From the IMG/VR virus record IMGVR_UViG_3300011936_000008, positions 1 through 48,568 of that record: a stretch of 48,568 nt of DNA; one strand, written 5' to 3'. The stretch is from a virus. Positions 1 through 48,568 of this stretch are shown here, in pieces (the first letter of the stretch is position 1; the number at the start of each line of letters is the position of its first letter). Position numbers and translations under genes: made by a program. The notes beneath the pieces are model-generated. The model was not told the DNA's origin. It was given only the letters and a program-made list of their open reading frames with translations, and did not search any database.

Positions 1-61
1 TAAGGCAGAAGAGCCTAAGGCAGAAGAGCCTAAGGCAGAAGAGCCTAAGGCAGAAGAGCCT
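1..61 (+). repeat. 15-bp tandem repeat TAAGGCAGAAGAGCC (4 copies here, 5 copies at 48492-48566); coding, not CRISPR
   Basis: Perfect tandem copies at both window ends; each unit encodes K-A-E-E-P in the frame of the flanking ORF. Indicates a circular or terminally redundant assembly. Confidence 0.8.
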
Positions 62-280
62 AAGAAGGCCGACCTGCTGGCAATCAAGGAAATCGGGCAG
101 AAGATTATGGCGTACAAGGGCGAAAACCCTTGGGTCGAGGAAGAGTGCGCTAAGGCTATGGGGGGTAAGGTTCTTGCGACTCTTCGAGAGAGCGAGATAC
201 AGCCCGCGTATGATGCCTTGGTTAAAATCCTCAACAAGCTAGAAGGCAATGAAGAGCCTACCGGCGGCCTGTTCGCATAA
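2..280 (+). CDS. 3' part of a (KAEEP)n pentapeptide-repeat protein; continuation of the CDS that starts at 48264 (frame continuous across the window junction)
   Basis: Reading from position 2 gives KAEEP x4 then KKADLLAIKEIGQKIMAYKGENPWVEEECAKAMGGKVLATLRESEIQPAYDALVKILNKLEGNEEPTGGLFA, stop TAA at 278-280. The same 15-bp unit TAAGGCAGAAGAGCC closes the window at 48492-48568 in the same frame. Confidence 0.55.
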   Translation, partial: KAEEPKAEEPKAEEPKAEEPKKADLLAIKEIGQKIMAYKGENPWVEEECAKAMGGKVLATLRESEIQPAYDALVKILNKLEGNEEPTGGLFA

Positions 281-283
281 GAC

Positions 284-1063
284 ATGCCAGAGGTACACGC
301 TAAACTCTCGCCGAGCTCAGGTGAGCGGTGGATAAACTGCACTAAGAGTTTCAGTCTCATAGACTCTCTTGACTTGCCGGAGCCGAAGACCTCTCTAGCC
401 GCCGAGGAAGGTACCTTAGCCCATTCCGTCCTAGAGAATGAAGCTAGGTACCGCCTTGGATGGTATGGCAACGAGGAATACAAGGCGCGGCGTGCAGAGC
501 TTATCCAGGAATCGCGGGGACTTCTTGGCAAGAATGTCTATAACGAGATGCTGGAATACGCACAACAACATCTCGATTTGATATTCCACCTGACCCGGCG
601 AGAGTTTTTGAAAACAGAATATGAAGGCTTGGTGTGGCTGGAGACGCGGGTATATCCAGGTATCGAAGGATGCTTCGGTACAGCGGATACTATCGTAGCC
701 CTTGAAGACGAGCTGCATGTTATCGACTTCAAGTACGGGCGTGGCGTGCCGGTATCCCCCGTTGATAACACTCAGTTGAAGCTCTACGGCTTGGGCGCTT
801 ACGAAGCGCTCAAGATGTTCTGGGACTTCAAGACGGTCACACTGCATATCGTCCAGCCACGAATACACAACGTAGATTCGTGGGAAGTAAACTTAGAAGA
901 CTTGCTGGCGTGGCGAGAGGATGTCGTCAAGCCTGCTGTTGAAGACATACACAACGGTACCGGGGTTTTTGCCCCGAGTGAGAAGGCTTGCATGTGGTGC
1001 CCCGCCAAGGCGTTCTGCACCGCAAGAGCAAGAAATGTGTGGGAAGGCGTGAGAATCGCATGA
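284..1063 (+). CDS. Cas4-like PD-(D/E)XK exonuclease (DUF2800-type phage nuclease) with a 4-Cys Fe-S cluster signature
   Basis: N-terminal Cys in ERWINCTKS plus C-terminal C-x2-C-x5-C (CMWCPAKAFC) is the Cas4/AddB-type 4Fe-4S arrangement. RecB-like nuclease motifs TADTIV and EDELHVIDFKYG (D...E/D-x-K). Sits in a replication module with PolA. Confidence 0.72.
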   Translation: MPEVHAKLSPSSGERWINCTKSFSLIDSLDLPEPKTSLAAEEGTLAHSVLENEARYRLGWYGNEEYKARRAELIQESRGLLGKNVYNEMLEYAQQHLDLIFHLTRREFLKTEYEGLVWLETRVYPGIEGCFGTADTIVALEDELHVIDFKYGRGVPVSPVDNTQLKLYGLGAYEALKMFWDFKTVTLHIVQPRIHNVDSWEVNLEDLLAWREDVVKPAVEDIHNGTGVFAPSEKACMWCPAKAFCTARARNVWEGVRIA

Positions 1064-1509
1064 GTAATTTTGACTTCCTTGACGCGGGTATCGAGTACAT
1101 GACCCTGGAGGACATGGTATCGGTAGCCCTGCGGGCCGGGGACATTCGTAAGTGGCTCAAGGACATAGAGGAAACTCTTATAGACCTAGCTTACGAGAAG
1201 GGCGCGAACGTACCCGGCTTGAAGGTGGTTCGCGGCTCCGGCCGGCGAAGCATCAAAGACGCGGATGCGTTCTTGAAAGCCCTGGAAGATGGAGGATTCG
1301 TCATTGATGGGTTATCCTCTGTCACGACAAAACTAGCCAGCATCTCCACCATAGAGCGCAAGCTCAAGGTGAAGCTGGAGGACTCACCTGGTAGCGAGTT
1401 TGTCACCAAGAGCCCCGGCTCGCTGATGCTAGTTCCCGAAGCCGACCCACGAAAGGGGGTGAGTAAAGCTGACGAATCAGCGAACGCTTACTCAGAACTG
1501 TTTCAATGA
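1060..1509 (+). CDS. Hypothetical protein (149 aa), translationally coupled to the nuclease gene
   Basis: ATGA start/stop overlap with the upstream gene at 1060-1063; ORF open to 1509. No recognisable motif. Confidence 0.5.
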   Translation: MSNFDFLDAGIEYMTLEDMVSVALRAGDIRKWLKDIEETLIDLAYEKGANVPGLKVVRGSGRRSIKDADAFLKALEDGGFVIDGLSSVTTKLASISTIERKLKVKLEDSPGSEFVTKSPGSLMLVPEADPRKGVSKADESANAYSELFQ

Positions 1510-1549
1510 GGTGTATGTGAATCCCTATGTTTGGGGAAAGCAGAAACTC

Positions 1550-1804
1550 ATGAAGGACACCGGCTCGCACCGGAAATTATCAAAACGATTAGGGTTCTCC
1601 TACGAAGGGGCTGTGCAACAGTTCGTATCGGGCTATCGCCCAGTGAACGCGCAGCTACTCTTCGGGCTCCAAGCCTTGGGGGTTACCGGACGGGTAACCT
1701 TTGTACCTCCAGGATTGGCGAAGCGGGACGAATACCTGCGTAACTCAGATGCACTGTTCTACGCAGTGCACCCGAAACTGAAACAACTGAAAGAAAAGGA
1801 ATAA
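1550..1804 (+). CDS. Small XRE-family helix-turn-helix transcriptional regulator (Cro/CI-like). Start uncertain (GTG 1511 or ATG 1550).
   Basis: LSKRLGFSYEGAVQQFVSGYRPVNAQLLFGLQALGV fits the HTH_XRE pattern (helix - G-hydrophobic-S - helix - E.G .. P). Small size. Sits inside the replication module. Confidence 0.55.
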   Translation: MKDTGSHRKLSKRLGFSYEGAVQQFVSGYRPVNAQLLFGLQALGVTGRVTFVPPGLAKRDEYLRNSDALFYAVHPKLKQLKEKE

Positions 1805-1809
1805 CTGTA

Positions 1810-2592
1810 ATGGCTGTAACTCTTGGTAAAGTACGACTCTCCTACGTCACTCTGGTGGACGCTAAGGACTCGACGGACGTAGAGCACCCGAAGTTCGCTT
1901 CGCTGGACCAGCTTCGTGAGATGCTGGAGGATAGTAACCGCGCCGGGGAAGTAGACGACTACAAGTTCTCCGTGAACGTCATCTTGCCTAAGGATGCTAA
2001 GGTACCCGGCACAAATGAACTTGTTATTGACCGCCTAGAGAAGTCTGTCATGGATGCTATTGACTACGCGGCGTCAGACCGTAGCAAGACTAAGCTACCC
2101 ACCAAGTACGTACCCACTCTCAAGAAGCTGTGGAAGGACTCGGGCGCTATGCTCACCGAGACTCAGAACATCCTCAAGACGGTGGTACGAGACGGTGATA
2201 CGGACGCTCGCGCAGAGGATAAGCCGTACCTGCACGGTGCGCACAACTTCACCGCAGACCAGCGGGCGTACCGACGTAACCAGCTCGCGCCCATTCCGGT
2301 ATACGCACCTGGTGCAGGCCGTCCGGTTGAGCTTGACCCAAATGAGGTTCACTCAGGCGATTACGGTTTCGTGAGCGTCACGCCGTATGTGTACCGGTTC
2401 GGCAAAGCCTACGGCATCAAGTTCTTCTTGGAGTCCGTGCTCAAGACGGAAGACGGCGAGCGCCTGGATGGCACCGTATCCGCCGAGTCTGCATTCGGGG
2501 ATGTGCTGGAAGCCTACGCAGAGCAGAGCCAAGACGTGTTTGGCGAGGTGGCTTCCCAGGAAGCTGAGTCCAGCAAGTCCATGTTTGGTTAA
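1810..2592 (+). CDS. Putative ssDNA-binding / DUF2815-like replication accessory protein (assignment tentative)
   Basis: Good RBS (AAAGGAA 8 nt before the ATG). N-terminal GKVRLSYVTL beta-strand motif and an acidic Ser/Glu-rich C-terminal tail. Position between the Cas4-like nuclease and PolA matches the usual DUF2800-DUF2815-PolA cassette order. Recalled from memory, not searched. Confidence 0.35.
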   Translation: MAVTLGKVRLSYVTLVDAKDSTDVEHPKFASLDQLREMLEDSNRAGEVDDYKFSVNVILPKDAKVPGTNELVIDRLEKSVMDAIDYAASDRSKTKLPTKYVPTLKKLWKDSGAMLTETQNILKTVVRDGDTDARAEDKPYLHGAHNFTADQRAYRRNQLAPIPVYAPGAGRPVELDPNEVHSGDYGFVSVTPYVYRFGKAYGIKFFLESVLKTEDGERLDGTVSAESAFGDVLEAYAEQSQDVFGEVASQEAESSKSMFG

Positions 2593-2605
2593 TATTGGGT
2601 AGCTA

Positions 2606-2645
2606 AAACCCCGGCAAGAGAATATTCTCTCGCCGGGGTTTTCCT
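2606..2645 (+). terminator. Rho-independent terminator between the SSB-like gene and the polymerase gene
   Basis: 13-bp stem CCCCGGCAAGAGA / TCTCTCGCCGGGG (one mismatch) around loop ATAT, followed by TTTT. Confidence 0.7.
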
Positions 2646-2669
2646 GAATTGGAAACGGAAACCAAAACG

Positions 2670-4649
2670 ATGCAGAAGAAATTATACATAGACTTCGAAA
2701 CATTCTCGGATGTAGACCTGAAAGCACGAGGTGCATACAACTACATGCGCGGCGCTTTCTGGGAAGCACTTATCTGTACCTACCGATGGGGCGAAGACGG
2801 GGAAACTCAGATACTCCAGGGTATGGACGAGATTATGCCTTTCGTTCGGGAAACGCATGATGATGAAGATGTAGTGTTCATAGCCCACAACGCCAGCTTC
2901 GAGCGCCTGGTGTACACCACCATCAACGATTACCATATAGGCGAGTTTATGCCACCTGAACGGTTCATAGACACTATGGCAATGGCGCGCTGTTTAGGCT
3001 TCCCTGGAGGTCTGGGAAACCTGGCAAAAGCCCTGGGGGTGGAAGAGAAAGACTCTGCTGGTACTCGGCTCATCAATATGTTCTGCGTACCAGACAAACG
3101 AGGACACTGGCACACGCCGCAGACCCGCCCTACGGACTGGAAGCGGTTCTGCGACTACGCGGTGCAGGACGTGGATACTCTGGTAGCTGTGCACAAGGCT
3201 ATGGAAGAGCGATACGGCGGCTTCCCTCCAGGTGAGCAACAGGTATGGTATGTAGACCAGCGCATCAACGACAGGGGCATCCTAGCCGACGTGAAGCTGG
3301 CACGCCGGGGTATTGAGATAGCAGAAGACATCAAGAATGGTTCTCTGCGAAGTATTGAGCTGTATACGAAGCTGGAGAACGGACGCTCTCAGAAGCAATT
3401 CTTTGGGTGGGTTGCGGACCAACTGTTACGGGGCGGAATCATCACGCAAGTTGAGGAAGGCGTGTACATATTCCCAGACACCGGTGAGCCATTCGACACC
3501 ATAGATAAGAATATGGTGAGTTACCTGCTTGAGCGCGACGACATCTCGATAGCGTTGCGAGAAGTGCTCAACCTTCGCGCCATGTCTAACGCGGCTTCGG
3601 TGGCTAAGTTCAACGCATACCTGAGGCTCGCTGACCCGTTCGGGCACCGGGTGCGAGGGGCAATGCAGTTCTTCGGTGCGCACACAGGCCGGTGGGCAGG
3701 GCGTGGTGTTCAGTTCCAGAACCTCCCCCGGAATACAGCCGGCGGGGAAGAAGAAACGGAAGCCTTAGTAGCAAGGGCTATGTCGAACGATGGGGATGAC
3801 ATGACCTTGGATGACTTGAAGCCCCTGATTAGGGCTTGCGTGACGGCGCCAGAAGGTAAAGAGCTTACCGTGTGTGATTACTCTGCAATTGAGGCCCGTG
3901 TTATTGCCTGGCTTGCTGGGGAAGAGTGGGTACTCGAAGCGTTCCGTGAAGGGCGGGACATCTACGTGGAGACCGCGAGCCGTATGTTCCATGTCCCTTA
4001 CGAGGAAGCTAAAGCCCTACGCAGTAAGGGCAAGGTCGCTGTTCTCGCTTTGGGCTATAACGGCGGCGTGAATGCCCTACGCGTAATGGGTGGCGAGGGA
4101 ACGGACGAAGAGCTTCAAGAGCTTGTCTGGGCTTGGCGTGCGGCTAACCCGAACATTGCTAGGTTCTGGAAAGACCTTGAGAGCGCTTTCCGTCTTGGTT
4201 ATGGGAAGGTTGGTCAGTTCCTTGAGGTGCAGTCCGGGGCTAACAACGCGCGCCGGATAGTCTTACCCTCTGGCCGGGCTGTGTATTATCACGAAGTACA
4301 TACGCGGCCAATGATGAAGTTCGGTAAGGTCTTCCAAGTCCTGCACTTCAAAGACCCGAAGAACATTTCAGGTAGTGCATGGCTCACGACCTATGGAGGG
4401 AAGCTCTCGGAGAATGTGACCCAAGCCGTGGCGCGGGATGTTCTAGCGAACGCTCTTATCAACCTGGAAGAGAACGGCGCGGAGGTTGTTGCTCACGTCC
4501 ATGACGAGGTTATCTGCCAGTCCGGGCTATCTGTTGATAGGGTAGCGGAGCTGATGGGTATCAGTGGCTCTCCATACTTCCCGGCATGGGCCAAAGGGTT
4601 GCCCCTAGCGGCGGCAGGGTATAACTGCAAACGGTACCGGAAAGAGTAA
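2670..4649 (+). CDS. Family A DNA polymerase (Pol I-like) with N-terminal 3'-5' proofreading exonuclease; no 5'-3' exonuclease domain
   Basis: Exo I YIDFETFSD, Exo II HNASFE, Exo III YAVQD; polymerase motif A DYSAIEARV and motif C HVHDEV. The ORF opens at TTG 2649; ATG 2670 preferred. Confidence 0.9.
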   Translation: MQKKLYIDFETFSDVDLKARGAYNYMRGAFWEALICTYRWGEDGETQILQGMDEIMPFVRETHDDEDVVFIAHNASFERLVYTTINDYHIGEFMPPERFIDTMAMARCLGFPGGLGNLAKALGVEEKDSAGTRLINMFCVPDKRGHWHTPQTRPTDWKRFCDYAVQDVDTLVAVHKAMEERYGGFPPGEQQVWYVDQRINDRGILADVKLARRGIEIAEDIKNGSLRSIELYTKLENGRSQKQFFGWVADQLLRGGIITQVEEGVYIFPDTGEPFDTIDKNMVSYLLERDDISIALREVLNLRAMSNAASVAKFNAYLRLADPFGHRVRGAMQFFGAHTGRWAGRGVQFQNLPRNTAGGEEETEALVARAMSNDGDDMTLDDLKPLIRACVTAPEGKELTVCDYSAIEARVIAWLAGEEWVLEAFREGRDIYVETASRMFHVPYEEAKALRSKGKVAVLALGYNGGVNALRVMGGEGTDEELQELVWAWRAANPNIARFWKDLESAFRLGYGKVGQFLEVQSGANNARRIVLPSGRAVYYHEVHTRPMMKFGKVFQVLHFKDPKNISGSAWLTTYGGKLSENVTQAVARDVLANALINLEENGAEVVAHVHDEVICQSGLSVDRVAELMGISGSPYFPAWAKGLPLAAAGYNCKRYRKE

Positions 4650-4666
4650 GATACATCATACTGAAC

Positions 4667-4710
4667 ATGCGCACACGCGGTTGCAATTAGTGACCGCGTG
4701 TGCGTATACT
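4667..4710 (+). promoter_or_regulatory. Sigma70-like promoter (TTGCAA -18 nt- TATACT) overlapped by a 15-bp inverted-repeat operator ATGCGCACACGCGGT / ACCGCGTGTGCGTAT
   Basis: Inverted-repeat arms 4667-4681 and 4693-4707 (13/15 match) around an 11-bp spacer; -35 at 4681-4686, -10 at 4705-4710. The same half-site occurs in the promoter at 48182-48211. Confidence 0.5.
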
Positions 4711-4756
4711 ATAGGTACATCAAATAGAAACGGAGGGTCCAGCGAGGGGCATTTTT

Positions 4757-4927
4757 ATGAACCGCCGAGATTCGGTGGACTGGTTCAACCAGCAACAGCA
4801 GGTGAACCAGCAGACCAACCTGCAACAGATGGTCTACGAGCAATCACAGCTGATAAGCGCACTTATAGAAGAAGTAAAACTCTTGCGCGATGCATTGGTA
4901 GAAAGCAATATGCGAGGTGATAAGTAG
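4757..4927 (+). CDS. Small Gln/Asn-rich coiled-coil protein (56 aa), hypothetical
   Basis: ATG 4757 to TAG 4925-4927: MNRRDSVDWFNQQQQVNQQTNLQQMVYEQSQLISALIEEVKLLRDALVESNMRGDK. Downstream of the operator-bearing promoter. The tool ORF 4681..4920 is in another frame and starts inside the promoter, so it was not used. Confidence 0.35.
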   Translation: MNRRDSVDWFNQQQQVNQQTNLQQMVYEQSQLISALIEEVKLLRDALVESNMRGDK

Positions 4928-4928
4928 C

Positions 4929-5486
4929 ATGTACGTAGTACCGAAGGTACCGCTCAAGTACGTCTTGCCGGGGGTTATGGCCTTTGTGGTCAACGATGAT
5001 TTCGGCCAACGCATGTACGACGTTCTAGACCTGCAACACCCGGAATGGATTACAGAAGTCCTCAGGACGGAAGATGTTCATATCGACGATATGTTAGAGG
5101 ATATGTACGGCTCCGCACGCGAAGGCAAACTCAACATTCTAGAGACAGATGGTGAAGTGAGCGTACTGCTGTACGACGGTGAACGCCCGCACACCTTCAA
5201 GCCGCTGTGGGTTACACGAGATGACCTTAGGCTCAAGATTGAAGCCGTTATGTACTCAGTACCAGAAGGTAGCGTTATCCATGAAGGGGCGAGAACTTTC
5301 CTGGAGAGGGTCGAAGACCTACCGCGTTACATGTACAAGGACAACGAGTCCCTGGTAGATGCGTACTTGGAGAGCGGACTACTGATTGACACTTCAATCC
5401 CAGCCAAAGGCGGAACCGATTACATAGCACGGCTCGAACTGCAAGAATTTCTATCCGTAGATTTGAAAGGCCGAATCAATGACTAA
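4929..5486 (+). CDS. Hypothetical protein (185 aa)
   Basis: GAGGTGA RBS 9 nt before ATG 4929; ORF open to 5486. No recognised motif. Confidence 0.55.
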   Translation: MYVVPKVPLKYVLPGVMAFVVNDDFGQRMYDVLDLQHPEWITEVLRTEDVHIDDMLEDMYGSAREGKLNILETDGEVSVLLYDGERPHTFKPLWVTRDDLRLKIEAVMYSVPEGSVIHEGARTFLERVEDLPRYMYKDNESLVDAYLESGLLIDTSIPAKGGTDYIARLELQEFLSVDLKGRIND

Positions 5487-5973
5487 CACACCGGGACACT
5501 ACGAAGCTCAGAACGGGGTAGACCCGACCGCCGTAGTAGATGATATTGGCTTCTGGGCACGGCTCGCGTTCAAATACATCTGGCGAGCGCAGATGAAAGA
5601 CGGCGTGCGGGACATAGATAAAGCCCTGGATACCTTAGAGCGTATCTACAAGACCGAGCCAGAATGGTTCTTGCCACGTACCCGCAAGACCGACATAAAC
5701 GTGAAGGGTAATCAAGACCTGTACCGATGCGCCTGGCCGGGTGCTTTCTCGCCCCTGGCACGTGACCGCGCTTTGGCGTTCTACGCACGGGTAATGCTGG
5801 GCGAAACACGCATCATCGAACGACAGGCTGGGCAGGTGATGGGTGTTGCTACCCCGGCACGTCTGAGCAAGCACATCTATGTCACCCTGCAAGAGCTGTT
5901 GAAGTCTTACCGCGCGGAGATTTTGGCGCTGGAAGAAGCTAAGAATATGAAAGGGTTTGCTCTCGATGTCTAA
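5479..5973 (+). CDS. DUF3310-like phage protein with a C-terminal extension
   Basis: N-terminal PGHYEAQNGVDPTAVVDDIGFWARLAFKYIWRAQMKDGVRDIDKALDTLERIYK resembles the conserved core of the phage DUF3310 family (HY ... NxxKY..R ... DL.KA..Y). Recalled pattern, not searched. Confidence 0.45.
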   Translation: MTNTPGHYEAQNGVDPTAVVDDIGFWARLAFKYIWRAQMKDGVRDIDKALDTLERIYKTEPEWFLPRTRKTDINVKGNQDLYRCAWPGAFSPLARDRALAFYARVMLGETRIIERQAGQVMGVATPARLSKHIYVTLQELLKSYRAEILALEEAKNMKGFALDV

Positions 5974-6634
5974 TTTACGTCGATTGTATAAGAGTGTAAA
6001 AGATTTATCTGCGTCTGTGGGTGTTCTACCACCAGCTGTTTTGTTCACGTTAGATATATGGGCAAACGAGATGTCTTTTACTGACATGTACAAGGTCATG
6101 CCTTTATCCTTGCGGAAGCGTATGCATAAGCCTCGGGAATTTAACAAGGAGAAATGGAAAGAGTTTTTCGATAAACCTTTGTTTGACCCTAAAACATACG
6201 AAACTTTCTTTGATGCGCTGGGTTATCCTCAGGCAGATATTGCTCTTACATTGCCTGGATATGAAGGCGATATTTTAGTGCTAGTTTCGCCTTACGGCAA
6301 AGAACACATTCATGCCAAGAAGGTGTATCGAACGATGCGAGAGATAGAAGCCAGGTACCGTCCCGCAGCGCTAGCAACCGGTAAAGAAGACCATTATATA
6401 GACCATGTTTTAAGTTTCTATAAGGGCTTGTCTAGCCCTTGGGGAGAGATGGATACTAGTTCTGGTAGTCGGTATATACTAGCCACCAAGGACAACATAG
6501 AAAGCCTTGTAGGTCTGTCAGATAGTATAGCTACATTCGGTCGCCATTTCGTTGATGAAAACTTTGTTCAGTATATGCTGAGGGTTACCGAAAACATCAT
6601 AGACGATTTAGAGAAAGTGAAACTGCCGCAATGA
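5966..6634 (+). CDS. Hypothetical protein (222 aa) in an AT-rich island; moron-like
   Basis: Long open frame despite roughly 40 percent GC against roughly 58 percent flanks. ATG 5966 (the ORF also opens at TTG 5957). No recognised motif. Confidence 0.5.
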   Translation: MSNLRRLYKSVKDLSASVGVLPPAVLFTLDIWANEMSFTDMYKVMPLSLRKRMHKPREFNKEKWKEFFDKPLFDPKTYETFFDALGYPQADIALTLPGYEGDILVLVSPYGKEHIHAKKVYRTMREIEARYRPAALATGKEDHYIDHVLSFYKGLSSPWGEMDTSSGSRYILATKDNIESLVGLSDSIATFGRHFVDENFVQYMLRVTENIIDDLEKVKLPQ

Positions 6635-6906
6635 TTATCAAGACCCTCGGCAAGCCAGGGCATGTCATTATCGGGGACCGTAAAGGCATGGACTGCGAAT
6701 CTATGAACGCGGTGCACACTCTTGAGCGGTTATCTGAAAAGTTCCCTCGAGAGTACAAGTACGACCGGTTTCACGCAAAGATAGCGGCGTTGAAATTCCG
6801 TTATGTAGTGCTTGAGTCTCATGGGGAATTGATTCCTCCCGACACGCTGGATAAAGACCTTAAAGCATTAGCTAGGATTGCAGAGTATTGTATTAACAAC
6901 GGGTAG
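6631..6906 (+). CDS. Hypothetical protein (91 aa), second gene of the AT-rich island
   Basis: ATGA overlap with the upstream gene; ORF ends just before the bidirectional hairpin. Confidence 0.45.
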   Translation: MIIKTLGKPGHVIIGDRKGMDCESMNAVHTLERLSEKFPREYKYDRFHAKIAALKFRYVVLESHGELIPPDTLDKDLKALARIAEYCINNG

Positions 6907-6912
6907 ACACAA

Positions 6913-6945
6913 CCCCGGCAAGGAAGATGAACTCTCTTGCCGGGG
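6913..6945. terminator. Bidirectional hairpin terminator between the convergent replication module and lysis cassette
   Basis: CCCCGGCAAG ... CTTGCCGGGG 10-bp stem around a 13-nt loop. Confidence 0.55.
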
Positions 6946-6957
6946 TTGCGCTTTGTA

Positions 6958-7251
6958 TTACTGATTCAGGTACTCGTCAGAAGCGTAGTACGAGGAATCA
7001 GCGGCGTGCTCAGCCGGAGCCGCCGAGGAATCCTGGGGCTCAACCGTCTTAGAGGGCTGTTCCTTGTACTGAGTGGGGCTTACGTTAATAAGCGCCAGCA
7101 CAGCACCGATAACGCCGGTAACGCCAGCAGAGATGTGTGCCCACTGCTCAGCATTCACGGCGCCGAAAGCGGTGAGTCCGATACCTGCAAGAGCTACTAA
7201 GCCGTATACAATCTTTCGTACAGCGGCCCACTGCTCAGTTGTCAGTGACAT
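6958..7251 (-). CDS. Putative holin (small membrane protein, 2 predicted TM segments, hydrophilic acidic C-terminus)
   Basis: IVYGLVALAGIGLTAFGAV and VTGVIGAVLALINV hydrophobic stretches; lies directly downstream of the endolysin; RBS AGGAA before the ATG. Confidence 0.55.
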   Translation of the reverse strand: MSLTTEQWAAVRKIVYGLVALAGIGLTAFGAVNAEQWAHISAGVTGVIGAVLALINVSPTQYKEQPSKTVEPQDSSAAPAEHAADSSYYASDEYLNQ

Positions 7252-7744
7252 GTAAATTCCTATCGTTCAGGACTACGGTATCCACAACCCGGTCTAGCCG
7301 GGTCTGGGTGTGCCGGTTGTCGGCGCGTAGTCCGCCTATATCTTTCTTTAGCTCGGATTGGTCGTCCAAGCTTCGGGTAAGCACATCTTCCATATCGCGC
7401 TGTTTCTTTCCTTGGGCGGCTTGCTCGTGTTGGAGGTTGTCTAGCCGATTGCGGATTTCAAGCATTGCGGTATTCGAGTCGCACATACCCTTCTCTATTG
7501 CAGAGAGCTTGTCCCGTATAATATCCAGGTCATCCCTGAGGTTAGTGCCGTGGTCATTCTTGACCTGATGTTTAGCTTCGCGCGCATCATTCCCGACAAT
7601 ATGGACTGCATGTTGCAGGTCTTCAATCTTGCTGGAGATTACTTTGCTCACACGTATCCCAACTAGAACAGCGATAATTAGGCACACTAGGATAATCACG
7701 AATGCGTCCACCTCAGGGTCGCCGGTCTTAGGTATTTCAACCAC
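7235..7744 (-). CDS. Membrane-anchored coiled-coil protein (one N-terminal TM), lysis-associated (second holin or lysis accessory)
   Basis: DAFVIILVCLIIAVLVGI TM segment followed by a long charged heptad-like region; between endolysin and holin. GTG start. Confidence 0.45.
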   Translation of the reverse strand: MVEIPKTGDPEVDAFVIILVCLIIAVLVGIRVSKVISSKIEDLQHAVHIVGNDAREAKHQVKNDHGTNLRDDLDIIRDKLSAIEKGMCDSNTAMLEIRNRLDNLQHEQAAQGKKQRDMEDVLTRSLDDQSELKKDIGGLRADNRHTQTRLDRVVDTVVLNDRNLHVTDN

Positions 7745-7753
7745 GTCCCGACC

Positions 7754-8677
7754 TTAGTTAGGGAAGTTCATGAAGCTGGCGCGAGTATCGCTATCAAACT
7801 CCTCCTTGCGGGCGTTACCTTGAGTGGCTTCGTTATACCCCAGAAGCTCACGGAGCTTACCCGCAACCGAGCCGTCTCGCATTCGTCCAGGGATTCCGAT
7901 GCGGAACTGATTGAACAGAGTCTTCACCATGCGTAAGGTAGACCACTGCATGGAGTCCTGCACCTTCACCATGTCTACGAGGGTGCGGTTACCCCACTCA
8001 GGACGGGGGGTGTAGAAGAGCACTTCTTCAAGTTCTTTCTTGGTTGCCATGTCGAACCAATCTCCTGTTCCTGCCGGGGCTTGTCCGGCGAGTAGTTTGT
8101 TTATGTTATCGCGAAATGCGTCCATGTCAATAAAGGACGGGTCGATTTTCCCCTGCGCGGGTCCTGCATATTCTTTATGTGCAATCTGCAGGAAGTTCGG
8201 GTTGCCCATACCGTAGCCACGTTCCAGCGCGGCGGCGAGGATAGGCATGTATTCCAACTGTGCGGCAGTCCAGTCAGCAGGTGCAACACCCGAAGACTCC
8301 ATCTCCACCCCGATAAGGAACTCATTGCCCCTATTCCGGGGGATGCCTGGGGCTTCACCCTCCCCGGCGTGGTTAGCCCAGCCGGCGGCGATTACGTAAA
8401 CTTCCGCGTTACGCCCAAACACGATGTGCGCCAAAGGCCCCGGCAAGTCGGAGCGCCCGTGGATACACATGTTGAGTGTTGGTGCGCCCTCAGTCCAGTA
8501 GCGGGCAGAGCCTGTAGCGGTGTGGTGCCAAAGAACACCATTGACCGCATCCATCTGCCACCCGTTAGCGGCCTGGTACCCACGGTATTTCCAGCCCTGA
8601 ACTTCAATAACGTTCAAGCGTTTACCGTTCGGTGCAGTGTACGCGCGGAGTTTGTCTGCCAAGTCCGTAATGAACAT
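7754..8677 (-). CDS. Endolysin: N-acetylmuramoyl-L-alanine amidase (Amidase_2/PGRP fold) plus a C-terminal wall-binding region
   Basis: WHHTAT, GVEMESSG and HKEYAGPAQGKIDP motifs typical of zinc amidase_2. Strong RBS AAGGAG 7 nt before ATG 8677 (the tool ORF extends to 8716). Confidence 0.8.
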   Translation of the reverse strand: MFITDLADKLRAYTAPNGKRLNVIEVQGWKYRGYQAANGWQMDAVNGVLWHHTATGSARYWTEGAPTLNMCIHGRSDLPGPLAHIVFGRNAEVYVIAAGWANHAGEGEAPGIPRNRGNEFLIGVEMESSGVAPADWTAAQLEYMPILAAALERGYGMGNPNFLQIAHKEYAGPAQGKIDPSFIDMDAFRDNINKLLAGQAPAGTGDWFDMATKKELEEVLFYTPRPEWGNRTLVDMVKVQDSMQWSTLRMVKTLFNQFRIGIPGRMRDGSVAGKLRELLGYNEATQGNARKEEFDSDTRASFMNFPN

Positions 8678-8802
8678 TGAAGAACTCCTTAGTATTTTAG
8701 TCATAGAGTAGAACACATATACGATATAAGTATAGTACCTGTGGTACGATAGACATGCCTCAGGGAGGTTGGCGCGTCCCTGCTGTAGGCATTTTCTCCT
8801 AC

Positions 8803-8836
8803 CCCGGCGAGATTGTTAGTCATCTCGCCGGGGGTT
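8803..8836. terminator. GC-rich hairpin cluster in the gap between the tail genes and the lysis cassette
   Basis: CCCCGGCGAGATTGTTAGTCATCTCGCCGGGG then GTTTTCT. A second 10-bp hairpin GAAATACCCC ... GGGGTATTTC lies at 8860-8902. Confidence 0.4.
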
Positions 8837-8962
8837 TTCTGTATCCCGTACCGGACATAGAAATACCCCCGCACGTCGTGACACCCGTGCCGGGGTATTT
8901 CTATGTTGGGGTTCCCTCCCCAACACCTCAACCACATTCTGAAAGGATAACTATATTATACC

Positions 8963-10837
8963 TTATGCCCAGCGGGTGAAAAGCGGGATGTTTAGGATGT
9001 ACCGGCGACCGCGAGCAGATGCCCCGAACGACCAGAACTTTATATCCCGAGAACCAGCTTCGACGGCTACAGAACCTTCGTTCTGCTGGCCTGGTATAAC
9101 CTGAATCTCGCTCAAGGATACTGGGGTTGGTGCCTCCGGTGGGAGACGGAACACCGTAGCTCCACTAGGCGGGGCCGATACCATATCTAAATCCATGTGT
9201 ATGAGCGCGTGACCCGATGAACGGTCTACACTCATGGACTGCGCCACAGCACCACTACGCAGGTTGATGTCATTGCTCACCTTCGCCAGCTGATACGTCA
9301 GTACGCCTGAGGTCTGGTTCAGAATCTCCGTCTTGACAGCCTGCAGACGCTCTTCGGATACACCAGAGCCGCCGCCACTAGTCGGGGCTGGGTACGTGAA
9401 GTTACCAACCTGGAGTCGAACACCATCACCTTGCGGGTCTTTGTACCGAAGCGGAACAGACGCTTGCGTGTAATTCTGCGGCACGGGAACGTCCAGTGTA
9501 GTGCAGTTCGCAATAACAAGACCCTTGAACCAGGACTCAACGTAGTAACTCCACCGAGCGCCACCGTCATTCGGACGAGCGCGGCGGGAGGAACAGCCTT
9601 GCAACACCGTGCCGTCCGTGCCCGAGTTGCAGAGGTAGAAATCTGCACTGGAGTTTTTACCTGCCGAGCCGTGTGCAGTAGGCCCGTAGGACGAGGACTC
9701 CCCACGGCACGCGGTAAAGGTGTTGTCGCCGAACTCCACGAAGAATCCGTGGCCGCCGTTTTCCTGGGCTTCGCAGGTGGTGAACGCGCACTTGGTGGCA
9801 CGGATGCGCCAGCCTGCACCGTTGTACTGAGACGCACGAGCATTACTGCCAGGCGAACCTGCTGTAATATCAGCACCAGGTGCGGCGTTACCGGCGATAC
9901 CGTAGAGCTGACCGAACGCCGCGCCGGAGTGGGTGTACCAGGACGTGCTCAGATCGAACTTCGTCTGGGAGGTGTAAATCTCAACGCCGGCGAAGTTCCC
10001 GCGCCCCTGGTTCGAGCCGCCAATATCAGCCCCGAAGAACTTATTATCAGCCGCGCCACCAGAGCCTTCACCATGTCCCGGGGGCTTACCAACGATAAGT
10101 CCAGCCTGGTAACTGTTGCGCACTCGCAGACCGAAGGAACACATGGCCTGGTCGTCGTTACCGATGATAGCAATGCCAGTTTCCATATCCCACACGGTGA
10201 GGTTGTTCAGCTTCGGTACCGAATCCGGTTCAGGCGGGTTGGCTCCCATGTCGGAGTTGAGACATACGCCGATAGTGCCTGGAATGTAGTTCTGATGCTG
10301 ACGGCCAGTCTTCCGGGCGCGAATCCACAGGTCAGATAGACCGAAGTGCATCAGGTCATTCGACTGCTTACGCGTGTTCCACGAGCCGGTATGGAAAATA
10401 CCCGTGCGCTCTGCAATCGCCTTGGTATCAGTGGCGATAATCTCAGTAGCACGGTCATCACCGTAGACGTGCACGAAACCCTTCAACTCAATGAACGGGT
10501 AGCTGACAAGGTACCGACCCGCGGGGATATATACCGAGCCCCCGCCGAGAGCGTGTACGTCGTTTATTGCATCCTGAATAGCTTTCGTGGAATCGCGCTT
10601 GCCGGTCGGGTCTGCCTCATACGGAGCATGGGTAACCGTGACGGCGTAAGAGCTGTTCTTCACGATGGACGACGAAGCCTGTGGCACCGTCGGGGGATGC
10701 TCAGTGAGGTACTGCTTCACCATGTTTTGAATCTGCTCGTCCGTGATGGTTGGTGCAGTTACCCGCTTACGAATGGCCGCGTCAGGCTTGCCGGTGTAGT
10801 CGCTGTTTTTGAAGCTGGGCATAGTGAATGTAGCCAC
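8963..10837 (-). CDS. Tailspike / tail fiber with a right-handed beta-helix (pectate-lyase-like) depolymerase domain
   Basis: DSTKAIQDAINDVHALGGGSVYIPAGRY is the hallmark N-cap of Pectate_lyase_3 / tailspike beta-helices. Gly/Ser/Asn-rich repeats after it. RBS AAGGAGG before GTG 10837. Confidence 0.65.
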   Translation of the reverse strand: MATFTMPSFKNSDYTGKPDAAIRKRVTAPTITDEQIQNMVKQYLTEHPPTVPQASSSIVKNSSYAVTVTHAPYEADPTGKRDSTKAIQDAINDVHALGGGSVYIPAGRYLVSYPFIELKGFVHVYGDDRATEIIATDTKAIAERTGIFHTGSWNTRKQSNDLMHFGLSDLWIRARKTGRQHQNYIPGTIGVCLNSDMGANPPEPDSVPKLNNLTVWDMETGIAIIGNDDQAMCSFGLRVRNSYQAGLIVGKPPGHGEGSGGAADNKFFGADIGGSNQGRGNFAGVEIYTSQTKFDLSTSWYTHSGAAFGQLYGIAGNAAPGADITAGSPGSNARASQYNGAGWRIRATKCAFTTCEAQENGGHGFFVEFGDNTFTACRGESSSYGPTAHGSAGKNSSADFYLCNSGTDGTVLQGCSSRRARPNDGGARWSYYVESWFKGLVIANCTTLDVPVPQNYTQASVPLRYKDPQGDGVRLQVGNFTYPAPTSGGGSGVSEERLQAVKTEILNQTSGVLTYQLAKVSNDINLRSGAVAQSMSVDRSSGHALIHMDLDMVSAPPSGATVFRLPPEAPTPVSLSEIQVIPGQQNEGSVAVEAGSRDIKFWSFGASARGRRYILNIPLFTRWA

Positions 10838-10848
10838 TACCTTCCTCC

Positions 10849-11898
10849 TTAATGCTGGGGACTTTCCTCTTCGGTGACTATCTCGTTCATCTTCAACTCA
10901 AGGGCGGCGAGCCGCTTCTCGAAAGGGAGAACACCTTTAATCCAAGCACGAACGCGGTCTTCCACCCACGGCGAGGGCGGCATATCGTAAGGGTTCTCCT
11001 GCGGGTGGTCTTCCGAGCCGTCACCAACCTTGAAAGTTCGGTCGGTGACGTAGAGGTTACCAATGCCCAGGGAGTCAGCCTTAGCGAACACAGCATCAAT
11101 GTTCTGCTGAGTCGCGCCGTGGATGACGTGCCAGAACCTCCACGACGGGATGCCTTTGTAGTGGTCTGGATGGATGTACTTCGTTGCAGGGTCGATGTAT
11201 TTCGCCGCGTCCGACTCGTAGGTGAGTGCGATGTCGCAAGCGTCCATCATAGACTTCGGGGTGTTCGAGCCAGGGTTGATAACGATAAGCGTATCGTGCC
11301 CTAACTCTTCTTTCAGCTGCTTGTACAAGCTGGTGTAGTTCTCAATGACCTTGTTCTGCAGAGTCTCGTCCAACCACGGCGAGGTCTCGTCCAGGAAGAT
11401 ACCACCGAAGATGTCACCGAAGTCTTCCCTCACCGCCTTGGCGGAGTTGATGATGAACTCGTTGGTGAACTTCGTCACCTCTTCCATTGTCACGCCGAGG
11501 TTAGTGCGCACCTTCTCCCTATATGTCTCGGGCATGCCGTCCATGTTCGCGCCGTGCCTGGTTTTGATGTAGAACAGCACGCGCATAGCGCCAGCACCTT
11601 TAGCGAGCTGGCCCTGCACCTCGAAGTCCTGGTCTTTCCGTTTGGAGAGCCAATCTCCCGAAGCGCGGTTGAGTATCACCATGCCGAGGGTGTTGCCAAA
11701 AGCGAGGAACTTAGCCCACTTTGAGTTCGCGCCGTTGTAGTAGTCCGGCCAGGTATACGTTACGGGGCTGTAGTAGTGCTGTCCGTTCACGAATCCGAAG
11801 TTCGGCTGGCGAGTCTCGAAGTGCGCTACCTGTTTCGAGACCTCAGACTCAATCCGCTGAGTCAGCGTTTTGTTAGTAGAGACATGGTATTCCGCCAT
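10849..11898 (-). CDS. Putative TIM-barrel glycoside hydrolase, tail-associated (second depolymerase-like enzyme)
   Basis: Strong RBS AAGGAGG before ATG 11898. GIFLDETSP-type acidic motif and overall pattern suggest a (beta/alpha)8 glycosidase of the GH114/spherulin-4-like kind. Embedded among tail fiber genes. Tentative. Confidence 0.4.
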   Translation of the reverse strand: MAEYHVSTNKTLTQRIESEVSKQVAHFETRQPNFGFVNGQHYYSPVTYTWPDYYNGANSKWAKFLAFGNTLGMVILNRASGDWLSKRKDQDFEVQGQLAKGAGAMRVLFYIKTRHGANMDGMPETYREKVRTNLGVTMEEVTKFTNEFIINSAKAVREDFGDIFGGIFLDETSPWLDETLQNKVIENYTSLYKQLKEELGHDTLIVINPGSNTPKSMMDACDIALTYESDAAKYIDPATKYIHPDHYKGIPSWRFWHVIHGATQQNIDAVFAKADSLGIGNLYVTDRTFKVGDGSEDHPQENPYDMPPSPWVEDRVRAWIKGVLPFEKRLAALELKMNEIVTEEESPQH

Positions 11899-11911
11899 GC
11901 ATCCTCCTTAG

Positions 11912-12247
11912 TTAGTGTGTAAGCGTCCGGTTGTATACCGCAGACAGTCGCCCGGAGGCGTTGCGGTTTCGCGCTTGGGCATCAATAAGTTCCATAACCC
12001 GGTCTTCGCTCACGCCGGGGGATACGGCGTTCTTCTCACTGAGCACGGACTCCACAGCTTTACGCAGTGCGAAGTTGTCGTTCAGTGAAGCGGCCGGGGT
12101 GGGCTTGACGGGTGCCGTCTCGGGTTCAGGTGCACTCGGCGCAGGAAGAGCGCCCTCTTCCGCCAGCACTTCGAGGACAATGGCGCGTATCGCCTGTACC
12201 CCTTGACGGGAGAATCCCCCATCCTGGTTCAATACTGCAATATCCAC
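11912..12247 (-). CDS. Small protein (111 aa, GTG start) carrying one copy of the 22-aa module repeated in the upstream fiber protein
   Basis: GVSEDRVMELIDAQ matches GVSEEQVNTIVQAAI, GVSETKVQELIRSAV and GVNEDKVREIVDGKV of 12249..13283. RBS AAGGA before the GTG, which overlaps the upstream stop. Confidence 0.45.
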   Translation of the reverse strand: MDIAVLNQDGGFSRQGVQAIRAIVLEVLAEEGALPAPSAPEPETAPVKPTPAASLNDNFALRKAVESVLSEKNAVSPGVSEDRVMELIDAQARNRNASGRLSAVYNRTLTH

Positions 12248-12248
12248 G

Positions 12249-13283
12249 TTATGCGTCCTTAGTCGTGATGGTGAGAGTCCCATCCCCGTTATCGGTGATG
12301 GTCGGCACCTTGCCGTCCACAATCTCGCGAACCTTGTCTTCGTTCACGCCGGGTTCAACCGGGGGGATAGCCGCAATAGCGGCATCTGTAGCCTTCTTCG
12401 CGTCAGTTAGGGCTTCGGTCTTCGCGGCGGCAATCTTAGGTTCTACCTCGGCAAGAGTTTCTGTCTTAGCGGTGGATACTGCCTCTGTCTTCGCAGTGGC
12501 AATCTTAGAATCCACGTCAGCAGAAACGGCGGACTTAGCAGACTCAACGGCTTCCGTCTTGGCGGTGGCAATCTTAGGTTCTACCTCGGCAAGAGTTTCT
12601 GTCTTGGCAGTGGTTACGGCTTCTGTCTTGGCGGTGGCAATCTTAGGTTCTACCTCGGCAAGAGTTTCTGTCTTGATGGTCTTAGATGCTTCTGTCAGAG
12701 CTGTCTGGATAGCGGCTTGAACCTGTGCTGCATTCAGTCCACCCTCAGGGGTCGGCGGGAGCTTCGCAATCTCCTGCTGGATAAGCTGAGCTACCTTCGC
12801 TTCATCCACACCACTAGCCGGGGGTATGACCGCGATAGCCTTCTGCACGATGGTGTTCACCTGCTCCTCAGAAAGACCCTTCTCAGGTGCCGGCAGGGCG
12901 GCGATAGCGGCCTGGATAAGACCATTTACCTGCTGTTCCGTCAAGCCTTCCTGTGGGGTAGGAATCTTAGAGATAGCGGCCTGTACGATGGTGTTCACCT
13001 GCTCCTCAGACACACCGCTCTGCGACGGGGGAAGCTGGGAAACAGCAGAGCGGATAAGCTCTTGAACCTTAGTCTCGCTCACGCCGGGGGTCTGGGGAAT
13101 CTTCGCAACCTCGGCCTGAACAATCGAACGTATCTTCGACTCGTCTACCGCGGGTGCGGGAATGGGTAGCGAGTTGATTTTGCTCGCTACGATGGACTCA
13201 ACCTCAGAACGGGAAAGGCCACCCGAGACGGTGACAGCACCGATGGGCGGGGGAGTATGGGAAACGAGCGGCTGGTCTGCCAC
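12249..13283 (-). CDS. Repeat-containing tail fiber-like protein (344 aa) with two kinds of internal tandem peptide repeats
   Basis: About 5 copies of P-x-x-G-[VL]-[ST]-E-x-x-V-x-x-[LI]-[IV]-x-x-A-[IV]-x-x-[IL]-P and about 4 copies of KTETLAEVEPKIATAKTEAV; AGGAGG RBS before GTG 13283; C-terminal GDGTLTITTKDA. Confidence 0.6.
   Translation of the reverse strand: MADQPLVSHTPPPIGAVTVSGGLSRSEVESIVASKINSLPIPAPAVDESKIRSIVQAEVAKIPQTPGVSETKVQELIRSAVSQLPPSQSGVSEEQVNTIVQAAISKIPTPQEGLTEQQVNGLIQAAIAALPAPEKGLSEEQVNTIVQKAIAVIPPASGVDEAKVAQLIQQEIAKLPPTPEGGLNAAQVQAAIQTALTEASKTIKTETLAEVEPKIATAKTEAVTTAKTETLAEVEPKIATAKTEAVESAKSAVSADVDSKIATAKTEAVSTAKTETLAEVEPKIAAAKTEALTDAKKATDAAIAAIPPVEPGVNEDKVREIVDGKVPTITDNGDGTLTITTKDA
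12420..12700. repeat. Tandem DNA repeats of about 60-63 bp inside the fiber gene (encode the KTETLAEVEPKIATAKTEAV units)
   Basis: GGCGGTGGCAATCTTAGGTTCTACCTCGGCAAGAGTTTCTGTCTTGG recurs at least 3 times with diverged copies between. Confidence 0.75.
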
Positions 13284-13310
13284 TTGATACCTCCTAGGTA
13301 AAAGAAAAAT

Positions 13311-13337
13311 GGGAGTGTACTCGAACAGTACACTCCC
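13311..13337 (-). terminator. Intrinsic terminator/attenuator on the minus strand inside the late operon
   Basis: 11-bp perfect stem GGGAGTGTACT / AGTACACTCCC, loop CGAAC, followed on the minus strand by ATTTTTCTTTT. Confidence 0.7.
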
Positions 13338-13351
13338 ATTCTACCGGGGAA

Positions 13352-14101
13352 CTAGGCTTGCTTCTTTTTCAGTTCTGCAAGCTCTGCCTGTAGCCCTGCG
13401 ATAGCGGCTTCGGCTTCGGCTAACCGTGCATGGAGTTTCTTCGTACTAGCCTTTTCAGCCGTGAAAAACTCCACTACGTCATTCGCAAACGGGACGACTC
13501 GCGTTAAGGAATACGGGTTGGAAATCTGCGCATAATGCGTATTTCCTTTCGAATCCTTATTGAAGATGTAGAACTGCCCTGCCTCAACAGCAACATTCCA
13601 CGCCGTGCCGGAGTTTATCGCATACAAGATAATCACGCTGTTGTTCGGTGCCGACGCAAGCGGCCACGCCGGGAGGGAAGCCGCATCCACGTAGGTATAC
13701 CAGGTACGGTCTGGGCCAACCGGGATGGGCACTCGTCTGTCTAGGTTGTCGGCAAAGCTGTTACGCAGTGTCGAGGCTAGATTACTTGAGTTATCATTCA
13801 AAGTATTGACCTGCTGTGCGAGCTTACGCTCAAGGTCGTCCTTGGTGTTCGTTATTTTATTGTTCACCAGGTCAATCTGCGTATTACGCTCAACCTTCGC
13901 AGCGAGAACCTGCTGGTCTGTATACGTTTTCGCGGTGTTTATCGCCTGGTCTCGCTGTTCCGCCGCATTAGTGAACGCCGCCGCACGGCACTGCGTGATA
14001 GCCGCGTCCGCAGACTCAGCGAGTTTCTGTGCCTGCAGGCGACCCTTCGCAATATCGTTCGGGTTGTCGTAGTAAATGCTCCATGTAGAAGTCTTACCCA
14101 C
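13352..14101 (-). CDS. Tail fiber / structural protein with a C-terminal coiled coil (249 aa)
   Basis: Ends ARLAEAEAAIAGLQAELAELKKKQA; central Asn/Thr-rich region; lies between the tail tip protein and the fibers; GTG start with an AAGGAAGG RBS. Confidence 0.5.
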   Translation of the reverse strand: MGKTSTWSIYYDNPNDIAKGRLQAQKLAESADAAITQCRAAAFTNAAEQRDQAINTAKTYTDQQVLAAKVERNTQIDLVNNKITNTKDDLERKLAQQVNTLNDNSSNLASTLRNSFADNLDRRVPIPVGPDRTWYTYVDAASLPAWPLASAPNNSVIILYAINSGTAWNVAVEAGQFYIFNKDSKGNTHYAQISNPYSLTRVVPFANDVVEFFTAEKASTKKLHARLAEAEAAIAGLQAELAELKKKQA

Positions 14102-14116
14102 TGATATATTCCTTCC

Positions 14117-16837
14117 TTAGAGTAACGGGTTAGCCTCGGCCTTAGTCCACGTCGTGCCTTGCCGCTGGCGGGTGTCTTCAAGCTGTTGCCAAGTTCGCTT
14201 GCCCGACTCGTTGTTAGCTTCGACGGTCTCCCACGTCTGGATAGTCTGGTCGTAACTGAACACCCACACCGTCAAGGTTGTCGTATTGTCGTCAGGTTGA
14301 TGCGACAACCCACAGATGACCCCTCGTACAACAGCACCAAAGACGTTCTCCCTACCGAACTCATTCATGCCCTTGATGGTGACGACCGAGCCGAGGACTA
14401 ACGACAGGTCGTAAGGTATCTCAAGGTTAGTGAAGTGCGGCTGTGCGTCCAGAGCATACCGACTGAGCACGTCCGCTACTTCCTTGGCAAACTTCCTATC
14501 ATCTATGAAGTCCCACCCTTCAAGGGTCAGGGTGCGTGCGTTCGGCGTTCCGCCGGATACCATGTGCTTCTGCTTGATGCGCTTCATGGTTCCACGGGCG
14601 CGTATCACCGGAAGCTCAATATCAGGAACCACAATGCCGTATGCGGCGGTGTTATTCACCCTGGTTCCACGACGGTAGTCGTGCGTGGCGGTGCGAAGCT
14701 GAATATCCTTGGACGTAGTTTCCTTAACCAACGGACCATCAGAGTTTATAAACGTGCCGGAGATAGCCTTCTGAGTCAGTTTGGTAACCCACGGCGAGAG
14801 CGCTTCCACCTTGCAGTCAATAGTAGCGGCGTAACGCCACTCCCATTGAGTCAAGCCATTGGATGCTTGCGCACCTGACTTGACCTGTGTAGATACGAGG
14901 GTGCACCCACCATAGAACGAGCCGTTGTTGTCAGCAATCCAAGACCAATCCTGAGCGCCCTGGTCTTCCACGGAAGTATCCAAGTCCAGCCATTCTGTTG
15001 ATTCGTCTGGCTGGATAAAGTCTTCAATGGTATCTCCGACGGCAATAGTGCCGCCTTTTTTCCACACGTCAAGCTGCGTTTTTCGGGTTTGCGAGATAGC
15101 CCAGTCTGCATACTCTACTTCGATACGAGAGCATGTCAGGGTCAAGTCGGTGTTTATACCGAACGCACCAATATCGTATGACGGGTTCAGCGTGCCGGCG
15201 TTACCTATCGTCCCGGATACCAAACTCTCAAGAGGACAGACCTGTGCGACTCCATCAGCGTCAATCCACCAACCCACAGCGAGGGACTCGCATAAGTCTT
15301 TCAGCACCTCACCTGCGGTACGGTCGCGTAGAGACGGCATGGTGGTTTGGTTGATAAGACGATTCGCGGCGGTGAAGTTCACCTTCGGGTCCCACTGCTG
15401 GTACTCGGTTCTCACCGCGTCCAGGAACTTCTTACGTTGCGGTTGATTGTCGGGAATGGTAGACACCTGCAACCCACAGATACCCGAACGAGGGAACTTA
15501 CGTCCGTTCTTCACGTCGTTGAAAATCCATACCTCCGCCCACGCCGGGAGGTGACGTTCTAATCCTCCTACGGCGTGCAGGTTCCGAGGCATTTGAACGA
15601 AGCCTGAATCGACAACAGCACCCCCAAATGACGCGTAAAACCGCACGGAGTTGCCGTCCTGCTCTAAGATAGCAGAGGTTATCTTAGACCCTGCGTTCAT
15701 GGGGAACTGCCCAGTCCACATGACGGTAGCGCGAGTTTCTTGGGACTCCGGGAATCGGTCTTCGTATTGGTTGAAATACAGCTCTACCTTGCCGGAGTCG
15801 TCCCAGCGAATAGATGCCCCGCATGCATCCTCAGTGATGATTTTCACCTGGTACAGGTTACCCATATGCTCACGAGCGGGGTCCCACCGAATCATCCAGG
15901 ATGCGAAAATGTCAGACCTGCGATGTTCCTGAGGGATACCGAACGGCCCGATGCGACGCGTCTGAGCTACCTTGATAATGCCTTCGGTCATCCACGAGCC
16001 GCCTTTGTCATACCACAGCGTAGGTGGCTGTAAGCGGTCACGGTTAGAACGGGACTGCACAACCTCGCCGGAGGCACCGACACCGTTACGGGAATACCCA
16101 CCCACAGTAAAGCCCAGGTCAGCACCGTTGTCTAGGTTTCCTATTTGACCTTCCGGCCCGACAATATCATTCCACGTCCTGTAGTCCTGAACATAACAGG
16201 GGTTGTCCCATTGGTTTACCCAAAAGGACCCGAATATAGGAAGGCTCAAGACGGTGAGGGGTGTAGCCGGCGGTGCATACGTGTAGCCGGCGGCGGCAAG
16301 AGCTATGCCGAGCTTGTACGCCGGGGCGGGGTTGGTGTATCGGAGCGCTTGACCGTCTTCGAAGAACTTCTCTTTCTGTCCGACGAGCCACCCGTAGAAC
16401 TGGTTGCGCCAGTGGTATACAGGGTCGGCATTTATCTTATTGGAAAAACCGTCTACACGTTGGGTCAGTGACAGACCCACGGAGGACTCGTTGAAGGACA
16501 CATTGTCTACAAGCATCACCATGTGCTTGATGGTCTGGTCTTTAACCCAATTCTTGTTAGCGCCAGATGTGTACTGCATACGGTCGTCGAACTGTTGTAA
16601 CACGAGCCGGACAGTATCCCCTCGGTGAGGGTATGCACCAGTGAACGGGGACGGGAATCCCTGCGCGCCACCTCCAGATAGGTCAATGTTCAAGCTAACC
16701 CGAAGATACGTCTGCGTGGAGGGGGATATATCAGAGGGTACCGGGTGGAACGCGTGCTCCACCTTCACGTTGCTGATGGGGAACTCTTTACCGCGCCACT
16801 GCAAGTATTCATCTGTACGACGGGCTACAAAGGTCAT
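14117..16837 (-). CDS. Large minor tail / tail tip protein (906 aa; Tal or host-specificity-like)
   Basis: Size and position immediately after the Dit-like gene and tape measure in a siphovirus tail module. Confidence 0.65.
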   Translation of the reverse strand: MTFVARRTDEYLQWRGKEFPISNVKVEHAFHPVPSDISPSTQTYLRVSLNIDLSGGGAQGFPSPFTGAYPHRGDTVRLVLQQFDDRMQYTSGANKNWVKDQTIKHMVMLVDNVSFNESSVGLSLTQRVDGFSNKINADPVYHWRNQFYGWLVGQKEKFFEDGQALRYTNPAPAYKLGIALAAAGYTYAPPATPLTVLSLPIFGSFWVNQWDNPCYVQDYRTWNDIVGPEGQIGNLDNGADLGFTVGGYSRNGVGASGEVVQSRSNRDRLQPPTLWYDKGGSWMTEGIIKVAQTRRIGPFGIPQEHRRSDIFASWMIRWDPAREHMGNLYQVKIITEDACGASIRWDDSGKVELYFNQYEDRFPESQETRATVMWTGQFPMNAGSKITSAILEQDGNSVRFYASFGGAVVDSGFVQMPRNLHAVGGLERHLPAWAEVWIFNDVKNGRKFPRSGICGLQVSTIPDNQPQRKKFLDAVRTEYQQWDPKVNFTAANRLINQTTMPSLRDRTAGEVLKDLCESLAVGWWIDADGVAQVCPLESLVSGTIGNAGTLNPSYDIGAFGINTDLTLTCSRIEVEYADWAISQTRKTQLDVWKKGGTIAVGDTIEDFIQPDESTEWLDLDTSVEDQGAQDWSWIADNNGSFYGGCTLVSTQVKSGAQASNGLTQWEWRYAATIDCKVEALSPWVTKLTQKAISGTFINSDGPLVKETTSKDIQLRTATHDYRRGTRVNNTAAYGIVVPDIELPVIRARGTMKRIKQKHMVSGGTPNARTLTLEGWDFIDDRKFAKEVADVLSRYALDAQPHFTNLEIPYDLSLVLGSVVTIKGMNEFGRENVFGAVVRGVICGLSHQPDDNTTTLTVWVFSYDQTIQTWETVEANNESGKRTWQQLEDTRQRQGTTWTKAEANPLL

Positions 16838-16840
16838 TTA

Positions 16841-17713
16841 TTACCAAACTTCCTCTAGGGTGAATGAGGCCTTTACGAGAGGTTGCCTAACGAATGGTTC
16901 TATGGAGTACGAGAAGTCCTTGATGACTGCCCACCCACCAAGCCGGGGGGAGATGGGTGGCACGTGAGTACCTATCCACATCTGTAGAGGTGTGAACTCT
17001 TTCATGTACTCATACGCATCAACGATTCCCGTCACGTCTTGCGGGATGGTGAATGCCGGAGTTACGTACTCTCGCATTTCCACAGAGTCTATGGGCAGGG
17101 TGACAATAGGGCTTTTCGTGAATTGCGCGCCTGTCTTACCCCAGATGTGAATCTTCCCTTTACCGCGAGCGAATACCCGGAACCTACACACCGTGCCGGG
17201 TATGACCCATGTTTCATTCCCGTACACGGTTGAGCCTATAAGTTCATCCGCCCAGAAAGTAGGAAGATTATACCCATCTCGCGCGGTGAATGAACTCTCC
17301 ACCAGAGAGCCGAAGCTCTTGTTCTCGGAGCCGCCTACAGTACCAACCCACAGTGTTGGGCCTTCGGTTGCCGGCCCCATGAAGTTGTTCCGTCGTGCGT
17401 GCGGGGTCATGAGGAACCTGGGGGCGCGCTGGGACTCTACATATGTCGCCAGCATGGACACGTAATCCCACGGCATAGACATGCTCGCATTCCAGGAGCG
17501 AGGTGTCTTGCCGCGGAACGATACATGCCGGCGACCGCGAGACGAGGTGAAGAATGCGAGGTTCGACTGTGCCTCTTGTACGGACACAGATTCGTTGAAC
17601 GCTATGGGGAACGCGCGCCCACCCTCAATCATGAGGGTGGCATCATACGCCAGTCCATCCTGGTTGAATTTCTCAACAGGTTTCATCTGGAAGTCTTTAG
17701 ATGCCACCCTCAC
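16841..17713 (-). CDS. Distal tail protein (Dit-like, 290 aa)
   Basis: Directly downstream of the tape measure gene; size typical of Dit. Confidence 0.55.
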   Translation of the reverse strand: MRVASKDFQMKPVEKFNQDGLAYDATLMIEGGRAFPIAFNESVSVQEAQSNLAFFTSSRGRRHVSFRGKTPRSWNASMSMPWDYVSMLATYVESQRAPRFLMTPHARRNNFMGPATEGPTLWVGTVGGSENKSFGSLVESSFTARDGYNLPTFWADELIGSTVYGNETWVIPGTVCRFRVFARGKGKIHIWGKTGAQFTKSPIVTLPIDSVEMREYVTPAFTIPQDVTGIVDAYEYMKEFTPLQMWIGTHVPPISPRLGGWAVIKDFSYSIEPFVRQPLVKASFTLEEVW

Positions 17714-17728
17714 AATCCTTTCTTAGGC

Positions 17729-20700
17729 TTACACCGCCCGTCGTAGGGAACGGCGGCCACTATCACTAAAGTTCAAGACCGCTTCGTTACTACGCGGGTC
17801 TAGGGACAATTTTACATTATCCGACATGACCTGCATGAGCGCCGATGCCATAGTCTTCGCCGCCGTGCCGGTGGATAGTTGGGAGTTTACGTCCACATCC
17901 AGGGCGTGGGCTGTGCTTACGCCGAGCTTCGTAGTCGGGGCCGAAGCAGATACGGAGTCGAACGCTCCCTGAACCGACTGCAACGCCGACTCGGTCTGCT
18001 TCTTGACGTTGGCCGCCTCCGCCGCGATAGCCCCGCCGAAGTCGCGCATCAAGGCGCGACCCGAATAGGTGGTGTATCCCGTACCAGAGAACGGACCTTC
18101 CTTAGCCGGGGAGAACGGGAACAGCTTACGGATGTTCGATAGACCGTTCTTCACCGTGTTCTTCAAACCATTGAAGGCACTCACAATACCGTTCTTGAAG
18201 CCGTTGATAAGAGCCTGCCCAGACTCGAACAGGTTTACTGACTTGAAGATATTGATGATGTTGCTGGGGAAGTTCTTGATGAATCCTATAACCTCGTCAA
18301 CTTTTTGCTTGATGATGTCCTTGAAACCCTGCCACGACTCTTTAGTGATACCAAACAGCTGTGGCGCGAAGTTATCCATGCTGTCGAGCAATCCATGAAG
18401 CCAGCCACGGATACCCTCAACGATAGTGTTCCAGGTGTTCGACAAGAACTCACTGATACGGTTCCAGATAGCCTCAACTTCCTTTCGGGCGCCGTCAAAG
18501 TCTCCAGTCATGAGTTTCATAGCGCCGGAAACTAAATGCCCAAATACGTTGAGTGCTGCTCCGATACCGTCGAAGATAATTCCCAGCGTCGTGCCGAGGA
18601 ACCGGACAGCGTTGGCAATCTGCGGACCGAAGGCGTTCACGAAGAACGTCACAATCGGAGTAGCGACCTGGATAATACCGTTCGCTAGTTGGGCAATGGC
18701 TGAGAACAGAGGTTCAAGGTCATTCAGCAAGCCGGTGAAGCCCTCACTGATGGACTTGAACGCGTCCCCGATAGCGGGGGCAATTTCATTCTGAATCATA
18801 TCCGCAATCGGCTTGAAGAAATCCATTATGGACTGCCCAAGCTGATTGATATTATTGCGGAACTCTTCGGACGTGTTGTACAGGTACACGATAACGCCGA
18901 CAATCGCCAACAGAGCGGCGACTACCAATGCAACGGGCCCTGCTGCTGCCGCAATAGCCGCACCAACAGCCTCAAGTGAGCCGCCCGCACCGAACGCCGC
19001 GACGACACCCGACACGCCGCCAGCAATGGCACTAATGCCCGAGATAGCCCCACCAATACCGGCGATAAGACCGGAGATAGGACCGAGCGCGGCGACCAGG
19101 GCGGCAACGGCGGCGATAACCAGGAACAATGCCGTAGCAAGCTCGGGGTTCTGTTGTGCCCACGCACCGAACTGCTCAACCAACGGGCCGAGGTTCTGGC
19201 CTAACCATTCGATAGCATTCTTCAAACCCTCTGCGAGGATGGGAACAATCGCGTCAAGGGCTTCCTTGAGGCCCTTGAAAATAGGTGCAAGCGCATCCAG
19301 GGCGGCACCGAACACCGGCAAGAAGTGCTCAGCCATGTTGCCGATGATGCTGGCAAGCGAGCCAAGAATCTCGCCGAGGGGTCCAGAGTGCTCCGAAAGT
19401 TCAGCCATGCCCTTTGAGATACCGTCTACTGCATCCCGAATACCCGTCTGGAACGCGGGTGTCGAGACGGCTTCCGTGACGAGCTTGACCCAAGAGCTGA
19501 TGGTCTCTGAGATTTTACCCATGACGTAGGCGATGGTCTCTGCGGTCTCGTGCAGAGCCTTGCCGATGTACTCGAACGCCGGGCCTAGATTCCTCAATGC
19601 GTCATTAGCACCACGGAACAGTGTAACCATAGTCCACTGAGACTCAACGGAGGCGAGGTTATCACGTACCTTTTCAAGAGCGTTAGCGAAGTCTGTCAGA
19701 GACGCGCCGCCTGCTTCCTGTGCAGCCTTAGCAATATTCACTAGGATGCCCACGGCGGCTTGACCTGCGCGCCAGAACTCTTTCAGGGCGAAGATACCCT
19801 TGTCAATCGCGCCGGAGATGTCCGCGTGCTTAGTCCACTCATTGAACTTGTTCGCCATGTCGGTGAACCAGTCACCAAAGCGTGGGAAGAACTTCGCGCC
19901 AATGTCGATGAACCGCAGAAGACCCTCAGTCAGAGGACCCATGCCCTCACCCATACGGCGGATACCCTCAGCTGCAGAATCGAATATACTTGCGAATCCG
20001 CCCTGGTTAGCAAAATCTTGGGCTGCGCGTGCGGCCTTGCCGAAGAAATCACCGGTAGCTTCGGAAATCTCCAGCATCCCCTTCTCCCACGCCGGGAAGA
20101 CGGAATCGATGAAGTTCCTCATGGGGGTCTCAAAACGTTCCCAGAACTTATCCGCGCCCCTGTTGTTGAGGTCGGTAAGCCGGTCGTTCACGTCCTTCAT
20201 GCGGTCGTTCCACTGCTTGAGTGCATTCACGGATGCGAACGCCGCCACGCCGATACCCGTGAGGATACCAGGCAGGGCGAATGCACTCGGTGCAATGGAA
20301 ACGAGGGACGAGCCGAGGGCGAAGATGTGGCTAGTCAGGGACAACACCGAAGCGGAGACTGTCGAGATGACAGACCCCAGCTTGATAATCTTCGTGAGGT
20401 TCTTATCCAGGTCTTTCGTGAAGTCTGAGAACTTTTTCGTGAAATCCCATGTAGCGCGGGCACCCGACAGAGCCGCCAGGGCGGTGAGAACCTTAGCCGC
20501 AGCGGCTTTATCAATCTTCGGGGAGATAAGTACGTGCCGGGGGCGAGTAAGTGTCGCCAGCTTCATGCGAGCACGACCGGTATCTGCGTCTGCGTTGATA
20601 GTCACATCGCGGTCGTCGTCCAGTTCGTCCAGCTTATGCTCCGCATGGGCGGTATCGAGGTCTACCTCAGCGTGCAGGACGTGCTTATCACGGAAGAACG

Positions 20701-22336
20701 AGTCGTTCTTGAGGTGGTCCACGTTGAACGAATCCTTGAAACGCTCAACGGCGGCGCGGTTCGTGAACTTCTCTCGGGCGCGCTCTAGTCGTTCCAGGCG
20801 CTCACGAAGTAGATGAACTTTCAGACCCGCGCGCTCAAACGCATCTGCCCAGCGGTCAATCTCTTCGGAGTTACCGACCTTGACGGCGCGGCCATGCTTG
20901 TTAGCGAAGCTCGCTTGCAGACGTTCTGCCAGCTCAACATTGCGTCGAAGCTGCTCAATGGAGTCCTTAGCATCTGCCTTGAAATCGTCGAACAGGTGCA
21001 GTTTACGTTTGCGGGTGAACACGTCAGACATGCTCTTGTCGAACGTCTTCATCAGCTTTTCGTTCTCTGCAATCTGCTTGCCGACCTTGCGCATATCCGT
21101 CTGCATACGGCGAACACCATTGGTATCCCCGAGTGCACGGTATCGGGATGCTTGCCGGTCGAGCAGAACCTCTGCGCGTTTCAGCTCAGAAATCCACTGG
21201 CGCATGGGCTTCAAGCCGGAGCGGTACCCCTCAAAGGGGCGCGAGAAATCAATCTTGAGAAGGTCTTTAGCCCCTCGCGTGAAGAGGTTCTGAGCGCGGG
21301 TAATGTCTTGCAGTTCCTTGCGGTACCGCTTGAAGTTTTCCGCCTGGGAACGAACGCCGCGCGTAGCATCAGCCATGCGCTTGAGGTCTTTGATGTGCTG
21401 TTCTAAGGACTTATGCAGGGGTTTCAGTGGGTCGGAATCCCCCGAGACAACCAGGTCTTTGAGCCGTATCGGGTGGTCCTTGACGTGCTCAATATTGCTC
21501 TCTAGCCGGTCGAAGAACTCCTTTGTGACATCCTGCTCACCCTCAATCTCAAACTGCCCATCAACAATATGGTGGAACTTGTTCACCATACTGTCGGCAA
21601 TATCACGGATACGCTCAGACATAGTGCGCATACGACGCTCAGAGCGGTTAGCGCTACGCTCTATCTCCTGGTTGAAATCCCTGAAACCCTGAGTAGCTTC
21701 TCGGAACATGGAACGGTTGAAGCCGGCGCCGATTCCCACGGCGGGGATGTTCGGTGTTTTGCGAAGCCTCTCAATGAGCGCCTTGTGCTGGCGATTGAAA
21801 ACATCATCATCCAGCTTGAGCGGTACCTTTATCTCAGACTTCGCAAGACCCTTGACAATATCATCATGGAGCTGATGAACAGTCTTCGCAGATTCAACGT
21901 GTACGTTGGGAATTTCGAAGTGATACTTGAACGCATCCTTCATACGCTGAAGCTGTTCGCGCATGGTGAGCTTAGGCTTCACCTCAGGCTGTTCGCGCTC
22001 TACAGACTCCTTGACCTGCTTGCGAACGCGCTTCGTATCCACGTCCGCTTTTATCTTCACGTCACGGACGTTACGGGTAGCCTGCTTGAGCTTTTCACCA
22101 ACGTTGTTAACATCTACATCAGCCTTGACGGATACACGAGTATCCAGCTGGCGTAGCTGTTGTTTCAGCTTCTCTAGGGCAGACTTATCAAGCTCCGGCG
22201 TGACCCGGATATGCATGATTCGCTCTGCCTGTTTCTTCGCCTTCTCCAGGGTAGGACGAAGTTTCTGGTTGAAATTCTCCGCATCAGGGAGAACGCGTAT
22301 GTGTACGCGCCCGGCTTCAAAACTTCCTGCCGCCAA
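17729..22336 (-). CDS. Tail tape measure protein (1535 aa)
   Basis: Very long charged coiled-coil-rich N-terminal third. Central hydrophobic Ala/Gly-rich TM-like block (ALFLVIAAVAALVAALGPISGLIAGIGGAISGI). Lies directly after the G/G-T chaperone genes. Confidence 0.9.
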   Translation of the reverse strand: MAAGSFEAGRVHIRVLPDAENFNQKLRPTLEKAKKQAERIMHIRVTPELDKSALEKLKQQLRQLDTRVSVKADVDVNNVGEKLKQATRNVRDVKIKADVDTKRVRKQVKESVEREQPEVKPKLTMREQLQRMKDAFKYHFEIPNVHVESAKTVHQLHDDIVKGLAKSEIKVPLKLDDDVFNRQHKALIERLRKTPNIPAVGIGAGFNRSMFREATQGFRDFNQEIERSANRSERRMRTMSERIRDIADSMVNKFHHIVDGQFEIEGEQDVTKEFFDRLESNIEHVKDHPIRLKDLVVSGDSDPLKPLHKSLEQHIKDLKRMADATRGVRSQAENFKRYRKELQDITRAQNLFTRGAKDLLKIDFSRPFEGYRSGLKPMRQWISELKRAEVLLDRQASRYRALGDTNGVRRMQTDMRKVGKQIAENEKLMKTFDKSMSDVFTRKRKLHLFDDFKADAKDSIEQLRRNVELAERLQASFANKHGRAVKVGNSEEIDRWADAFERAGLKVHLLRERLERLERAREKFTNRAAVERFKDSFNVDHLKNDSFFRDKHVLHAEVDLDTAHAEHKLDELDDDRDVTINADADTGRARMKLATLTRPRHVLISPKIDKAAAAKVLTALAALSGARATWDFTKKFSDFTKDLDKNLTKIIKLGSVISTVSASVLSLTSHIFALGSSLVSIAPSAFALPGILTGIGVAAFASVNALKQWNDRMKDVNDRLTDLNNRGADKFWERFETPMRNFIDSVFPAWEKGMLEISEATGDFFGKAARAAQDFANQGGFASIFDSAAEGIRRMGEGMGPLTEGLLRFIDIGAKFFPRFGDWFTDMANKFNEWTKHADISGAIDKGIFALKEFWRAGQAAVGILVNIAKAAQEAGGASLTDFANALEKVRDNLASVESQWTMVTLFRGANDALRNLGPAFEYIGKALHETAETIAYVMGKISETISSWVKLVTEAVSTPAFQTGIRDAVDGISKGMAELSEHSGPLGEILGSLASIIGNMAEHFLPVFGAALDALAPIFKGLKEALDAIVPILAEGLKNAIEWLGQNLGPLVEQFGAWAQQNPELATALFLVIAAVAALVAALGPISGLIAGIGGAISGISAIAGGVSGVVAAFGAGGSLEAVGAAIAAAAGPVALVVAALLAIVGVIVYLYNTSEEFRNNINQLGQSIMDFFKPIADMIQNEIAPAIGDAFKSISEGFTGLLNDLEPLFSAIAQLANGIIQVATPIVTFFVNAFGPQIANAVRFLGTTLGIIFDGIGAALNVFGHLVSGAMKLMTGDFDGARKEVEAIWNRISEFLSNTWNTIVEGIRGWLHGLLDSMDNFAPQLFGITKESWQGFKDIIKQKVDEVIGFIKNFPSNIINIFKSVNLFESGQALINGFKNGIVSAFNGLKNTVKNGLSNIRKLFPFSPAKEGPFSGTGYTTYSGRALMRDFGGAIAAEAANVKKQTESALQSVQGAFDSVSASAPTTKLGVSTAHALDVDVNSQLSTGTAAKTMASALMQVMSDNVKLSLDPRSNEAVLNFSDSGRRSLRRAV

Positions 22337-22351
22337 GGGTCACCTTCCTGT

Positions 22352-23421
22352 TTATTCTACGTCCGTGCCGGGTGGCGCGTTTTCCTCTCCGGTGAACAGA
22401 GTCCCCCAGTCAATAACCCCGGCGGCCGCTTCCATAGCAAACGCTTGTTTTTCCATGGCCGTCATAACTTCGTCCTTCGAGAAATTATGTTTCGGCTTAC
22501 CACTCTCATTATACGGGGATGGGTACTCCACAAACTCTGGCGGCTCGGAGTTTTTCTCTTGGTTAGCCGTGATGTACATGTTGCGGAATGACGTGATGGA
22601 ATCTGCAATGTATTTCAGTGTCATCTCGAGCCGGGAGTATCCGAACCATGCATCCTTCGGGTCTACATCCTTGACCTCTTCGGAATCCGGTTCCGGCTCT
22701 GGTAGCTGGTGCCTGTATAAACTACGCTCTTCGAAAGCAAGCCGGGACAATAAGGCTTTGGTGACCTTACTATCCCGGCTTGCCCACTCACGCAGAGGGT
22801 CATAGTGATACAGCGCTATGAAGTCTGCGCAAATAACAGGCTGTGTCGTTAGATATTCAAAGAGCGCGCGACGTTTCCCAGTTCACCCACGTAACCCATG
22901 ACGAAGTTGCTCATGTCGCCGATGCCCGCCAAGGTATCGTGCGAGCGCCACTCAGCAAGGTTCTCCGGCGGAACAACAGTCTCTTCAAAGATTTGCAGGA
23001 TAGCTCGGGTGGCTGCCAAATCCACGCCGGGGTTCTCGTCCTTGTCCTCACCCTCTACAATCTTCCAGATAGACATAGTTTCCGAAAGAAGCTGTAACGC
23101 AACGGTACCGCGCAAAGTCTCAAGCGGGGTAACAAGACGGTACAACGGGCTAGTGCGTGGGTCGGGCAAGTCTTCCAGACCTTCAGGCTCAGTATTACCC
23201 TCAGCAACAGGTTCGGACACCTGCGCCGGTTGTGCCTGTGCCGGCGCGGTTGCAGTTTGGGTAGCTTCCTGCTGGATACGGTCTAGAGCCGCGTTGTAAC
23301 TGTCGGCTTCTGGCGCGAACTCCGCCGCGACCGGGATAGCGCGTCCGTCTGCGCCGAATACCAAGCCGGGGGTTTTGCTGGTGTACTCGTTGGGTTGGTT
23401 GCCCAAAGCATTTCCTCTCAC
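22352..23421 (-). CDS. Tail assembly chaperone G-T, made by programmed -1 ribosomal frameshift
   Basis: The downstream frame is open from 22882 to 22352 and overlaps the end of G by 33 nt. Slippery heptamer GGGAAAC (minus strand, 22879-22873) lies in the overlap in the correct X XXY YYZ phase. The coordinate frames differ by exactly -1. Confidence 0.65.
22849..23421 (-). CDS. Tail assembly chaperone G (start GTG 23421 or TTG 23406)
   Basis: Acidic protein between the major tail protein and tape measure. Stop TAA at 22851-22849. Overlaps the downstream open frame. Confidence 0.65.
   Translation of the reverse strand: MRGNALGNQPNEYTSKTPGLVFGADGRAIPVAAEFAPEADSYNAALDRIQQEATQTATAPAQAQPAQVSEPVAEGNTEPEGLEDLPDPRTSPLYRLVTPLETLRGTVALQLLSETMSIWKIVEGEDKDENPGVDLAATRAILQIFEETVVPPENLAEWRSHDTLAGIGDMSNFVMGYVGELGNVARSLNI
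22873..22879 (-). promoter_or_regulatory. Slippery heptanucleotide GGGAAAC for the -1 programmed frameshift
   Basis: Zero-frame codons CTG GGA AAC; after a -1 slip GGG AAA CGT continues in the T frame. Confidence 0.6.
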
Positions 23422-23430
23422 TAAAACAAA

Positions 23431-23461
23431 AGTGCCTGTGACTCATAACGAGCCACAGGCA
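23431..23461 (-). terminator. Stem-loop after the major tail protein gene (partial terminator/attenuator)
   Basis: Minus strand GCCTGTGGCTCGTTATGAGTCACAGGC (7-bp stem) followed by ACTTTTGTTT. Confidence 0.4.
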
Positions 23462-23490
23462 CAGTATAGCATGTGAGCTATGTACTAGAT

Positions 23491-24177
23491 TTAGCCACCG
23501 ACGCGAGCACCGGGGCCGCCAGCGGCAGGCTGTCCACCACCGGCAACAGGGGCGGCTGCTTTCTTCTTCGGAACGATGGTAGCGATAGCATCCTTCGCAC
23601 CGGCGGTAACCTGCTCTGCGGTAGGTGCAAGCACAGTTGCCGTGACGGGGATAGGCACGAGAGCGCCCTTCGAGGTTTCTCCACGGCCATTAGCAGAGAG
23701 CTGAGCGTTCGGCATGTAGTCGAACACAGTCATCTCGGAGTCCGCACGGATGAACAACAGCGAAGTGTTCACGGTGCGGGGCTTGCCGCCTGCCCACTGG
23801 ATAAGCTCTGCTTCGGTCTCTTCCAAGGTTGCAGGGTCATTGCCGCCCTGAGTCAACTGGAGAACACGCTTGTTGAAGGTGTGCAGGGTGAACTCGAACT
23901 TGGTGGTGACGTTACCAATGATGTTACGTACTGCCGCAACCTCAGCGGTGTCGATAACGGTAGCGTCGCCACCGTCAGACGAGAAGGTCGGCAGGGTCTC
24001 TGCAGAGGTCAGACCAATGGGTGCCCAGCCTTCGGGGTAAGTGGTGCTGTCATCAGCCTTGAACTTGCTGACGGCACCCTTCGGTGGCGGCGCGAAGGTA
24101 CCAGTCTTGGGTGCCAGCACCGTAACAAAGTCCGCAACGAGGACTTCACTCGGGTTATATTCAATAGGCTTAGCCAT
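23491..24177 (-). CDS. Major tail protein (228 aa)
   Basis: Lies directly upstream (in transcription order) of the G/G-T chaperones; Thr/Ala-rich; C-terminal Gly/Ala/Pro-rich extension. Confidence 0.7.
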   Translation of the reverse strand: MAKPIEYNPSEVLVADFVTVLAPKTGTFAPPPKGAVSKFKADDSTTYPEGWAPIGLTSAETLPTFSSDGGDATVIDTAEVAAVRNIIGNVTTKFEFTLHTFNKRVLQLTQGGNDPATLEETEAELIQWAGGKPRTVNTSLLFIRADSEMTVFDYMPNAQLSANGRGETSKGALVPIPVTATVLAPTAEQVTAGAKDAIATIVPKKKAAAPVAGGGQPAAGGPGARVGG

Positions 24178-24178
24178 A

Positions 24179-24676
24179 TTAGAGAACTCCTAGTTCTTGC
24201 AATGCCTTGGAAGGCTCTTCCATATTAGGTGCGCCAAACAGGACATCCCGTGGCGCGAATGCAGTCAATGTTAGGGTGCTGTCTGACTGCTCCCCGGATA
24301 CCGTCGTGACGGCGGCAACCGAAAATTCTGAATTGGGTACCTGCGTTAAAGTATATCCCCTCAGCACCACACCGGATACTTCCTTGCCAACTTCGGCGCA
24401 CTTCTGGATATAAGAGTGCGCTCGCATGGCTAGGCTATCAGCCGAGACGTTCGCTAACTTGCCCGTTCGGGGGGAGTACACGCGCAATCGGATGTTCATC
24501 ATGAGCTTCCACAGAGTACCCTCGGCGTTCACTGGAGTGTACGTAGCCCACATGACGTGGTGCTGAATCCACCATGATGGGAGTTTGCTCGGTGGCACGT
24601 TCTGAATCACATGCCCCGGCGCGAACTCTGACAGTAGACTCTGCATGGTTTCAGTTAAACTCAATGCGGTTTCCAT
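24179..24676 (-). CDS. Tail terminator / tail completion protein (165 aa)
   Basis: Synteny: between the neck proteins and the major tail protein. Confidence 0.45.
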   Translation of the reverse strand: METALSLTETMQSLLSEFAPGHVIQNVPPSKLPSWWIQHHVMWATYTPVNAEGTLWKLMMNIRLRVYSPRTGKLANVSADSLAMRAHSYIQKCAEVGKEVSGVVLRGYTLTQVPNSEFSVAAVTTVSGEQSDSTLTLTAFAPRDVLFGAPNMEEPSKALQELGVL

Positions 24677-25173
24677 TAGTAACCTCCGTGCCGGGTTCCG
24701 CGTGAACCTGAGCGGTCAATCTCTGCGTTCGCACGAACCGCATTCCAGTTGGTCTTCTGTAGTGCTGGCATAGGACGCGACAGGGCGTGCAGTGAGACGG
24801 CCTTAGCCGCTGCGCCAACCAGGAAGAAGTGCCCTCGCTGGAAGCGTGTAACCTTCTGCTTACGTCCGTTCGAGAACTGAATCTCGTTGGTTGCTATGCC
24901 AAGCTCAACGATGTGCGCGGCGGGGTCATCGTTGTAGACAACCCTATCCCATACCGGAATATTCGGGTACTGCTGTGGTCCCTTGTAGAGCGACCGCCGT
25001 ACCCCGAAATGGTCTACGTAAGAATCAGACGTAGATTTTCGGTAGGGCTCAGCTGCGGCTTTCGCGTCGTTCTTGATAGCCTCCGCAACACGGTCAAGCG
25101 CGCGTGTCCTGGTGGAGACCAACGACGCGGCGCGCTTCGAGTTAGTGCGGTATAGCTCAATTCCGTCACTCAA
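24676..25173 (-). CDS. Neck / tail-attachment protein (HK97 gp10-like position, 165 aa)
   Basis: Synteny; ATGA-type coupling with neighbouring genes. Confidence 0.45.
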   Translation of the reverse strand: MSDGIELYRTNSKRAASLVSTRTRALDRVAEAIKNDAKAAAEPYRKSTSDSYVDHFGVRRSLYKGPQQYPNIPVWDRVVYNDDPAAHIVELGIATNEIQFSNGRKQKVTRFQRGHFFLVGAAAKAVSLHALSRPMPALQKTNWNAVRANAEIDRSGSRGTRHGGY

Positions 25174-25657
25174 TTGGTACCCCCGATAACTCTCTGTCGT
25201 TGCCCCTGGTTATCGCAACCTTATCGTGCTGAGTGCGCACTCCCATTCGGAAGACAACTTCGCGGGCGTTGATGGTGTAGTAGTACGGCTTCGAGGATGT
25301 CTTCTGGGGCATGAGTCCAGCCTGTCGGGTGTACTTGCCGGGGGTATATACCACGACCGCGTTCACAGGGAACTCGTCTTGGTACTCTTGAGGCAGTGAC
25401 TCGCGTAGCTTATCGAACGTGCCGGGGGGAGATGTTAGCGCTCCGGTCGTAGAGAGTTTCGTACCGTAGTAATCTTCTCGCACCGACGAAGTTCGGGAGA
25501 GGTTATCAGACGCGATAGGCTGGAAGTTGCAGCGCACTACCAGGGGTTTCTGCATGTACTCCACTGCGTACATACCGTCAGGCTTTAGTACACTACGCGC
25601 CGGGTAAATCTCCACGACGTGGCGTGGGTTGGATACTAACGTCATCCGCAGAACCAC
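25166..25657 (-). CDS. Head closure / head-tail adaptor protein (163 aa)
   Basis: Synteny after the gp6-like connector gene. Confidence 0.45.
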   Translation of the reverse strand: MVLRMTLVSNPRHVVEIYPARSVLKPDGMYAVEYMQKPLVVRCNFQPIASDNLSRTSSVREDYYGTKLSTTGALTSPPGTFDKLRESLPQEYQDEFPVNAVVVYTPGKYTRQAGLMPQKTSSKPYYYTINAREVVFRMGVRTQHDKVAITRGNDRELSGVPIE

Positions 25658-26085
25658 CCCTTATTCCACCCCGGTGTGGGGGATGCTGTAAACGTGGGGT
25701 CTGGCGACATCTTGACCGACCCTACAAAAGACTCGCTGGTCTTGCATCCAAGACCCTCAAGTTCCTTATCTGTGAACCAAATGTTCGGGGATTGTGCCAC
25801 GCGGTCAATCTGAATCTCATACGCGGACTCTTTCTCAGAGATGTACCCCGAGCGGTCATCCTTTGCTACTCGCATGACGGCGGCCACGACAACGGCACGA
25901 ATGCGCACCGCTGTGAGCTTATCCGGTTCTTCCTTGCCGGCAATGATATTTGCCAGGCGAGGACAATACCCCGCGAGCATGGCGAGTGCTTCCTCAATCT
26001 TAGACGCAATGAATTTCTCAGAGCGGTCTACGACATCACCGTCTAGTGCGGTGTACACATCCTCAACAGTGACTTCCATGCTCAC
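25642..26085 (-). CDS. Head-tail connector protein (gp6-like, 147 aa)
   Basis: Synteny immediately after the capsid gene block; size and acidic N-terminus typical of this position. Confidence 0.45.
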   Translation of the reverse strand: MSMEVTVEDVYTALDGDVVDRSEKFIASKIEEALAMLAGYCPRLANIIAGKEEPDKLTAVRIRAVVVAAVMRVAKDDRSGYISEKESAYEIQIDRVAQSPNIWFTDKELEGLGCKTSESFVGSVKMSPDPTFTASPTPGWNKGWFCG

Positions 26086-26097
26086 GGGGTATATTCC

Positions 26098-26307
26098 TTA
26101 CTTACTGGCGCGGGAACGAGTGTTCTTGCGCGCCGGGGTTTTCTTCTCTTCCTCAGCGGGTTCTTCTACGGACGTATCTGCGTGAAGACCAGTTACGTCC
26201 GGGTTATCAACCTGGGAGAGAACGTGGTCGCTAAGCTCACTCCCTTCCGGTAGGAATACGACTTCGCCATATTCGTTGTGGATATATGTAGGTGCCTTAG
26301 TGACCAT
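26098..26307 (-). CDS. Small protein (69 aa) with a basic C-terminal tail, hypothetical
   Basis: Strong RBS GAAGGAGAAAAG 5 nt before the ATG; ends KKTPARKNTRSRASK. Confidence 0.55.
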   Translation of the reverse strand: MVTKAPTYIHNEYGEVVFLPEGSELSDHVLSQVDNPDVTGLHADTSVEEPAEEEKKTPARKNTRSRASK

Positions 26308-26337
26308 GTTCTTTTCTCCTTCAGATAGTTAGCTTAC

Positions 26338-27360
26338 TTACAGAACTTTAGCCTTGAAAGCGGCATCGGGGCTGTACAGGGCGGGCATCGCCACAGAATC
26401 CACAACAATGTCACGCAGGGACGCAACGTTAGGACGCTGAACGATATTAGCCACGATACCCTGACCGTTAACGCCAGTCCAGCCGAGGCTAACAGCGGTC
26501 ACGGTTCGAGAGAACACGGTCTCGCCGAGAATACGGTTATCGGTAGGCGGAAGCAGGAAGATGCTGTCGTTATCCAGAACATCCACCGGGCCGTCATAAG
26601 TGTTCACCTGACGGTCGTACAGGGTAACCTGCGGGAGCAACTGGCCGGCGAGGATGCTGTTCACTTCCTCAAGTGTTGCGGGGCGGTACCCATCACCAAT
26701 CTTGGTAGCAAACTGAGTGCTGGTCTGGATAGCCAGGAACACGCGGGTAGACATCACCATAGCGCCGGGGTAGAAGCCGTTGAGCTTCTTGTATGCCTGG
26801 CGGAGCTTAATCAACTCCTGCAGGATGTTGGTGCCCGCAGCATCAAACTTAGCCGCCACGGTCACATCCGCCTCAGCAGAGCGACCCCAAACGTCCTCAG
26901 TCACGCCACCGGCTTCGGTCTCAACCAGGAACTTTGCCTTGTTGAGGGTCTGCCCACGCTGGTACTCAAGACGGTCAGCAATCGACTCTACGCCCTGCAT
27001 GACCTTATCCTCAATGGACTTGCGGATAGTGTCGTTGGACTGGATGCGAGCGCGAAGCTGGTCCTTTTCGCCTATGGTGTATTTCTGAGTCAAGGGGATG
27101 TTCTCAAAACGAACAATCTTGACGGGGGGCTGGGTACCACGGCTAGGCTCAGCATCCCAGGCGCGGTTGAACGCCATGACGGGGCGGGTAACCTTGAGGT
27201 CCTTGGTGTTCAGGTCAATGCCCTCAACGTAGCGCTCGGGGAAGAACGAAAGCAGGGAGTTAGCCGCAATCTCCTGTGCCTGAATGTTCTTGTAGTACTC
27301 TTCCGCGAAGCCGGTCAGGTACTCCGGGGTAGCAATCTGGTCCAAATCATAAGTAGACAT
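26338..27360 (-). CDS. Major capsid protein (340 aa)
   Basis: Position after the scaffold gene in the head module; TAATG start/stop coupling with the upstream gene. Confidence 0.7.
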   Translation of the reverse strand: MSTYDLDQIATPEYLTGFAEEYYKNIQAQEIAANSLLSFFPERYVEGIDLNTKDLKVTRPVMAFNRAWDAEPSRGTQPPVKIVRFENIPLTQKYTIGEKDQLRARIQSNDTIRKSIEDKVMQGVESIADRLEYQRGQTLNKAKFLVETEAGGVTEDVWGRSAEADVTVAAKFDAAGTNILQELIKLRQAYKKLNGFYPGAMVMSTRVFLAIQTSTQFATKIGDGYRPATLEEVNSILAGQLLPQVTLYDRQVNTYDGPVDVLDNDSIFLLPPTDNRILGETVFSRTVTAVSLGWTGVNGQGIVANIVQRPNVASLRDIVVDSVAMPALYSPDAAFKAKVL

Positions 27361-27725
27361 TAGTTAGCGCCCTCCATGAAGATAAAGTGCTTGCTATCTG
27401 CGGGCTTCTCCAGAGCAGAACCAGAGGCGAGCTTAGGCAGACGCTTATGAATGATAATTCCCTTGACAACAACCGCTACCTGCTCCGTGCCGGTGGTGTT
27501 GGCGTGGTCGAACAGCAGGAATCCTGCGGGGTCAGCCGCGGCGGGCTTTACCTTGTTGGCTTCGATAGTCACGGGGTAGCCGGACGGTACGCCGTTGTAT
27601 TTCTTGATAACTTCCGCAAAATCTTCGGCGCTGATGGTGAGCGACTGAGCCTCAATCGAAGCGGTCTCACCAGACAACCAAGCCGGGAGGTTGCGGTTAA
27701 TGGTAGTGCTATGCAGATTAGGCAC
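27360..27725 (-). CDS. Hypothetical head protein (121 aa), possibly a decoration/accessory protein
   Basis: Lies between the scaffold and capsid genes; RBS AGAGAGG before GTG 27725. Confidence 0.4.
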   Translation of the reverse strand: MPNLHSTTINRNLPAWLSGETASIEAQSLTISAEDFAEVIKKYNGVPSGYPVTIEANKVKPAAADPAGFLLFDHANTTGTEQVAVVVKGIIIHKRLPKLASGSALEKPADSKHFIFMEGAN

Positions 27726-27736
27726 TTGTAACCTCT

Positions 27737-28696
27737 CTATTTCTTGCTGAACTTAGCTCGCACAGCGGCGGCGCCGGAGGCGAAGCTGTTGTTAGACGCG
27801 TTACCTGTATCGGGCGCGCCATTTAGTGATGGAATGCTAGACGCCTTAGGTTTCATCTGCTCAGTCAGTGTAGCGAGGATACCGTCAAACTTAGCCTGGT
27901 CGAAGTTCCCTTCCGAATCCAAGAACGACGCGGCACCCAAACTATCGAATGCGCTCTGCAAACTCGATAGCCCGTTCGCACTCAGCCCGGCTTGAATCTT
28001 CGACTCCGCAATCTTAGTGGATGCTTTAGCCTTGTAGTCGCTGAACTCATTCTGCAACGCCTCTAGACGGTCAGCTACAGAATCATCTGCATCCTCAGAC
28101 TTGCGACCCTTCTTAGCCCGAGCCTCCCACTCACGTGAGTGGGACTTCCACTGCTCTACCTGCTTAGTCAGATTTTCAATCTGAGATTTCAGGTCTTCCT
28201 CGCTTGTTGAAGGTTCCGAAGCATCCCCTGCGGCGTTCTCCTGAGTAGCCGTTTCGGCGTTCAAGTTCTCACCTTCCGGGGTTTCCTCCGTACCAACGTT
28301 CGCAGACAAATTCTCCTGCGGCATAGTATTCCTTTCATCCCCATTCCGGGGGTTTAGCGAGAACCACCGGCGTATTCCTTCGCGCCGGGACTCTGCATCT
28401 GGCGAGCCGTCCAGCCGTGCATGAAGTTCTTCTTCCGAAGCACCATCAAGCGTGATGACCGAATCAGCCTTTATATATTCCGCAAAACCCTTTCGGTCTG
28501 CGGGGTCTGGTAGCGTGCGGGTAACCCACACGTCTTTCTGGGACCCTTGCAGGTGCAGGCTCTCTTCCAGAGCCGCCCTGAGAACAGAGTCTCCGTCAAG
28601 TAAATCCAAGTCTATAATAGCATCCCCCGGCTTGGCATGGTCTCGAACATATGTACTCTTTCCGCTGGCCGGGGGTCCTGTAATAAGCCGAATCAC
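27737..28696 (-). CDS. P-loop NTPase (kinase-like) domain fused in frame to a scaffolding-protein-like acidic coiled-coil domain
   Basis: N-terminus from GTG 28696 is MIRLITGPPASGKST (Walker A) then IIDLD (Walker B-like). The last 200 aa are acidic and coiled-coil with a Gly/Ser/Ala-rich tail, typical of scaffolds. GTGA overlap with the upstream stop and a GAGGGAG RBS. An internal ATG with RBS AAAGGAA precedes MPQENLS... Confidence 0.55.
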   Translation of the reverse strand: MIRLITGPPASGKSTYVRDHAKPGDAIIDLDLLDGDSVLRAALEESLHLQGSQKDVWVTRTLPDPADRKGFAEYIKADSVITLDGASEEELHARLDGSPDAESRREGIRRWFSLNPRNGDERNTMPQENLSANVGTEETPEGENLNAETATQENAAGDASEPSTSEEDLKSQIENLTKQVEQWKSHSREWEARAKKGRKSEDADDSVADRLEALQNEFSDYKAKASTKIAESKIQAGLSANGLSSLQSAFDSLGAASFLDSEGNFDQAKFDGILATLTEQMKPKASSIPSLNGAPDTGNASNNSFASGAAAVRAKFSKK

Positions 28697-29691
28697 GAGA
28701 CATACTCCCTCGCCTGGCGTTCCCAATACGCAATGCGGTCTTCTAGAACAGATGTTCGATAACGACGCGGCTTAGCGCGCTTACGTCTCAAGGCGGCCAA
28801 TTCATCCTGCGCGTCGATAACCTCTTCTTTAGGTGTGCGCACGTAAGACGCGCGTTCCGCGTCCTCTCCCGATAGTGCGTACTGCTCGTTCTTCGGAGTG
28901 AGACCGCTCTTCGACTTCTCAACACGGCGTGCCAGGGTAGGCCCTCGCTCTCCAGAGACATACTCAGCAATGCGCGTGTTCGATAGTTTGCTGGCGGTAT
29001 TCCCACCTGCAACCCGGTAGATGTAGTCTAGGTCTTCTCGGTTCAGCTTCAAGCCGGGGTCAGATGTGTTCGTGACGGGCAGGGTCTCGCACTTGCAGTT
29101 ATCGTGCAGCGGGTACAGCTGGTTCGTTGAGTACAGACGGTCAGCCGCCACTAGGCAGAGACCGCAGGTACCTGTCTTAGATAACTCTGGGTGTATGATG
29201 CGCCGGTACCCGATAACACCTTGCGGCGCGGCGGCTTCGTACACCCGCGCGGCGCGCTCACGGTTAGCCATGCGAACATCCGCGTCGGCCAGCTGACGGA
29301 CGCGGGATAAGGTCTTGAGCATAGCTTCCTGGTGAGAGTCACCGTTGTTCCGTGCGTTACGGTACTCGCTGACTGGGCGCTCCCACACATCCTCGGGGAG
29401 AATGTTCTTGCGTGGGTACGAGCCATCCCGTGCCGGGGATACGTCCTTGGGGAACTTCTTCCCCTCAGCTTCCAGAGCCTCTTGCAGGAACGCATCAGCG
29501 TCAGCACGGGTTTCGTCCATAATCTCTAGAACCTTCTCGACGGTATCATCCACCAAATCATCCACTGACGCTGACGTGAGAGGGTCCGAGCGCCACCTAG
29601 CGAAAAGCCACTGCACCAGAATCTCAACCAGAGACTTGTTGCGCCGTGACTGCGCGTTAGCCAGCTTCCCATAGAATCCCGAAGTAGCCAC
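28693..29691 (-). CDS. Minor head morphogenesis protein (Mu F / SPP1 gp7-like)
   Basis: Position immediately after the portal; CGLCLV ... HDNCKCE cysteine/histidine motif; basic C-terminus. Confidence 0.55.
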   Translation of the reverse strand: MATSGFYGKLANAQSRRNKSLVEILVQWLFARWRSDPLTSASVDDLVDDTVEKVLEIMDETRADADAFLQEALEAEGKKFPKDVSPARDGSYPRKNILPEDVWERPVSEYRNARNNGDSHQEAMLKTLSRVRQLADADVRMANRERAARVYEAAAPQGVIGYRRIIHPELSKTGTCGLCLVAADRLYSTNQLYPLHDNCKCETLPVTNTSDPGLKLNREDLDYIYRVAGGNTASKLSNTRIAEYVSGERGPTLARRVEKSKSGLTPKNEQYALSGEDAERASYVRTPKEEVIDAQDELAALRRKRAKPRRYRTSVLEDRIAYWERQAREYVS

Positions 29692-31193
29692 TAGACGGCG
29701 CCACCGTTACGTTGGTTCGACAGGTTAGCCTCTGGTGAGGTGTTGTTCAAGACCTGGCGGTTCTTCGGGTCTGGTTCCTGTATGCCGTCAGTGGGTTCTT
29801 CCTGCGCTTGGTTGGCGAGGTTCTGCTGAGCGGTGGCGTTAGCTACCACCAAATCCCGAAGCGCCTGGTTACCCTGCACCCGCTCAACCTCCGCAATATC
29901 CAACGCAGAGAATCCGCCGAACTTACGCAGTGCCACCGTCAGCGGTACGCCCGCAGAGGTAGCAAGCTGGACGGCGGACATGCGTTCGACGTCCGAAGGC
30001 CGCTTCGGGTTCACCCAATCGATATCGATTTTAGTAGCGTCCGCGCGCTCGGAATCCCCGCGTGCCAGCATGGCGTCCGCGAACAGACGACGAAGGGTCG
30101 AAGTAATGCGCATCTCCAGGGACTCAATATCGAAAATCAGCGGCTCGTTCTGCATGGATGCGCCCTCCGCCGAAGACGTGGACGACTCAGGGGAGAGGAT
30201 GTAGAGGGGGGTCTTCGACTCTGCGGCAAGAATCTTGATGTTATCCAGCACGACGTTGCGGATAGGGTTCAAGTCCGTGGCGGAGGACTCCCAAATATCC
30301 ACGCCGTCGGGCAGCATCAACAGCGCGTCCGGTGCGGTCTCGAACATATCTGCCGAGTACTGAATCTCGTTCCCCGCGTTGTCGTATTTCGGAAGGTTCG
30401 AGAGAACAGTCTTACGGAATGCCTGCGTAGCGGCTAGAATGCCCAGCTGCAGGATGGTGTGGTTGATGCGTGCCAGCGTTGGCAGGTGACGGTAGATGAT
30501 ACCGTCACCGTCAGAGAGTTCGTATATCGTGACGGACTCACCCTCTACCGTTACGGGCGCTTCCCACTCCCACTCACCGAGAATCGGAGAGAACTCCGCT
30601 AGGTCGGGGCATGCCCACTCACCGGTGGCCTGGAGAGGAACATTCAACTCTGCTTTCGCCAGACGGTAATACCCTGGACGGGCGAAGAGCATGATGCGGT
30701 GCTTGCGGTCAGAGGATACGTACATGGCTATTGCCGCGACGGTGTTACCCGCCGCGTCACGGTCGCAGTATGTGTGGCTTGGGGGGAGGTGCATCAGCCC
30801 GTCCTCCGTCAGCGCGAGATACCCCTTGCCGGAGGTGAGCGTATCTCGAAGCGCATCTGTCAGTTTCAGTTTGAAATCTGACTCCTGGATGAATGCCTCA
30901 ATCTCGTCATCACCGTCTGCCGAATCATCCAGCGCGGACTGCACGCTGTGTACGCCAATTCGGGGTAGGCGGGAGTCCACCAAGAGACAGGCCGCGTTCA
31001 CGCGGGATTTCTTCTGCAGGTTATACCACGCCCGCTGTACGCCAGCGTTAGTTCCTGAATTATCTGGTAGAGGGATAGGCGCGCGCCCCGAGTACCAGCT
31101 GTTCATGTCCTTGATGTGCTTACGGCGGCGGCTGAGCTGGCCGTACAAAAAATTGATGTACGCCAGGTCTTCTTCAAACGGTTGTATTTCCAA
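29691..31193 (-). CDS. Portal protein (500 aa)
   Basis: Size and position directly after the large terminase gene; acidic C-terminal tail. Confidence 0.75.
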   Translation of the reverse strand: MEIQPFEEDLAYINFLYGQLSRRRKHIKDMNSWYSGRAPIPLPDNSGTNAGVQRAWYNLQKKSRVNAACLLVDSRLPRIGVHSVQSALDDSADGDDEIEAFIQESDFKLKLTDALRDTLTSGKGYLALTEDGLMHLPPSHTYCDRDAAGNTVAAIAMYVSSDRKHRIMLFARPGYYRLAKAELNVPLQATGEWACPDLAEFSPILGEWEWEAPVTVEGESVTIYELSDGDGIIYRHLPTLARINHTILQLGILAATQAFRKTVLSNLPKYDNAGNEIQYSADMFETAPDALLMLPDGVDIWESSATDLNPIRNVVLDNIKILAAESKTPLYILSPESSTSSAEGASMQNEPLIFDIESLEMRITSTLRRLFADAMLARGDSERADATKIDIDWVNPKRPSDVERMSAVQLATSAGVPLTVALRKFGGFSALDIAEVERVQGNQALRDLVVANATAQQNLANQAQEEPTDGIQEPDPKNRQVLNNTSPEANLSNQRNGGAV

Positions 31194-31197
31194 AGTA

Positions 31198-32943
31198 TTA
31201 CCTCAATCGCATAGGGGCGGCAGATTCACGAGCCGGGGCTATAGTGTGCCCCTTCGCGCTCACGCGTAGCTTAGACTGATACGCCAGCATGAGAGCGTAA
31301 GCCGCGTCAATCTTTCGCGCGGACGACGGCGACTCCTTATACATGATTCTACCTGCCTTTGTCTCTCGGTACTGAGCGTTATTGAGGTGACGCATCAACA
31401 CGCCGGGGCCTGTCAGCTTCACCTCACGTTCGTACAGGGCAACCCGCAGAGAGCGCGTGGATTCGGCGACCCTGTTCAGTTGGTTACCTCTCCATAGCAT
31501 GGAACCAAACCCATACTTCGAGCCCCGTCGTGCTGATGCTCGCTTCGCGTTAATAAGTGACTCCCACTCAGCGGCTAGTGACTCCCACCCTGCGGGGTCG
31601 AACAGACCATCAACCACGTTGAAGTCCTGGATAAACTTCCGCATCACGTCGTCAATCTCTGCTCGGGGTGGCTCCCAGCCACGACCGGATTCGTCGTCCG
31701 GTTGTTCCCAGACACGCACAGCCCATGCCAGGCCATCAGATACCCTCATGGCTACAATAGCCGTAGCGTCGGTAACGCCGCGCGAGCGACCCCAAGAGCC
31801 GTCGAAGCCCACCACCAGCATGTCTTGCCGGGTGATGGGGTCGATACCGGAGGCTTCCAGGTTCTCGTGGGTCGTGGCTTGCAGAACGTCATACGGGATG
31901 AACGCATCAGCCGAAGCGTGCGGCTTGTTACCGAAGTACCGAGCCGCGTCTGATAGCGTCGTGGCGGGGTCGAACACATCATCCAACACACCATTGATGC
32001 GCACCCACCCACCGGGATAGGGTGAGCCTTCAACACCGCAGGGTGGGGTGTGAATCTTGCATCCGGTGGGGGACTTTAACGAATCCCCGTAGGCGTGCTC
32101 AAGTCCAGAAATGATGCTGGACGGGTCGGACAAGTCAGGGTCTCCCCAGTCCCTAGTGTCATAGAGGATGTTGTTACGGAACGACTCTCCGGCCATACCC
32201 TTCTGCCACGCATTCCAGGTCTGCTCTGCGAAAGAGCCTTCCCCAGGCACGAATGCGTTCGGGGCTTCCAGCAAAGTTCCGTCCGCCTTCGACAGGTTTC
32301 GCTTCGCTACCGCGCCGAGACGGTCGCCGCCGTTTGACGGTACCCATGTCTCCGTCTGGTCGGCAATCGTGAACTGGTTCGGCTTACCCTCAAGCGAGCG
32401 GGCCGAGGATGTACGCGGCGCAATAAGCCCATTGTGGGGTAACAGAATACGGGTCTCCATCACTTCCACGCCGGGGTATTCCCAGAGAAGATGCTCTGAC
32501 GACATCATCTCCTTCATAGGCTCGAAGGCGTTTCGGGTCTGCTCTTCCGAGACGGCAAGCAAGGTGATTTCTACTTTTCGCTCCGCGTTCCAGGGCTGCC
32601 CAACAGGTCGTCCGTTTGAATCCCATCCCGCGAAGCGGCATGGGCCGAGAGCCTCGAAGGCGGCAATCGCGGCTAGGAACGGACTCTTCCCCCATCCTTT
32701 TGGACGCTGTATAACACCACGCCGGTACACACGCTCCCCTGTGATGGGGTCAATGCGGTACCAACGCAGGATGAACTCAGCCTGTTCCCGTGTCGGGCGA
32801 AACGGTTCATCCCACGTGACGGTGGGGCGGGACAAGTACGTCTCCATCCACTCAAGGGCAATATACCCAAGAGTAGGCACCTCCCCCTTGTATCGTGGCT
32901 TGAATCCCGCACGCACTGGGGCGTTAGCGAATGTATCAATCAT
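31198..32943 (-). CDS. terL: Terminase large subunit
   Basis: Walker A-like RPKGWGKSPF in the N-terminal ATPase; C-terminal RNaseH-like nuclease region VVGFDGSWGRSRGVTDATAIVA; 581 aa. Confidence 0.85.
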   Translation of the reverse strand: MIDTFANAPVRAGFKPRYKGEVPTLGYIALEWMETYLSRPTVTWDEPFRPTREQAEFILRWYRIDPITGERVYRRGVIQRPKGWGKSPFLAAIAAFEALGPCRFAGWDSNGRPVGQPWNAERKVEITLLAVSEEQTRNAFEPMKEMMSSEHLLWEYPGVEVMETRILLPHNGLIAPRTSSARSLEGKPNQFTIADQTETWVPSNGGDRLGAVAKRNLSKADGTLLEAPNAFVPGEGSFAEQTWNAWQKGMAGESFRNNILYDTRDWGDPDLSDPSSIISGLEHAYGDSLKSPTGCKIHTPPCGVEGSPYPGGWVRINGVLDDVFDPATTLSDAARYFGNKPHASADAFIPYDVLQATTHENLEASGIDPITRQDMLVVGFDGSWGRSRGVTDATAIVAMRVSDGLAWAVRVWEQPDDESGRGWEPPRAEIDDVMRKFIQDFNVVDGLFDPAGWESLAAEWESLINAKRASARRGSKYGFGSMLWRGNQLNRVAESTRSLRVALYEREVKLTGPGVLMRHLNNAQYRETKAGRIMYKESPSSARKIDAAYALMLAYQSKLRVSAKGHTIAPARESAAPMRLR

Positions 32944-32949
32944 GTCGGG

Positions 32950-33414
32950 CTATGCCTCTAACCTCAGCTCGCCGTAGGTAGCGTTACCCTCTACGTGCCG
33001 TGGGGTGGGGGCTTTCTGCGTATGCTCCGCCAGCCTGCGTTGCAACTCTTCTGCAGTAAGAAGCTCTATCTTAGCCCCTGCGATAGACTTCGGCGACAAG
33101 ATGAACTCGCGCGCACTGGAGACAGCAACCTCAACGGAACGTAAAGTGGATACCCCGCTCTCGAACTTACGCGCCGCCTCTTCAATGGGCATGATGACGG
33201 ATAGGATGAAGAACTGCCATTGAGTCTTCGTAAGGTTCTGCAGAGTCGGGTGCTCCTTGAGAGAGTCCCAGAACTCTACAGTGAACGCGTGCCAGTCAAA
33301 GTAGTCGGGCAGTTCAGGCTGTGGTACGGGGCGGTATTCCAGCGGCGTAGCCTGGACGACCTCATACTGTCCTCGCTTACTGCGGGTGCTCTTGTTATTC
33401 CCCTTGCCGGGCAT
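32950..33414 (-). CDS. terS: Terminase small subunit (154 aa)
   Basis: Lies immediately upstream of terL in the late operon; size typical. Confidence 0.55.
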   Translation of the reverse strand: MPGKGNNKSTRSKRGQYEVVQATPLEYRPVPQPELPDYFDWHAFTVEFWDSLKEHPTLQNLTKTQWQFFILSVIMPIEEAARKFESGVSTLRSVEVAVSSAREFILSPKSIAGAKIELLTAEELQRRLAEHTQKAPTPRHVEGNATYGELRLEA

Positions 33415-33688
33415 AGATATTCTCCTTTGTGTTCAGTGCCTCCCATTCTGCAACCTCTTTCGTATACCGCTTGAGGCGCATACGTTGGATGGGTTTCAGT
33501 TCCTCCGGGGGTAACACTTTCAGTTTTCGTAGTGTGCGCCGGATGTGTTGCATATGCCGTCGGTGCGCTAGACCGCACTTCTTCGAGCAATACCTCCGGG
33601 GCGCGGGGACTGCGCTATACTCAAGAACAGGTTTGTGGCATCGAAGACATTTTCGATAACCATCAACCGATTCGAGTTTATGTTCCAT
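33395..33688 (-). CDS. Small zinc-ribbon protein with a basic tail; first gene of the late operon
   Basis: CLRCHKP ... YCSKKCG four-Cys zinc ribbon then HRRHMQHIRRTLRKLK. RBS AGGAGAG before ATG 33688 (the tool ORF starts at 33712). Confidence 0.5.
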   Translation of the reverse strand: MEHKLESVDGYRKCLRCHKPVLEYSAVPAPRRYCSKKCGLAHRRHMQHIRRTLRKLKVLPPEELKPIQRMRLKRYTKEVAEWEALNTKENIYARQGE

Positions 33689-34128
33689 AGGCTCTCCTGG
33701 AATTAAATTCATTTAAGACCCAATATGCCTTAAGTTGTGGCGCTTCCCCCAGTATACAGGGTCACTCAAGAGGGTTAGTAGTCACGGCGCGCGGCGTTGC
33801 GTGCCCGGGGTATTGGTGTCGTGCCGAGGGCGAAAAATTATTTTGTATGATTTTCCTCACACGTGTACGGGTGAATATTTATGACCGCACACGCGCTCGC
33901 AAAATAGAACACATTTTCTAAGCCCGTACTTTTCGAGATGGTTCAGAGCCCGAGCGACAGAACCCGGCGGAGGGGGTAAAGCGGGCGGGGGCACCACCCC
34001 TCCCCCTGGTTCGAACACGTGTTCTAATGAGCAGGTGTGGATGTGAATAGTCATGCAAGCACGCGCATACACATACAAGCAGATGTGCACGCAAAGAACG
34101 AAGATGACTTGACGCGCATCATGCAATG

Positions 34129-34198
34129 ATGTACACGCACACACGCACACACGCACACACGCACACGCGCACACACGCACACGCGCACACGCGTGTAC
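34129..34198. repeat. 70-bp perfectly alternating purine/pyrimidine microsatellite (mixed CA/CG), Z-DNA-prone
   Basis: ATGTACACGCACACACGCACACACGCACACACGCACACGCGCACACACGCACACGCGCACACGCGTGTAC has no purine-purine or pyrimidine-pyrimidine step. Shorter alternating tracts at 34059-34077, 34218-34230 and 34246-34267. Confidence 0.8.
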
Positions 34199-34294
34199 CT
34201 ATGTACATAGCCATACCCGTATGCACGCACCTATATTCACGTACCCGCATACACGTACACGCATATGATGTGACTCAATTCATATCGTTTACGT

Positions 34295-34349
34295 TTGACA
34301 AATCATCAAACAATAGTGCATTATGGATATATCAACAAAACGAAATAGT
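34295..34349 (+). promoter_or_regulatory. Early promoter-like 55-bp repeat, copy 1 (TTGACA -17/18 nt- CATTAT)
   Basis: TTGACAAATCATCAAACAATAGTGCATTATGGATATATCAACAAAACGAAATAGTG; consensus -35 at 34295-34300. Confidence 0.45.
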
Positions 34350-34475
34350 GATAGAGAGTAAGGTAGCCCAAGGGTTACCAAGAGCTTCTAGAGGCTCTAG
34401 GGAGAGTAGCAAATACCGCTAAAGCGTGATGTGAAAAGCACGGTAAAACGTGGATGACTAGACCAGAAAGAAGAC

Positions 34476-34531
34476 TTGACAAATCATCACAAAGAATGTA
34501 GAGTTGATACCAACAACAAAACGAATTGCTC
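34476..34531 (+). promoter_or_regulatory. Early promoter-like 55-bp repeat, copy 2 (TTGACA -17 nt- TAGAGT)
   Basis: TTGACAAATCATCACAAAGAATGTAGAGTTGATACCAACAACAAAACGAATTGCTC; -35 at 34476-34481, -10 at 34499-34504; faces the early operon. Confidence 0.5.
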
Positions 34532-34560
34532 TTTGATAATCAAATAGGGGACTGTGAACA

Positions 34561-34686
34561 ATGACAACTGATTTCGTCATGACGTGGGTAGCATACATGA
34601 CTTCATGGGCAACATATGCACATGAAAGCCCTATCGCATGGGTAACAAACTTGCTAAACCCGCTCATGAAAATTGCAGGTATGTAA
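34561..34686 (+). CDS. Possible small hydrophobic peptide (41 aa), low confidence
   Basis: AGGGGA 10 nt before the ATG; MTTDFVMTWVAYMTSWATYAHESPIAWVTNLLNPLMKIAGM. An antisense ORF 34458..34667 also exists, so coding status is uncertain. Confidence 0.25.
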   Translation: MTTDFVMTWVAYMTSWATYAHESPIAWVTNLLNPLMKIAGM

Positions 34687-34796
34687 AACCTGCCGCGTAC
34701 AAAGGGTTAGCCTTCTAGCCGGGTGCGATTCCCGGTGTACGCACGGGATACCTCATTATCGGGTAGCCTCAACCACCTTACGAAAGGAACCTTGAC

Positions 34797-35171
34797 ATGA
34801 ACAACAAGGAAGCTCTGGAAGTTCTATTGAACAACTACAAATCTGGGAAACTGGAACGCGTCGTCAAAGAATACGGTGCTGATGAAGTGGTCGTACAGCA
34901 TGCTGGGGTTCTGGAACTTGATTCCGGGGATTACGACGCTTATGTGATTCCAGACGTCGAAATGAAAAAGCTCAATCGCGTATACAAGGCGGTAGGGCTT
35001 GGAGATACCCGAAACTTCATTACCGGGCATTCCTACCTACCCACAGAAAAGGCTTTCATGTTCCTTGCGCCTAAGGGTGAAGACATGGACGTCTCGCACA
35101 ACCTATTTGGAACTTTTGATATGCGGGCTGTGATGGAAAAGGCTGGAACTTGCATCTACTTCATTCGCTAA
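34797..35171 (+). CDS. Early protein, paralog A (124 aa), unknown function
   Basis: RBS AAAGGAA; shares architecture and motifs with the next gene (LN.VY..LGLG ... F). Confidence 0.6.
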   Translation: MNNKEALEVLLNNYKSGKLERVVKEYGADEVVVQHAGVLELDSGDYDAYVIPDVEMKKLNRVYKAVGLGDTRNFITGHSYLPTEKAFMFLAPKGEDMDVSHNLFGTFDMRAVMEKAGTCIYFIR

Positions 35172-35195
35172 CCCGAAACCACCCTACGAAAGGAT

Positions 35196-35573
35196 ATGAC
35201 CGAAATGCTCAACCCCAAAGAACTCAAAGAAGCTCTAAACCGACACCTGGAAAGCGGGGAATTGACCCGCGCCCTTGAGAAACACCGCCTCAAGAACCTG
35301 GTAATTTTCTTACTGCGGGAAAACCCGTACACGGCTCTCCGAAGGTGGGCTATTACGGACTCTCAATACGAGCGACTAAACGCGGTCTACGAAGACCTAG
35401 GATTAGGCGAACTCAAGGACTACATGCGGGGCTATCGTTATTCCGAAAGCGCCCGCACCCATAACTTCAGCACGGGATGTGGATACAGCATCTTCGATTC
35501 GGACTTGTTAGGCGGATGTATGGATGGACGTGTACTCGCGGCGTTCAAAGATGCCGGGCTTGTTATCGACTAA
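35196..35573 (+). CDS. Early protein, paralog B (125 aa), unknown function
   Basis: Conserved leader ACCACCCTACGAAAGGA as upstream of paralog A; matching motif QYERLNAVYEDLGLGELKDYMRGYRYSE ... HNF. Confidence 0.6.
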   Translation: MTEMLNPKELKEALNRHLESGELTRALEKHRLKNLVIFLLRENPYTALRRWAITDSQYERLNAVYEDLGLGELKDYMRGYRYSESARTHNFSTGCGYSIFDSDLLGGCMDGRVLAAFKDAGLVID

Positions 35574-35713
35574 CCTTCAACCGCTGTTCACTCAGCAGAA
35601 ATAAACACCGCACATTTTCACCGATAAGCGGTCGCCCGTTATGGTACATGCCGGGGTTCGATTCCTTGGGCGGGAACGTTATATACACATCTCAATCTGA
35701 AAGGTAACCGGGC

Positions 35714-35989
35714 ATGAAACACCTGAAAACCCTCGCAACCATAGCCGGGCTTTGGGCGGCTGTAATCGCTACCGGCTTCGCGTTCATGTACCAGTACACA
35801 CTACTCGCGGAAACCCTCGCATGGGGTATCGGGGCATGCCTAGCTGGGGTTCTTATGTTCCTTCCCCTCATGCAGGTAGCGACAGAGCCTAAAGGTAACC
35901 GGGCTTCCAAGCCGGGTAAGGACGTTGTAGAGGCTCTGGAAGCAGACACAACCGACATTATCGCTCGCAACCGCCGGGCATTGGCATAA
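35714..35989 (+). CDS. Small membrane protein (2 TM), hypothetical
   Basis: LATIAGLWAAVIATGFAFMY and WGIGACLAGVLMFLPLM hydrophobic helices; GAAAGG RBS. Confidence 0.55.
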   Translation: MKHLKTLATIAGLWAAVIATGFAFMYQYTLLAETLAWGIGACLAGVLMFLPLMQVATEPKGNRASKPGKDVVEALEADTTDIIARNRRALA

Positions 35990-36012
35990 ACCACCCTGAA
36001 AGGATTAGAACA

Positions 36013-36474
36013 ATGGCAACTTTAAACCTAACCAAACCAGAATTGACACCGCAAGACCACAAAGACATTCATGACGAAGTGGCACGTTTTGAAAGCCTGT
36101 ATCAGGAACGGTACGGCGATCTAACACCCGCGCAACGGGCTAATCTAACCAGTGCCTACCAGAACGCCGTTGAAGCAGGTATCGGGCTTGAATGCCCGGC
36201 GGATGCCCTCATGGCTTGGGGTGTGCACACGGGGCTAACCGATGAAATGCTGGATGACTGGCAGGTTATAGAGCGTCTGCTCTTCGATTACGACGGCGAC
36301 CACAAAGACCTTGATGAGTACATCCGCGAGCTTTACTTCCATTACTTCGATATAAACGATAAACAAGCCCTGCTATTCATAGATACTGTTGCATTCAAGG
36401 ATGAACTGGAATGCCGGGGATGGTGTTTCGCACCTTCACTAGACGGTACCGTGTACCACGTCTTCAACGACTAA
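36013..36474 (+). CDS. Hypothetical early protein (153 aa)
   Basis: RBS GAAAGGA 9 nt upstream of the ATG; acidic. Confidence 0.55.
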   Translation: MATLNLTKPELTPQDHKDIHDEVARFESLYQERYGDLTPAQRANLTSAYQNAVEAGIGLECPADALMAWGVHTGLTDEMLDDWQVIERLLFDYDGDHKDLDEYIRELYFHYFDINDKQALLFIDTVAFKDELECRGWCFAPSLDGTVYHVFND

Positions 36475-36493
36475 TCAGAACGGAAGGGCTGAA

Positions 36494-36958
36494 ATGGCTT
36501 TTGAAGGCACTCTACTTGATGGCGACATAACCGCAGACAAACTAGCTGGGTGGCTGGATGACGCAAGCGCGCTAAACAACTCTAAGGTGGACGAAATCTT
36601 AGGTGAGCTGGATTCTTTCTTAGTGCCCTACGAAGAAGACTACGAGATTATACCCGAGGTCGTGCAAGACTACATCGACGAATTGCACGGCGGTATTCGC
36701 AAGCTATTCGACACCATCCAGCTATTAGTATCGCTTATGTCAGACCGCATAGAAAGTTTCCGTGATGATGCTGTGGAATCACAAGACGCCCTAACGGTAT
36801 TCCATGAAGAGGTGGAACGGGACTACATAGAGCGCGCAAGCCTTGAAGACTTGTACGAACAGCTTCGGGATATTCGGGAAGGGTACTACGGAAACGATTT
36901 ATCTGGGGCTATCGAAAAACTTTACCTCCAAGTAATAGACATGCTGGAAGGAAACTAA
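36494..36958 (+). CDS. Highly acidic early protein (154 aa); candidate DNA-mimic/anti-restriction protein
   Basis: Roughly a quarter of residues are Asp/Glu spread along predicted helices; GGAAGGG RBS; early-region location. Confidence 0.55.
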   Translation: MAFEGTLLDGDITADKLAGWLDDASALNNSKVDEILGELDSFLVPYEEDYEIIPEVVQDYIDELHGGIRKLFDTIQLLVSLMSDRIESFRDDAVESQDALTVFHEEVERDYIERASLEDLYEQLRDIREGYYGNDLSGAIEKLYLQVIDMLEGN

Positions 36959-36960
36959 CC

Positions 36961-37182
36961 ATGAAGAAACTCATTGCACCTCTTGCCGCTGTTGCGGTGG
37001 CATTCTCAACACTGGCACCTCTGGTACCGGCGGACGCCGCCCCTAGACAGCCGCTTACGAAGACCCAATGCCAGCGCCTTCGCGGGGTAGACCCGTGGGT
37101 TCCTTACTGGCTGAACCAAAAGCATTGTAGCGGGTGGATGGGGTTCTTGAACTGCGCGTTTGGTAAGCCGTACTGCGAGTAA
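36961..37182 (+). CDS. Small secreted cysteine-rich peptide (73 aa; predicted signal peptide then 4 Cys)
   Basis: MKKLIAPLAAVAVAFSTLAPLVPADA is a classical Sec signal with an AXA site. The mature part has C-x-R ... C-S-G-W ... C-A-F-G-K-P-Y-C-E. ATG overlaps the previous stop. Confidence 0.55.
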   Translation: MKKLIAPLAAVAVAFSTLAPLVPADAAPRQPLTKTQCQRLRGVDPWVPYWLNQKHCSGWMGFLNCAFGKPYCE

Positions 37183-37248
37183 CTGCTAACAACTAAGCCC
37201 CCGGTGCGGAATGTACACCACACCGGGGCACCGCAGAAAGGATTCATC

Positions 37249-37686
37249 ATGACCGCAATAAAAAGCGCACTAGACTACTTTGCAAACGGCTACGAAGAGA
37301 TAACCGGTAGCATGCTACCAGCTGACCTTAGGGCGAACCTCAAGCGAGCACTTCTAGCCGGGGTCTACGGCTTTGAATATGACCCGGGTATTATGGCACG
37401 CGCTATCCTTGCTTACGGCGACCGTACCGGGTTCCTAACGGGTTTAGTGCACAGCACACGTATTATGCTCTCAACATTCAACGAATTTAAGGGGTGGTTT
37501 GAGAGTGAAACGCAATGCCTGGCACCTATCTACCGCGCTAGGTATCCGCGAAGCACTAAAGCCCCTACGGGCGAAGACCTCAAGTTTCTGCGCGAGGAAC
37601 TGGAAGCCGCTAAATGGCGCTTCTGCCCGGATGTGTACGGTAACGGCGTTTATGTATTCGCTGGAGAGATTGTAGGAGATTGCTAA
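37249..37686 (+). CDS. Hypothetical early protein (145 aa)
   Basis: RBS AAAGGA before ATG 37249 (the tool ORF starts at 37204). Confidence 0.5.
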   Translation: MTAIKSALDYFANGYEEITGSMLPADLRANLKRALLAGVYGFEYDPGIMARAILAYGDRTGFLTGLVHSTRIMLSTFNEFKGWFESETQCLAPIYRARYPRSTKAPTGEDLKFLREELEAAKWRFCPDVYGNGVYVFAGEIVGDC

Positions 37687-37853
37687 TGCCTAAGAAACTT
37701 CGGGCACTCACCACCGCAGGGGCTTTAGTCCTAACCGGGGCTTTTGGGGCGGCTGTTGTAGCAACCGGTGGCACCGGAAACGGTGCGACGCTGGGAATGC
37801 TACTAGCCGGTGGTTACGCCGCATACCAGCTCATGCGGGGTATCGGTGAGTAA
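37686..37853 (+). CDS. Small Gly/Ala-rich membrane peptide (55 aa)
   Basis: TAATG coupling; ALTTAGALVLTGAFGAAVVATGG ... GMLLAGGYAAYQL hydrophobic stretches. Below the ORF-track size cutoff. Confidence 0.35.
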   Translation: MPKKLRALTTAGALVLTGAFGAAVVATGGTGNGATLGMLLAGGYAAYQLMRGIGE

Positions 37854-38100
37854 TGACATATGGAAAGCCCTTGAAGCCCTCATGATACGACTTGAGGGCG
37901 CAGGGGCAGACCTGGAACACCACTTACATAAGTAAGGACGGCTTGAACGATACCGCGAGCGCCTCAAGGCGGACTCAGACATGTTGTTTGAGTTGTTTGA
38001 ACCGCTGACACAACATTGTTCTGTTATCAGGACTTCACTACCAACCGCCGCGCTGGGAGAACAGCGCATGATATTCATCTTTTAGGGAGAGGTATAGGAC

Positions 38101-38613
38101 ATGAACTCACGGCTTAGCAAGTTCCAGCAAGAGCAAATCGAACACCGGAACGCAATGTACAAAAAGAACCGCCAATTAATACGAGACCTTAGGGTGACAC
38201 CGTTACGCCTTCCTTACGGCGTGCAACAAGAAGTATGCGGCGAACTTGAGCGGGCACTAGAGTACAAACCTGATGGGTGGGATGTGTACCTACAAATGTA
38301 TACGGAGCGTGTGCCACTGAAAGGTATCCGGGCTAAGTTTGAGGTATTCGGAACGGACAAAAAAGGTAACCGGTACCCGGTGTACCAGTCCGATTACTTC
38401 GATATGCCCGCGAACTTTGCGCACCCTGAGTTACAAAACACCTGGTTTAGTTTCAAGTGGTACCCAGAAGGCATACACGCCGGGGGCATCTCCAAGTTTG
38501 AAGTGCTGAACATAGAAACTAAAGATGTATTCGCACGTGAAGGTTACGCTCCCCCTCTACATGATAAGTACTACATCTTCGTACCGAACGTACCAGAGAG
38601 CGAGAAAGCCTAA
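38101..38613 (+). CDS. Hypothetical early protein (170 aa)
   Basis: GGGAGAGG RBS; no recognised motif. Confidence 0.55.
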   Translation: MNSRLSKFQQEQIEHRNAMYKKNRQLIRDLRVTPLRLPYGVQQEVCGELERALEYKPDGWDVYLQMYTERVPLKGIRAKFEVFGTDKKGNRYPVYQSDYFDMPANFAHPELQNTWFSFKWYPEGIHAGGISKFEVLNIETKDVFAREGYAPPLHDKYYIFVPNVPESEKA

Positions 38614-38960
38614 TGACTTCACAGATTATCAACGCATTAATTCTAGCCGGGGCTTCGTTACTGTTCATCCTGACCGGGGCTATAGCGTTATACGCTAAGC
38701 GCTCTGCAAGCCGGGATAGGGCGCGGTGCAACTACCGCGTGGGAGACGTGTACCACGAGGTGCTACCGTCTACCGGTCACGAAGACCTGTACCGCATGTA
38801 CATGGAACTGCAACAACGCATCACCGTACTAGAAGAAGACTACTACAACCGACTGGCACAGCAGAGGCGGGCGCGCGAAGAGATGATGAACCGCCGTCGC
38901 CCATCCCCCGTGCCGGGTAGCCGCAACGCAAATCACGGTAACCGGGCTGGCACACGCTAG
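38613..38960 (+). CDS. Membrane-anchored protein (N-terminal TM, Arg-rich C-terminus)
   Basis: TAATG coupling; IINALILAGASLLFILTGAIALYA TM segment. Confidence 0.5.
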   Translation: MTSQIINALILAGASLLFILTGAIALYAKRSASRDRARCNYRVGDVYHEVLPSTGHEDLYRMYMELQQRITVLEEDYYNRLAQQRRAREEMMNRRRPSPVPGSRNANHGNRAGTR

Positions 38961-38985
38961 CCACAGACACGAAAGGTACTCGGGA

Positions 38986-39360
38986 ATGGTAGCCCTAGAG
39001 AACGTATTACAACCGCCCAAGGAGTCAAATACCCGCGCGCACTACTGCGTACAGTTTGAACATTACGCCGTGGGAGACCGTGGCGGCATCCTAACCTGTC
39101 TCATTAGAGATAACCGGGCTGGCAGGTTTGTAGGGGGTTCATCTGTAAAGTATGAGCAGAGCGCCCCGCATGGTGATGTGAAACGCCACGACGCGCTGAG
39201 CTTCGTTATCGCTGACAGTCTAGGCACAAGCGTGCGAGACGGGGGTATTCCCCTCTTCAAGAGCTGGGAGCAGGTACGCCAAAGCGTGCACGCGCTGGCT
39301 GTATCGGACGCGCGTAGCAACGGGCATCACATGGTACTTGTGGAAGGCGGTGACATGTAA
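38986..39360 (+). CDS. Hypothetical protein (124 aa)
   Basis: GAAAGG RBS. Confidence 0.5.
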   Translation: MVALENVLQPPKESNTRAHYCVQFEHYAVGDRGGILTCLIRDNRAGRFVGGSSVKYEQSAPHGDVKRHDALSFVIADSLGTSVRDGGIPLFKSWEQVRQSVHALAVSDARSNGHHMVLVEGGDM

Positions 39361-39608
39361 TGAAGCGGTACGCATTCGACGTGTTGCAGGGCGATACGCT
39401 GGTAGGCTTCGCTACCTTGCCGGGGGTGCTACAGGCAGTACCACACCCACGGTCGAATATCGTCATGCGGATTAGGCGGGGAGCCTTTGTAGAACCGGCG
39501 TTCTACGTGCCGGGGGGATATGAAGGCAAAGCAACCCCCGTATGGCGGCTAACAGATGTTGATGGGTGGGTGCAGAACAACCCGTACCGTGCACCCGGTA
39601 AGAAATAA
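39360..39608 (+). CDS. Hypothetical protein (82 aa)
   Basis: TAATGA coupling with the upstream gene. Confidence 0.45.
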   Translation: MKRYAFDVLQGDTLVGFATLPGVLQAVPHPRSNIVMRIRRGAFVEPAFYVPGGYEGKATPVWRLTDVDGWVQNNPYRAPGKK

Positions 39609-39620
39609 CAGGAGGAATGA

Positions 39621-40038
39621 CATGGATAACTTTACCCGCGGCATAAGCAACCTAACCGGACCGGACCCTAACCGTATATTCATCGGAACGAAGGGTACGG
39701 CTCCTGAGAAGAGCAAGAAGAGCAAGAAGAGCAAGAAGAGCAAGAAGAAGAGCAAGAAGAGCGAGAAGCCGAAGGTGGGTATCTGCCCGTCAAAGGAAGA
39801 AACCGTAGCCTTATCAAACGACGTTCTGAAATTCATTCAGAAACGACTCAAGCCGGGGGCGGGTGTTGTTATCGTGGCGGGGGTATCCCCTGTAGGATTG
39901 CCCATTATCAAGGTGGGCATCGGTAGGGTCGATAACATATCCACGGCGTACGAGTTTGAGTCCGACAACCCATTTGTAGACTTGAAAGTGCGCATGAGCC
40001 AAGCCCGGGTTTCCTTGGATATTAGTAATGATGGATAG
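39621..40038 (+). CDS. Protein with a (KSKKS)n basic low-complexity repeat (139 aa)
   Basis: RBS AGGAGG before ATG 39621. KSKKSKKSKKSKKKSKKSEKPK is encoded by a 9-bp tandem repeat AAGAGCAAG at 39713-39760. Confidence 0.5.
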
Positions 40039-40050
40039 GGGGTAGTAGCC

Positions 40051-40470
40051 ATGAGCAAGCGAACTGGATGGAAACGCAAGAGCGGGCTTACTTACAGGCA
40101 GTCGCCTAAGTGGAAACAGATACGCCTAGCCGTGCTCAAGCGTGACGGGTTCCAGTGTACCGCCATCAACGGTAACACTAATAAGCGGTGCCCTAGCCGG
40201 GCTACCGATGTAGACCACGTGAAGGGGCACAGTGATGACCTGGATAACCTCGCGTCACTGTGTGCACACCACCACCACATGAAAACTAGTTCGGAGACCT
40301 ACGAAAAGAACAAGGCGCGCCGGGAGGAGGCGATGCTACGCGCCGGGGAAGCGGTGCGCTCTCTAGCCGGGGGTATAGTACCCCGAGAAAAAGGAAGTAT
40401 CAGCGCCGGTATCGACTGGAAAGCGTTCCGGTCGCTGTCAGAAAAGATAACCGGGCTTTCAGACAAGTAA
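40051..40470 (+). CDS. HNH endonuclease
   Basis: C-x-A ... RCP ... DVDHVKGHSDDLDNLASLCAHHHHMKT fits the HNH beta-beta-alpha-Me motif with zinc-ligand Cys pairs. Confidence 0.8.
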   Translation: MSKRTGWKRKSGLTYRQSPKWKQIRLAVLKRDGFQCTAINGNTNKRCPSRATDVDHVKGHSDDLDNLASLCAHHHHMKTSSETYEKNKARREEAMLRAGEAVRSLAGGIVPREKGSISAGIDWKAFRSLSEKITGLSDK

Positions 40471-40502
40471 GTTTGCTCGCTAAGGGAAAGGGTATGTGAG
40501 CA

Positions 40503-41201
40503 ATGAAAACAGACAACTACACACTGAATGGTCTGCGTAAACTGACCGAAAAGGTGTACGACGCTATCGCGCTGGAGATTGGTGAGAACGACGCCTATGT
40601 GTTCACGGTAACGCAGGGCACGCATGGTGCCCCTTGGATGCATGGGTTCTATGCCGGGGGCGATGGTCTTAGCGTATCGGTATCAGGGGATGGGGCAGTA
40701 AACGCTACTCCAGATACTACGCCCGTATCGCTGGTGACAAAGCCCTTAGATAGGGAGTTCCGCAACACCGTAGAGATAAACGTTATGTGGGTCGCCCTTG
40801 CTGGGACGGAGGTGTTTGAAGACCTCTATACACTCAACGGTGTAGGTGAGGACGTATGGGCGGGTGGGCGCTTCTATGATAACCCGTACTTCGGCGTTGA
40901 TATGTACGTGCTGGAGGGCATGGGCGGTACTGCAGCCGATACACTCTTCCTGTGTTTGGCGTGGGGCTACCTGTACTCACTGCCGCCAGAGGATGACGGT
41001 AAAACGGTAGTTATAAATGTGGCGGCGCTCCATGAGCTTGCCCCTGCGGGTACGGAGATACCGGTAGCCATGTCGAACGTCGAAGGTGCAACGGTGCAAG
41101 CCGGGTTTGAGTATCTGACCCAAGAGCTACGCGACCGAGGGGTGTTCTGTCGGAACAAAACCCTCAACGACTTCTTCGGCTTCAAGTTCAGTGGCCTCTA
41201 G
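40503..41201 (+). CDS. Hypothetical protein (232 aa)
   Basis: Long ORF followed by a strong terminator. Confidence 0.5.
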   Translation: MKTDNYTLNGLRKLTEKVYDAIALEIGENDAYVFTVTQGTHGAPWMHGFYAGGDGLSVSVSGDGAVNATPDTTPVSLVTKPLDREFRNTVEINVMWVALAGTEVFEDLYTLNGVGEDVWAGGRFYDNPYFGVDMYVLEGMGGTAADTLFLCLAWGYLYSLPPEDDGKTVVINVAALHELAPAGTEIPVAMSNVEGATVQAGFEYLTQELRDRGVFCRNKTLNDFFGFKFSGL

Positions 41202-41213
41202 ACGGGAATAGAA

Positions 41214-41250
41214 AACCCCGGCACTCACTCAGAGCGCCGGGGTTTTCTTG
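41214..41250 (+). terminator. Rho-independent terminator
   Basis: AAAACCCCGGC ... GCCGGGGTTTTCTT. Confidence 0.7.
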
Positions 41251-41821
41251 TGCAAACACCGATAAATGAGGTTGTTTCGAGTGACAAACTTCGTAGTCTA
41301 GTGTATCACATGCTGGGGGCTAGTGCCAAAAACTGTAGAACGCCCACATAATGGGGTACATTGCCAGTTCAACGACGCTGTATCGTGCAAGCATAATGGT
41401 GTGTACCTTTCGTTGTGTCTAGCCGGGGAAATATCCGAAAGCGCGAAAGAAATCAGCGTAATAGTATACGTGCCCAAGAATGAGGGAAAGCGCAGTCATC
41501 GGTTTTGTTCCTTTCGTTTAGTCGCAAGAAACCCCGCACACCACGTGGCGGGGTGTACGGGGTTTCTGCATGAGAACTGTGACACCGCACAGGGCGGATG
41601 TTATCAGTATACCAGGTTCTCTTAGAAGATGCTGTGTGCCAGCCAGTAACCGTTCTGCAGGAAGAAGATAAGGTTATTGAGTACCCGGTCTACTAAGTGA
41701 ATGCCGGTCATGGGCGGGTCTCCTGTCTGTAGTTATTACGAAACAGTTAAAGTATGCCGCGTGATGTGGGTGTTTAGGTGCAGCGACGCGCCGGGGTGTT
41801 GGGGTGTTGGGTTCGGGTACT

Positions 41822-41862
41822 AGAAAAGCCCCTAGCTGAAACGGAAGACTAGGGGCTTTTCC
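41822..41862. terminator. Bidirectional rho-independent terminator
   Basis: 12-bp perfect stem AAAAGCCCCTAG / CTAGGGGCTTTT with A/T tracts on both sides. Confidence 0.7.
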
Positions 41863-42046
41863 ACTGTGTTATGCGCTGATGCAGTGTGCAATATGTAGTT
41901 ATGAAAGGCTCCTGAATGAATCATCATCACTCAAGGTATGTACTCAGTGTAGCACATGCCGGGGGTGGTGGGTAGGTGCGCCGTGCCGGGGTGAAAGGAT
42001 GCTGTGTGTTTTATTGTAAAAATAAATGTATTTAAAGTTTGATAAT

Positions 42047-42075
42047 TTGACAAACTGAGCGCTCCCGCGTACACT
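42047..42075 (+). promoter_or_regulatory. Promoter (TTGACA -17 nt- TACACT) with an upstream AT-rich UP-like tract; start codon 7 nt after the -10 (near-leaderless)
   Basis: Consensus -35 at 42047-42052; -10 at 42070-42075; ATG at 42082. Confidence 0.5.
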
Positions 42076-42081
42076 TGAGGT

Positions 42082-42393
42082 ATGAACAATGACTCTGAGA
42101 AAGCCGTTGAATCGTACTTGCGACGGCAAGTTATTATCCGTGGGTGGGTGACCTGGAAGATGGCTCCGACAGAGGTCGGAATACCCGATAGGGTGGTGCT
42201 CATACCGGGTGGTGCAGTGTGGTTCGTTGAACTCAAGCGAGCACGTGGCGGGGTCATATCCCCGAAGCAGAGAGTCGTACATTCTAAAATCTCCCGTGGT
42301 GGGCACAACGTTGTTGTTCTTGCCGGGGTGGATGAAGTCAAGATGTGGATTCGCGAGCGCGAGTCTGAGCTAGAAAATGAAACGGATGAATAA
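42082..42393 (+). CDS. VRR-NUC domain nuclease (PD-(D/E)XK fold)
   Basis: GIPDRVVLIPGGAVWFVELKRARGGVISPKQ holds the D ... E-L-K catalytic signature of VRR-NUC; small size; paired with an SNF2 helicase as is common in phages. Confidence 0.7.
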   Translation: MNNDSEKAVESYLRRQVIIRGWVTWKMAPTEVGIPDRVVLIPGGAVWFVELKRARGGVISPKQRVVHSKISRGGHNVVVLAGVDEVKMWIRERESELENETDE

Positions 42394-42396
42394 GCA

Positions 42397-42960
42397 ATGA
42401 CGAAATCAACTGGTAAGAAATGCAAGCCCTGCAAAGAATGCGGTCGCCCGTATGGCATGGAAGACCCGCATGAGTGCCGAACCTGTGGTGCGCGGCTACG
42501 CAAGAGGTACCGTGACGCCCGTCGATACGCTACGGTGACTAAGCCCAAGATTGACGCAGACCGCGAGCGCAACAAGCGTGACGTGCTAGGGAGGCTTCGA
42601 GTACAGAGGTCGGGGTACGACATCGGCACGCCGGAGGCTATAGCCCTCATGCAGGCAAACTACCTGGAGAACCACCTCCGAGAACTGGAAGAGAAACGTG
42701 CCGAGTTGGCGGCTAGGCGGGCTGCAGAAGATGCGAAGCCTAGGGTAAAGGTGCGAGAATCTGTTAGCATATACGCTCCCATGAACCTAGGTGAAGGTGT
42801 CGAAGGCGAGACGGGTAACGTGATTGAAGATGATGGGCTTGCATACTACCTGAGGTCGCGTAGGGAAAGGCTCTCGCGTCTAGCCGGGGGTAAGGGCGGC
42901 ACTGGGCGGCGAGCCGGGGTGAAGGGCGCGTTTGTACCCGCGCCGGGGGTTAGTGCGTAG
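42397..42960 (+). CDS. Zinc-ribbon plus coiled-coil protein (187 aa), hypothetical
   Basis: CKPCKECGRPYGMEDPHECRTCG four-Cys motif at the N-terminus. Confidence 0.5.
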   Translation: MTKSTGKKCKPCKECGRPYGMEDPHECRTCGARLRKRYRDARRYATVTKPKIDADRERNKRDVLGRLRVQRSGYDIGTPEAIALMQANYLENHLRELEEKRAELAARRAAEDAKPRVKVRESVSIYAPMNLGEGVEGETGNVIEDDGLAYYLRSRRERLSRLAGGKGGTGRRAGVKGAFVPAPGVSA

Positions 42961-43000
42961 TGATGCTGCAATTAGATATGAAAGGTTATAGGTGTTCGGG

Positions 43001-44380
43001 ATGACGAAATCAGCTCTTGAGATGGGCTTCTCTCTGCGCGATTATCAGATAGAAGCAATGCAGTTTCTCCGTGACGGGGGTGGCGGTAAGGCTCTGTTCC
43101 TTGATATGGGTCTAGGTAAGACCGCTACATGTCTATCGGCGCTGACCGAAGAACACTTGCCTGCTCTTATCATTGCCCCTAAGCGCGTAGCCGAGCACGT
43201 CTGGAAGACCGAGCGCGACATCTGGCGACCCGACCTGTCGATAACGGTCGTGAAGGGAACCAAGGATAAGCGCATGTCCCTTGCCGGGGTGCGTAGTGAC
43301 CTCACGGTTATTAGCCGCGATAACCAGGATGATATTCGCTCCCGTGCCATGACGGGAGGCTTCAAGACGGTGATAATCGACGAGCTGAGTGGTTATAAGA
43401 ACAGGGGTACTAAGCGCTGGAAGGGCGCGCAGGACATTGTGAGCCGCGCGAATCACGTCTGGGGCTTGACGGGTACCCCCACACCTAAGTCACTGATTGA
43501 CCTGTGGGCGCAGATGTACCTGCTTGATAACGGCGAGTCTTTGGGTAAGACGCTCAGCGAATACCGGCGCAAGTACTTCTACGCGGCGGGGCAATTGCCT
43601 AATGGCATTGTCACGAAGTGGTTACCTCGTGCCGGGGCTAAGACTGAGACCGACATCTATGATGATATCGCGGATAGGGTATTGGTGCAGGGCACGGAAG
43701 GGCGCGTGAAGCTCCCTCCGGTGACCTACGTGCCGCAGAAGGTTACCTTGCCGGGGAAGGTACAGAAACAGTATGAGACGTTGAAGAAAGACCTAGTGCT
43801 TAGGTTGCTGGAAAGCGGAGAAGAAATCACCGCCGCTAACGCCGCCGTCGTCTCGGGTAAACTCGCACAAATCACGGCGGGGTTCCTCTACCATGATGCC
43901 GTGCCGGGGGCAGAGGGTGATGCCCGCAGGTGGGATGTTCTGCACAAGGTCAAGATGGATAAGCTGGAAGACCTCATTGAGGGTGTGAACGGTGGCGGCG
44001 TGCTTGTGTTCTACCGATTCCAGGCTGAGCTTGAGGAACTCAAGAAACGTTTCGGGTCTGATGTACACACCGTCAAAGAGAAAGACTTCGTTGAGCGCTG
44101 GAACGCCGGGGATATTCCTATCCTTGCCGCGCACCCGGACTCTATCGGTCATGGCTTGAACCTGCAGAAGGGCGGTAGCACCGCCGTATGGCTGTCCTTG
44201 CCGTGGTCTTCGGAGGCTTGGCTACAGTCTAACAAGAGGCTCGCGCGTAGCGGGCAGGAATACCCGGTAAACATCCACATGATTATGGCGGAAGACTCTA
44301 TCGACGAGCACGTGCACGAGTCCTTGACGGGTAAGGTGGATGCTCAGCAAAGGTTGTTGGACTATCTGAGGGAGGTATAA
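43001..44380 (+). CDS. SNF2/DEAD-like superfamily-2 helicase (ATP-dependent)
   Basis: Walker A LDMGLGKTA; motif II IIDELSGYKN; motif III TGTPTPKS; C-terminal helicase motifs HGLNLQ and LARSGQ. The ORF opens at GTG 42992; ATG 43001 preferred. Confidence 0.8.
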   Translation: MTKSALEMGFSLRDYQIEAMQFLRDGGGGKALFLDMGLGKTATCLSALTEEHLPALIIAPKRVAEHVWKTERDIWRPDLSITVVKGTKDKRMSLAGVRSDLTVISRDNQDDIRSRAMTGGFKTVIIDELSGYKNRGTKRWKGAQDIVSRANHVWGLTGTPTPKSLIDLWAQMYLLDNGESLGKTLSEYRRKYFYAAGQLPNGIVTKWLPRAGAKTETDIYDDIADRVLVQGTEGRVKLPPVTYVPQKVTLPGKVQKQYETLKKDLVLRLLESGEEITAANAAVVSGKLAQITAGFLYHDAVPGAEGDARRWDVLHKVKMDKLEDLIEGVNGGGVLVFYRFQAELEELKKRFGSDVHTVKEKDFVERWNAGDIPILAAHPDSIGHGLNLQKGGSTAVWLSLPWSSEAWLQSNKRLARSGQEYPVNIHMIMAEDSIDEHVHESLTGKVDAQQRLLDYLREV

Positions 44381-44427
44381 TCGAACGCTTGGGAAGTGGT
44401 TCCCAAGCTGACATGGATAACAGGTAA

Positions 44428-44470
44428 CCCCTGGTTTGGTGGATTAAGCACCAGGCTGGGGGTTTTCTTT
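44428..44470 (+). terminator. Probable terminator after the helicase gene
   Basis: CCCCTGGT ... ACCAGGCTGGGGG hairpin then GTTTTCTTT. Confidence 0.5.
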
Positions 44471-44769
44471 GCGCGGGTGGCGGGTATAAGTTTCCCCTGG
44501 ATTGGCACGCCGTGCCGGGGGGATGGTTCTGCTGATGGTGGGCAGGTTGAGCACGAGGGTCACAGGGTGCCCTAGGGTAGGCGGATAGACTAACTTATAA
44601 GCGCAGACGCGCATAGCGTGAGCGCTACGGCGGATAAAAACGTAGCTCCCATGCCCCGGCTAGAGCATAAAAGTACCTGCGCAGACCCCTTGCCGGGGGA
44701 TTTGTGGGCGTTGTGAACAGACTTGAGCGGTGTTTAGAAAGATTTGACAAACAGGTGGTGTGTGTAGTA

Positions 44770-45370
44770 TTTAGGAAAATCTAAGGAAAATTTACCCTTA
44801 GAAAACTATATAGGGAATCCTTGGGCATCTTGGGCACTCCCTTGAAATAGCAACGAAGTAGCTAAAAAATCCTTGGGCATAATGGGTACAAATCCTTGGG
44901 CAACCAGGAAAATCCTTAGGCATTGGGGCAATCTGATAGAAAAAGTGGGGCAAAAACTTTTACCCAAAATACTTACCTACATAGAAATCCTTGGGCATCT
45001 TGGGCACTCCCTTGAAATAGCAACGAAGTAGCTAAAAAATCCTTGGGCATAATGGGTACAAATCCTTGGGCAACCAGGAAAATCCTTGGGCATTTAGGTT
45101 CTAGGAATCCGGAATGTCGTAGCATTTATCACAAGTGATTTGCCTCACCCACCTATATACCGTTTGAAAACCAGGTTTAGGGGGATTTGCCCAAGAAAAA
45201 AGGGGTTTGCCCAAGGATTTAAATCGAGGTTGCCCAAGGATTTTTTCGCTACTTCCCTGATATAGCACCGAAGTGCCCAAGATGCCCAAGGATTTCCTAT
45301 ATAAAGTTTATATATATTTATATATTTTAAATAAGAGTACTAAATACCATACATATGTAGGCTTGTCAAT
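44770..45370. repeat. Iteron array plus AT-rich tract: putative replication origin (or centromere-like site)
   Basis: 12-mer AATCCTTGGGCA in about 9 direct copies (44816, 44868, 44891, 44911, 44986, 45038, 45061, 45081 plus partials). About 5 inverted copies TGCCCAAGGATT follow (45187, 45208, 45231, 45273, 45283). A 111-bp near-perfect direct repeat (44816-44926 and 44986-45096). Then a block of roughly 85 percent A+T at 45295-45370. Confidence 0.6.
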
Positions 45371-45766
45371 GGTTTTAAGTTAAGTGTTACCGAAATTACA
45401 TCTGCGGTTCTAAAGCTACCCTGGAGGCCGGAGCTTATAGCACCAGCACTTACCCCGACATGAGCAGGCGCGGCTTTCTAGTCGGTGGTTTTGCTCCTGC
45501 CTTGCGCGTATAGGGCTAATCATCCACTCTGCGCGGCTCTGTGCGCGTGTGAGCGAGTTTCAGGGCTTCAGTGGGTGATTGTTCATCTGGCATAAAAATA
45601 GCCCCTCAGCGGGGCGTACAAAGCTTCTCTTGGTTTTAGATACAAAAATAGCCCCCCAATCTGGCGAGCTATTTCTGCGGCCACATTTGCACTCCAATGC
45701 GTAAAAATGCTATCGTGGTCTTGAAAAACACAACTCCATGATACAAGATTAGGAGACATTCGTCCA

Positions 45767-48160
45767 ATGCGTAACGCATTTACTTTTGAATTTGCCAAAG
45801 GAACGTCACCGAAGACGGAAGGCAAAGAACTAACCTTCACCGACATTCGAGAAATGTTGAAGACCCCCGGCACGGAAAAAGCCGAACGCTCATACTTGCC
45901 GGGAACTATCAAAGACCACCACCGCAAACGCGAGAACATCATCTCACGCTCTGCAGTCACGCTAGACCTGGACGGCGCGCAGATGGGCGGATTCGAAGCA
46001 CTGAGCGGATACCTGCGCGGCAAGCAATATTTCTGGCACACGACTTTTTCGCACAGCCCCGAGAATCCCTCTTTCAGGTTCATCATCCCTCTAGTCGAAG
46101 ACATTTCACCAGAGCTGTACGAGAGCCTGGTATCGCAGATAATCACCGCGAATACCAAGGCAAGCATTGATACCGCTTCATGCTCGCCGGCGCAGATTAT
46201 GTTCACCCCGGCTTGCACGGACAGGGATAATTACATCTGGGGAGAAAACACCGGCGAGTTAGCCGACGCGAAGGTGTGGGTAAAGGAAGCCAATGGCGGC
46301 GAAGCCGTTGTACCTCTGGCGCGAATCAAGAAGCGCGGTAACCCCGAGGAAGTCCCCGGCATCATTGGTCGGTTCAATAAAGCCTTCCCGACCCTGGACG
46401 AATTAGTTGAAGTCTTTGGCCTACCTTACGTGTATGTACCTGAGGTTGGGCGCTACCGTTATGCGGGTTCCTCCATCCACTCCACCCCCGGCATGAGTGA
46501 GATTGAGGAAAACCCCGGCTACTTCTATAGCTGGCACGCCAAAGACCCGGCCAGCGGGTACGCGCAGAACTCTTTTGACCTATTGCGTATTCACAAGTTC
46601 GGTGAGTTGGACGAAGGGTACAGTGGCCCGCCTGTTCACGCGCCCTCTTACAAGGCGGCGAAGGACTTCATTGAAACCCACGAGGCGTTCAAACAGCGAG
46701 AGAGTGAGGACGCTTACGCCGCTGTGTTGTCCCGCTACGAGGGTGCAATTGTTGCAGAAACTCCTGCTAGTACGAGCCGGGGAGCGTCAGGTGCAGACCT
46801 GTTCGCGCTACCTGAGGGCGAGCCGGAAGTACCTACCGCACCAAGCGAAGAAGAAATTCGAGATAAGAGCGCGTGGGTGAAGCTCCTGACCGTTGATAAA
46901 AAGACGCAGCAGGTAGAGAATACCGTAGATAACCTTGAATTGATTTTCCATAACGACCCATTCCTCAATGGTCTTGGGTGGTGTGAGCGCGGCGGGTATG
47001 AAGCCTGGACTAAGGACGGGTATAACTTTGCCGACGGCGCGCCGCATCAGTTGAACAACCGGGACATCTCAATTATTCAGTTCCACATTGAGAAGATTTA
47101 CGGGATGCGTAGCATCACCAGGACTCGCGTAGAGCAGATGCTAGAGGTTCTGGCAGAGACTAACCGTTATGACCCGGTGCAGGATTACCTGAACTCTCTT
47201 GAGTGGGATGGTGTACCACGACTGAACACATGCATCCCCGGCGTGGAGTACTCGGACTACAACGAAATGGTAGCTCGCAAGGCTCTTATAGGCGCTGTTG
47301 CCCGTGCTCTCAAGCCCGGCGTGAAAGCAGACCAGTCACTCATTCTCGCAGGTGAAGCTGGGCTTGGTAAGTCCTGGTGGGTAGAACGCATGTCACGCGG
47401 GTTCTCCTCTGTGCTTGGACCGATTGACCGCAAGGACACTCTTATCTCGGCAAGCCGTGGGTGGATTATCACCTCTGACGAAGGCCATGCCATGTCGAAG
47501 GCTGAGTTTAACCAGCTCAAAGAATTTATGACTCTTACCCAAGATACCTACCGCCCCCCGTATGAGCGAGCCGCGCAGACTGTCAAGCGTCGTTGGGTCA
47601 TCTGGGGTACCACCAATGACCCGAAGATGCTTCGAGAGCGCGAAGGTAACAGGCGCTTCCTTATCGTAGATATTCAAGAGAAAGCAGACTTCGATAAGTA
47701 CACGGATGAATACGTAGACCAGGTATGGGCAGAGGCAGTTCACGCGTTCAAGTCGGGTGAATCGCATATGCTCAGTGAATCCGAAGAAGCCCTGGCCGAG
47801 AGTGTACGCACCCTGCATACTCAGACTGATGACCTCGCCGACATGATTAGTGAAGGCGTAGATGTGCTCTTGCCGGGTGACTGGGATACGAAGACAATTT
47901 CTCAGCGCACCTCCTACATGTTGCAGGTTGAGCAAGGCATGGCCGGCGGCTCAGTTGAGCGCGAGACTATCTCGCCGGTGGAGGTCTGGACTGAGATTAT
48001 GGCGCGACCGCGTGCTGACTTCGATAACATGAACCAGCGCCGCATCTATGATGCTTTAGTTGCCCTGTCTCGCCGGGGTGTTTTGCGTCGCCCGTTGAAG
48101 AAGTCATATAAGGCTCCTTACGGCACGGTGGATAACTTCGAGATTATCCGGTTCGAGTAA
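45767..48160 (+). CDS. DNA primase/helicase of the VirE / P4 alpha-like family (N-terminal primase-like domain, C-terminal P-loop helicase)
   Basis: Walker A GEAGLGKSW; Walker B-like IITSDEG; 797 aa. Lies immediately downstream of the iteron region. VirE-type proteins usually partner the DUF2800 nuclease and PolA in phage replication cassettes. Confidence 0.75.
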   Translation: MRNAFTFEFAKGTSPKTEGKELTFTDIREMLKTPGTEKAERSYLPGTIKDHHRKRENIISRSAVTLDLDGAQMGGFEALSGYLRGKQYFWHTTFSHSPENPSFRFIIPLVEDISPELYESLVSQIITANTKASIDTASCSPAQIMFTPACTDRDNYIWGENTGELADAKVWVKEANGGEAVVPLARIKKRGNPEEVPGIIGRFNKAFPTLDELVEVFGLPYVYVPEVGRYRYAGSSIHSTPGMSEIEENPGYFYSWHAKDPASGYAQNSFDLLRIHKFGELDEGYSGPPVHAPSYKAAKDFIETHEAFKQRESEDAYAAVLSRYEGAIVAETPASTSRGASGADLFALPEGEPEVPTAPSEEEIRDKSAWVKLLTVDKKTQQVENTVDNLELIFHNDPFLNGLGWCERGGYEAWTKDGYNFADGAPHQLNNRDISIIQFHIEKIYGMRSITRTRVEQMLEVLAETNRYDPVQDYLNSLEWDGVPRLNTCIPGVEYSDYNEMVARKALIGAVARALKPGVKADQSLILAGEAGLGKSWWVERMSRGFSSVLGPIDRKDTLISASRGWIITSDEGHAMSKAEFNQLKEFMTLTQDTYRPPYERAAQTVKRRWVIWGTTNDPKMLREREGNRRFLIVDIQEKADFDKYTDEYVDQVWAEAVHAFKSGESHMLSESEEALAESVRTLHTQTDDLADMISEGVDVLLPGDWDTKTISQRTSYMLQVEQGMAGGSVERETISPVEVWTEIMARPRADFDNMNQRRIYDALVALSRRGVLRRPLKKSYKAPYGTVDNFEIIRFE

Positions 48161-48181
48161 TTTAAATCACACGTATATAAC

Positions 48182-48211
48182 TTGACGTGCGCACACGCGG
48201 TCACCTATAGT
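48182..48211 (+). promoter_or_regulatory. Promoter (TTGACG -18 nt- TATAGT) overlapped by the operator half-site GTGCGCACACGCGGT
   Basis: Same 14/15-mer as the inverted-repeat operator at 4667-4707, in the same position relative to -35/-10. Precedes the (KAEEP)n gene and the Cas4-like nuclease. Confidence 0.5.
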
Positions 48212-48263
48212 TATAAATGTGGTCGCAAGAGCGGTCACTAAGACAAGAAACGGAGAACTGATA

Positions 48264-48568
48264 ATGGACCAGAAACGAATTGACGAGCTCGGTGTGGAAC
48301 TTGGTCGCTCCTTGGCGGCTGTTGTACAGCACGCGCTGAGCATTGCGGCAGAAGCATCCAAGGGTGCTCCGCTGTGGGTAAACGTTGGCACTGCGGCTGA
48401 ATCTTTCACTAAGCCGGTAGAGACTGAGACGGGCGAGGAAGAGAAGCCCGCCAAGAAGACGGTTCGCAAGCGCGCTACTCGCAAGACTGCAAAGGCAGAA
48501 GAGCCTAAGGCAGAAGAGCCTAAGGCAGAAGAGCCTAAGGCAGAAGAGCCTAAGGCAGAAGAGCCTAA
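48264..48568 (+). CDS. 5' part of the (KAEEP)n pentapeptide-repeat protein (continues at 2..280)
   Basis: RBS ACGGAGAA 7 nt before ATG 48264. Basic TVRKRATRKTAK segment then KAEEP x5 running off the window end in frame. Confidence 0.55.
   Translation, partial: MDQKRIDELGVELGRSLAAVVQHALSIAAEASKGAPLWVNVGTAAESFTKPVETETGEEEKPAKKTVRKRATRKTAKAEEPKAEEPKAEEPKAEEPKAEEP

Follow-up and report, generated by a model that had tools for sequence, protein, structure and literature searches.

The locus examined here raises the question of why a P-loop nucleotide-binding domain should be joined in one reading frame to a phage scaffolding protein, and whether such a product could bring an enzyme into the procapsid. 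It lies in a viral sequence of 48,568 nucleotides (IMG/VR record IMGVR_UViG_3300011936_000008), the whole of which was analysed and is called the window below. The full ORF (27737-28696, minus strand) encodes 319 aa (34.4 kDa) and consists of a kinase-like P-loop domain, a linker and a scaffolding protein, in agreement with the in-frame fusion described in an earlier sequence-only reading. In GTGA (28693-28696, minus strand), the GTG with which the ORF begins runs into the TGA stop of a MuF-like protein gene located upstream, an arrangement that would couple the translation of the two genes; the equivalent overlap is ATGA in the relatives L002, L003, L005, L012, L013, and L007. A TTG at 28726 was considered as the start and rejected, since it lies inside the MuF-like gene and every relative starts at the ATGA/GTGA overlap. 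The genes of the head module are arranged in the order portal, MuF-like protein, fusion ORF, cement-like protein (121 aa), and E-type capsid protein (26338-27360), and the position of the ORF, after the genes for the portal and minor head protein and before that for the major capsid protein, fits a scaffold.

The C-terminal part had been read as an acidic scaffold, which was borne out by charge and predicted structure. These 195 aa (27737-28324, minus strand; 20.7 kDa, pI 4.66) matched the scaffolding PHROGs phrog_4708 (E 1.1e-5) and phrog_9857 (E 2e-4) and scored 16.5 bits against Pfam Phage_scaffold (cut-off 35). With the stand-alone scaffold of L005, itself a weak PF06810 match, they share 26% identity (E 2e-10). 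Long helices were predicted by AlphaFold at aa 166-197, 205-240, 244-281, and 304-317. The region before them (aa 125-165; 28202-28324, minus strand) is a hypervariable acidic linker or scaffold N-terminus, and the conserved motif WKSHSREWEARAK (aa 183-195; 28112-28150, minus strand) is common to the fused and separate scaffolds of the group. The last 30 aa have a pI of 10.3 and include the conserved basic tail SFASGAAAVRAKFSKK (aa 304-319; 27740-27787, minus strand), which by analogy with the P22 scaffold would be the capsid-binding end.

The N-terminal domain (aa 1-124; 28325-28696, minus strand; 13.7 kDa) had been described as kinase-like and of AAA_33 type, and profile and structure searches agreed on a P-loop kinase fold of the AAA_33/polynucleotide-kinase type. 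In a full-length AlphaFold model built with an 11-row alignment, the N-domain had a pLDDT of about 30 and was unusable; refolded with an alignment of 147 sequences (AF2), aa 1-124 formed a compact P-loop kinase fold with a pLDDT of 91.9, showing the three-layer alpha/beta arrangement of solved kinases with just four predicted strands. The check proposed with the sequence-only reading, a fold and HMM search of this domain, returned kinase folds including CthPnkp, T4 PNK, and shikimate kinase. The best Foldseek matches were shikimate kinase, CthPnkp (4gp6/4jt2), Pnkp1 (4xrp), and T4 PNK (1ly1), with a probability of 1.0 and TMq of 0.55-0.67, and adenylate kinase was also among the matches within this TMq range. 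When the family profile was searched against the PDB, AK8 (5.5e-9), CthPnkp (1.5e-5), and T4 PNK (1.8e-4) were matched over the whole domain, while phmmer of the single sequence against the PDB gave zero matches, so that the family profile was required. Pfam AAA_33 matched the N-domain at 22.7 bits (gathering cut-off 27; E 1.4e-4) across aa 4-44 only, and AAA_33 matches are precomputed for the relatives P0125 and P0127. The NCBIfam search gave nothing above P-loop-level noise, and a PADLOC match to Csx3 (E 0.0028 across 30 residues) was judged to be chance. No experiment on any member of the domain family was found in the literature.

The clean Walker A motif reported earlier, GPPASGKST, was confirmed at aa 7-15 (28652-28678, minus strand) and meets the pattern GxxxxGK[ST]. 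In the 147 family members G7, G12, and K13 are invariant, and P8, P9, D25, D29, D31, W57, R94, and W111 are conserved in at least 90% of the sequences and are all present in the window protein. The motif that had been called "hhhhD Walker B-like" is also present (AIIDLD, aa 26-31; 28604-28621, minus strand), but it lies on strand beta2, at the position of the acceptor/general-base Asp, and is not a classical Walker B. In a profile alignment to 4gp7, and by alignment only, D31 corresponds to the general-base Asp of CthPnkp; this Asp after beta2 is D35 in T4 Pnk and D38 in CthPnkp. R94, within HARL (aa 92-95; 28412-28423, minus strand), aligns with the lid Arg of polynucleotide kinases. Where beta3 ends, the acidic Walker-B residue of kinases is missing: the window protein has VWVTR (aa 56-60; 28517-28531, minus strand) and the family consensus is WVIR, where CthPnkp has VVDAT and AK8 has WILDG, and Arg/Thr thus occupies the Walker-B Asp position of the kinases. 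Because this position holds Thr/Arg and there are only four strands, catalysis may be atypical or absent.

CthPnkp (4gp6/4gp7/4jt2), T4 Pnk (1ly1/1ltq), and Pnkp1 (4xrp) share with the window domain the P-loop kinase fold, Walker A, general-base Asp, and lid Arg, at an identity of 17-23%; the window domain is shorter, with four strands and without the beta3-end Asp, and, unlike the polynucleotide kinases compared, it has no phosphatase or ligase partner domain. The most likely chemistry would be a phosphotransfer that uses ATP and has a nucleic-acid 5' end or a nucleotide as acceptor, which is the least certain step of our account.

The fused architecture is not rare but widespread in uncultured actinophage-like genomes. 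The full-length ORF, and with it the fusion, is conserved in more than 100 metagenomic relatives, and the architecture recurs in no fewer than 31 diverged protein clusters; 31 of the 45 C-terminal extensions matched the scaffold family phrog_4708. Long N-terminal "extensions" in L057, L058, L060, and L075 were without a family match and were set aside as probable longest-ORF artefacts in GC-rich DNA. Among 50,697 deposited phages, megablast and tblastn searches with the region and the protein gave no match, and when P0153 and P0124, relatives of more typical sequence, served as queries, the N-domain or the scaffold part alone was matched (coverage 40% or less), the fused architecture being found in none of these phages. 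Between clades, the N-domain keeps 79% identity and the scaffold core 56%; the linker, whose length varies by in-frame indels, keeps 26-32%. In the syntenic relatives L005, L013, and L007, the P-loop protein (124-131 aa) and the scaffold (188-203 aa) are encoded by separate adjacent genes.

Comparison of these sequences indicates how the window ORF relates to the split forms. A small polynucleotide-kinase-like gene normally lies between the MuF-like and scaffold genes; in the window its stop has been lost and it is in frame with the scaffold, whose own GAAAGG ribosome-binding site and ATG have been kept. The internal ATG with its own ribosome-binding site, noted earlier at MPQENLS, was confirmed as the Shine-Dalgarno-like motif AAAGGAA (28329-28335, minus strand) located 4 nt (TACT) before the in-frame ATG of Met125 (28322-28324, minus strand), the putative start of a nested scaffold-only ORF, and coincides with the position at which stand-alone scaffold genes begin. 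The junction of the split forms is GAAAGG-stop-ATG (GAAAGG-TAA/TAG...ATG in L005 and L013), and in L007 the P-loop and scaffold genes overlap as ATGA. In the fused forms a sense codon replaces the stop, giving GAAAGG-TTA-TAC-GAA-ATG in L012 and GAAAGG-AAT-ACT-ATG in the window. The AAAGGAA motif doubles as the code for "ER", the C-terminal end of the P-loop protein in split relatives.

Since the fused forms keep the GAAAGG and ATG of the split forms, the internal MPQEN start is the ancestral scaffold start. The Shine-Dalgarno motif and ATG at the boundary were retained in all fused lineages examined, and a boundary Met was present in 28 of 29 fused cluster representatives versus about 12 expected. 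The background in the window genome is 1.15 in-frame ATGs with a Shine-Dalgarno motif of at least 5 nt per 1000 codons. Judged from these comparisons, the internal start is more than chance. Because it matches the point where the scaffold gene begins when the two genes are split, a scaffold-only product is likely to be made as well, in the manner of lambda C/Nu3.

We propose that the ORF serves as a nested head-assembly gene with two products, of which the kinase-scaffold fusion is carried into the procapsid, a proposal to which we give an even chance. Ribosomes coupled to the MuF-like gene through the GTGA overlap would produce the 34-kDa fusion, and ribosomes initiating at Met125 would produce the 21-kDa scaffold alone for the bulk of capsid assembly. 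The fusion would co-assemble with the scaffold via the common coiled coil and the basic C-terminal capsid-binding tail, placing copies of the nucleotide-binding domain inside the procapsid on the same principle as cargo attached N-terminally to P22 scaffold fragments. The scaffold is a capsid-interior protein, and the enzyme-like domain is covalently joined to this carrier, a feature expected of capsid-loaded cargo proteins (compare T4 internal proteins, MuF toxins, and polyvalent proteins); the fusion would probably tether the enzyme within the empty capsid. A prohead protease (S78, S49, ClpP families) was searched for in the complete genome and none was recognisable that could release the domain, so that it would stay uncleaved, and it would either exit with the scaffold or stay behind, encountering the DNA as it enters and possibly a new host later.

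Nested in-frame head-assembly genes are known in lambda (gene C/Nu3) and P2 (gpO). Like the window ORF, lambda C/Nu3 combines an N-terminal enzyme with a C-terminal scaffold that is also made from an internal in-frame start (a product that is predicted for the window), and it has the portal gene on one side and the decoration and E-type major capsid genes on the other. It differs in that the N-terminal part in the window is kinase-like and not a protease, in a genome without a detectable protease. SPP1 has the gene order TerS, TerL, portal gp6, MuF-like gp7, scaffold gp11, decoration gp12, and capsid gp13, with no protease. The window resembles it in gene order, SPP1-type portal (PF05133), and lack of a protease, whereas the SPP1 scaffold has no P-loop domain and the window capsid protein is of lambda E-type (PF03864). 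Scaffolding proteins are seen purely as chaperones of assembly that lack any enzymatic part, and a literature search for P-loop/kinase-scaffold or kinase-protease fusions found no description. Cargo fused N-terminally to P22 scaffold fragments has been encapsidated in vivo (PMC9962691). As in the window, the cargo of these constructs is N-terminal and the C-terminal coat-binding end of the scaffold is kept, and enzymes are encapsidated in vivo in this way; they are man-made and use truncated scaffolds, whereas the window protein is natural, has a full-length scaffold, and is only predicted to be encapsidated. A conserved kinase-like domain that stays in frame with the scaffold in dozens of diverged phage lineages, with the scaffold retaining its own start, would be nature's equivalent of the engineered P22 scaffold-cargo and would parallel lambda C/Nu3 without a protease.

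Three packaging/assembly partners were seen for the small domain, namely scaffold, prohead protease, and HNH nuclease. Fusions to the N-terminus of prohead proteases (phrog_9644), which are procapsid-interior proteins, accounted for 16 of 26 C-terminal extensions in IMG/VR loci (e.g., P0221 and P0185), which speaks for the proposed loading; the P-loop family at the N-terminus is the same, with a protease as partner there and a scaffold here. In the N-domain tree, seven protease-fused representatives fell within a well-supported 29-member clade alongside free-standing forms, separate from the scaffold-linked clade. Against the proposal, the domain is also fused to HNH nucleases and occurs free-standing next to HNH and terminase genes in cultured actinophages, and neither HNH nor terminase is known to be a capsid-interior protein. 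The "polynucleotide kinase" genes of these cultured actinophages belong to the same domain family (tblastn identity 26-32%, E 1e-6 to 3e-4), as in Mycobacterium phages BigNuz (gene 82), Phayonce (77), and ThulaThula (80), Gordonia phage McGonagall (27), and prophiGD44-1 (gene 40). They are likewise placed in the late packaging operon; unlike the window ORF, they are free-standing (~130-150 aa) without a scaffold fusion, and are located after HNH and before terminase genes, or at the cos end.

The alternative that survives best, which we regard as possible but rather unlikely, is that the fusion is an incidental read-through: the P-loop protein would be a cytoplasmic accessory of the packaging/head module (acting, for example, on DNA ends with HNH and terminase) that works free or fused, and the fusion would reflect tight late-gene coupling. 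As the two parts are split in the orthologous modules of L005, L013, and L007, the covalent link can be dispensed with; prophiGD44-1 has a free-standing family member flanked by HNH and TerS, Cluster-P-like mycobacteriophages have theirs at the cos-proximal right end, and the fusion partner is whichever neighbour adjoins, with HNH upstream and protease or scaffold downstream. However, the supported scaffold-linked clade of the N-domain tree comprises 40 clusters, 35 fused and 5 free, and this continuity is maintained despite a hypervariable, indel-rich linker. With the segment before the ATG assumed to be dispensable, and on a FastTree tree of 142 columns, neutrality would predict 18-82 stop gains within the 13-24 codons that precede this ATG, given the clade's 27.4 substitutions per site. 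ORF continuity therefore looks to be under selection. Furthermore, of the three split forms examined, two have the P-loop gene in a different frame from the scaffold, so repeated re-fusion would not be easy, which also argues against an incidental origin.

It is also conceivable, but improbable, that the nucleotide-binding domain is an assembly regulator and not cargo, controlling scaffold oligomerisation, portal incorporation, or scaffold exit. A domain always tied to assembly chaperones (scaffold, protease) would suit such a role, as would its conservation: between the window and L005, it is together with the MuF-like protein the best conserved component of the head module (48-52% identity, versus 26-30% for the scaffold and capsid proteins). 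A complex prediction for the domain and the MuF-like protein, with which it is translationally coupled and co-conserved, gave no verdict (score 0.00) and counts neither for nor against. Against regulation, the fold and conserved residues fit small-molecule/polynucleotide kinases and not chaperone ATPases, and where the domain is HNH-linked or free-standing there is no scaffold for it to regulate.

Very improbable in our estimate is an inactive structural domain, that is, a P-loop pseudo-enzyme that is kept at the N-terminus as a scaffold or interaction module and at most binds nucleotide. Such a module could explain the Walker-B position without an acidic residue, the small size (124 aa and four strands, where characterised kinases have 150-180 aa), and the score of the window protein under the Pfam AAA_33 cut-off, but 147 diverged sequences show hardly any variation at the P-loop Lys/Ser, at three Asp, and at the lid Arg, which is the pattern of a working active site. 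An assembly or sequencing artefact, or a mis-called ORF joining two genes, has nothing in its favour other than the existence of split relatives and is refuted, since the same fusion in more than 100 metagenomic relatives, continuous in independent assemblies (ENA, Logan, JGI, and NCBI; 57-100% identity) and present also in the distant lineages L012, L017, L027, and L043, is not an error.

If the kinase-scaffold fusion does enter the procapsid, a broader and in our view unlikely extension is that phages of Actinomycetota possess a natural enzyme-encapsidation system, in which a polynucleotide-kinase-like enzyme rides on the scaffold, or on the protease in some lineages, and then either works on the end of the packaged DNA or is ejected with that DNA into the next host. 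T4 Pnk counters the defence cleavage of tRNA. Were this extension true, an ejected enzyme could repair or modify nucleic-acid 5' ends before phage gene expression, for example against a defence based on nucleases, in the way that T4 Pnk deals with cleaved tRNA. The role of the domain, once resolved, would supply a missing player in the head assembly/DNA packaging of many actinobacterial phages, and would also correct a recurrent annotation error (polynucleotide kinase versus small terminase).

Several actinophage members of the family are called "terminase small subunit" in RefSeq. A small-terminase role, as given by the PHROG and RefSeq labels, was rejected for the window domain: the genome has its own TerS (PF25673, 32950-33414), and phrog_4581 is a family of HNH plus P-loop proteins. 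The "small terminase" label on the actinophage members is apparently wrong.

The reading frame at 27737-28696 (minus strand) begins with GTG 28696, in a GTGA overlap with the stop of the gene upstream; its 319-aa product joins a P-loop domain (aa 1-124) to a scaffolding protein (aa 125-319). The GPPASGKST Walker A, the hhhhD motif (AIIDLD) and the internal AAAGGAA-TACT-ATG at MPQEN, all listed in the sequence-only reading, were each found in place. The in-frame fusion that it described was confirmed: independent assemblies of roughly 48-50 kb yielded more than 100 related proteins, 57-100% identical, with the same continuous ORF. Comparison of the two main clades gave identities of 79% for the N-domain, 56% for the scaffold core and 26-32% for the linker, where length changes were in-frame indels only. 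On these comparisons the fusion is real and old. In the set of 150 nearest clusters at 50% identity, the P-loop was followed by the scaffold motif WK..SR.WE in 29 and by other long C-terminal extensions in a further 16; phrog_4708 was matched by 31 of these 45 extensions, and other scaffold PHROGs by most of the remainder. All bacterial-genome matches were in Actinomycetota, indicating that the family belongs to actinobacterial phages and prophages. Among deposited phage records, none matched a fused protein over more than 40% of its length. Both nested head genes and enzyme fusions loaded into capsids are known principles; the kinase-scaffold variant is widespread and unannotated.

By itself, the N-domain scored 22.7 bits against Pfam AAA_33, just short of the 27-bit cut-off, and a single-sequence search of the PDB gave no match. 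Searched exhaustively with phmmer, 1.84 billion cluster representatives yielded 470 relatives, of which 147 were aligned for the AlphaFold model and conservation analysis of the N-domain. The model (pLDDT 91.9; five helices, four strands) had P-loop kinases as Foldseek neighbours (probability 1.0, TMq 0.55-0.67), namely shikimate kinase, Clostridium thermocellum polynucleotide kinase, Pnkp1, T4 Pnk, and adenylate and dephospho-CoA kinases. The family profile gave matches spanning the entire domain to CthPnkp (1.5e-5) and T4 Pnk (1.8e-4), and both searches bore out the kinase-like assignment. In the family alignment G7, G12 and K13 were invariant, and P8, P9, D25, D29, D31, W57, R94 and W111 were at least 90% conserved; in the profile alignment with polynucleotide kinases, D31 falls on the general-base Asp and R94 on the lid Arg. 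AIIDLD, taken earlier for a Walker B-like motif, is present but lies on beta2, and the Walker-B position proper (end of beta3) is Thr-Arg (VWVTR), lacking the Asp. Together, the conserved residues, the fold matches and this Thr-Arg indicate a strongly constrained P-loop fold of the kinase type whose metal site is atypical. The domain is a putative kinase; judged by its fold, the best guess at its substrate is a nucleotide or the 5' end of a nucleic acid. The earlier reading is supported except for the Walker-B label.

The scaffold part matched two scaffolding families (phrog_4708, phrog_9857). It is acidic (pI 4.66), ends in a basic tail and is predicted to form long helices, in agreement with the acidic scaffold proposed earlier. 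In three syntenic relatives the P-loop and scaffold proteins are encoded by separate adjacent genes, of 129 and 188 aa (L005), 131 and 203 aa (L013), and 124 and 198 aa (L007). The L005 module is orthologous to that of the window. Identities between the two were 52% for the MuF-like protein, 48% for the P-loop domain, 30% for the capsid protein and 26% for the scaffold (E 2e-10), so that the MuF-like protein and the P-loop domain are the most conserved in the head module.

The split junctions read GAAAGG-TAA-TC-ATG in L005 (5340-5420) and GAAAGG-TAG-AAGCTA-ATG in L013 (5340-5430). In both, GAAAGG codes for Glu-Arg, the C-terminal pair of the P-loop protein, and offers the scaffold gene its sole available ribosome-binding site. 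L007 (690-760) differs in that scaffold start and P-loop stop overlap as ATGA. Relative to the P-loop stop, the scaffold start of the split relatives takes three registers (+2 nt, in frame and ATGA overlap), which indicates that this boundary is often remodelled, though L005 and L013 retain GAAAGG. The fused junctions, GAAAGG-TTA-TAC-GAA-ATG in the relative L012 and GAAAGG-AAT-ACT-ATG in the window, retain GAAAGG and ATG, with the stop replaced by a sense codon. The internal ATG and AAAGGAA noted earlier thus correspond to the scaffold start of L005 and L013. The codon register of AAAGGAA differs between the window and the related locus L002, a boundary Met (mostly preceded by purine-rich codons rich in Lys/Glu/Asp) occurs in 28 of 29 fused cluster representatives against about 12 expected, and the window genome has only 1.15 in-frame ATGs per 1000 codons that are preceded by an SD of 5 nt or more, all of which supports selection on the DNA signal. 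From this and the junction comparison, a 21-kDa scaffold-only product starting at Met125 is very likely.

The window spans a complete phage genome of 48.6 kb; an apparent terminal repeat proved to be a tandem repeat within a gene. On the minus strand, the head module runs from small terminase (32950-33414, PF25673) through large terminase (31198-32943), SPP1-type portal (29691-31193), MuF-like protein (28693-29691), the fusion ORF and a cement-like gene (27360-27725) to the major capsid protein (26338-27360). The order is SPP1-like, and the capsid protein is lambda-E-type. No S78, S49 or ClpP protease was found in the complete genome, so the module is akin to SPP1/P22-type assembly without a protease, where scaffolds exit intact (PMC3185693). 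An ATGA/GTGA overlap with the MuF-like gene was present in all lineages examined, and the long isoform would be made by ribosomes coupled to that gene. P22 scaffold fragments with cargo on the N-terminus are encapsidated in vivo (PMC9962691); by analogy, the long isoform would be expected to co-assemble with scaffold and may carry the kinase-like domain into the procapsid.

The main alternative is a cytoplasmic role for the P-loop protein during packaging, with the fusions reflecting mere adjacency; it is supported by the split, free-standing and HNH-linked forms. As for the covalent link, scaffold-linked N-domains formed one supported FastTree clade. Of its 40 clusters, 26 had the scaffold motif, 9 had another C-terminal extension and 5 were free; its total length was 27.4 amino-acid substitutions per site. 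Taking this as the neutral nucleotide rate, which is assumed conservative, 18-82 stop-creating substitutions would be expected in the 13-24 codons between domain end and internal ATG if continuity were neutral, a rough estimate from a short alignment and a fast tree method with the segment assumed dispensable. Only 5 of the 40 clusters were split, which argues that the fusion itself is maintained.

Beyond scaffolds, the same P-loop family was found fused in front of HK97-type prohead proteases, a sister case of the scaffold fusion; these proteases made up 16 of the 26 C-terminal extensions in IMG/VR loci and occur in the proteins P0221 and P0185 as well. The family was also found at the C-terminus of HNH endonucleases. 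The 569-aa metagenomic P0185 has three parts: the P-loop domain (1-142), a middle domain (133-303) with matches to phrog_24711 and to the C-terminal part of an 'RNA ligase' PHROG, and the protease (333-557); its kinase-like and ligase-like pairing is reminiscent of RNA-repair enzymes. Free-standing genes occur in the cultured actinophages BigNuz (82), Phayonce (77), ThulaThula (80) and McGonagall (27), named 'polynucleotide kinase' in GenBank and 'terminase small subunit' in RefSeq. In prophiGD44-1 the order is HNH, P-loop family gene, small ORF, TerS, TerL, portal and protease. phrog_4581, labelled 'terminase small subunit', is HNH plus P-loop. RefSeq records NC_023692.1 (BigNuz 82), NC_028796.1 (Phayonce 77), NC_051738.1, NC_030912.1 and NC_019486.1 put this label on P-loop or HNH plus P-loop proteins that their GenBank originals call 'polynucleotide kinase' or 'HNH endonuclease'; in PHROGs and RefSeq it is probably a propagated annotation error.

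Within the head module, the 32950-33414 product, encoded upstream of the large terminase, matched Pfam Terminase_7 (small terminase, 34 bits), and its top PHROG, phrog_226, bears the name 'minor tail protein', apparently a labelling problem in PHROGs. The 121-aa product of 27360-27725, between the scaffold and capsid genes, weakly matched Phage_cement (PF22758, 18.5 bits) and phrog_909 and is probably a decoration or cement protein; lambda gpD occupies the equivalent position. The MuF-like protein gave no match in the Pfam search; it matched phrog_1522 and carries an invariant, apparently zinc-binding cluster of Cys and His residues (HPE.S..G.CGLC ... H..C.C).
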